A stretch of DNA of 64,000 bases from Chrysomallon squamiferum (GCA_012295275.1 CM022667.1:12586001-12650000), one strand, 5' to 3'; counted from the first letter of the stretch, positions 1 through 64,000 are shown. Program-made: numbers and translations. The notes: a model not told the origin generated them from the letters alone.

Positions 1-2311
<2,311 letters not shown>

Positions 2312-2399
2312 GGTGTTTTCTGGTTTTAAAAAATATATCAATTTGACGTTTTTCCCAGACTTCCCGGTAAAGAGGCAGTCGTTTTTAAAACCTATATCT

Positions 2400-2413
2400 G
2401 CGTCCATAGCAAC
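2400..2413 (-). promoter_or_regulatory. RFX X-box-like motif in tubulin copy A promoter
   Basis: GCGTCCATAGCAAC about 90 bp upstream of the ATG; perfect TAGCAAC half-site; identical in copy B. Confidence 0.45.
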
Positions 2414-4698
2414 CAAATCAAACAGTAACCAGTTTATCGACATGTTTGAACATATTGTGAAGAAGATATTTATTATATATCTCGGTGCAAACTGTCTTAG
2501 CTAAACGGGTAGATAGATACGTTTAAGGCCGTAAAGAGAAAATCATTTTTTTTACTCGCTGATATAGAAGAAAACGCTGTTTTAATCTTCACCGATTTTC
2601 TTAGTTTTTATTATTATTTTCTTTACTTTTGTGGTACATATGTCACTGAAGATTCCTATCCATGTATATATGTATGTATATAAATATAAATAAATAAATA
2701 AATTATACATATATCTACATATACAAACACATACACGCACACACACACACACACACACAACACAAATGTATTTAAATAAATCTGTACGAATACGTACGTG
2801 CCTTACGTTCTTTTTTTAAATTGGACTCTGAACTGAATGTGAAATAAGAAAACATTTCTTTGCGAAATATTCACAATTTCAGTCACAAAACAAACATTTA
2901 TTTCGTACTTGCCTGACGAGTTAATCGCTGTTTGTGATTATGTATATATACACGGAGTCGTACTAACAAGGAAGAAGTGTCAAATGCAAATTTATTTAAG
3001 TCCATACAAGCATAAAAGTTAAGTCTTTATAGAAACTGTTTGATTGTCACAGAAAAAAAAAATATTAAAAATTAAAAAGGAAAAGACTGAGAAATTAATG
3101 TTTTTCGAAAGTTCCTATTAACATTTTTACCTGTCAACTTTGTCGATTTCTTCTGAGCGACAGTCACTGTTCTAGGTTTTCGTAATAAAAAAAGTCCCCC
3201 AAAAATCAGTAGAATTGTGGTTTACCTAATGCTGAGTATATATAACCTTAAATATTCTAAATATATATATAATTTTATCTTAATTTATTAACCAGAGGTA
3301 AATACTGATGTTTATATAGTCTTATGTTATACTTTATCATGTAAATTACAGTAAGTAATATTCGTTATTATAGGTTTTAATTTTGTTTTAATTTTTTATT
3401 ATAAATGAACTTTGTCCACCGAGGGTTTGGGTCCATTGTATAGTTTTTGTGCTATATAAATAGTTTGTTGTTGTTGTTTTTAGGGCTTTGGGGGTTGTTA
3501 ATGGGGTATGCTTTTGGGGTATGTTTGTCAAAAGTGCCTCTCGTTAAAACTGCACTTTTCAAAAGTTAATTGTTCCTTTACATTCAGTTTAAAAGCATTC
3601 CTAATATTCCAATTATAATTATCAAAAAAACAACAACACACACACAAAAAACTTAATTGTCGATATTCACCTTCTTTTCACGGCAAGAAACATACCTGAT
3701 GTTTGTATTATTTTCACAAAGAACTTTTCAGCCTGCTTCGTGTCTTCAGCATCGGAAAATAACATTTATGCATCCGTATAAACTCACTGAGCCAAATTTA
3801 ATCCATTCATCAATATCCCATTAAGACGTTTTACGTAATGTTTCCATTATTTCTTTTTTGTTATGCCGATGGTTGTAGATTCTGAACGGAAAAAAAAAAT
3901 AAATAATAATTATAAATAGTAATAATAATAAATAAAAGTCGAATGAATTATTCACTTCCGGTTCCGTCAATGGCAGCTATTTACCTGAAATCATTATATC
4001 TTCTGTAAAACATATTTTTATTTTATAATTGCCTAATAAGTTTATTGCTTTTTGGGATTATGTAAACATGCTTGAAGTCGTCAAGGTGTCAAATATAAAT
4101 TCATTTAAGGCAATACAAGTATAAATGTGAAGTCTTTGTTCTGTTTTAATTGATTTAGAATAAGGAGAAAAATTAATGCTTAAAAGTCAGCTGTTAACAT
4201 TTCTACCTGTTACTTTATAAAATTTAATATCCAAATAGTGTCTGTTGAATGGTATTATCGGTTCAGTGTAGAAGTAGTTGTAACATTAGTTGTAGTAGTG
4301 GTGGTGGTGTATATAGGATAGGTATATATTGATATAGCGGGTTTGATAAATATCAAAAAATCATCTTAATAAAGATATATATAAATAAATAAATAAATAA
4401 AATATATATATATATCGATATGAATCGATTTGATACATTGATAACAATCGATCGTGAGATTCAGAAAACTGTTTGTTTTTGAATCAATAAGCGGATAATA
4501 CAGTAACTACAAAGTTTTGTTCAGATCCACTTGACGTAACAACAAATGGAGTCAACATTTTAAATATTTATTTACTTCAAAGAGCTGTAGTTATTGGTAT
4601 AAACATGTTACCTGACTCCTACATCGTTCTCATACAATAAAATAAAAAAAACCCACAAAAACAGTTCAGTTCTGGTTTACCTAACGCGCGATCGAAAC

Positions 4699-4723
4699 TA
4701 TAATAATAATAATAGTAATAATC

Positions 4724-4764
<41 letters not shown>

Positions 4765-4774
4765 TATAATAATA

Positions 4775-4838
<64 letters not shown>
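4699..4838. repeat. (AAT)n microsatellite
   Basis: Long, slightly imperfect ATA repeat; a shorter version is at ~17421-17480 in copy B. Confidence 0.95.
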
Positions 4839-4839
<1 letters not shown>

Positions 4840-5835
4840 TGGTTTACTGATACAACAGGAACATCTTAATTTACTTGAAAGTAATTTGAAAACAAAGACC
4901 ATTAGCTACGTTTGTATGTATATACGTATGTGTGTACGTGTGTATGAATGTATGTATGCATACAAGCATGTGTATGTGTGTGTATAAAACAATAATTAAT
5001 ATTCTTTTCTATTTACATAATATATGAGAATAGGTGAAAAATAACCAGCAACAATATAAAATATATAATTAAACATATTCTTATTATCAAATGTTATATT
5101 TGCTTTTTGTAAAAATTTTATTTTTAGAAAGGCAATGTTAAAATAGCGTGCCTGCCAGTAAACGACATTAACATGAACACAGTACTGATCCCAGTGAAAA
5201 GACCGTGTTCTATCTGTTAAAAACAAGATTTAAAAAAAAGAAATATATTTTAATAAGGTAGGTGGGTAAGACACGTGTTTTTCTTTTGCGGACAAAACAG
5301 GTGCAGTATTCAAATGATAAATTACGTTGCCTTTTGAAACTTGCCTTTCAAACACAGAGAGCTACCAATTCAAAATGATATCACTCACGCTACTGAAATT
5401 GCACACAAACAGCTTTTTAAATAATGGTAAAGAAGAAAGAACATTTTTTTAACGACCTGAATATAATGAAAAGTAGTACCTGTCAGAAACTGATCGATTT
5501 TGTTTGAATATTGAGTGTTTGTTTGGTTCATATATATATATATATATATAGACATACACATATATATGTATGTGTGTGTGTGTTTGTCGCTCTATCTGAC
5601 TGTATTGTACGTGAGTATGTATGTCTGTATGTATTTATGTACATGTAGGTATGTAGCGTTTGTGTGTCCCTCTTTGTATATGCATGTAATCTATGTTTGT
5701 GTATGTATCAAACATATACCAGTAAACAAATTTTCACTTCTTTCAGGCAGCCGAGGTTGACTACATCTACCAGATTCTTCATCATTTCTCGCATAAACGG
5801 TTCTCGTCTGGAATCTGTACCGTTTCGGTTTTTTC

Positions 5836-6021
5836 TGTGAGAGATGCACTGATATATTTAGAGTTACCGCCCTTGTGTGAGAGATGTTTACTGTTATATT
5901 TAGAGATACCGCCCTTGTGAGAGAGATGTTCACTAATATATTTAGAGTTACTCCCCTTGTGTGAGAAATATTCACTGACGTATTTAAATACCGCCCTTGT
6001 GTGAGAAATGTTCACTAATAT

Positions 6022-6024
<3 letters not shown>
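5836..6024. repeat. 42-bp minisatellite, about 4.5 units, followed by (GA)n at 6025-6093
   Basis: Unit approximately gagagatgttcactgatatatttagagttaccgcccttgtgt. Confidence 0.92.
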
Positions 6025-6094
<70 letters not shown>

Positions 6095-6178
6095 ACATTT
6101 TAAAACAATGTGATATTCATATGCTATATCATTTTCATTAAACATATGACATTTTCGTTGAGATGTTTCAAGGTTTTT

Positions 6179-6242
<64 letters not shown>

Positions 6243-6704
6243 CATCATTATTGTTGTTGTTGTTTAAGTTCTTTACATTATTATTTTTTTGTCTTGGTTT
6301 CGGTCTTATTATCATCATCATCATTATTACTGTCGTTGTTGATGTTGCTAATAAAGGTATTTTTGTGTTTGTGTTGATGTTGATGTTGCTGTTCTACATA
6401 TTTGGTGGGTTTTTATTATCTAAATCATGCGATATATTTTGTTTCTGTTGTTGACAAAAAGTAATTTATAAAGAAAAAAAGAAAAACCAAAAATAATAAG
6501 AAGAATAATTTTATTTTTAAATTATTTTTAAAAACATTTATAAAATTAGAGCCACAAAATAAAAACAAAACAAAAATAAAGACGACAATAAATAAAATCC
6601 AAATTAATATTTTTTAATTTCATTTATTGATCGAATGCAGATAAAGCTATAAGTATTCTGGTGTCATTTTGAAAGTTAGTTTAATAAACTCAGTACACTT
6701 GAGC

Positions 6705-6780
<76 letters not shown>

Positions 6781-6811
6781 TATTTATTTTTTTATTTATT
6801 TATTATTGTTT

Positions 6812-7371
6812 TTACTGACAGGTTTTTATCTTATTATCTCGTTTACATCTTCTGTTATTACAGCAGTCGCTTCTGTTTTCGCATCGTTCATATCGCTTGG
6901 CACACTGAAAAATAAGCAAATAAACAAATAAATAAACAAACAAACAAAAATTAAAAAAATAAATAAATAAATAAATAATAAATAAATAAATATGCATATA
7001 AAATTAATACCAAAGAAATGAATCATAATCAATAAAATAAATGTAAATAAAAGTAATTAAATAAATATAAAAAGAAAACAGAGAGATATAAAATAATAAC
7101 AATAAGGAGAAGGAGAAGAATACCCCAAACATTTACAAAAATTATGATGATGGTTTTAACAATAATAATACAAGAGACAAATGACGTCGTCAGCGACAAC
7201 AACTACAACGACTACAACTACATTTACCTGTTTTCTCTGACATTTACGCCCTTTTCCGTATTTGTTTTTTTCACATTCCAGATTTCGACAGCATTCTAAA
7301 CCTCCGTTTCTCTTACATTTGTCCCCTATGTCTAAACACTGTAAATAATACTACAAATTTATATATATGTC

Positions 7372-7402
<31 letters not shown>

Positions 7403-7700
7403 ATAATTATTATTATTATCATTATTATTATTGTTATATAATAGATAGATATATATATGTGTGTGTTTGTGTGTGTATGTATGTGTGTGTATATATATAT
7501 ATATATAGTAATAATAGTAGGAGAAAAAGTAATAGTAGTAGTACTAGTGGCAGTTGTATTACTAGTAGTAGTAGTTGTGGCAGCTGTAGTACTACTAGTA
7601 GTAGTAGTAGTAGTAGTACTAGTAGTAGTTGTAGTAGTAGTAGTAGTAGTGGCAGTAGTACTAGTAGTAGTAGTAGTAGTACTAGTGGCAGTTGTAGTAC

Positions 7701-7772
<72 letters not shown>

Positions 7773-7808
7773 CAGTTGTAGTAGTAGTAGTAGTAGTACT
7801 AGTAGTAA

Positions 7809-7881
<73 letters not shown>

Positions 7882-7910
7882 TGTAGTACTAGTAGTAGTA
7901 GTAGTAATAC

Positions 7911-7946
<36 letters not shown>

Positions 7947-7958
7947 CAGTTGTAGTAC

Positions 7959-7991
<33 letters not shown>

Positions 7992-7995
7992 CAGT

Positions 7996-8032
<37 letters not shown>

Positions 8033-8047
8033 TGTAGTACTAGTAGC

Positions 8048-8081
<34 letters not shown>

Positions 8082-8332
8082 CTAGTGGCAGTTGTAGTAC
8101 TAATAGTAGTAGTAGTAGTAGTAGTACTAGTGGCGTTGTAGTACTAATAGTAGTAGTAGTAGTAATAGTAGTAGTAGTAGTAGTAACAGTGACATAAACT
8201 GAGAGGTGGGTAACAGAAAATAACTGTAACGTGATATTTGTTTCGTCTCACCATTGAAAGATGAGGTTCAATGTCCTGAGTGAAAACTGCGACAGCAAGA
8301 CACAACAAACCGATAATAATAGTAGTTTCCAT
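6812..8332 (-). CDS. Secreted double inhibitor-cystine-knot (bivalent knottin) peptide, 94 aa; coding exons 8332-8252, 7338-7228, 6904-6812
   Basis: Spliced translation METTIIIGLLCLAVAVFTQDIEPHLSM|CLDIGDKCKRNGGLECCRNLECEKNKYGKGRKCQRKQ|CAKRYERCENRSDCCNNRRCKRDNKIKTCQ*. Hydrophobic signal-peptide-like N-terminus and two C-C-CC-C-C frameworks. Both coding introns are phase 0 with canonical sites (ATG|gtgag...tttacag|TGT; CAG|gtaaat...ttttcag|TGT). Confidence 0.88.
7507..8187. repeat. Degenerate (AGT)n/(ACT)n tract in an intron of the knottin gene
   Basis: About 680 bp of AGT triplets with a recurring variant cassette (ggcagttgtagtact). Confidence 0.95.
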
Positions 8333-8915
8333 GTCGCTACCTGAAATTAAACAATATTATATTATATTATATTATATTATATTATATTATATTAATGAAC
8401 GTGATTTGATCGTATAATCCTTTAAACCCACCCGACGTTCTGTTTTGTTAAGGTGATGATTATTACATGTATAGACATTTTCTACAGAGACCAAGTCGGA
8501 AGTTGTTTCCCTCCGTTTGTGGAGAAATCTAAGTTTATTGTTGTGAGTTTCAAAAACAAATAACAATAAATTATACTGAGGTTTATTTCTGAGAAGAATT
8601 TACATCTGTTTAATGCGCGTAATGGAATATATTTCGGTGTAACCGATTTTAATTCTTATCGCAATCACAAACAAACAGCAGGCAACACTTTCAAAGTTAA
8701 ATGTTATGGTCTCCTGCAGACGATTTTTATTTATTAAATAGGGTTATGTATCCGAGGATAGTTAAAATGACCTTTAACCCCTGTAGCGTTCTTCGAGGCT
8801 TGGTAACAAAAATGTATAATACAACCATGAAGTTAAATTCATTTAATAATATAATGGCATTGAATTTTTTATATATCGTATATGTATTATTTTTTCCTTC
8901 TTCGTATTATAATAT

Positions 8916-8920
<5 letters not shown>

Positions 8921-9000
<80 letters not shown>
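8921..9000. repeat. (GA)n microsatellite
   Basis: Perfect GA repeat in the 5' UTR intron of the knottin gene. Confidence 0.97.
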
Positions 9001-9004
<4 letters not shown>

Positions 9005-9020
9005 AATAAGCTGTACTTAC

Positions 9021-9084
9021 ACTGAGACGTTGCTATGAAGTATCGATAACAGACAATTGAAAAATATTTCGCCTGCTTTTTATA
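9021..9084 (-). promoter_or_regulatory. TATA box and short non-coding first exon of the knottin gene
   Basis: Minus-strand TATAAAAAG at 9084-9076, Inr-like TCAATT at 9060-9055, donor gtaagt at 9020-9015. A matching acceptor ttaatttcag ends at 8341, 8 nt before the ATG. Confidence 0.7.
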
Positions 9085-9261
9085 CATTTCAGAATTAGAT
9101 AACATCATCATTAAATACATGCCACATTTATCACCGAGTATTACAATCATACTAGTTTATTATTCTCTGTCAAATAGAGACATTAAATCAATGCCATGGT
9201 ATTTGAAAGAGTAACAGAATAAACGTATGTATGTATACATGGATGGATGGATTCATAGCTC

Positions 9262-9330
9262 TTTCTGACACCCAACAGTCGATCTGGTTTTGTATTTCGT
9301 GCTGGAGTGTCGTTTAGCATTCATTCATTG
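9262..9330 (+). mobile_element. Probable SINE 3' end fragment with (CATT)n tail
   Basis: tgacacccaacagtcgat...gtatttcgtgctggagtgtcgtttagcattcattcatt. From memory this resembles a common gastropod SINE tail; not verified by search. Confidence 0.45.
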
Positions 9331-9974
9331 AATACACGTACATATACCAGTTGGAACTGTAAACAGAGCAATTAACAAAATGAGAAGTATTGATCTTGAT
9401 GTCTATGACGCGGGCTATAAAAAAATGTCACTACATACAGTAGAAATAGATGTTTTAATAGCATGCTATCAATACCAAATATCAAAAAATCTGTTTCAGC
9501 AGAACATGATTAGTAACATATCTGACATATTAATGCTTGATTTTTTCATTATTCATCTCGATACAACTGATATTGCATCGTGTAAATTAACTGATAATGT
9601 TCAATATGTTAGATATATCCATTATATTTATCTTTCGTCATGCAAAATATTAACCTGCAGTAATATATTTCTGTTTTTATTGACATATGAGTATATTTAT
9701 AAGCCTCACTCTGCATATACACGCGCGCGCACAGACAGATATATGAATGTGTATGTCTTGTTTTGTATATATCTCGTGCAATGTACGTGAAAGTAATGTG
9801 CAGAAAATAAAGAAATTAAACACAACAACAGTTAAATATATTGTGCAGAGTTTATTTTGGGGATTTTTATTTCCAGCAGAATGAAAGAAAGAAGCAGTTT
9901 CAATAAAGTGTTTTCATGAAGAGGAATTCAAAACAGTCACAAGAAAGTTTTTTGTCAGATTCGGTTCGTAATTT

Positions 9975-13523
<3,549 letters not shown>

Positions 13524-13649
13524 GGTGTTTTCTAGGTTTTAAAAAAAAAAATAGATATCAATTTGACGTTTTTTTCTCAGTTCAGCTGCTCGGAGTTTGT
13601 CGCTGTTTGTTTCCCGGTAAACAGGCAGTCGTTTTTAAAACCTCTATCT

Positions 13650-13663
13650 GCGTCCATAGCAAC
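13650..13663 (-). promoter_or_regulatory. RFX X-box-like motif in tubulin copy B promoter
   Basis: GCGTCCATAGCAAC about 130 bp upstream of the ATG; consistent with a ciliary beta-tubulin. Confidence 0.5.
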
Positions 13664-14149
13664 CAAATCAAACAGTAACCAGTTTATCGACCAGTTTGAA
13701 TGGCTGCGTCACTTATTGTGAAGAAGATATTTATTATTCATCTCGGTGTAAACTGTCTTAGCTAAACGAGTAGATAGATACGTATAAGGCCGTAAAGAGA
13801 AAATATTTTGTTTTACTGGATCGCTGATATAGAGGAAAACGCTGTTTTAATCTTCAGCGATTTTCTTAGTTTTTTTTTTTTTTTTTCTTTACTTTTGTGG
13901 TACATATGTCACAGAAGATACCTATCCATGTATATAAGTATGTATATAAATATAATTAAATAAATAAATTATACATATATCTACATACACAACAACATAC
14001 ACGCACAGACACACACACACACAACACAAATGTATTTCAATAAATCTGTACGAATACGTACGTGCCTTACGTTCTTTTTTTAAATTGGACTCTGAACTGA
14101 ATGTGAAATAAGAAAACATTGATTTGTAAAATATTCACAATTTCAGTCA

Positions 14150-14623
14150 CAAAACAAACTTTTATTTCGTAGTTGCCTCACGAGTTTATCGCTATTTGTG
14201 ATTATGTAAACATGCACGGAGTACTACTATCAGGGAAGAGGTGTCAAATATAAATTTATTTAAGTCCATACAAGCATAAAAGTTAACTCCTTATAGAAAC
14301 TGTTTGATTGTCACAGAAAAAAAAAAAAAAAAAATTAAAAAAGAAAAGACTGAGAAATTAATGTTTTTCAAAAGTCCTGTTAACATTTTTACCTGTCAGT
14401 TTTATCGATTTCTTCTGAGCGACAGAACACTGTTCAATAATTAAATTGTGTTCTGCTGAAGTGTACCATTGTTTCAATGACTTCTGTTTTATCGCGTTTT
14501 CTTTTGATACACGTTAGAGTAATGTTTGGTAAATTGCGAGTGTGTTTCTTCGATAAGAAAAATAATTAAGAATCTGTCAGTACCGAAATGTAGTAATGAA
14601 ATGAAATGTGGAACATTAAAAAG

Positions 14624-14701
<78 letters not shown>

Positions 14702-14974
14702 AACACAGAGATAAATATAAAGATGGCTAACAGATGTATAAATGATGCATAAATAGAGAGACAAATAGATAGACAGTGACAGATAAAGGAAAAATCAGAG
14801 AGAGGGTGAGATGCACAAACAGGTAGGTAGATAATACATACATATACACATTATATATAGTAATGGAGAAAAAATAGAATAATAAATATGTATATAATTC
14901 GTGATCTATAGACGGATAAACAGAAGAAATAAAGATATAGATAGATAGATAGATAGATAGATAGATTGATTGAC

Positions 14975-15026
<52 letters not shown>

Positions 15027-16173
15027 ATTGGGATTGAGATAGAAAGATAAAAGACAGAGAGACAGTATTTAGAAAGACAAATTAAAGAAGCACAGACGAT
15101 GAAAATGAACGAATGAAATAAAACCGTAGGTATTCTTTACAAATGTTAGTGATATGCTTCAAAAAATATTTCGTTTTCTTTCTTCCAACTTACAGTAAAT
15201 TATAACCTACAATGGTTTTCAGAATCTGATGTGAAATTCCGACTAGAAGATGAAATAAAATTAAATACAAAATAATTTATAACATTAAAAGAAATAATCG
15301 ATCCGCTACAGTGACCACGACTGAACGTCAGAGAACTGTAAAAAGTTGTTCTTTAATCAATAAACAGAAAGACTACAAAGCTGCAGGTAAATTTGACGTA
15401 GGTGTCTGTGACTGCGTGGAGCCAACCATTTAAATATTTAATTACCACTTCAGTCAGAAACAGATATTGATATAGTAATTTTAACACGGATGGGTAGAGC
15501 AGTTAGATCTACATCATTCTAGTTTTTCGAAATAAAAACAAAATCAATGGAATTGTGGTTTACCTAATGCCTGTCTATTCTTTTACTGTCTCCACTGCAA
15601 GGGTATTTGCTATGCGGATGTGGTCTATGCTACTAATTATATTTTGGGCATTAAATCTCGTATAAACTTGCTGTTGCAAAACCAAGCCAATCTCGTACAA
15701 TATCCTCAGCGTTTTTTTGAAAAAGAAGTAGATTTCTTTGTGTGTACATACAGTTTCCATTACAACCTTAAATATTCCAAATATATATATATATATTATT
15801 TTATTTTATCTTATTTTATTAACCAGAGATAAATATTGATGTTTATATAGTCTTATGTTATTCTTTATCATGTAAATTACATTAATGTAATATTTGTTAT
15901 TATATTTTTTTTTTTTTTTTTTTTATTTGTTTTTTTTTTATTATAAATGAACTTTGTCCACCGAGTGTTTTTGTCCATTGTATAGTTATTGTCTTATATA
16001 AATATATTTTTGTTGTTCTTCTTAGGGCTTTTGTCATCGGACATTTTGTCCATTGGGGGTTGTTACAAGAACCGTAAATGTTTGTCAAAAGTGCCTCTGG
16101 TTAAAACTGCACTTTTCAAAAGTAAATTGTTCCTTTACATTCAGTTTAAAAGCATTCCTAACATTCCCCTTAT

Positions 16174-16209
<36 letters not shown>

Positions 16210-17433
16210 TTAATTGTTAATATTCACCTTCTTTTCACGGCAAGAAACATACCTGATGTTTGTATTATTTTCACAAAGAACGTGTCAGTCTGCTTCGTGT
16301 CTTCAGCATCGGAAAATAACATTTATGCATCCGTATAAACTCACTGAGCCAAATTTAATTCATTCACCAATATCCCATTAAGACATTTGACGTAATGTTT
16401 CCATTATTTCCTTTTTATTATGCCGATGGTTGTAGATTCTGAAAGATTTTTTTTTTTTTTTTTTTTTTATTAACAATAATAATAATAAATAAAAGTCGAA
16501 TGAATTATTCACTTCCGGTTCCGTCAATGACAGCTTTTACCTAAAATCATTATATCTTCTGTAAAACAAATTTTTATTTTGTAGTTGCCTAATAAGTTTA
16601 TTGCTTATGGATTGTGTAAACATGTTTAAAGTCGAACAAACAAGGAAAAGGTGTCAAATATAAATTTATTTAAGGCAATACAAGTATAAATGTGAAGTCT
16701 TTGTTCTGTTTTAACTGATTTAGAATAAGGAGAAAAATTAATGCTTTTAAAAAGTTACCTGTTAAGATTTTTACCTGTGACATTATAGTTTTTAATAACT
16801 AAATAGCGTTCTGTTGAATGGTGTTATCATTTCAGTGTAGAAGTAGTTGTAACATTAGTTGTCATAGTGGTGGTGGTGTTGTAGTAGTGGTTTTATTAAT
16901 AGTAATAGTAGTAGTAGTTGGTGTAGTAATTGTAATGTTAGTTTTCTTTCGTACAGGTTAAAGTTTGGTAAATTGTCCTTTTTTAATGTGTTTCAAATAA
17001 TTAAGAATTTTTAAGAGAGAGAGAGCAGGTAAATACATATATAGGATAGGTATATACTAATATAGCGGGTTTAAAAATATATAGAAATATATAAAAACTT
17101 GATAAAGATATATATATATGAATCGATTTGATACAGTGATAATGATCGATCGTTAGATTCACAGAACTGTAAAAATTTGTTTTTGAATCAATAAGCGGAT
17201 AATACAGTAACTACAAAGTTTTGTTCAGATCCACTTGTCGTAACGACAGCCGGAGACAAGCATTTAAATATTTAATTTCTTCAAAGAGCTGTAGTTATTG
17301 GTATAAACATGTTACCTGACTCCTACATCATTCTTGTTTTTTGTAAAAAAAAAAAAAAAAATAAAAACACAATAAAAATTTAAAAAAAACAACACAAGAA
17401 CAGTACAGTTCTGGTTTACCTATAATAATAACA

Positions 17434-17480
<47 letters not shown>

Positions 17481-17631
17481 TGGTTTACTGATACAACAGG
17501 AACATCTTAATTTATTTGAAAGTAATTTGAAAACAAATACCACTAGCTACGTATCTGCAGAATTTATGTATGTATGTTCGTACGAACGTCTGTATGTATA
17601 TACGTATGTGTGTATGAATGTATGTGTAATG

Positions 17632-17691
<60 letters not shown>

Positions 17692-18254
17692 AATAATTAT
17701 TTATTTTTCTATCTACATAATATATCAGAGTAGGTACAAAAATATCTTAGTGCAAATGGGTGAAAAATAACCAACAACAATATAAAACATATAATTAAAC
17801 ATATTCTTATTATCAAAAGTTATATTTGCTTTTTTTATTTTTTTATTTTTAGAAAGGCAATGTTAAAATAGCGTACAAGAAGGCATTAACATGAACACAA
17901 TACAGAACCCAGTGAAAAGACCGTGTTCTCTGTGTTAAAATCAAGATTTAAAAAAAAAAACGTATATATTAATAAGTCAGGTGGGTAAGACACGTGTTTT
18001 TCTTTTCTACAGGTGCAGTATTCAAATGATAAATTACGTTGCCTTTTGAAACTTGCCTCTCAAACACAAAGAGCTACCAATTTAAAATGTTATCACTCAT
18101 GCCACTGAAATCTCACACAAACAGGTTTTTAAAACTGAGTAAATAATGGTGAAGAAGAAAAAAACAATTTTTTTTAACGATCTGAATGTAATGTAAAGTA
18201 GTACCTGTCAGAAACTGATCGATTTTGTTTCAGTATTGAGTGTTTGTTTAGTTC

Positions 18255-18302
<48 letters not shown>

Positions 18303-18829
18303 GACATATCTATGTATGTGTGTGTGTACATGTTTGTCGTTCTAACTGACTTTATTGTACGTGAGTTTGTATGTGTGTTTGTATGTATGTACATGTAGGT
18401 ATGTTGCCTTTTTTTGTGTAATATATGTTTGTATATATCAAACATATACCGGTAAACAAATGTTTGTTTTTTCTTCCAAAATAATCAAACAGGTAATTTG
18501 TAATAATCGTTCCCTGTGTAAAGTTTTTTTATCAAAAACATTCTTCTAATGGACACAAACTCACATTATTAAAAATAATCGTTCCCTCTCTTCTCTCTTT
18601 TTTTTTATCATTTCTTTTTATCACTTTCACATTCTAATTTATTAAGATTTCATATTCGTTTGAAGATTAATTTCCATTCCTCTTAATTGCAGATTCTGCA
18701 ATACTCAGAGTTACCCCTCCGTAATTACTTCCCCTACTCTCGAAATGTACGGAATTTCCAAATAAAGCATCTGTTAATATTTATCTAATTTGCTCCATCT
18801 TATTATTATTATTAATTTATTTATTATTT

Positions 18830-18860
<31 letters not shown>

Positions 18861-18869
18861 TTATTATTC

Positions 18870-18912
<43 letters not shown>

Positions 18913-18935
18913 AATTATTAATTATTAATTAAATT

Positions 18936-18972
<37 letters not shown>

Positions 18973-19230
18973 TTTTTTTTTTACTTTTTTTATCCACTTG
19001 ATATAAATTAACTATTATAAAATTGAAAAAACACTCAATAAACTACAAGCAATAATTCCATTAGAATTTTAGAAAACAAATTAATTATGTGAAATATTCC
19101 AGGCTTTTATGTGACCGTTTTATCTTCAGGTAGGAATCCATTTCACTGCGTCTAATGACAACCCGGCTGCCGAGGTTGTCTGCATCTACCAGACTCTTCA
19201 TCATTTCGCGAATATACGGTTCTCGTCTGG
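14150..19230 (-). pseudogene. Degraded multi-exon gene relic with internal repeats (second, more deleted copy at ~2890-5830)
   Basis: Exon-like blocks with AG/GT borders (16438-16253, 15766-15564) and protein-like translations broken by stops and frameshifts. Old internal duplication: 14150-14420 resembles 16560-16800, and 15290-15560 resembles 17140-17420. Confidence 0.45.
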
Positions 19231-19270
19231 AATCTGTACAGTTTGTTTTTCTTCTATGTGTTTTATTCTA

Positions 19271-19785
19271 TGAGAGAGGTGTTCACTGATATATTTAGAG
19301 TTACTGCCCTTGTGTGAGAGATGTTCACTGATATATTTAGTTACTGCTCTTGTGAGAGATGTTCACTAATGTGTTTAGAGTTACTCCCCTTGTGTGAGAG
19401 ATGTTCACTGATATATTTAGAGATACCGCCCTTGCGTGAGAGATGTTCACTGATATATTTAGAGATACCGCCCTTGTGTGAGAGATGTTCACTGATATAT
19501 TTAGTTACTGCTCTCGTGAGAGATGTTCACTGCTATATTTAGTTACTGCCCTTGTGTGAGAGATGTTCACTAATGTGTTTAGAGTTACTCCCCTTGTGTG
19601 AGAGGTGTTCACTGCTATATTTAGTTATCACCTTGTGTGAGAGATGTTCACTGATATATTTAGTTATCACCTTGTTAGAGGTGTTCACTGCACCTTGTGT
19701 GAGAGATGTTCACTGATATATTTAGTTACTGCCCTTGTGTGAGAGATGTTCACTGATATATTTAGAGTTACCGCCCTTGTGTGAG
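19271..19785. repeat. 40-42-bp minisatellite, about 12 units
   Basis: Tandem gagagatgttcactgatatatttag(ag)ttactgcccttgtgt units. Confidence 0.95.
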
Positions 19786-20410
19786 TCTATATCTTTATTC
19801 ATCATCTGTTTTGTGCTGATGAGAAGTATGAGCCTGACATGTCATGGCAGTTTCTTCAAAAATATTGTAATATGAAATACAAAGCAATGGACTGTTAAAA
19901 ATGTCAAAAAAAAAAAAAAATGTAGAAAGGCTATATTTTTAATGGTGTGCATTGTGCAATGAGGGAAAATGTTTATCAATCATTTGCTTTTAACAAATGT
20001 AACTATAATAGGCTAAAATTCCATAAAGTATTAAAGCTGTAGATGGGTAGTTACTGTGACTGTGATAGGAATGTGTCAAAAGAAAACTTTGGCTATTTAC
20101 CACACTTGCACACCCTATTATTATTATTTATTATTATCTTTTAACCATATATATATCATATTTTTCATGCTTTTTTTTATTTTATCTGCTTGGCACGTCT
20201 TATATTTAAATTGGTGTATGCGTGTGTTGAGATAGATACATCATATATTATTTATTAAAATGAAAACATGGATTTAAGTATTTCAGGAGCCCAGATACAA
20301 AATATCACAGGTCACTTAAGGCAAGATTATCACAGAAAGTATTAATAAGATCAGATTTAAAAAACTAAAATATTAATATGTCTATTAATTTAATTATCAT
20401 GTCATTCTGC

Positions 20411-20518
<108 letters not shown>

Positions 20519-21253
20519 AATTAAAATATATTTTAAAAAATTTATTAAAAATCTGTTCATTATTAATTCATTAAATGTCTATTCATTACAATTGCTTTAT
20601 TCAAGATTATTAAAAACAACCATACATATTTCTCTCTAGTCTATTTGTAATGGAAACAGAACAGTCCATCAAGGTATGGTTCCAATCCATTATTTACAGT
20701 CTTGTTTTATAATTTGAATAAATGTTAAATAACATGATCACCAAACAGTTTTTTTTACAATTCTCTTCATCTAACAGAAATTATGTCTTTATTTACAAAT
20801 TGTTTGTTTTCATTATGTATGTAAAATATTAAGATAATTTTTTTTTTTTTTTTTTTTTTTTTTTTCAGTTTGTGTTTACAGCTGGGATTCAGATGGGCCA
20901 CATGACAATATTAGTGGAGTAAATGAAAAAAAAAAGATTAAAAAAGAAAGTTACACAAACATACTTTTTTCACATTCCACATCAGCAGAATTTATATTTG
21001 ATGAATATTCTTTTCCCATACAATTTCAACAAGTAACAAACAAAGTAATTAAATCTATCGGTATAAATTTATTTAAAAAAAAACCAGTCAGCACAGATCA
21101 ACTGTATATCAAAAGAGTGTTTATAAAAGATAAATGAATTTTAAAATGTTAAAAAGATTTACAAATATGGAAAAGATTTTATAATAAATGTTATATATAA
21201 TTAAATTAATCTGAAGTGTTATTGTGTATAAGTAACACTAGTGATTGTTTATG

Positions 21254-21291
<38 letters not shown>

Positions 21292-21620
21292 CAAGTATGT
21301 ATGTATATTAATGTTTGTGGTTTCTCAAAACTGCTAATAAATTAAACAGAAGAATTAACTGTGGAGAGCAAAAGAATAAGTAAGTGCAGACAGCACTTTT
21401 TGTAATAGTACATCTCCTGCATTTACAGTTAACCACCCTATAAAAATATTGAGTATGTCCCTCACACATACTACACACAAAGAGTTCCAGTTTTATGTGT
21501 GAAATATGTTTACATATTGCATACATAGATCTATTACATTTTTCATTAAAAAAAAAATTAAGAAAATTCAATATAAAACAGTTAAAGTGGAAGACTAATA
21601 ATAATAACAATAACAATAAC

Positions 21621-21657
<37 letters not shown>

Positions 21658-22632
21658 TAAAAAAGACAAATAATTTAAAATTTTGTTCCAAAGTTTCATA
21701 TAGCACCAATTTCAAAGTAGAGATAAAATGTTTAAAAAATATTTATACAAAAAATATTGACAAACATGCATATTATCATACTAAAATTATTCATACAGTA
21801 TTATATATATATATAATAATTTTTATACTTTTATATACTAAAAGTATATATACAAAAATTAAATTTACCATTTTTTTTTTTATACAGTGTTAAAATTATA
21901 TATATATAATAATTATACATGGCACTATGCATATTATTAGAAAAGGTAATTAACTCAAAACCAAAGAAGTGACTCTAGTTAAGATATAATTATATGAAAG
22001 GCAATGGGTCACGGCACATGGTGAGAGTGTGTATACAGAGAAATTTAAAAAACAGAAAATACACTTCATCAAAATGAAATGAATGCATGGTAATTGTCAA
22101 AGACAACATATTTAGATTGAACTGATATTAAATTTCAGCTGCACACTTATTTGGCATGTATGAAAGAAGGAAACCAGGACAGCTCCGTGCAATTTCTGAC
22201 TGCTGAGAAGTTTCAAAGTACTTATTTATTATACGAATACAGGGACTTTTTAAGTTATCAGTTCAGAGTCCATACTGAATCCCACTGGAGGCCTGGCACC
22301 CTATATCCAAACTAGGAGATGTCCTCCATTCCAAGTATCCTTTTCTCAACATATTTTTATTTTAATGGTTATTTTATAACTAGATGTCAGTCACAGTTAG
22401 TGATATGATAAAGAAAACATGGTTTTCACGATGTGCCAGAGAATAAAGAGAAACAGATACAAATAAACAGCAGCTGAACACAATGGGAAAATTTGTGCAG
22501 CAGGCCTGCACTTGTCACAGAATGAGAATCATAAATACACACTATGCTAAATAATTTCATTTTTAACAATAGATCAGAAACACCATGATAATTTAGGCAG
22601 TTCATTAAATGAACTGGCAATTTCTGACATTT

Positions 22633-24994
22633 TTAAATTCTGCTTTCTCTGCTGTCATCGTGAACAACTCTTCTTGGAGGTGGGTGCTGGGGCTGTTCTA
22701 TTACTGCAGGGCGAGGGGGTGCAGGTGGGTCCAAACCAGCAGGAATCCACTCTTCATTTTTAATGGCTGCCTGAAATCAAAGTTGTTAATCTTTAACATT
22801 AAAATACTGAATAATGAAATTAATTAATTGACAAATGAATGAACTGAAAATTAGCTTTGTTACCAGATATTTGGGGTCAAGAAAGGTTGTGATTTTAAAA
22901 CCAAATTATTTGATAATCAAATGAAAATATGGAGGGGTAATAATAATACATTTTGACAGTTATTAGATACAATGAAAAGCTGTGGGTTTTTTCATACTAA
23001 AACAATGGAAAATAAAATGAAAGAATAAATAAATGATTCAAATACAGTTTATAAGAAAGTTCAAATGATATTTAAGTTTACTACAAAATATACATTATAT
23101 TACATATACAGACAGAAACACAAACACACATAACTCATTACACATCTAAATACATATATCTACACAATATACAATAGATTATGTACAAAATGTAGACAAA
23201 CATTAGCACAGACACACTACCAATATGCATACACCAGAGAACAAAATATATTTAATAAAACTTACCACTAAATAAATAATCCCTGTTATCAGAAAACAGA
23301 TAGCACCAATTAATGTGGGGAGAATAAAACAACATGGTATAGTTATTCTGCAAAAATAAAATACTTTATTAACCTCAAGTTTTTCTGAATAGTTATGTAC
23401 AGTATTCATATAATTTTATCTTTGTCCAAAATACAACAGACAGTATCTTTTGATGATGTATTATAAAACTGTAATTTTTCTTCTTTTGTTTTTCAAATGG
23501 ATGAAAAATTACTGCCTAAATGTAGTTTTTCTTTTTTGTTTTTTCTTTACTTAGTTCAAATGGAACCAATGAAAAAAGCTGCTGTTTAACAATATAGGAT
23601 TTTTAATGTTAACTAATATTAGATATATCAGAGATATACATTTTTTAAACTTTACATATTAGGTGTTTATTGGAAATTACAGAGATTGATTTACTTACAT
23701 TAAATAGAATGCAAATCGGATGTAATAATTTCTTGTCACCTGGCCCCCCTGTTTCACAATGATGGTGAAAAGTTTCTGAAATCTGAGACATTTAAAAAGA
23801 ATAAAATGAATTTGAATGATATTCACAAACTTATAGAATTATTAATATTTAGAAATTCATACATAACAGTTTTTAAATAACTGAAGTTATATTTTGAACA
23901 TGTGTGCAACAGAATAAAATTAGAACTATTAATAATATTGGTTTATACAATATACAGAAGCTAAATAAATTTCTATGGTAAATCGATTTTTAGTTTTGCA
24001 CAAAACACCAATTTTTTTTACTTTTATGCATTATCATTTTTATAAATGAAATTTAAATGCAATTATATGTCCTTAAGGATCTTAAAATTCATGCTAAGTC
24101 TATCTTCACATTAAATACCAGAAAAGGGTTTTCCTACCTTCGTTCAACACTTTTTCCAGATTTTCGTTTACTTCTTGGATATTCAATAACAAATACAATC
24201 ACTGAAGCCACCCTATCACATCAGTTAAAGATCAAATAATATTTTATCTTTAAGATATTAATAATTAATAAAAAGCAAAATAATGTAAAATTTGTTGTTA
24301 TATATATTAAAGAAAAAAAAAGTAACTAACAAAAATATTTGTTGAATAATAAATGTTCTTTTTTTTTTTTTTTTTTTTGATAATAACAATATTTATAATA
24401 TATAATTATATTATAACTTCTTGCTGCTTTGAAGTCAAAAATTACAACACTGGATAATTATAATAACAGGAAAATAATAATTTCTTGAGGATACATTCCA
24501 AATACGCCAATCTCCCAGTTGTTATATACGGCCACGATTGACACTACTCCTCCGAGGAAAGTTACTGCAATAAAATATGAAATTTTAAATATTATTTCAG
24601 TTATTATAGATAACATTAATAAAATAAATAATCAAGTAAATAAATTTTAAAGAGAAAAGACAAATACTGGTATTTCTCTACACGTAAATCTTTTTTTATT
24701 TATTCAGTTATTTTATCCATAAAATACAATTGTTATTACTGTTATTAAATTATAATTATTTTATTTATTTACTTAAAGTCAGTAATGATTAGACAATGTA
24801 GTATCGCTGTCACTGTGTCAGACAAATGTCAGAAACAGCCTCTTTAAATTCTTTTTGTCTCTTCTAATGAAACAACATATTTTTATGCACCTCTTTAAGT
24901 TTCATGCTAATTTTTCTAAACATATTCACAACAAACCTGCTGCACTGGCCAGTGCTTGTTCATTAGCCCACATAGCCCATTCGATGTGTCCCAT
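22633..24994 (-). CDS. CYBA: Cytochrome b-245 light chain (p22phox), 168 aa; exons 24994-24937, 24564-24495, 24212-24138, 23782-23699, 23347-23266, 22770-22633
   Basis: Starts MGHIEWAMWANEQALAS; contains IEYPRSKRKSG and TRNYYIR; proline-rich tail PPAPPRP...HPPPRR. Six coding exons (58/70/75/84/82/138 nt), all in frame. Confidence 0.96.
24213..24494 (-). other. U12-type (minor spliceosome) intron, CYBA intron 2
   Basis: 5' site GTATCCTC; branch-like TCTTTAAC about 10 nt before the AG; no polypyrimidine tract. Confidence 0.8.
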
Positions 24995-25709
24995 TTCTAA
25001 CTTTCATCTCGTGATATATTTATTCCGGCTATAATCCTGCATGTGTTTGTTTATGACATTTGTTTATAAAATATTTGTTGATTGGGTTGACTAACTTCCA
25101 TCTACCAATAGAAATGCGCGTTACAAATAAGTATATTTCATCAGGAAATAACTCATTCCAGCATTTCTTTTTCTGCATTTCAGTGTTGTAATTACTTTTA
25201 TTTTTGTTTATTAATTTAACTTTTTTTTCACAGATCTACATTTTGTGTTTAGTAAAGCAAGATCACGTTACGTAAAAAAGAAACTTAAAATGTACAGTAT
25301 TGTATTAAATCGTTAAAGATTATTATTTTTGATTAATAATTAATTTATTTACCTTGGGATGAATGGAAGTCATAAAATAAATTTAATATTCATTTTCCAG
25401 TGCAGTGAAATATGTAAACTGTATATATTATTATTTTTAAAAAATTACTTTTATTATTATTGTTATTATTGTTATCATAATCATCATCACATTATCATCA
25501 TCATCATCATCATCATCATTATTATTATTATTATTATCATCATATTTAATGTTATAAATGAAGATTTTCTGTTTAGGCAAGGCTCCTGCATAAAAATTGT
25601 ATTTTAAATTGATGATCGATATGAAGAGAGATGAATCAGATTTATCTTTGCAGTTCTGAGTTGTTTTATTTTCCATTCTATCCTCTCTTGACTAATGTTA
25701 CTAAAAGTA

Positions 25710-25748
<39 letters not shown>

Positions 25749-26020
25749 TGTCTGATATGTGCATTCTTGTGTGATTGATATGGACATAAAGAAAATTAAC
25801 AAATGTAGATTAGAAAAAAGTTTTGTCTCATACAATCATTACAAAACCACCTTTTAGCATATACTTAATAAAATTAAAATGTACAAGTCAGTTGTTTTGT
25901 ATTAATGACTGCATACAACTTGTGACTAAATATAATTAAATGCTTTTAGTTTTATTTGTTGAATGAATCTTAATTCATTATAAGAAATATTTTTTTTTTA
26001 CTATTTCAGAGATCTGAAAG

Positions 26021-39060
<13,040 letters not shown>

Positions 39061-40309
39061 CAGTGTTTTATAAACAATACACAGAAAAGTCACTGATTGC
39101 TTCACTCCATTTTCAAAATGAATCTGATACAACAATATTCCAGTATTTAATTTCTTTTTTTTTTTTTTTTTTTTTCTATTTTTTTTTTTTTTTTTGCATG
39201 TGAAAAACATTATTAAAAATACATCTCCATCATTGTGCAGCCATAGTGGCAAGATTGATTTTTAAAGATATTTTGCTTTCCTGATATATTACTGGTATTA
39301 AGTGATAGGTTTTTTGTTGTGTAGTCTTATCATCAGATGTGATTTTTTAAATTGAAACAATCAAAACCTTATAAAAAAATAAAATACAGAAACAGTATTA
39401 TGGTTCTAATAATTATTATTTGTTATTACATGAATACCAGGTAAAAATAATAATGATTATAAATATCATCACCATCAATATTTATTATCTGTATTTGTAT
39501 ATTAGCCAATTTATTTATTGTTGGTGTTTAAAAATAATGATCAAAACATTGTTTTACTGTTTTTATCTCTTTTTTCTAATTACAGTATTTTTCAACATTT
39601 TTACTTGTACTGAATACAGTATATATTTATTGTTCTTTTGGTTTATGGGTTATTGTTGTTACTGTTAAAATAGTATTTGTTGTAACAAATGTGTTAAATG
39701 ATTTAATCTTTTAATTTTTTTGCATAAGATGTATTAATATATTGTCTGTCAGCAGACAAATGTATGAATGTGTGTATGAATGCATGTGTATGTTACAAAT
39801 GAATAAAACAACGATTACAGAATGTTTTGTTTTTATATTTACTTAATTTTAAATTATTTACTTAATAACAACTGTGAAAATAAAGGCTTTTTCATAATAT
39901 TTTAATTTTTTGTTGTGTTTTTCATGAAAATATTTTTTACTGCAATCAGAAATATATCACCATTTCCAAGAATTATGTACAGTAAACCTATAAATAAATA
40001 TATAAAAAACCAGATTTTGAATATTAATAATAAGTCAAAAAGATATATATATATATATATCTGAATATGTCAGTTTTATAATCATTCAATAAACTATAAA
40101 ACTTTTTTTTGTTTGTTTCTTATTTAAACAAAAGATAAATTTAAAAATAAAAAGCAGTAGTAATAATGAGTAATTATTAATAATTTTATTATTGTTGTTT
40201 AACTCAAAAATAATAACAAAATATCGAGACAAATTTTACGATAGACCTCGATGATGGATCTCTTACTTTTTGGAGGAAATCACACGTAAGACAACTACAG
40301 TGAACCATC

Positions 40310-43300
40310 ATGGAAGTGGAAAGTTCGGTAAAGTTATCTTGGAAATGTCTGAAAAAGATGGCAACCATTTATAAAGAAACAAATCCAGCTTTATCAAGAT
40401 ATTATTTGTAAGTTATTTAAATAGATTTTTTCGAAACAAAACTGGAACACAAATGACACTGAGAAAAAGTCATTTTTCAGAATCTATGAATTGACGATCG
40501 CTCAATCATCGACTCGGTGCAGTCACAGTTATTACTATATTTAATAATATTACTTTTATTAGTGTTAAAGGAATTGAATCAGTAAACTTAGTAAGTTATT
40601 CATTCGTGGCATAAAGAATAATATCATAATGATTTAGGTGATTAGGTTGATTAATAGTTATTAAGAACAGTATTTCACAGAAAATCATAAATTAATAAGA
40701 GATCAGTAGCGTATTAGACTATTACCGAATCAATTAATGAATTATAATGATAATCGGATAATGTCAATGGTGAGTATTAATTAACAATAACTATTAATTT
40801 ATTAACTTTTATTTTCAGTTAATTTAATAATTAATTTAATAGCTTTGTCTAGCATAAAGAAAATAAATATGATAATTTAAATTTTTTAAAAGTTACACGT
40901 TATTCATAATATTCTTTATCATGTTCCATATGCCATCAAATTATTTAAAATATTAAACTTTGTTTTATATGTTTTCAGGTCAAGATCAGTGAAGATGAAA
41001 ACAAAAGTAATCAGTAATATGTCAGGTATAAATTAATGAATATTTACTTAACATTTTAATATTAACAGTTAGGTGTTAATTTTTATTTATTATAAAGATA
41101 TGAACTATTCTTAACGTTAACAGCATAATAGCAAGTGTTCATTTTTTTATGAATTACTGGTCATCAACCTTTGATGATGGTAAAGAATGATGGGTGTAAT
41201 TTCTTTAATATATATATTCTTCAATTTCCTGATATTATAATCTTATTAGAAATAAAATAGAACAATAGATAAGATAGTTTAACTTTTGTTGATTAATAAA
41301 GGATGAAAAAACTGTGAAGAATCTCGATAATAGTTTGTTGTTGAAACAGTCTTATAGATCAATGGAAAAAGTCAGTTTTACTACAATATTTTTCATTGTT
41401 TTGCAAATGTAAATAAGAAAGAACAAAACATTTATTTATGAAATCTCAAGAACATTAATTTTATTGTATTATACAGCCAATGCTGTGATTCCAAAGAAGA
41501 CAAGTTATTGTTTTCACTGTTTTACTATACTCCATCCTGACAACCATAGTGTTAGAATTAAACCAAGGATTCGCTTGTTGGACAGTCTGAAAAAACTCTT
41601 ACCCCAAACCAGTTCTAAACCGCTTGGAACATTTCAAGAAAAGATGGTGGATAGGTATCTTCATAGTAAAAATAAACTGGTGAGAGTGAATTGCATTTAA
41701 TTTTTGTTTTTTTTTATTAAAAAGGATTATTTTGTGTAGATGATGTTAACAGTTTATATTTTATTTTTTGTAATTTTATTTAAAGAAAAAAAAAAATTAT
41801 CTTTGAAAAACCAGACTATCCAGACATGATTATAATTCTTGTAATGTTTATGTCAATATACTGTACAGGTACCGGACATCCTGAAATCTGGAAAGACCAG
41901 AAAACCAGAAGTTTTTTCCTGACACATTTTTCATAGTTTGTTCACCAGACCAGAACTACTCTTTCATCCATTCACTGCATTGTTTACATGTCAAGACACC
42001 ACAGTTGTGTATCATCAATTTTCTTTAAGTTTTCAATAAACATTTTAGGTAATTTTAAAACCAGTATTAATCATAATGGTATTAATCATAATATAAAAAC
42101 ATTTTTCAGGTAATATCCTGTTTTACCTGTGAAAAGAATTTAAAAATTGATTGTCAGAGTCGTGAAGAGAGAAAGAAAAAATTAGCAGCACCACCTCCAC
42201 CTCAGATAGGTAAATATTCTCTTTTTAACCTTTTTTAACTAATTCATATATTCATTGGAGAAATGTTAATTTTTGATCTTTTTTTTTTTTTTTTTTTTTT
42301 TTATATTTTCAAAATAGTTTTAAGATAATAAAAATAAAAAATTATCTTTCACAATTTTGTAAATTTATTTTTCATAACAGATAATTTTTCTGTAAATGTA
42401 TCATTTTATTACTTTCTTAATTTTATATTCATTTCTATCTCAAAAATTTTTAAGAAGAGAAAGTTAAAACCAAGAAGCAGAGGCAACGAGAAAAGAGAAG
42501 AAAAATGAAGCAGAAAAAGAAATTTTGTAAATTCTTATTTGACAATGAAGAAGAAGCATTAGCTGCTAGTAAGAAAAACAGGTCAGTGATTTCTGGGGGT
42601 TTTTTTTTTTTTTCATTGTCTCTGATTATAATGTGTGCATATACACATACATTTAACATTTGCTTAAATCTGTCTATGTTTACATCTTGATTTGTTTGTG
42701 TATGTGCATATGTACATATATTCCTCCAAATGAATATGTATATATCTTCATAATTATATATTACTTGGTATTATCTTCAAGTTTTGACTGTAATTATGTC
42801 CAAAACCTTAGTGTGAATTTCCATTTGCACTGAAGTCTTTTGCAGCATTCATTTTCTCAGATTTTCGCATAATCATATCAAACCACTAAATATCCAGTAG
42901 ATTTTATACTGAGATGTCAATAAGCATTCATTAAATTAGCATAAAGAGGTTTAGAATAAGTTCTTTTTTTTTTTTCTTTTTTTTCTTTTATTTCCAATTG
43001 ATAATATTTTTTATATATTTTTATAAACAAGAACAACAAAATGTTTTATATGCAACATTAAATATTCCAGTCCAACATCTACTAATATATTATCCTAAGT
43101 TTATGCTGACTTTAACTTAGTTTTCCTATTTTCAGTGAACCATTAGATGATTCTGAACAGTCTTCAGTTAGTATGGAGAGAGTAACAGAAATAAAACTTT
43201 CACCAGTAGAGAAAGAAAAACCAGAAATCAAACATGTGAACATTAGTCAGAAAAACACAACATCTCAACTTCTAGGGAAAGTTACGCAGAATAATAATTT

Positions 43301-43469
43301 GTTTAAAAACTCTGTTTCAAGAAAACGTAAAAACGTTGTGATAAATTCTGACTTAATCTCTAAGAAGAAGAAGGGTCGTGACATACACCTACAGCTGCAG
43401 AAAGTTCTTGCTGCTGACAAACAGAAAAAGTCAGGAAATTCTCTGGAAGATTTTCTTTCCAGCCTGTGA
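40310..43469 (+). CDS. C18orf21: UPF0711/C18orf21-like (RMP24, Rpp21/Snm1-family RNase MRP subunit); exons ~40310-40407, 40979-41025, 41477-41679, 42110-42209, 42455-42581, 43136-43469
   Basis: PALSRYYL, two CxxC pairs (YCFHCF...DNHSVRIKP; ISCFTC), basic middle region and C-terminal LQKVL...LEDFLSSL, matching the C18orf21 pattern as I recall it. The start could alternatively be the ATG at 40358. Confidence 0.82.
41868..42037 (+). mobile_element. Partial copy of a MITE-like dispersed repeat (intron of C18orf21)
   Basis: Matches the reverse complement of ~60305-60505 (gaaagaccagaaa...ttttcatagttt...tcaccagacc(a/g)gaactactctttca...ccacagttgtgt). Confidence 0.7.
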
Positions 43470-43974
43470 TGTGATTTAAGGATATCAAAAAGAAAATCAA
43501 TTTCAAAAGTTATAAATTTTGCTATAAAAAATTAGCATATATAATATATCTTTCATGTTTGTTGACTAAATAGTGTGAGATGACAATCTGCATGGTGGAA
43601 ACATTTGCCTTGGGACTAATACGTTGCTGGATCAAATCTTAAAAATAAAATGATAGACAATGATTTGTTTTATGTTTTTGATTATTAATTTACTTCTTTA
43701 TTTGTGTTGCTTTTCATTTGCCTAAAATTATTTTAATTTATTTTTAAAAAATTTTTTTAAATTTACCCAATAAACTTGTATATTACCATAACTTTTAGGA
43801 GGTAACCTAAAATAGGCCTCCAACAAGCAATGGGAGTTACCTCCCCTTATATCTTCTTTGATCGTGGGAAAGTATGAAATGATTAAAACAAAAACGAAAG
43901 TTTCTTTCGTTGACAAACGAACAAAAATGAATCTCTTGTGATATTCATATGTGAAATTTTCGATATTTACGGAA

Positions 43975-45985
43975 ATGTTGAGATCTTTAATCCAGAGGTT
44001 TGTTTTCTTATTATTTTTAATGTTTTATCAGTCGTCAATGTATTCGCTGACCTTGGCATTGCCGGTGTCAATTATTTTTATTTTAAGAATAAAACCTAAG
44101 GCTCTAAGACAACTTGAAAAATTTAACAAAGTTTTGTATTATCTTCCGATAATTATTTTTAAATTCATATATTTAATCATAAAATGTAATGTATGACAAA
44201 TTGTTTGACCCCAAAATCAGATTTAACTTGCTTTAACTTAGTCGTAAAAGATAAACAGAATTTGAAAACGGAACGTGACAAAAAGTTTATATTTTTAAAA
44301 ATAAAAGTAAATTAAACGTTCCAGCATTTTCTAAATATAAGATACTGACGAGTTTTAGAAATAAAATTCAATAAAGACAGTTTTATATTTTATGTGTTGA
44401 AAAATAATAAATGTATTAAAGATTTTAATTTATTTATTTATTTTAATTTATTATTTATAAATTTATTGTGAAACAGTTGTTTGAGTTGTTGTTTGATTAT
44501 TATAGTTATTATTTTTATTTCATGTATTAACAGACTGCGATACAAGATTTGCTACATTAATGTTCAGAATTTGTCCACTCAGGAAACGGCAAATGCTCTC
44601 AGACCATTTTACTTCATAGTTCATCCAGATCTGTTTGGAAAATACCCACGAGAAAGAGTAAGAGAAACATAAAACATGGATATTTAGATTTTTCTCATTT
44701 AGGATACCTAATAATAATTATAACAATACGGAAATTTGTTTATTATCCTTTTCACGTATTAAATTGGATTAGTATAGGCGCTTTATATTTAAAGGTTGGA
44801 ATATTCAGGAAGGCCATTGTTTGTGATTTTGAATAACAGTGAATGGAATCAGATGATTTATTCTCAGCTCTTAGCATTACCTAGCTGCAATAGCTATAAG
44901 ACAAGAACAAAAGATATTAATCTTTCTACATATTCAATAAAACACAGTTTTTTGTTTTTAGAATATTAATGAAGAATCTCTGAAGAAACTTCACGAATAC
45001 TTGTCATCACTGCAGAAAACAGGCTCAGCCAAACCAGCCAATATTTTATTTTATATTCGACCTCAAGAAGATGAGAAAAGCTGTAAGATAATCTCTGAGA
45101 TTTGTCTGTCTAATCTGTTACTGTGATAAAGATTAATGTTATTATCTGTTGTAAAAATATTAACTGTTTTTAATTCTGTCTTAGTTTTGAAAAAAAATTT
45201 TTTTTTTAAAAGGTGCAATTTTCTTACAATTATTATTAGTATTTTAATAATAGTAGTGATAAAAATCATTGATAATTTACTAATTTGCAGATTTAAATAA
45301 ATATTAAATTATTATTTGAATATCTACAAATTTTGTGGTTATTTTCTTGTTTTTTGTCTCTCCGAATAATAATTTAAATATTTATTAATTTGTTCGAATC
45401 AGAGATTATTAAAACTATTTTTGTGTTCAAAATATCTTTTATTTCTAGCCATTACAATAAAAACCAATCAAAATGTGTTTTTTTCATTTCTAGCTACTCC
45501 ACTGAAACCAATCAAAATATCTTTGACATCAAAAGACTTGAAAGTCACAGTAGAAAACATTCTGAAAACATGTGGCCTTCCAGTTGACTACTTAAAGAGT
45601 ATTCCTGAAAAGAACAAATCAGGGTCTCAGAATCGACCAATAAAATGGCATCCGAGTTATTACGCAGCAACAGGGATCCAGAATCCAGACGAGGCAGTCA
45701 AACAGGAGATTATCTTAACCTTCAGGTTAGTTTAAATATTTATGTTATACACACCTAATACATAATATTCACCTTCCATTCCTGTATTTAAAAAAAATAA
45801 AAAAATTAAAAATTAAAAATCACAATCATGGTTAATTGAATTAAAGAAATTTTGCACAGATTTATTTGACTTTGTATGTATTGTTAATGATCTGTTAATG
45901 ATAATGTAGCTGGAAAATTAATGACTCTGGTAGTTTTTACAATCATTTAAAAAAAAAATTATGTTTGAATCCTACGTGTGTAGTC

Positions 45986-46016
<31 letters not shown>

Positions 46017-46134
46017 GTATGTGTCAATTGCTGAGTGAATGTATAAGTATACACTTCCATGTCTTTGTCTGTCTTTTTATTGGTTTGGTCTCTCTCTATC
46101 TTTTCTCTCCCCCCTCTCTCTCTCTCTCCCCCCT

Positions 46135-46222
<88 letters not shown>

Positions 46223-49200
46223 ACTCTCCCCCTCCCTCCCTCCTTTTGTTTATGTGTATGTTTGTGTTCGTGTACACACAGTTACACACACATAATACCT
46301 ATATCTTTCTGTATATTTCTATATGTACTTATGGACCAGAACCTTCATATATTCACCATCTGTAACTAATCATTTTTGTGTATCAGGTCTTGGCTGAAAA
46401 GAAACATAGATGAGTCGCGGTCTCGGACAGTCGCAGTGAAAGACATCCAGAATGATATCATACGAATCTGTGACTCACTCAAATCATCCATCGGACTAGC
46501 AGACATCAGATGGGACAGTGTCTGGTGGAACGCTCACTTCCGAGGTTGTCTCAAAAGCTTTTACAGAATGTACAAAGAACACCCGGAAAGGATAGCAGAA
46601 GTTTTGAGAGGTTTGTGCAAAACCATTTTCATTTATATTTATATTTATATTTATATTTATATTTATATTTATATTTATATTTATATTTATATTTATATTT
46701 ATATTTATATTTATTATGTTATGTTATGTTGTTATGTTGTTACATTGTTATATTATATTTATATTTATATTTATATTTTTTGTTTGTGTATGTGTGTGTG
46801 GTTTTAGAAATAATTTATATACTTGGGGGAAGTAATACAGAAATTTTATTAATTTAATTTTAAACACTTTCCACACTGAATGTATATCTGCCGTTTCCTG
46901 GTTAGAATTTTTATTATTTAATATATGATACCCCGTTAAATAGAAAATAATAGGCTTCTTACAATTTACTGAATTACATATTTTTGACATTATAAAACTT
47001 AAGTAATTTGGTGTATTGAGCTGTTATACTTAACTATCAGACAAGACTTTAATTGAAATTAAATTTTAAAATTTGTACATATAAACTACCTTTATGCACA
47101 GGCTTCAAAACTTGAGGGATAAAAAGAAAAACAGGAATGTTGGTTAACTAATGATTCACATTTATTTTGATAATTGATTTAATCGGTCTTTTCATATTAT
47201 TATGAAGTGTTATAAAACGTTTCAGTGAATCCTAATATGAAGATTTTCTGATTTTCATGTATGTTTTATGGCAATAGCGTAATGTTTAAAAAAGTATTTT
47301 TCAGACATCCTAGATTTACATTTAGTTGAATTAATTTCTGTGCTATATGACTCATATATTAATGTGGTGTACTTATTATGTTGAATTTCAGGTCGTACTT
47401 TGGTCTTTTCCAACAATTCAGGAGTCAGTCTTCATGGAGAGATTGTTCTAAGTATTGAAGATGTCCCCACTCACTGGATGATTGTGAGTTTAATACAGCA
47501 CTGTAATAATACAAATACTTGACTACATACTTAGTTTAATTACTCATAAATCTGATTTCATATTAGCTGATGTAGTTAAAGTGAACCATAAAATATAATA
47601 TTGCATCGTGTGATATAAAGCCATAGTTGTTATTTAGTGGCAGATTCTTATCAGTTACACTGAAGGGATCATTAATATGCATTTTCCTGTAAATAGGAAA
47701 TATTCAATACCAAATGTTTTAGATTATTTTTTGTGGGAATTTCCATGTTGTATGTCTGAATTCACCATTTGTATATATATAAAGAGTTTCAAAACAAAAC
47801 ATGACATATAGCAAAATTTAAAAAAAAAAAAAAGAGTTACTGCCACTAACCTTTTTACAGTGGATAACCACATATCTTCCATTTACACCTTTTAATAAAG
47901 CACAGTTATTGTCACTGAGAAAGGTGCTTTTATTTCAAATTCAATAAGCTTTTTGTTTCAGAATAGTGTCAATGGATTTATTTAGATGTTTTTATTTGCC
48001 TATTATCATACCATCAATATGCCTGTCTCTTCTATTAGTATTTCACTTTTCATTAGTCTTTGATTTAAGTAATTCTTATACCCAGAACTTGTATTTCTTT
48101 ATAAAAATCAGCTACTAATGAGCGTTCGAGCATATGATGCTGTGTTAGAAAGATTGCCTTTTATGGAGAAAAAGCTGTCAGAGTTGTTGAACGACATTCA
48201 GATAGTGCGGAGAAAACGTCATCATCACATCATGATGGCAGAGGAGTACGAGTTGCTGCTGAATAAACTGCTGAACTCTCTGAGAAAGTGCCAGGATGTC
48301 GCCAAATCTAACCTGTTTGAAGAAGATTTGTCTCATTTAGAACTTGTTGTCGAAGGGTGAGGTTCGAATAATGTTTAAATAATGTTGATTATTATCGAGT
48401 TAAAACCAGAACAAACGTAGTAAGCAGATTCAAAGAAAACGCTGTAAAAATAAGAAATGAAATTAAATTAAAATTGTGATGTCAGTTTTTTAGTTATTCT
48501 CAAATATCAAGGCTAAAAAGAACAAAAAATTGTAAAACAGAAAATTAATGTTTATAAAACAGTTGTCAGGAAGGCATATTAAAAAAAGTAAATGTTTTTT
48601 TGCGGTGGGGGTTGATGAAAATTCAAACTTGTTGAAAAATTAAGTTCTTAAAATTAATTACTGAATTTAAGAAAATATGCAAAGAAACTTGAAAAATGCT
48701 TAAAATCCATATTGATTTCGAAATTCAGGACATTCCTGTTAACAAAAAATCTCAAAAGAATAAGGCCTACATAAAACATAATTTCACAAAACCAATATAA
48801 TAACAATAAATAATGATCATATACCAAGAGACAGTAAAACGGATGAAGTTAAAAGAAACTAAAAATTATAAAATTTTCTTTTAAAAATCAGTATAATTTT
48901 GTCCCAACTCCAATATTAAACCACTGATATTAAAACTTTATTTCTCCAGTTTTTCATTTCTCTGTTCTTTTGTCTTTCTGTTTTCCTCAGGGAGTCAGGT
49001 CCATTGGCCTTGTCATCAACAGGTCAGTTTTGGTCCCAGCGTCCATCCCTGGTTCTCTTGTCATCGACTGCATTGCAAAACACAAAGACCAAGCACATTT
49101 AATTCTGAGGGAAATACTTGGGTAACTTGTACATGTTTGTAAAACAAAATCTAATAAACAGAAAATATTACTGTTTGATCAGTCACAGAGATCCTATTTT

Positions 49201-49802
49201 TAAGTTATAATATTAAAACTGAAAGGTACTTTTTTAATAAGACAAAAACACTTTAAATATTTTTAACTGAATAATCTTAAGTATATACTTAAGCATTATT
49301 TGACAGGCAATATAATGCTTACATTTTAATGCTTGGGGTTAAATTTTTTATTAATTTCTTTTAACTTTTTATTTTATTTACTGAATTTTTTGAATTATTA
49401 CTTACTATTTTATTTATTTAATTTTTTCAATTATTACTTATTATTTTCTTAATTTCTTAATTATTATTATAAAAGATTATGCATGTTTGTTTTTTTTATA
49501 ATAAGAAAAAAACCACTTTAAAAAAAATCAAGACTTTTTATTTTTTATTTTTCAGCTCTCTACAACAGGAGGAAGCTGTTGTACAGAGGTGTTTAGAAGA
49601 CCTGCAGTTATCTTCCCTGACTAAAGATGAAAATGTCACACCTCAGCAGATGGTCAGGTGCTGTCAGAAGTTATCCCACGAGGCCTGGATGTTTGAAACA
49701 TGGCTGACGGAAGCCAGATTGCGTGTGTCGCACTACTACTCTGTGATGCAGGATGGTGAAATTTGTATTCCGTGGGACTGGGTGGGTGATACAAATTTGT
49801 GA
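43975..49802 (+). CDS. TCAIM: T-cell activation inhibitor, mitochondrial (DUF4460/DUF4461); exons 43975-43997, 44534-44657, 44962-45082, 45494-45725, 46387-46610, 47392-47483, 48112-48356, 48991-49121, 49556-49802; apparent 1-nt deletion at ~49028-49031
   Basis: NALRPFYFIVHPDLFGKYPRER..NEESLK (J-like HPD motif) and C-terminal SHYYSVMQDGEICIPWDW; basic presequence-like N-terminus. Confidence 0.93.
46630..46712. repeat. (ATTTAT)n hexamer microsatellite
   Basis: Tandem atttat in a TCAIM intron. Confidence 0.93.
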
Positions 49803-52800
49803 TACTCGTTAGTGAATATAAATTGTTTGTTTTTTTCCAGTTTTGAGGGTTTTTTTAAAATTAATATTGTTACTTTTAGAAATGGATAATAATGAAAAAG
49901 ATATTTCATGTGTAAATATTTTTTTACGTTATGAGATTTTTGGAAAATAACTTTTATGTGAGATTGTTACTGTTTGAAATGTTTGAGAATTAAACAAATA
50001 TATTCAGTTAAGATTATTAATAATGAAAAATGAGATATAAGGGGGGAAAAAAATGGAACTCATTTTAATAAATATAGTTTTCTACTTTTGTTAAAAATGT
50101 TTTTTAACATTCCCCTACAGAATATTTTAACGTTTTTATTTTAATTTTTTAATTTATGGTTTTGGTTTTCAAAATATATTTACATTTTTTTTTTTTTTAA
50201 TTCTACTTTGTTATTGTTATTATTATTTTTTTTTTTTTTATTGTTGTTTTATTTTTTGAGTGCCATCAATGTAATTATTTGTTTTCATTTTGAATTTTAT
50301 TTTAATTTTATATATATATATATATAAAGCATACCAGCTGGAGAGGCCTAATAATGCTTTGAATGACATAAATAATAGTATTTGTTTTTTTATTAAAGAA
50401 ATCCCAGAGTTTAAGTAACTAACAAAATTTATTTAGAGCTTTGATTTTTTTTAAGCTTTCATTTTATGTAAGTTGCTTTCAATTAAATTCTCTTCAAAAT
50501 AACAGGTGTACAACTTTTAATTTAATATATATATACTTTTTTTTTATTATTAACTGTTGGTTACTCTGTAATATGTATGAATAAATTGGGGTCTTTGTTC
50601 TGTTGTTTTAGAATAAAAACAATAAATACATTTTTAAAAATAAAAAAGAAATATATAAATAAAATTTAAATAAATAAGAGGTTGTGAAATGAGGCATATT
50701 TTTATATTTTAATATATTATTAAACTTTTATTATAAATTTATAGGGCAATTATGAAATTATTAATTTTGTTGAATGTTGGTTAATTGATCAAGGCATTAA
50801 AATTCATATAACAAAATTGAGTTTCATTGAAATACTTTTCTTTTCACACATCTCTAAATCTTTCACTTTATGTCTAACAGTGTTTCAAGTAGTCTAGTTT
50901 GAAAATGTATGTTATCTGCATAACAGCTTGTTACTAAAATCTTAAATGTACTGTTGTAAGAGATACTAAAATTAATTTATTTCAAAAACACATCAAACAT
51001 ACATAATTAACCAGTATGAATAATATAACAACATATTTTAGTGATGACTGTATATCAATATCTATATATATATATTTACTAAATATGTGGGCTTATGTTT
51101 AGTAAACCAGGTAGCTATTATTTCCATTTAATGTGTACAGGCCAATAGTTATGTCATAACCATAATTTACAGTCATACATTCTGATGCTAAATATATTAT
51201 TCAAGTTCATTTAATCATAATCTATTATTTTTTATTGCTTTAAACTGCTAAAGAATTAACAAAATGTATTTACTTTAAATTTATTTATATTGACAAATAA
51301 ATTGGACATTATTTTTTTTAAACATAATAGTAATACGAACCTATAAACGTTTCTTTGTCTAAGAATGGGTGACTATACTAATATATATGTATAGACATAA
51401 TTTTGATTGTGAAAACAATAATTTATTACTATTAGTATCAGAATTTATATTATAATTAGTTATTAGAGTATATCAAGAAATTATATTTTGAATTCATATC
51501 TTCAAATTTTATTTTTGTATGATATTTTTATTGTAAATGCATGAAATTGCTTTTTTAATAGACTTCTTAATAGATTTTTCTTTTCAAACTGTTCTACCTT
51601 TATTAAAATGCAACTGTCAGTATTATTATAAATAGATGTATATGTTTTAAACTGTAGTTATTTTGAATTACTCATTGTTATTATTATGTCTATATTATTG
51701 TGGATTCATTACTTTATGAATGAACTCAAATTCTGTTATAGATGATTTTTCTTTTCTCAAACTTATAACCAGTTATTATTTCATTACTAGAAATTCATAG
51801 TTCAAGAACAGATTTCTATGCAGAAGGCATACATTTTTTTACAAAAAGTGTTTTAGTAATTCCTTCTCATTACTAGTTTTGTTGTAAATAGAATCTAAGT
51901 ATGTTACTGCTGAAACAATATTCAGAATAGTGCAATGTTACCATTTTTATTATTTTTTTAATTTTTTGTATGCTTTGATATTATATTTGTCCTTAACTTG
52001 GGAGTGTGTTCTGTTTGTGTGAATGGATACATTTATTAAATAAAAATTATTTTTAAATAGTGTTTATTTAGTGATTTGTAAAGCAGGCAGCAGATACTCC
52101 GTTAGTTAACGATTGCGTTTAAATCTCAATCATGAAATTACAGGACGATTAACATTGTTAATGTAATATCATGTATTTAAAATTCAGTTATGTTCAAAAG
52201 TTTTTAATAAACTGTACAAGCAGAATAAATAATAAATTCTGATTTAGGCTTGTAAACATTTTATTTTACTTAAAAAACATTTTTCTGTTAATCGAGGCAT
52301 TATTACTGATACAAGCAGTGTTGCATTTTCTTACAAAGGATGGTTTTGAGAAAAATGTAAACTTGTTGTAATTTTGTTTTCATCTTTTTTTTCTCAATGG
52401 TTTAAACACATGACTTTTGTGTGTGCAAAAGATTCAGTCATGTCATCCCAGGAGCAGTCAATCATGACATATTCTGTTGTATTCATACAACAAAGTCTAT
52501 AGTTGTAAAAATATCCAAACTTCTAAATGATGATTATCATGCTCACAAATTACTTTTGATGGATCCAAACAACTTTTGTGATAAGATTGCACTGAAAAGT
52601 CAACTACCCTTTTTCCAAAACCCCACCCCAAAAGGAGCTATTATTTTAAATATTTTTGAATGGCGGCATGTTAAAATTAAAATTTACTATAATAAATGAA
52701 CATCTTAACAGGGTTTGACATCTAACAATGAACTTCTTGGTGCTTATTATAACCAGAATTGTTTTATGTAATATATTTTAATGACTGAGATAAACAGTTT

Positions 52801-55741
52801 ACATATTGTTTCTTTCCATTATTTTAATAATTGCCATTTTATCATTCTTTCAATTTTTCCCTTGCGTGCTTGTTTTTGAGATTGTTGCACAAATCATCTG
52901 GTAAAAAAATATAAAGAAATGCTTGTTGTGTTTAACTGTTACTATTGGTTTGAATGAATTGAAGCAGAATTTGAGTTCTAATTAAATAAAAGAAATTATT
53001 TAATATTAGATTTTGTTTTTGTTCTTTATAAAATGCAAATGGAATTTAGGTTTAGGTTTAGTTTTAGATTTTAAAATAAAATTTGTATTGCTTTAGCAAC
53101 AACAAAATTAAATGTTAATAAGTTGTAAATACAAATTTGATCAGATATCCAGAGAAACAATGGCTCCACAAAAAAGTAATTTAACATGGATCAAACAACA
53201 GCAGGGAAAAGCAAACTTGCCACTTCTATACAGATATTTATTACAAAATTATTATGTGACACTGTGAATAGCATTTCATGATTGAAAGGATAAAGAAAAT
53301 AAATTTATAAATTGCACATGTTCTCACTAAGCTGCAAGCATTATTTTGTTCATTTCTGAATTGCACTGTAAATGCTAAGTACATTTTTTAAATGATGTAA
53401 GTCTTCCACAAACAGGTGAACTTTTGCAATTAGAAATTAGTTGAAATGTGTTGAGCAATTCTCATTTCTGCCCATTCACTCCAATTTAGCAAAAGTGGAA
53501 TTAAAATAAATCATTTGAATAAAACCCCTGTTAACAAAAAAAACAAAACAACACCACAGTAAAACATTTCATTGTATTTTTATTCATTTGGTATATAAAA
53601 TTACTTGTATAAATTACATAATGTTGCAGTTTATTGTTCTAGCACTAAACACCAATATTAGTTTATGTTTATGTTACTGAAAACCGATATAGTTATGAGT
53701 CTGTTGGTGGCTTGCATGTACTTTTGGAGATATGATGAAGACAATAAACATGCAGTGCTTGTTACAGAATTATATGTGTCTGTACATGCAAGGTATTGGT
53801 GGGGGAAAAAAAGAAGAAGAGGACAAAACAGTGTTGGTTAACTTATGTGTCTGTATGACAGTGTTACAAGGATTTCGCATGCAAATTTATGACATATTTG
53901 TAAATGCATATTTTTGTATAAATAATTCCAAATAATAATAAAAATACCTATCTAAACTGTTTTATACTAAAATACCAATATACTTTTTACACAATCTGAA
54001 AATAACTGATGTTGTAAAGAACACTGCTTACAAATGTGAAAAAAAAGAAAAAAGAGGGAAAATAAGAGTGCTATCATTATTCTAAAACTTTAAAATAATT
54101 ATTATAAAGAGTATTAGTCAGCTAACAATAAAGAGGCATACCCTTGAACCAACATTAGCCACAATATCAGTTTTAATGTTAATATGCTGTGTATTAGAAC
54201 AAATGAATAATAAAATTAAAGTTAAAATCAAGCAATCTATGTATATTAATTTAATTATAGGTAAACTGGAATCAGAAAGATTTAAAAGATTTACACTAAT
54301 ATGATAACAGAACTGCTATGATAATGTATTACAATATTTATAACATAAAAAGTAATAAGAGTAAATATCAAAATAAATCCTACAAACATAATAGACATAC
54401 AGTAACGCAAACATCAAATTCTAATGATTTTCAAAAGTCTGATGTTTAATAAATAAAATAAAATAAAATCCTCACTGTTTCATAAATATACTGTCGTGAT
54501 AAATTAACATTTCCTGGACTGAAAGTCATCCATTTCCAAAAGGGATTTTAATCTGACCTATTTCCAAAGACTTACAAGCTCATATACTTTTTTTTACTTT
54601 TCAAAAAATAACAAAAAATAATTATTATTCAGCATGACCTTGGTAAAAACCACAATTTTTTTTAAATAACTGATTTGATATGAATATTTATCATTCCATT
54701 TTCTAAGAAAAGATAATTAAATTTAATCAGATATGTGACAGACACCATCAACCAGAATGACAGTTACTTTCAATATGAGTTAAAAAAATGTATATATGAA
54801 GACCATGGAAAACATTTCATGAATGAAGTATGTATATTTTTTCTGTAATCATTCCTGCAAATCAATATCTACAGGCATGCTATATTGAATAACGTGCATT
54901 AAAAATATACCATGAAAGACACAAATGAATATTAAAACATGGCTATGAACACATTTACAGTTCAGAGGTATATGTGACACAAAAATTCTCAAACAGTAAT
55001 TATGTTAAAGAAAAAAGAAAAATATAAGTTAAAAGCTAAAAGAGAATGTCTAAATGATACATTACATGATCACATAATTAGATATACAGATAAAAATGGA
55101 TAAAACCATAATGTCACAAAAGTTCAGAAAGATGGATCAGTGCTGTCAGTAAAAATAAAAATAGAGAAATGTCAAAACTGTCTTCTTGGTTCAGAATTTT
55201 AATTACTGTTACATCTAGTGGTAAATCCTCAAATCTTAACATTTCAATGTTTCTATTCTATAAAATTGAATTTTATAAAAGTGAAACAATATAAATTTTG
55301 CCAGTTTTTATAAACTGATATGAATTTAGCGATATTTCAGAAATTGTTACTTCAAAGCAAATGCATCAATAATATCCTAAACTGTCTCAAATTATGCAAA
55401 ACTTTTATTATTGTATATTCACATAAAAAAAATTCAATTTTACATGATTACAATAAAAATCTACTTTAAAAAACCAAACCAATAGTCATTTAAAGTACCT
55501 ACAACTCACTATGACAAGAAAACTTCAGAAAGAGGAGAGAAAAAAAAAAAAGAAGATTAAATAATTGGTGCTAAGAAAACAAAAGACACAGCTAAAATAT
55601 CTAATAAGTAATCAGATCAGGTTTCAAATTCTTCAAGTCACACAGTCCATCTCACATTTAATGACATCCCTCGCACTCTATCTCACAGTTTGTCTGTCAG
55701 TTTATCACAGTCCCAGTGTTGCCACACCATTGCAGCAGCTA

Positions 55742-58333
55742 CTACTTGTCTGACAGTTTGATCGGCCGCATGGCGTCTGAATGCCACAGACGGATGTTAG
55801 CCAGCGTTCGGTTTATCATGTTACACCACACAATGCGTTCTTCCTTTGTGTCAGCTGATAACAGATGCCTGTCAATCACAAAACATTTTCCAGTCAGTAA
55901 CACATATAAAAAAAAAAAAAAAAAAAAAAAATTAAAAAAAATAAATAAAAAAAAATTAAAATTAAAAATTAAAAAAAATAAATAAATAAAATGAAAAAAT
56001 TAAATATTAATAATACGACTGCTACGTGTCTTGAAAGTTTTTTTCATTTCAACGTTTAACACTAGTACTTACTTCATCGTTGTCATGGTGTTGTATGTTT
56101 TGCTGATGAGGGTGTCCTGCTCTCCACGCCGTGGCTGTCTCACTGTGACAACTTCGAACGTGTTTGGTCGTGCACAGATGTCTCTCGGAATCAAGCCCAC
56201 TTTCTCCGTTATGCATCGCTTCAGATCTATTATGCCCATGGGGTCCTTTGTGAAACAAGACGTAAAATAGTTTATAAAGTGTGAAATTAATAATAATAAG
56301 TTAAGAATTGGTATGCTTCGGGTATGAATAATAATAAAAAAATAATAACACAAAAGAGTATTTACATAACTGTATTAATACAAAAACTAGATAATTTGTC
56401 CAGCTTCCAGAAAACTTCAGTGAAATGTTGTATGCATTAAATACAATTTAATTCTTTACTTTTATTTATTACATATTTTAAATATATATTAAGCCTGGCC
56501 AGAAAAATGGAAAATCCAAGTGGTTTCCAGTGACAAGTTTGAGAGATAACTGCTCTGTTATCTGTACATTAATATACTTAAATCAAATAACAGGTTATGG
56601 TGCACAGAATGCTTCCTCCTGTCTAACAAATAACAGTTTACAGGTAACAGAGAAAATTTTTATCTGGATTAATAGCTGGGGAATACAACTGATGAATAAT
56701 ATGATTACCTTCCTAGTTTCATCATCTGGATACTTCCAAAAGCAGAGTTTATTTTTAGCCAGAACAACCCAGCGTCTGTGCCACGCCCCTAGACCACTGA
56801 CATCCTCAAACATTGTCTGTAAACAAAATCATTAAACAAATTTTAATTTCCGTTAACACAAACACATGAAAACTGTACATACAGTGTAAGGTCTCATATT
56901 AATTGAATATAATTTTCTAAAAATAACAGCAAAATATATAAATAAATAAATAAATAAACAAATAAATAATATTTTTAAATGCTCATGATAATAATAAAGA
57001 TAATGGTCAGTAAATATGCAAATAGGCAAGTCAAAAAAAGTCAACAAAAAAAAATAAAATAATAAGAATAATAATAACAGCAACAACAACAATAAAATAA
57101 GACCAATTTCGTATCTCAGAGAAAATAAAAATATACTGACCAAAAATCCCCTTTCTTCTACATTAGCTTCCATCAGACACTTCAGTCTCATGTAGATTGT
57201 ACCATGAAGAGGTGACAGATATGGCAGCTGTAAAAAATAAATAAAATACAAAAAATGAAAATATTCGATTATTATCTAATAGTTAGGATTAACTTTAAAC
57301 AAGTTTGTTACTATCACAAAGACATTAAAGAGCAGCTGTAAATATTAAAAAAAAACTTTTAAAATTAATATACAATATGATTCATTTTACATTTCTAACA
57401 CTGTCCTGAAGATACTGCAGTTGAAAATATATTAAACGTTGATTTTGTTCATGTCCATAAAGCAAGATGAGGCAGATGCATATCTACACACCACCACCCA
57501 CCATCCTCTCCACCACAATAATCACATGAAAACTTCATTTGAAACATCACTGAACTAAAATTCAAAATTGATCAGATATATAATTTGACTGGTGGTTCCA
57601 TTAAAAGTGTGTTAGTAAAGCAAGTTCTTGAATCAGTAAATTTTTTGTCTAAGTTATCTGATGAAGGAAACAAAACAAACAAACCCTCTCCAGATTAAAA
57701 CAAGTCTTGTCCAGTGATTTCATGTCCAGTGGAACTGATGTGATCAGACTGAAACTTGTCGTTCTTACAGCATTTGGTCCTCCCGGACTTTGAACTGTTG
57801 TAATAATAATAATCATATAAATAATAATAATAATAATAATAATAACAATAACAATAACAATAACAATAATAATAATAATAAAGAATAAAAGAAGAAGAAG
57901 AAGAATAACAAAATAAAAAGTGATAATAGAAAAATAATAGTGATAATAGAAAAAATAAAAACAACAATAATGTTAATGATTTGAAAGATAATGAAGCATT
58001 AAAATCCTCTTCTGGAATTACACTCCCAATAATTTTGGATTAACAAATAAAAACAAGTGAAATAAAAAAAATAAAAAAAAAATAAGGTGTGATTATAAAA
58101 CACTGTCATAGAGTCAACCTTTATGATCCATCACTGCTAGACTGTAAACAAAAAAAAACAACAAAAACACAATCATGTATGACCAGATTCTTTTACCTGA
58201 CATTCCATATCCTTTCTGTTTCTTTGGAGTTTTCTTCTTCTTCTCTTTTCCAGGGTTCTCTCTGGAAACAGACTGAAATAACAATTAACACTTTCTTAAA
58301 ACTAATCCTTATGTTCTTGACATATATATAAAA

Positions 58334-58370
<37 letters not shown>

Positions 58371-58391
58371 AAATAAATAAATAAATAAATA

Positions 58392-58425
<34 letters not shown>

Positions 58426-61400
58426 CATATGCACCTTTTGTATTAACAAATAATCTAACTAACAAATTTCAAGAAAGCATTGTTTGTCTTTCTTCAGTAA
58501 CTCAAATTTCAATAAAATTTCTGTCTGATATACCAAAGTACTAAAAAGTTCCATATACCTATAATTACTACAGTAAAAAAATGTAATATATTTAAATAAA
58601 TATTTTTAAGATTTCATTTTTTGATTTCAGTGGTTACTTCTAAATGATTAAAGACAATGGTCTAACCATTCCGTAGATATCGATGGTGATCTTGAAACCA
58701 GCCGTGACACCGTTCAGCTTGATGAGGTTGGGGAAATCCAGACTGCCACGCATCATTGGGTCGTGGGTCGACAACATCTGTGTGCATATCACCTGAGCAT
58801 TGTTCTTTATCAGCAGGATGAAGTAGTACACCATGTTGTCTACAAAAAATATATATATGTATAAAAAAAAAAATATTAGTTTTTAAACATTATAAAAGAA
58901 CAAATTTTTATAAATAAATAAATAAACAAACATATACACAGCCTTAATTTCTCCAGCCAAAGCTGATTTTGTAGCTATCACATGCCTCTATGCAGTTAGA
59001 CAAATTACATTTGAGTTACATCAACCTTTGAGGAGGCAAAGTTACTAGCTCTAAAAAAAAATTAAAAACCCATTAATTTTAATTTTAATAAAATGTAAAT
59101 TATTTTATTGTGTGTATTATTAATAGTGATTAACATGTAACAAATTTGATAATGCATGTGCTATACGAAAACTTGGTAAATAAATTGAGAGCCAAACAGA
59201 GTGAAGGTACATGTGTCTGTATTTGTATATGCATGTATGGAAAAATATCTCTTGCAAACACACACGTAAATATATAAAATGAAAATATTAAAGCACTGAC
59301 CATGACCAGTGCCTATCTTTGTGACAAATTCCTTCTTAAGAGGCAGTCTGATGTCACTGATGGTGAGAGAACCTTTAGGACCAGGCCCAGCAGGGTCTAG
59401 ATTCCTTGTTTCCTTTAGTCGGGAGACCTCCACCAGGTATGACTGTCTCTTCTGAGCTGAATATAACAAATGATATAAATTACATCTGAAAACTTTCTAA
59501 TATCTAGTATTTTGAAGATTAATACATACAAGTGTGTTACTGAAATATTTTTTTTTTTTTAAATGTGATTGAGCTTAGGACAGCAGATTTTGATGAATTG
59601 GTAAAAGTTTTATTAAGAATCTCTAAGTAAGTACATTTGTTTGTGTTATTCTGTTATAAATTACTTTTGTAAAGGTTGATAATTTTATTTTTATTTTTAA
59701 TATGAAAATATATATAACCAGGATGCAATAGACAATTGTTTTACATGTTGAGATTTGCCAGTCCTTCAGTTATTATCTTTTGTATCTTTCATTTCTGATA
59801 TAAATACATTTGTAAGAGTTCATTATTTTAGATGATGAGTGCTGCCAGTTTTTCAGTAATTCTCTTTTTTCTAATTCATTTTAATTTAGGAGATAAGTTG
59901 AAAATATGAAACATTCAACAAATGTGGCAAGACAACAAACACCAGTTTAAGTATTACTGTGCTACACTTTGAGTTACTTACTAGCAATAAGAAGCAGTCT
60001 GTTACATTCCACTTGCTCAGCAGAGCCAGCAAAGTACGAGTTACTGGCACAGCACTGCTTTAGAGCATTGCTTGTCTGACAAATCACACTCTGCTCCTGC
60101 TTCACCAGTTCCTGCAACTCCTGTGTAGACAAGACACTTTATATATTACACAATAACCACAGACAGACACATATATAAATATAAAAATATATACAGGAAC
60201 TGGACCAATTATCCAGACTCCTTGGGGCCTGAGGCATTCTGGATTTCTGAATACGTTTTGGTTTTCTGAATCTAAATACGTAAATAATTAGGCATAAACA
60301 TCTTAAAATTAAAAACATAAAAGAAAACTGACATCACACAACTGTGGCGACTCAAGACATAAGCAGTGTGGTGGGTGAATGAACACTATGCAGCTTGAAA
60401 GAGTAGTTCCGGTCTGGTGAGGACAACAGCCACTCATGTAAACTATGAAAATAGCGTCAGGGAAAAAACATCCGGGTTTCTGGTCTTTCGGATTTTTCAG
60501 GATCCAGATAATTGGTCTGGTGGATAATCAGTATAAGTAATAACTGTTATTTAAAGTATAACTAGATTTTAAAATACATACATATTTATTTTTATACCAG
60601 ATTACCAGTCAACTATTTACTCACTCATCCTTTCCCTCTTTTATTTTTAAATTTTTTATTATTCCACTTCTCCCTCTTTTACCTCAATTTTCAGTACCTG
60701 TATTCTCTCATGTAAAGATTTTTTCTCTTCTTGTTCTAGTGGAGCTGTTGGCATCTGAATGTTTTCCTCTTCCACATGCATGTTCGCATATGCACTGTTT
60801 CTCACAATCGACAATTTTGGATTTGGACGATCGTATCTAGAAATTTTAAAATCATATCAAAATAATTTTAGTGACAATGGAAAAAGAGATACCAAAAAAC
60901 ACACTTAGGTCAGAACTCACATCAAGTTGAGACAAAACTTTAAGACCTGTGATCTGTTATTCACTATTCATTTATACAAACCAGATCTAATGTCAGCCTT
61001 CTTGAATGTGTTCTATAATACAGCTGTACTAATTTCTGTACAATTCTGAATCCTTGATTCACCATAATTCTTTGAATGATTTGTAGTATTTGTTTGAAAG
61101 CAGTAAACTAGCAAATGTCTACTTACTTCTTTGATCTGTACATACTGATGCTGTAGATTAGAGGGCTGTTGGATGTGTGTGAACTCTCACTCCTCACTTG
61201 ATGTCTCTGTATGGTTATTAAAATAGAACACATTTAATTTTCTTGAGGTAAAAATGTGTTTTTCTGTCACCACCATTATAGATTTTTATATTCAATTATC
61301 AACTGGTAAATATGTGATTTTTGATAACTGATACTTTCTCTTTTGTTGTTACTGTTACAAGTGGCAGCAAGAATTCTTTTACTTGTGCATCTAAAGCCCT

Positions 61401-63741
61401 TACATGAGTTGACATAGAGGTTTTATTATTAGAATATAAATTATAAAGTACACTCATTAAATGCAAACTAAATTTTAGTCTGAGAATTAATTTGTTTCTC
61501 ATTCAGACACACACACACTCAGAGAGGCAGGGAGAAGGAAAAATAAAATAAAAAATTTACCGGAGCAGGTACAGGATGTTCACTTGAGTCACTGTCCTCT
61601 TCCTCATCCATTGCTTCATCCAGAAGATTGTTTATATCACTGCGGTCATTGTCTTCATCGTCATCTTGAGCCTGTTTCACATACTTAAACTTGTGCTGAA
61701 TCCTCACACTGTAGCATCCTTCACTTTCTGTACTGGATCTGTCCTCCACACGCTGACCTGCCTGGCCTGTGTTTGCGGCCGAGTAATGAGATGGTGGCTG
61801 TCGCCTCAGAGGCTCATCGAAACTGTCCAAGCTGGCGTCAGAAACACGATTCCGTTCAGTGTCGGGTCTCGTCGGAATTATACTTTCACGTCGCACAGAT
61901 GCTGGCACAAAGGCACTCAGACTGACATCATCACCTTCGTCGTATAGTGCAGGTCTGGGAGTTGCTGATGTCGTTGGTCTTCGAGGATAATCAGATTCGC
62001 TCTCCTCCGTGTCACGATCGTCAAATGAGTCTTGAAATTCATCTCTCGACTGGAGATCTGTCGAGTCACCACGGCTTGATGCTGCAGCATCGGAAGTGTC
62101 ATTATCATCAGTGCTTTCAAAACTGTCCTCAAACTGGACTCTTCGCTCCGTTACAGGCTGTCTTCCATCTGTCTGTCCTTCTGGACGCGTGTTCTGCTGG
62201 GAAGATTCTTCTTTCTTTGATATTATTCTGTAGATGCTGTTAGATCGAGATTTCAAACATCCAGATGCAGGAGGTATTGGAGGTTTGGCATTTTGTGATG
62301 ACAGAGAACGTGAAACAGTCGGTGCCTCTGACTTCTGTTGTGTACTAGATGACATTGGTGGAGGAGGAGGGGTGGAGGTGGATTGTTGGTTTCTGCCTGA
62401 TGCTGGTTGAATGACTGTCCACCCTTCTTGAAGTTGAAACTGGCACCATCATCTGAAACGTCAAATCCCATTGCAGCAAGCTTGCGATCAAAATCTAGAT
62501 TTCAAGTTAAATTGAAAAAAACAAACATTTCCAAATGTCACCTTAGAGCAATTATAAAAGTGACAAATATTGTAAATTTAACTTCACCACCATTACCACC
62601 CCATCTAAAAAATAAAGGATTTCCAAACTGATACACTAAATAACCTGATACAAAGTAATTGAATAAAGTTCTGTTTATAGCACAGAAATGGTTGATAAAA
62701 AATTAAAATGAAAACTATACATGTTAGCTTTGAATATATTGATGTCAGACTTTTTACTTTTCTTTTTACTTTTTGATTTTTTTTTAAAATTAAATTATGA
62801 AGGAAATAACTGAAGAAAAATATAATACCTTCTCTTGCTTTAGCTCGGATGATGTCTTTCTTATTAGGAGAGTTTTTCTCTGAATGTTCTAAACTTGCAC
62901 TCTTGGCACCAACTGTCTCCTGCTTAAGTCAAAAATATTTAAATGCTTCATTACAAAATTAAAGGTTCAGTTAAACATATTTTTGCTTAATAATTGTTCA
63001 GTGATAAAATAATAATAACAATAATTGCAGTTGTTTGAAATGGATAATCATGCTATTTTTTTAATGTTTATTTTGTGCTATAAATTCTCACAATGCTGAT
63101 CACTGATGAGATGTAATTAGTATTTTTGTAATTTATACCAGCCAATACTAATACTAATATCTGCTAGGTGAAATAATTTTCCCAAACTGACAGCTATATT
63201 ATGCAATAGTCTCATGTTAATTAATCCCCTCCATCCCTCTCTCTTTTCATAGACCTGAGTAAGTAACACTTACAGGCACAGTTTCTGTCGTGCCAGTCGA
63301 ACTCTCCTCTTTTAGGATGCCGTTCTTCCATCGGTTCTGTATGCACTGTAATTCAGCCATGCGTTCCTGTCGAATCTTGTTCTCTATCTCTTTGCTCTTA
63401 CTGCTGTTATGCGTCTGCTCCATCAGTCGCTGGTGTACAGACTTCATCGAATTGCTGACGTGACTAGGAGACAGAGCAGTTTTTGCTGGCGAGGCTGGCT
63501 TCGTAGGAGACTGTGGCACTCTAGGAGACTTAGGAACAGGAGACTGACCTGATTTCATCAGCTGTATTCTCTCACTGATGTCATCTTTCAGACTCTTTGT
63601 TGGGGTCACACCTTTGGCTGGAGCGACCGTCTTGCTAGGAGTGGGTGTTTTCGGTAAATGAGGTGGCTGTGGCCTGGGTGGGGTCTGCTTGTTGGGAGAC
63701 AAGTTAACAGACGAAGGATCCACTTTCTTGATATGGCTTAC
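55742..63741 (-). CDS. ANLN: Anillin (5' part lies beyond the window); visible exons include ~63741-63272, 62919-62829, 62494-61561, 61206-61127, ~60835-60698, ~60120-59982, ~59455-59300, ~58839-58667, ~58272-58197, ~57794-57685, ~57227-57141, ~56816-56709, 56245-56073, 55868-55742
   Basis: RQERMAEL actin-binding-region motif, [31 protein letters not shown] (anillin homology domain), [15 protein letters not shown] domain [14 protein letters not shown]...CARPNTFE...[12 protein letters not shown]. Apparent 1-nt deletion at 62369-62372. Confidence 0.96.
60194..60522. mobile_element. MITE-like element with imperfect terminal inverted repeats (anillin intron)
   Basis: Left end gaccaattatccagactcc (from ~60203); right end ggatccagataattggtc (~60500-60517); non-coding interior; second partial copy at 41868-42037. 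Confidence 0.68.
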
Positions 63742-64000
63742 CTATGAAAATCAAAATATTTCATAAAAATAACTTACAAAAATGTACATTAAAAACTACA
63801 TCCTTGAAGAGATAAGCTACACAACTATTAGCTGTTTGTATTAATGAAATTGTGATTCACTGTGCATTAAGTCTGCAAAATAGTTGAAACAAAATTATCC
63901 TAATTAAAATTACTGACTGTTAGATAAGTACTTGTTAACTGGTAGCCCTTTTGACATGAGATAAATATTAAGCACTCGAAAAAAATATTAAGTATATGAA

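What the first reader, a model, noticed from the sequence alone, without database searches (positions are those of the whole stretch)
6812..9084. Hidden gene for a secreted, cationic double-knottin (tandem ICK) peptide between two beta-tubulin genes
Seen in the sequence: a complete minus-strand gene with a TATA box (9084-9076), a non-coding exon (~9058-9021), a signal-peptide exon (8340-8252) and two cysteine-rich exons. Their spacings are C-x6-C-x7-CC-x4-C-x10-C (7338-7228) and C-x6-C-x5-CC-x4-C-x8-C (6904-6812). The middle exon is absent from the ORF track. The two domains together carry 21 Lys/Arg versus 9 Asp/Glu and are joined by a 4-residue linker (QRKQ). Established: C-C-CC-C-C is the inhibitor-cystine-knot framework of conotoxin framework VI/VII, spider toxins and horseshoe-crab tachystatins. 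Tandem double-knot peptides (e.g. spider DkTx, Hi1a) are uncommon and gain avidity from bivalency. Inference: this is a lineage-specific defence, antimicrobial or ion-channel-active peptide in an animal whose neighbouring genes give no sign of a venom locus.
Basis: partly seen in the sequence, partly recalled or inferred. Interest (0 to 1): 0.9.

Follow-up and report, generated by a model that had tools for sequence, protein, structure and literature searches.

The report
Vent-snail secreted double-knot peptide gene

Summary
Coordinates, cysteine spacings, charge count and splice sites are as stated. The gene is real: its three coding exons align in order, end to end, with a 96-aa predicted protein of the vent snail Gigantopelta aegis (XP_041375171.1), the only homologue found. 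A second natural version of knot 1 differs at 7 codons, all replacements, 4 matching the G. aegis residue. Folds resemble knottins, weakly scored. Transcription, exon 1 and disulfides are not shown. It is less unique than claimed: flatworm UPF0506 proteins share the two-knot layout (7 of 11 spacings) and mussels have non-venom multi-knottins. What differs is one knot per phase-0 exon, which a 2026 paper says is unreported for bivalent toxins. With net charge +10 and no Trp or Phe, it is unlikely to be a DkTx-type gating modifier; a microbe-binding defence peptide is my best reading (0.4). Lead: an unannotated G. aegis gene at the syntenic spot is enriched about 9-fold in the symbiont organ, but is not shown to be this gene.

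The parts
9078..9084 (-). TATA-like box (inferred promoter)
   Evidence: Sequence; motif is common in this AT-rich window (4.2 per kb), so position only
9021..9058 (-). Inferred non-coding exon 1; start approximate
   Evidence: Ends at the only GTRAG donor between 9708 and 8341; no ATG. No RNA evidence
8341..9020 (-). Intron 1 (680 nt, inferred), with a CT microsatellite
   Evidence: GT...AG ends
8252..8340 (-). Exon 2: 8 nt UTR, ATG at 8332, predicted signal peptide (about 18 aa) plus 9-residue leader without a dibasic site
   Evidence: Hydropathy and 11/27 identity to residues 1-27 of P0004, 0 of 2000 shuffles reach the score; no dibasic pair
7339..8251 (-). Intron 2 (913 nt, phase 0), mostly a TAC-type microsatellite
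7228..7338 (-). Exon 3: knot 1 (C6C7CC4C10C) plus 4-residue linker; symmetric phase 0-0, begins on the first Cys codon
   Evidence: 23/35 identity to P0004 28-62; AlphaFold pLDDT 86 with a beta-hairpin; knottin-like fold matches; variant in run X20
6905..7227 (-). Intron 3 (323 nt, phase 0) separating the two knots
   Evidence: GT...AG ends
6812..6904 (-). Exon 4 coding part: knot 2 (C6C5CC4C8C) and stop; begins on the first Cys codon
   Evidence: 16/29 identity to P0004 68-96; Pfam Toxin_12 E 0.0025, below cut-off
6623..6811 (-). 3' UTR region with several AATAAA signals (6804-6784, 6711, 6628); true end unknown
   Evidence: motif is common here (4.7 per kb)

Best explanation
This four-part gene encodes a predicted secreted peptide of two predicted cystine knots, one per exon, that likely acts as a protease-resistant, positively charged defence molecule binding the negatively charged surfaces of microbes. 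Shown: intact exons, canonical phase-0 splice sites, 12 cysteines, a full-length homologue in a peltospirid vent snail, net charge +10 (homologue +9), no Trp or Phe, and a second natural version of knot 1 that differs only by amino-acid replacements, mostly in the hairpin loop between Cys5 and Cys6. Predicted: signal-peptide removal near residue 18 and two separately folded knots. Inferred: the two knots arose by an old exon duplication (or exon capture) before the split from G. aegis; the basic faces hold anionic targets (LPS, acidic lipids, glycans) by charge while the variable hairpin loop sets specificity; joining two knots raises avidity. The target and tissue are not known.
For: Gene reality: one hit among 1.84 billion representatives, E 4e-6, named XP_041375171.1 of G. 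aegis; all three exons align in order, 0 of 2000 shuffles each, and still 0 of 2000 with cysteines fixed for both knots. Five neighbours of the window lie together on G. aegis ctg19. Run X20 holds a contig with 8 differences, all in the exon, 0 in 35 flanking bases; all 7 changed codons are replacements, none touches a Cys or makes a stop; 4 of 7 give the G. aegis residue (P 5e-5 for random codons, 4e-4 given these codons); 7 of 8 fall in one 30-nt loop (scan-corrected P 0.007, post hoc); that loop is also the least conserved against G. aegis, 4 of 10. Fold: 9 of the 10 best VIA matches of the knot-1 model are knottins (Z 3.9-4.3, rmsd 1.8-2.5, 33-36 aligned; their knottin status recalled except 6xyh); the two best Foldseek matches of the homologue's model are the double knots Xt3a and DkTx (E 0.046, 0.27). 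Charge is kept across about 47% divergence. Precedent: Mytilus CRP-I knottins are cationic, hypervariable, non-venom and read as defence peptides; tachystatins are antimicrobial knottins.
Against: No activity, tissue or transcript data for this gene. 8 of 8 replacement changes is not significant on its own (P 0.20), nor exon versus flank (P 0.20); one pair of sequences, allele or paralogue unknown. The best-studied molluscan analogue, CRP-I H1, had no antibacterial effect on four species up to 32 uM and no protease inhibition, only modest toxicity to eukaryotic cells. Killing peptides usually need a hydrophobic face (recalled), which this one lacks. Only one copy in the window and one database homologue, whereas defence peptide families are often expanded. 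All fold scores are under the tools' bars (no Foldseek E <= 0.001; VIA Z < 5), and IGFBP and Dickkopf fragments score alike. Similarity between the two knots beyond cysteines is weak (window pair 391 of 2000 shuffles, G. aegis pair 7 of 2000; DNA 929 of 1000), so duplication is not proven.
Confidence: 0.4

Rival explanations
1. It is an endogenous secreted ligand or matrix protein (signalling, gamete recognition, mucus or biomineral matrix), perhaps an old spiralian double-knottin related to flatworm UPF0506, with no defence role.
For: Tapeworm UPF0506 motif shares 7 of 11 spacings, including 7 then 5 in the second loops; nearest named Atlas cluster by features (0.89, 174 shared) and by structure (TM 0.49/0.54) is UPF0506; a schistosome upf0506 gene is a parenchyma marker; spiders keep conserved non-venom ICK genes; agouti-family knots appear among fold matches. 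Single copy in the window.
Against: No Pfam PF11703 match for the exons or the homologue; Atlas scores are below its bars; no flatworm protein came up; replacement-only variation in one loop fits conflict better than housekeeping (though gamete proteins also evolve so; recalled).
Confidence: 0.27
2. It is a deterrent or anti-parasite toxin acting on an animal ion channel or receptor through its basic face (pore-blocker or calcin-like), with two knots giving long-lasting binding.
For: Pfam Toxin_12 is the best family for both knots, below cut-off; best sequence matches in the PDB are anemone nAChR inhibitors Ms11a (E 0.16, 0.46), which also have a long Cys5-Cys6 loop; Xt3a has a 4-residue linker too and is the top fold match; CRP-I H1 showed some toxicity to eukaryotes.
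Against: All these matches are non-significant and reflect that the PDB's knottins are mostly toxins. Peltospirids are grazers, filter or deposit feeders or symbiont-fed; no venom context in the window. The aromatic patch seen in loop 1 of the spider gating modifiers aligned is absent (no Trp or Phe).
Confidence: 0.2
3. It is a two-peptide precursor rather than a bivalent ligand: the linker is cut, or exon 3 is skipped, and single knots act separately (including as inhibitors of trypsin-like proteases).
For: The linker holds an RK pair; exon 3 is phase 0-0, so skipping keeps the frame; linker length and charge are not conserved (4 residues, basic, versus 7, acidic); Mytilus authors could not exclude such processing; a knottin trypsin inhibitor is among fold matches.
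Against: The G. aegis linker has no dibasic pair; RK is a weaker convertase site than KR or RR (recalled); six dibasic pairs occur across the two exons, most inside the knots, so one more is expected by composition.
Confidence: 0.15
4. It is a decayed or untranscribed gene, or a chance reading of AT-rich DNA.
For: No spliced read or contig was obtained; the homologue is itself a prediction.
Against: Open frames, 12 of 12 cysteines and all splice sites intact; ordered match of three exons to an independent prediction; pattern chance 0.01 per window; variant sites avoid cysteines and stops and track the homologue's residues.
Confidence: 0.04

Closest known systems
XP_041375171.1, 'uncharacterized protein SJCHGC09800-like', Gigantopelta aegis (P0004)
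   Same: 96 aa; signal peptide, first Cys at residue 28, knot spacings 6-7-0-4-10 and 6-5-0-4; 50 identities over 91 aligned residues; net charge +9; no Trp or Phe
   Different: Longer, acidic linker (7 residues), last loop 7 not 8; uncharacterised prediction; its intron positions and genomic place could not be read here
Flatworm UPF0506 (Pfam PF11703; KNOTTIN 'Trematoda' family), e.g. Schistocephalus A0A183TDP7
   Same: Secreted, 12 cysteines in two C-C-CC-C-C arrays, 7 of 11 spacings identical; top named Atlas neighbour; function unknown
   Different: No Pfam match; shorter linker (2) and last loops; reported only from Platyhelminthes; no sequence hit
Mytilus CRP-I, multi-domain forms (mCRP-I)
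   Same: Non-venom mollusc, secreted, cationic, tandem predicted knottins, four exons with non-coding exon 1, hypervariable mature part
   Different: CRP-I has a pro-region ending in KR/RR, phase-1 and phase-2 introns, all knots in exon 4, last loop 3-5 residues, about 50 paralogues; here no dibasic pro-site, phase-0 introns, one knot per exon, last loop 8-10, one copy in the window
Bivalent venom ICK toxins DkTx, Hi1a/Hc1a, Xt3a, CpTx1
   Same: Two knots joined by a short linker (Xt3a 4, Hi1a 6, DkTx 12 residues); Xt3a and DkTx are the top two fold matches
   Different: No significant sequence match (Xt3a E 8.9); no venom context; Hc1a carries both knots on one exon and arose by intra-exon duplication; here an intron separates the knots
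Tachystatins (horseshoe-crab antimicrobial, chitin-binding knottins)
   Same: Cationic C-C-CC-C-C knot; among fold matches (Z 3.4 and 2.6)
   Different: Single knot; amphipathic and aromatic-rich (recalled), whereas this peptide has 2 Tyr in 76 residues
Neogastropod framework VI/VII peptides (O-superfamily conotoxins, vexitoxins)
   Same: Gastropod, same cysteine framework; the homologue's knot 2 overlays conotoxin GXIA at rmsd 0.7 over 25 residues, Z 2.0
   Different: Single-copy mature domain, venom-gland products of predators; no Conotoxin Pfam match above E 6.5

Membership tests
Knottin / inhibitor cystine knot | Six cysteines in C-C-CC-C-C order with usual loop lengths | tested here: met
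   Both exons; loop a of 6 and adjacent Cys3-Cys4 are the commonest forms
Knottin / inhibitor cystine knot | Small beta-hairpin fold superimposable on solved knottins | tested here: inconclusive
   Points that way but under the tools' bars: knot-1 model pLDDT 86, 9 of 10 best VIA rows knottins, Z <= 4.3; Foldseek best E 0.28, TM 0.70. Window knot 2 itself was not modelled; the homologue's knot 2 was
Knottin / inhibitor cystine knot | Disulfides I-IV, II-V, III-VI with threaded topology | not testable with these tools
   Model coordinates are not returned; needs disulfide mapping or NMR
UPF0506 (PF11703) | Match to the Pfam model at its curated cut-off | tested here: not met
   Not listed for the exons (E <= 1) or for the full-length homologue (E <= 10)
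UPF0506 (PF11703) | Two tandem arrays C6C7CC4C9C-2-C6C5CC3C4C | tested here: inconclusive
   7 of 11 spacings identical, two of them the CC pairs and two the common loop of 6; Atlas 0.89 and TM 0.49, both below its bars
UPF0506 (PF11703) | Shared intron positions / profile-profile homology | not tested
   No UPF0506 sequence or gene was on hand
Mytilus CRP-I | Pro-region ending in KR/RR before the mature part | tested here: not met
   No dibasic pair in exon 2
Mytilus CRP-I | All knots in the last exon; phase-1 and phase-2 introns | tested here: not met
   One knot per exon, phase 0
Mytilus CRP-I | Array C(3-6)C(1-7)CC(3-4)C(3-5)C | tested here: not met
   Last loops are 10 and 8
Bivalent venom ICK toxins (DkTx, Hi1a, Xt3a) | Two ICK arrays joined by a short linker | tested here: met
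   4-residue linker; 7 in the homologue
Bivalent venom ICK toxins (DkTx, Hi1a, Xt3a) | Sequence homology to one of these families | tested here: not met
   phmmer against the PDB: Xt3a E 8.9, none under 0.1
Bivalent venom ICK toxins (DkTx, Hi1a, Xt3a) | Made in a venom gland; bivalent, high-avidity action on an ion channel | not testable with these tools
   No tissue or activity data
Membrane-partitioning gating modifiers / tachystatin-type chitin binders | Exposed aromatic, hydrophobic patch (feature recalled; visible in the toxins aligned) | tested here: not met
   0 Trp, 0 Phe, 2 Tyr in 76 predicted mature residues; same in the homologue

The most novel reading that the evidence does not exclude
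A double-knot peptide built by exon duplication that vent snails secrete in the symbiont-housing oesophageal gland to control their intracellular bacteria: a molluscan counterpart of legume NCR and aphid BCR cysteine-rich peptides (analogy recalled), and the first tandem knottin with an intron between its knots. It rests on the unannotated G. aegis gene ctg19-0.3-1, next to PIGN/CYBA and enriched about 9-fold in that gland, being this gene's orthologue, which is not shown.
Probability: 0.13. Interest if true: 0.85.

Novelty: new variant of a known kind. Interest (0 to 1): 0.55.

Why it matters
It adds a molluscan lineage to those with C-C-CC-C-C peptides: a 2015 survey found them only in mussels and Conoidea, and Vexillum was added later; here it is a non-predatory vent snail. 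It gives a natural case of a tandem knottin with one knot per symmetric exon, the route that was expected but not found for spider bivalent toxins or mussel multi-knottins, so the exon-duplication model becomes testable. If it is related to UPF0506, that 'flatworm-only' family is older and wider. If it is made in the symbiont organ, it is a candidate host effector for the open question of how chemosymbiotic snails keep their bacteria in check. Double knottins are also sought as stable bivalent scaffolds.

Tried and rejected
RNA evidence: one run search gave 23 rows, none with half the words; most small shares are probably the microsatellites and were not used. Of 4 runs laid on exon 3 and its flanks, the RNA runs X21 and X22 and run X1 gave no contig (can be false; tissue unknown) and X20 gave unspliced contigs only; no junction was tested, so splicing and exon 1 stay open. 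No genome is held, so paralogues outside the window were not searched. Word-based protein searches found only P0004 and nothing longer; they need shared 5-mers and are weak for such peptides. Metagenome scan: 1 of 117 candidate stretches passed, L001, an off-frame chance match inside a bacterial gene; rejected. Pfam Anophelin, Dickkopf_N and Conotoxin_I2 matches are far below cut-off. G. aegis ctg223-3.1-1, labelled UPF0506, lies among other genes and has a Pomacea partner at score 150, so it is probably a different gene. G. aegis tubulin contig ctg2684 lists 3 genes, none a small unannotated one. In the scaly-foot snail tables the 7 genes listed for the matching block include no peptide gene, and only PIGN and CYBA of that block are gland-enriched; the list also lacks C18orf21, so absence says little. 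Sequence proof of knot duplication: weak. The exon-1 tubulin comparison used a wrong frame for one copy and was dropped. Three look-ups of earlier findings returned nothing. Paper searches for a description of this peptide (listings of 25 of 1,263, 12 of 773, 7 of 7, 4 of 4, 7 of 8) showed none by title or abstract start; the library is partial.

Full report
Observation. Three coding exons (8332-8252, 7338-7228, 6904-6812) have AG acceptors after pyrimidine tracts and GT donors, all at phase 0, and sum to 94 codons plus stop. Exons 3 and 4 each begin exactly on the first cysteine codon. Spacings, the 21 K/R versus 9 D/E count and the 4-residue linker are exact. A loose C-C-CC-C-C pattern hits only these two exons in the window; 100 locally shuffled windows gave a mean of 0.01 hits. 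The TATA box and non-coding exon 1 are inferred from position alone. There is no second copy in the window, and the tubulin duplication (1-6030 versus 10794-19785) does not include this gene.

The gene is real. A full HMMER search with knot 1 against 1.84 billion representatives gave one hit, P0004 (E 4e-6), which is XP_041375171.1 of the peltospirid vent snail Gigantopelta aegis, 96 aa, 'uncharacterized protein SJCHGC09800-like'. The three exons align to its residues 1-27 (11/27), 28-62 (23/35) and 68-96 (16/29), in order, with 0 of 2000 shuffles reaching each score; with cysteines fixed the two knot pairs still give 0 of 2000. This independent prediction supports the exon chain, though it is not a transcript that I saw. 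Further searches found no other relative, with limited sensitivity. The window's other genes are CYBA (weak match), PIGN, DUF4674, DUF4461 and anillin (74 frames scanned); the same five are listed on G. aegis ctg19, and a published scaly-foot snail list has tubulin, tubulin, CYBA, PIGN, TCAIM, anillin in consecutive rows with no gene between the tubulins. I infer a peltospirid or closely related snail; these are grazers, filter or deposit feeders or symbiont-fed.

Natural variation. Run X20 (kind not on record; its contig crosses both splice sites, so unspliced) carries a version of exon 3 with 8 differences in 111 exon bases and none in 35 flanking bases; two further short contigs overlap the exon's start, so more than one version may be present. 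All 7 changed codons are replacements, none at a cysteine. That alone is not significant (P 0.20). But 4 of the 7 give the G. aegis residue (P 5e-5 for random codons), which supports this reading frame, and 7 of the 8 bases lie in the loop between Cys5 and Cys6 (scan-corrected P 0.007, post hoc), the loop least conserved against G. aegis (4 of 10). This is a hint of fast change in one surface loop, from a single pair.

Fold. Pfam Toxin_12 is the best family for both knots but below its cut-off (19.5 and 18.8 versus 21 bits). AlphaFold on knot 1 alone gave pLDDT 86 with a C-terminal hairpin; 9 of its 10 best VIA matches among 48,161 chains are knottins (Z 3.9-4.3; status recalled), the tenth an IGFBP fragment; Foldseek agrees without reaching E 0.001. 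The homologue's model (pLDDT 73, pTM 0.39) has Xt3a (E 0.046) and DkTx (E 0.27) on top, and its two halves match single knottins separately. Knottin fold is therefore likely; the disulfide map could not be read.

Chemistry and mechanism. From residue 19 the peptide has 76 residues, net charge +10, 12 Cys, 2 Tyr, no Trp or Phe; the homologue has +9 and the same aromatic count. The spider gating modifiers that knot 2 aligns to weakly carry an aromatic patch in loop 1 that is missing here. So a DkTx-like lipid-anchored mechanism is unlikely; a charge-driven binder of anionic surfaces is more likely. With the variable hairpin loop and a non-predatory host, I put a microbe-binding defence role first (0.4), then an endogenous ligand or matrix protein (0.27), a channel or receptor toxin against parasites or predators (0.2), cleavage or exon skipping to single knots (0.15, partly compatible with the others), and a dead gene (0.04). 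The main caution is that the mussel analogue CRP-I H1 showed no antibacterial activity up to 32 uM.

Comparison with what is known. Tandem knots outside venoms are not new: Mytilus mCRP-I has 2-4, and a secreted tapeworm UPF0506 protein has the motif C6C7CC4C9C-2-C6C5CC3C4C, 7 of 11 spacings as here. UPF0506 is also the nearest named Atlas cluster to the homologue (0.89; TM 0.49; both under the bars), but the Pfam model does not match, so membership fails while kinship stays open. Whether SJCHGC09800 itself is a UPF0506 member I could not check. CRP-I membership fails on pro-region, intron phases and loop length. What differs from all described cases that I read is gene structure: spider Hc1a and mussel mCRP-I carry all knots on one exon, and the 2026 spider paper states that intron-driven repeat formation is not reported for bivalent toxins. 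Exon-per-domain repeats are known for insect defensin-like peptides, so the route itself is ordinary; its use for a double knot is the new point. UPF0506 gene structure was not checked. Orthologous knots are far more alike (23/37, 16/29) than the two knots of one protein (9/30, 12/29), so the two-knot state predates the split from G. aegis; similarity between knots beyond cysteines is weak, so capture of an unrelated knot exon is not excluded.

A lead on tissue. At the start of G. aegis ctg19, on the PIGN/CYBA side where this gene lies in the window, is one gene without any annotation, ctg19-0.3-1. It appears in supplementary file 7 with log2FC 3.13, FDR 0.005; by file order and header that file is the list of genes highly expressed in the symbiont-housing oesophageal gland, which holds 1782 of 21,438 genes, 8%. 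I give about 0.3 that it is the orthologue and 0.13 to the symbiont-control reading.

What I saw of each paper. PMC13172734: abstract, Introduction, Discussion, passages. PMC10138031: passages and section 3.6. PMC4558851, PMC9950431, PMC9866706, PMC9363990, PMC6262176, PMC8400842, PMC2238874, PMC2853521: passages. bioRxiv 2020.02.03.932004, PMC11396942, PMC5223471: one passage each. PMC7895826: passages and supplement rows; its main supplementary PDF was too large to read and may bear on gene lists. PMC7142155: supplement rows only; file 13 was not searched. NCR/BCR peptides, tachystatin amphipathicity and convertase preferences are recalled, not from calls.

Verdict. A real, previously uncharacterised, likely peltospirid gene for a secreted double knottin; a new variant of a known kind, with an unusual exon-per-knot structure and an untested but attractive link to symbiont control.

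Noticed in passing
window 1-2310 versus 9975-13523 (minus strand): The downstream beta-tubulin is a diverged duplicate: 7 amino-acid changes and 7 synonymous codons in 118 codons of one exon, 5 changes in 35 of another, some in normally invariant motifs. A published scaly-foot list has a 'tubulin beta 2' at the matching place in gene order, 8.3-fold enriched in scale tissue; orthology not tested.
   Followed up: partly
window 1-6030 versus 10794-19785: Tandem duplication of the tubulin gene with several kb of upstream DNA, 75-87% identical, that leaves out the knot gene.
   Followed up: partly
window 7530-8200: Long TAC-type microsatellite in intron 2 gives four spurious open frames of 186-298 codons.
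   Followed up: yes
window 5746-6030 and 19165-19785: Minisatellite of about 40-bp units at the far end of both duplicated blocks.
   Followed up: no
window 23203-64000: CYBA (weak), PIGN, DUF4674/C18orf21, DUF4461/TCAIM and anillin follow. PIGN and CYBA of the matching block are listed as enriched 4.2- and 2.5-fold in the scaly-foot oesophageal gland.
   Followed up: partly
G. aegis ctg223-3.1-1 (PMC7895826 supplements): Another gastropod gene labelled UPF0506, with a Pomacea partner at score 150: gastropods may hold further UPF0506-like genes.
   Followed up: partly
window 7321-7360, run X20: Two short extra contigs overlap the start of exon 3, hinting at more than one allele or copy in that run.
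   Followed up: no
L001:1158-1247: Off-frame chance match to knot 2 inside a bacterial gene; an artefact.
   Followed up: yes
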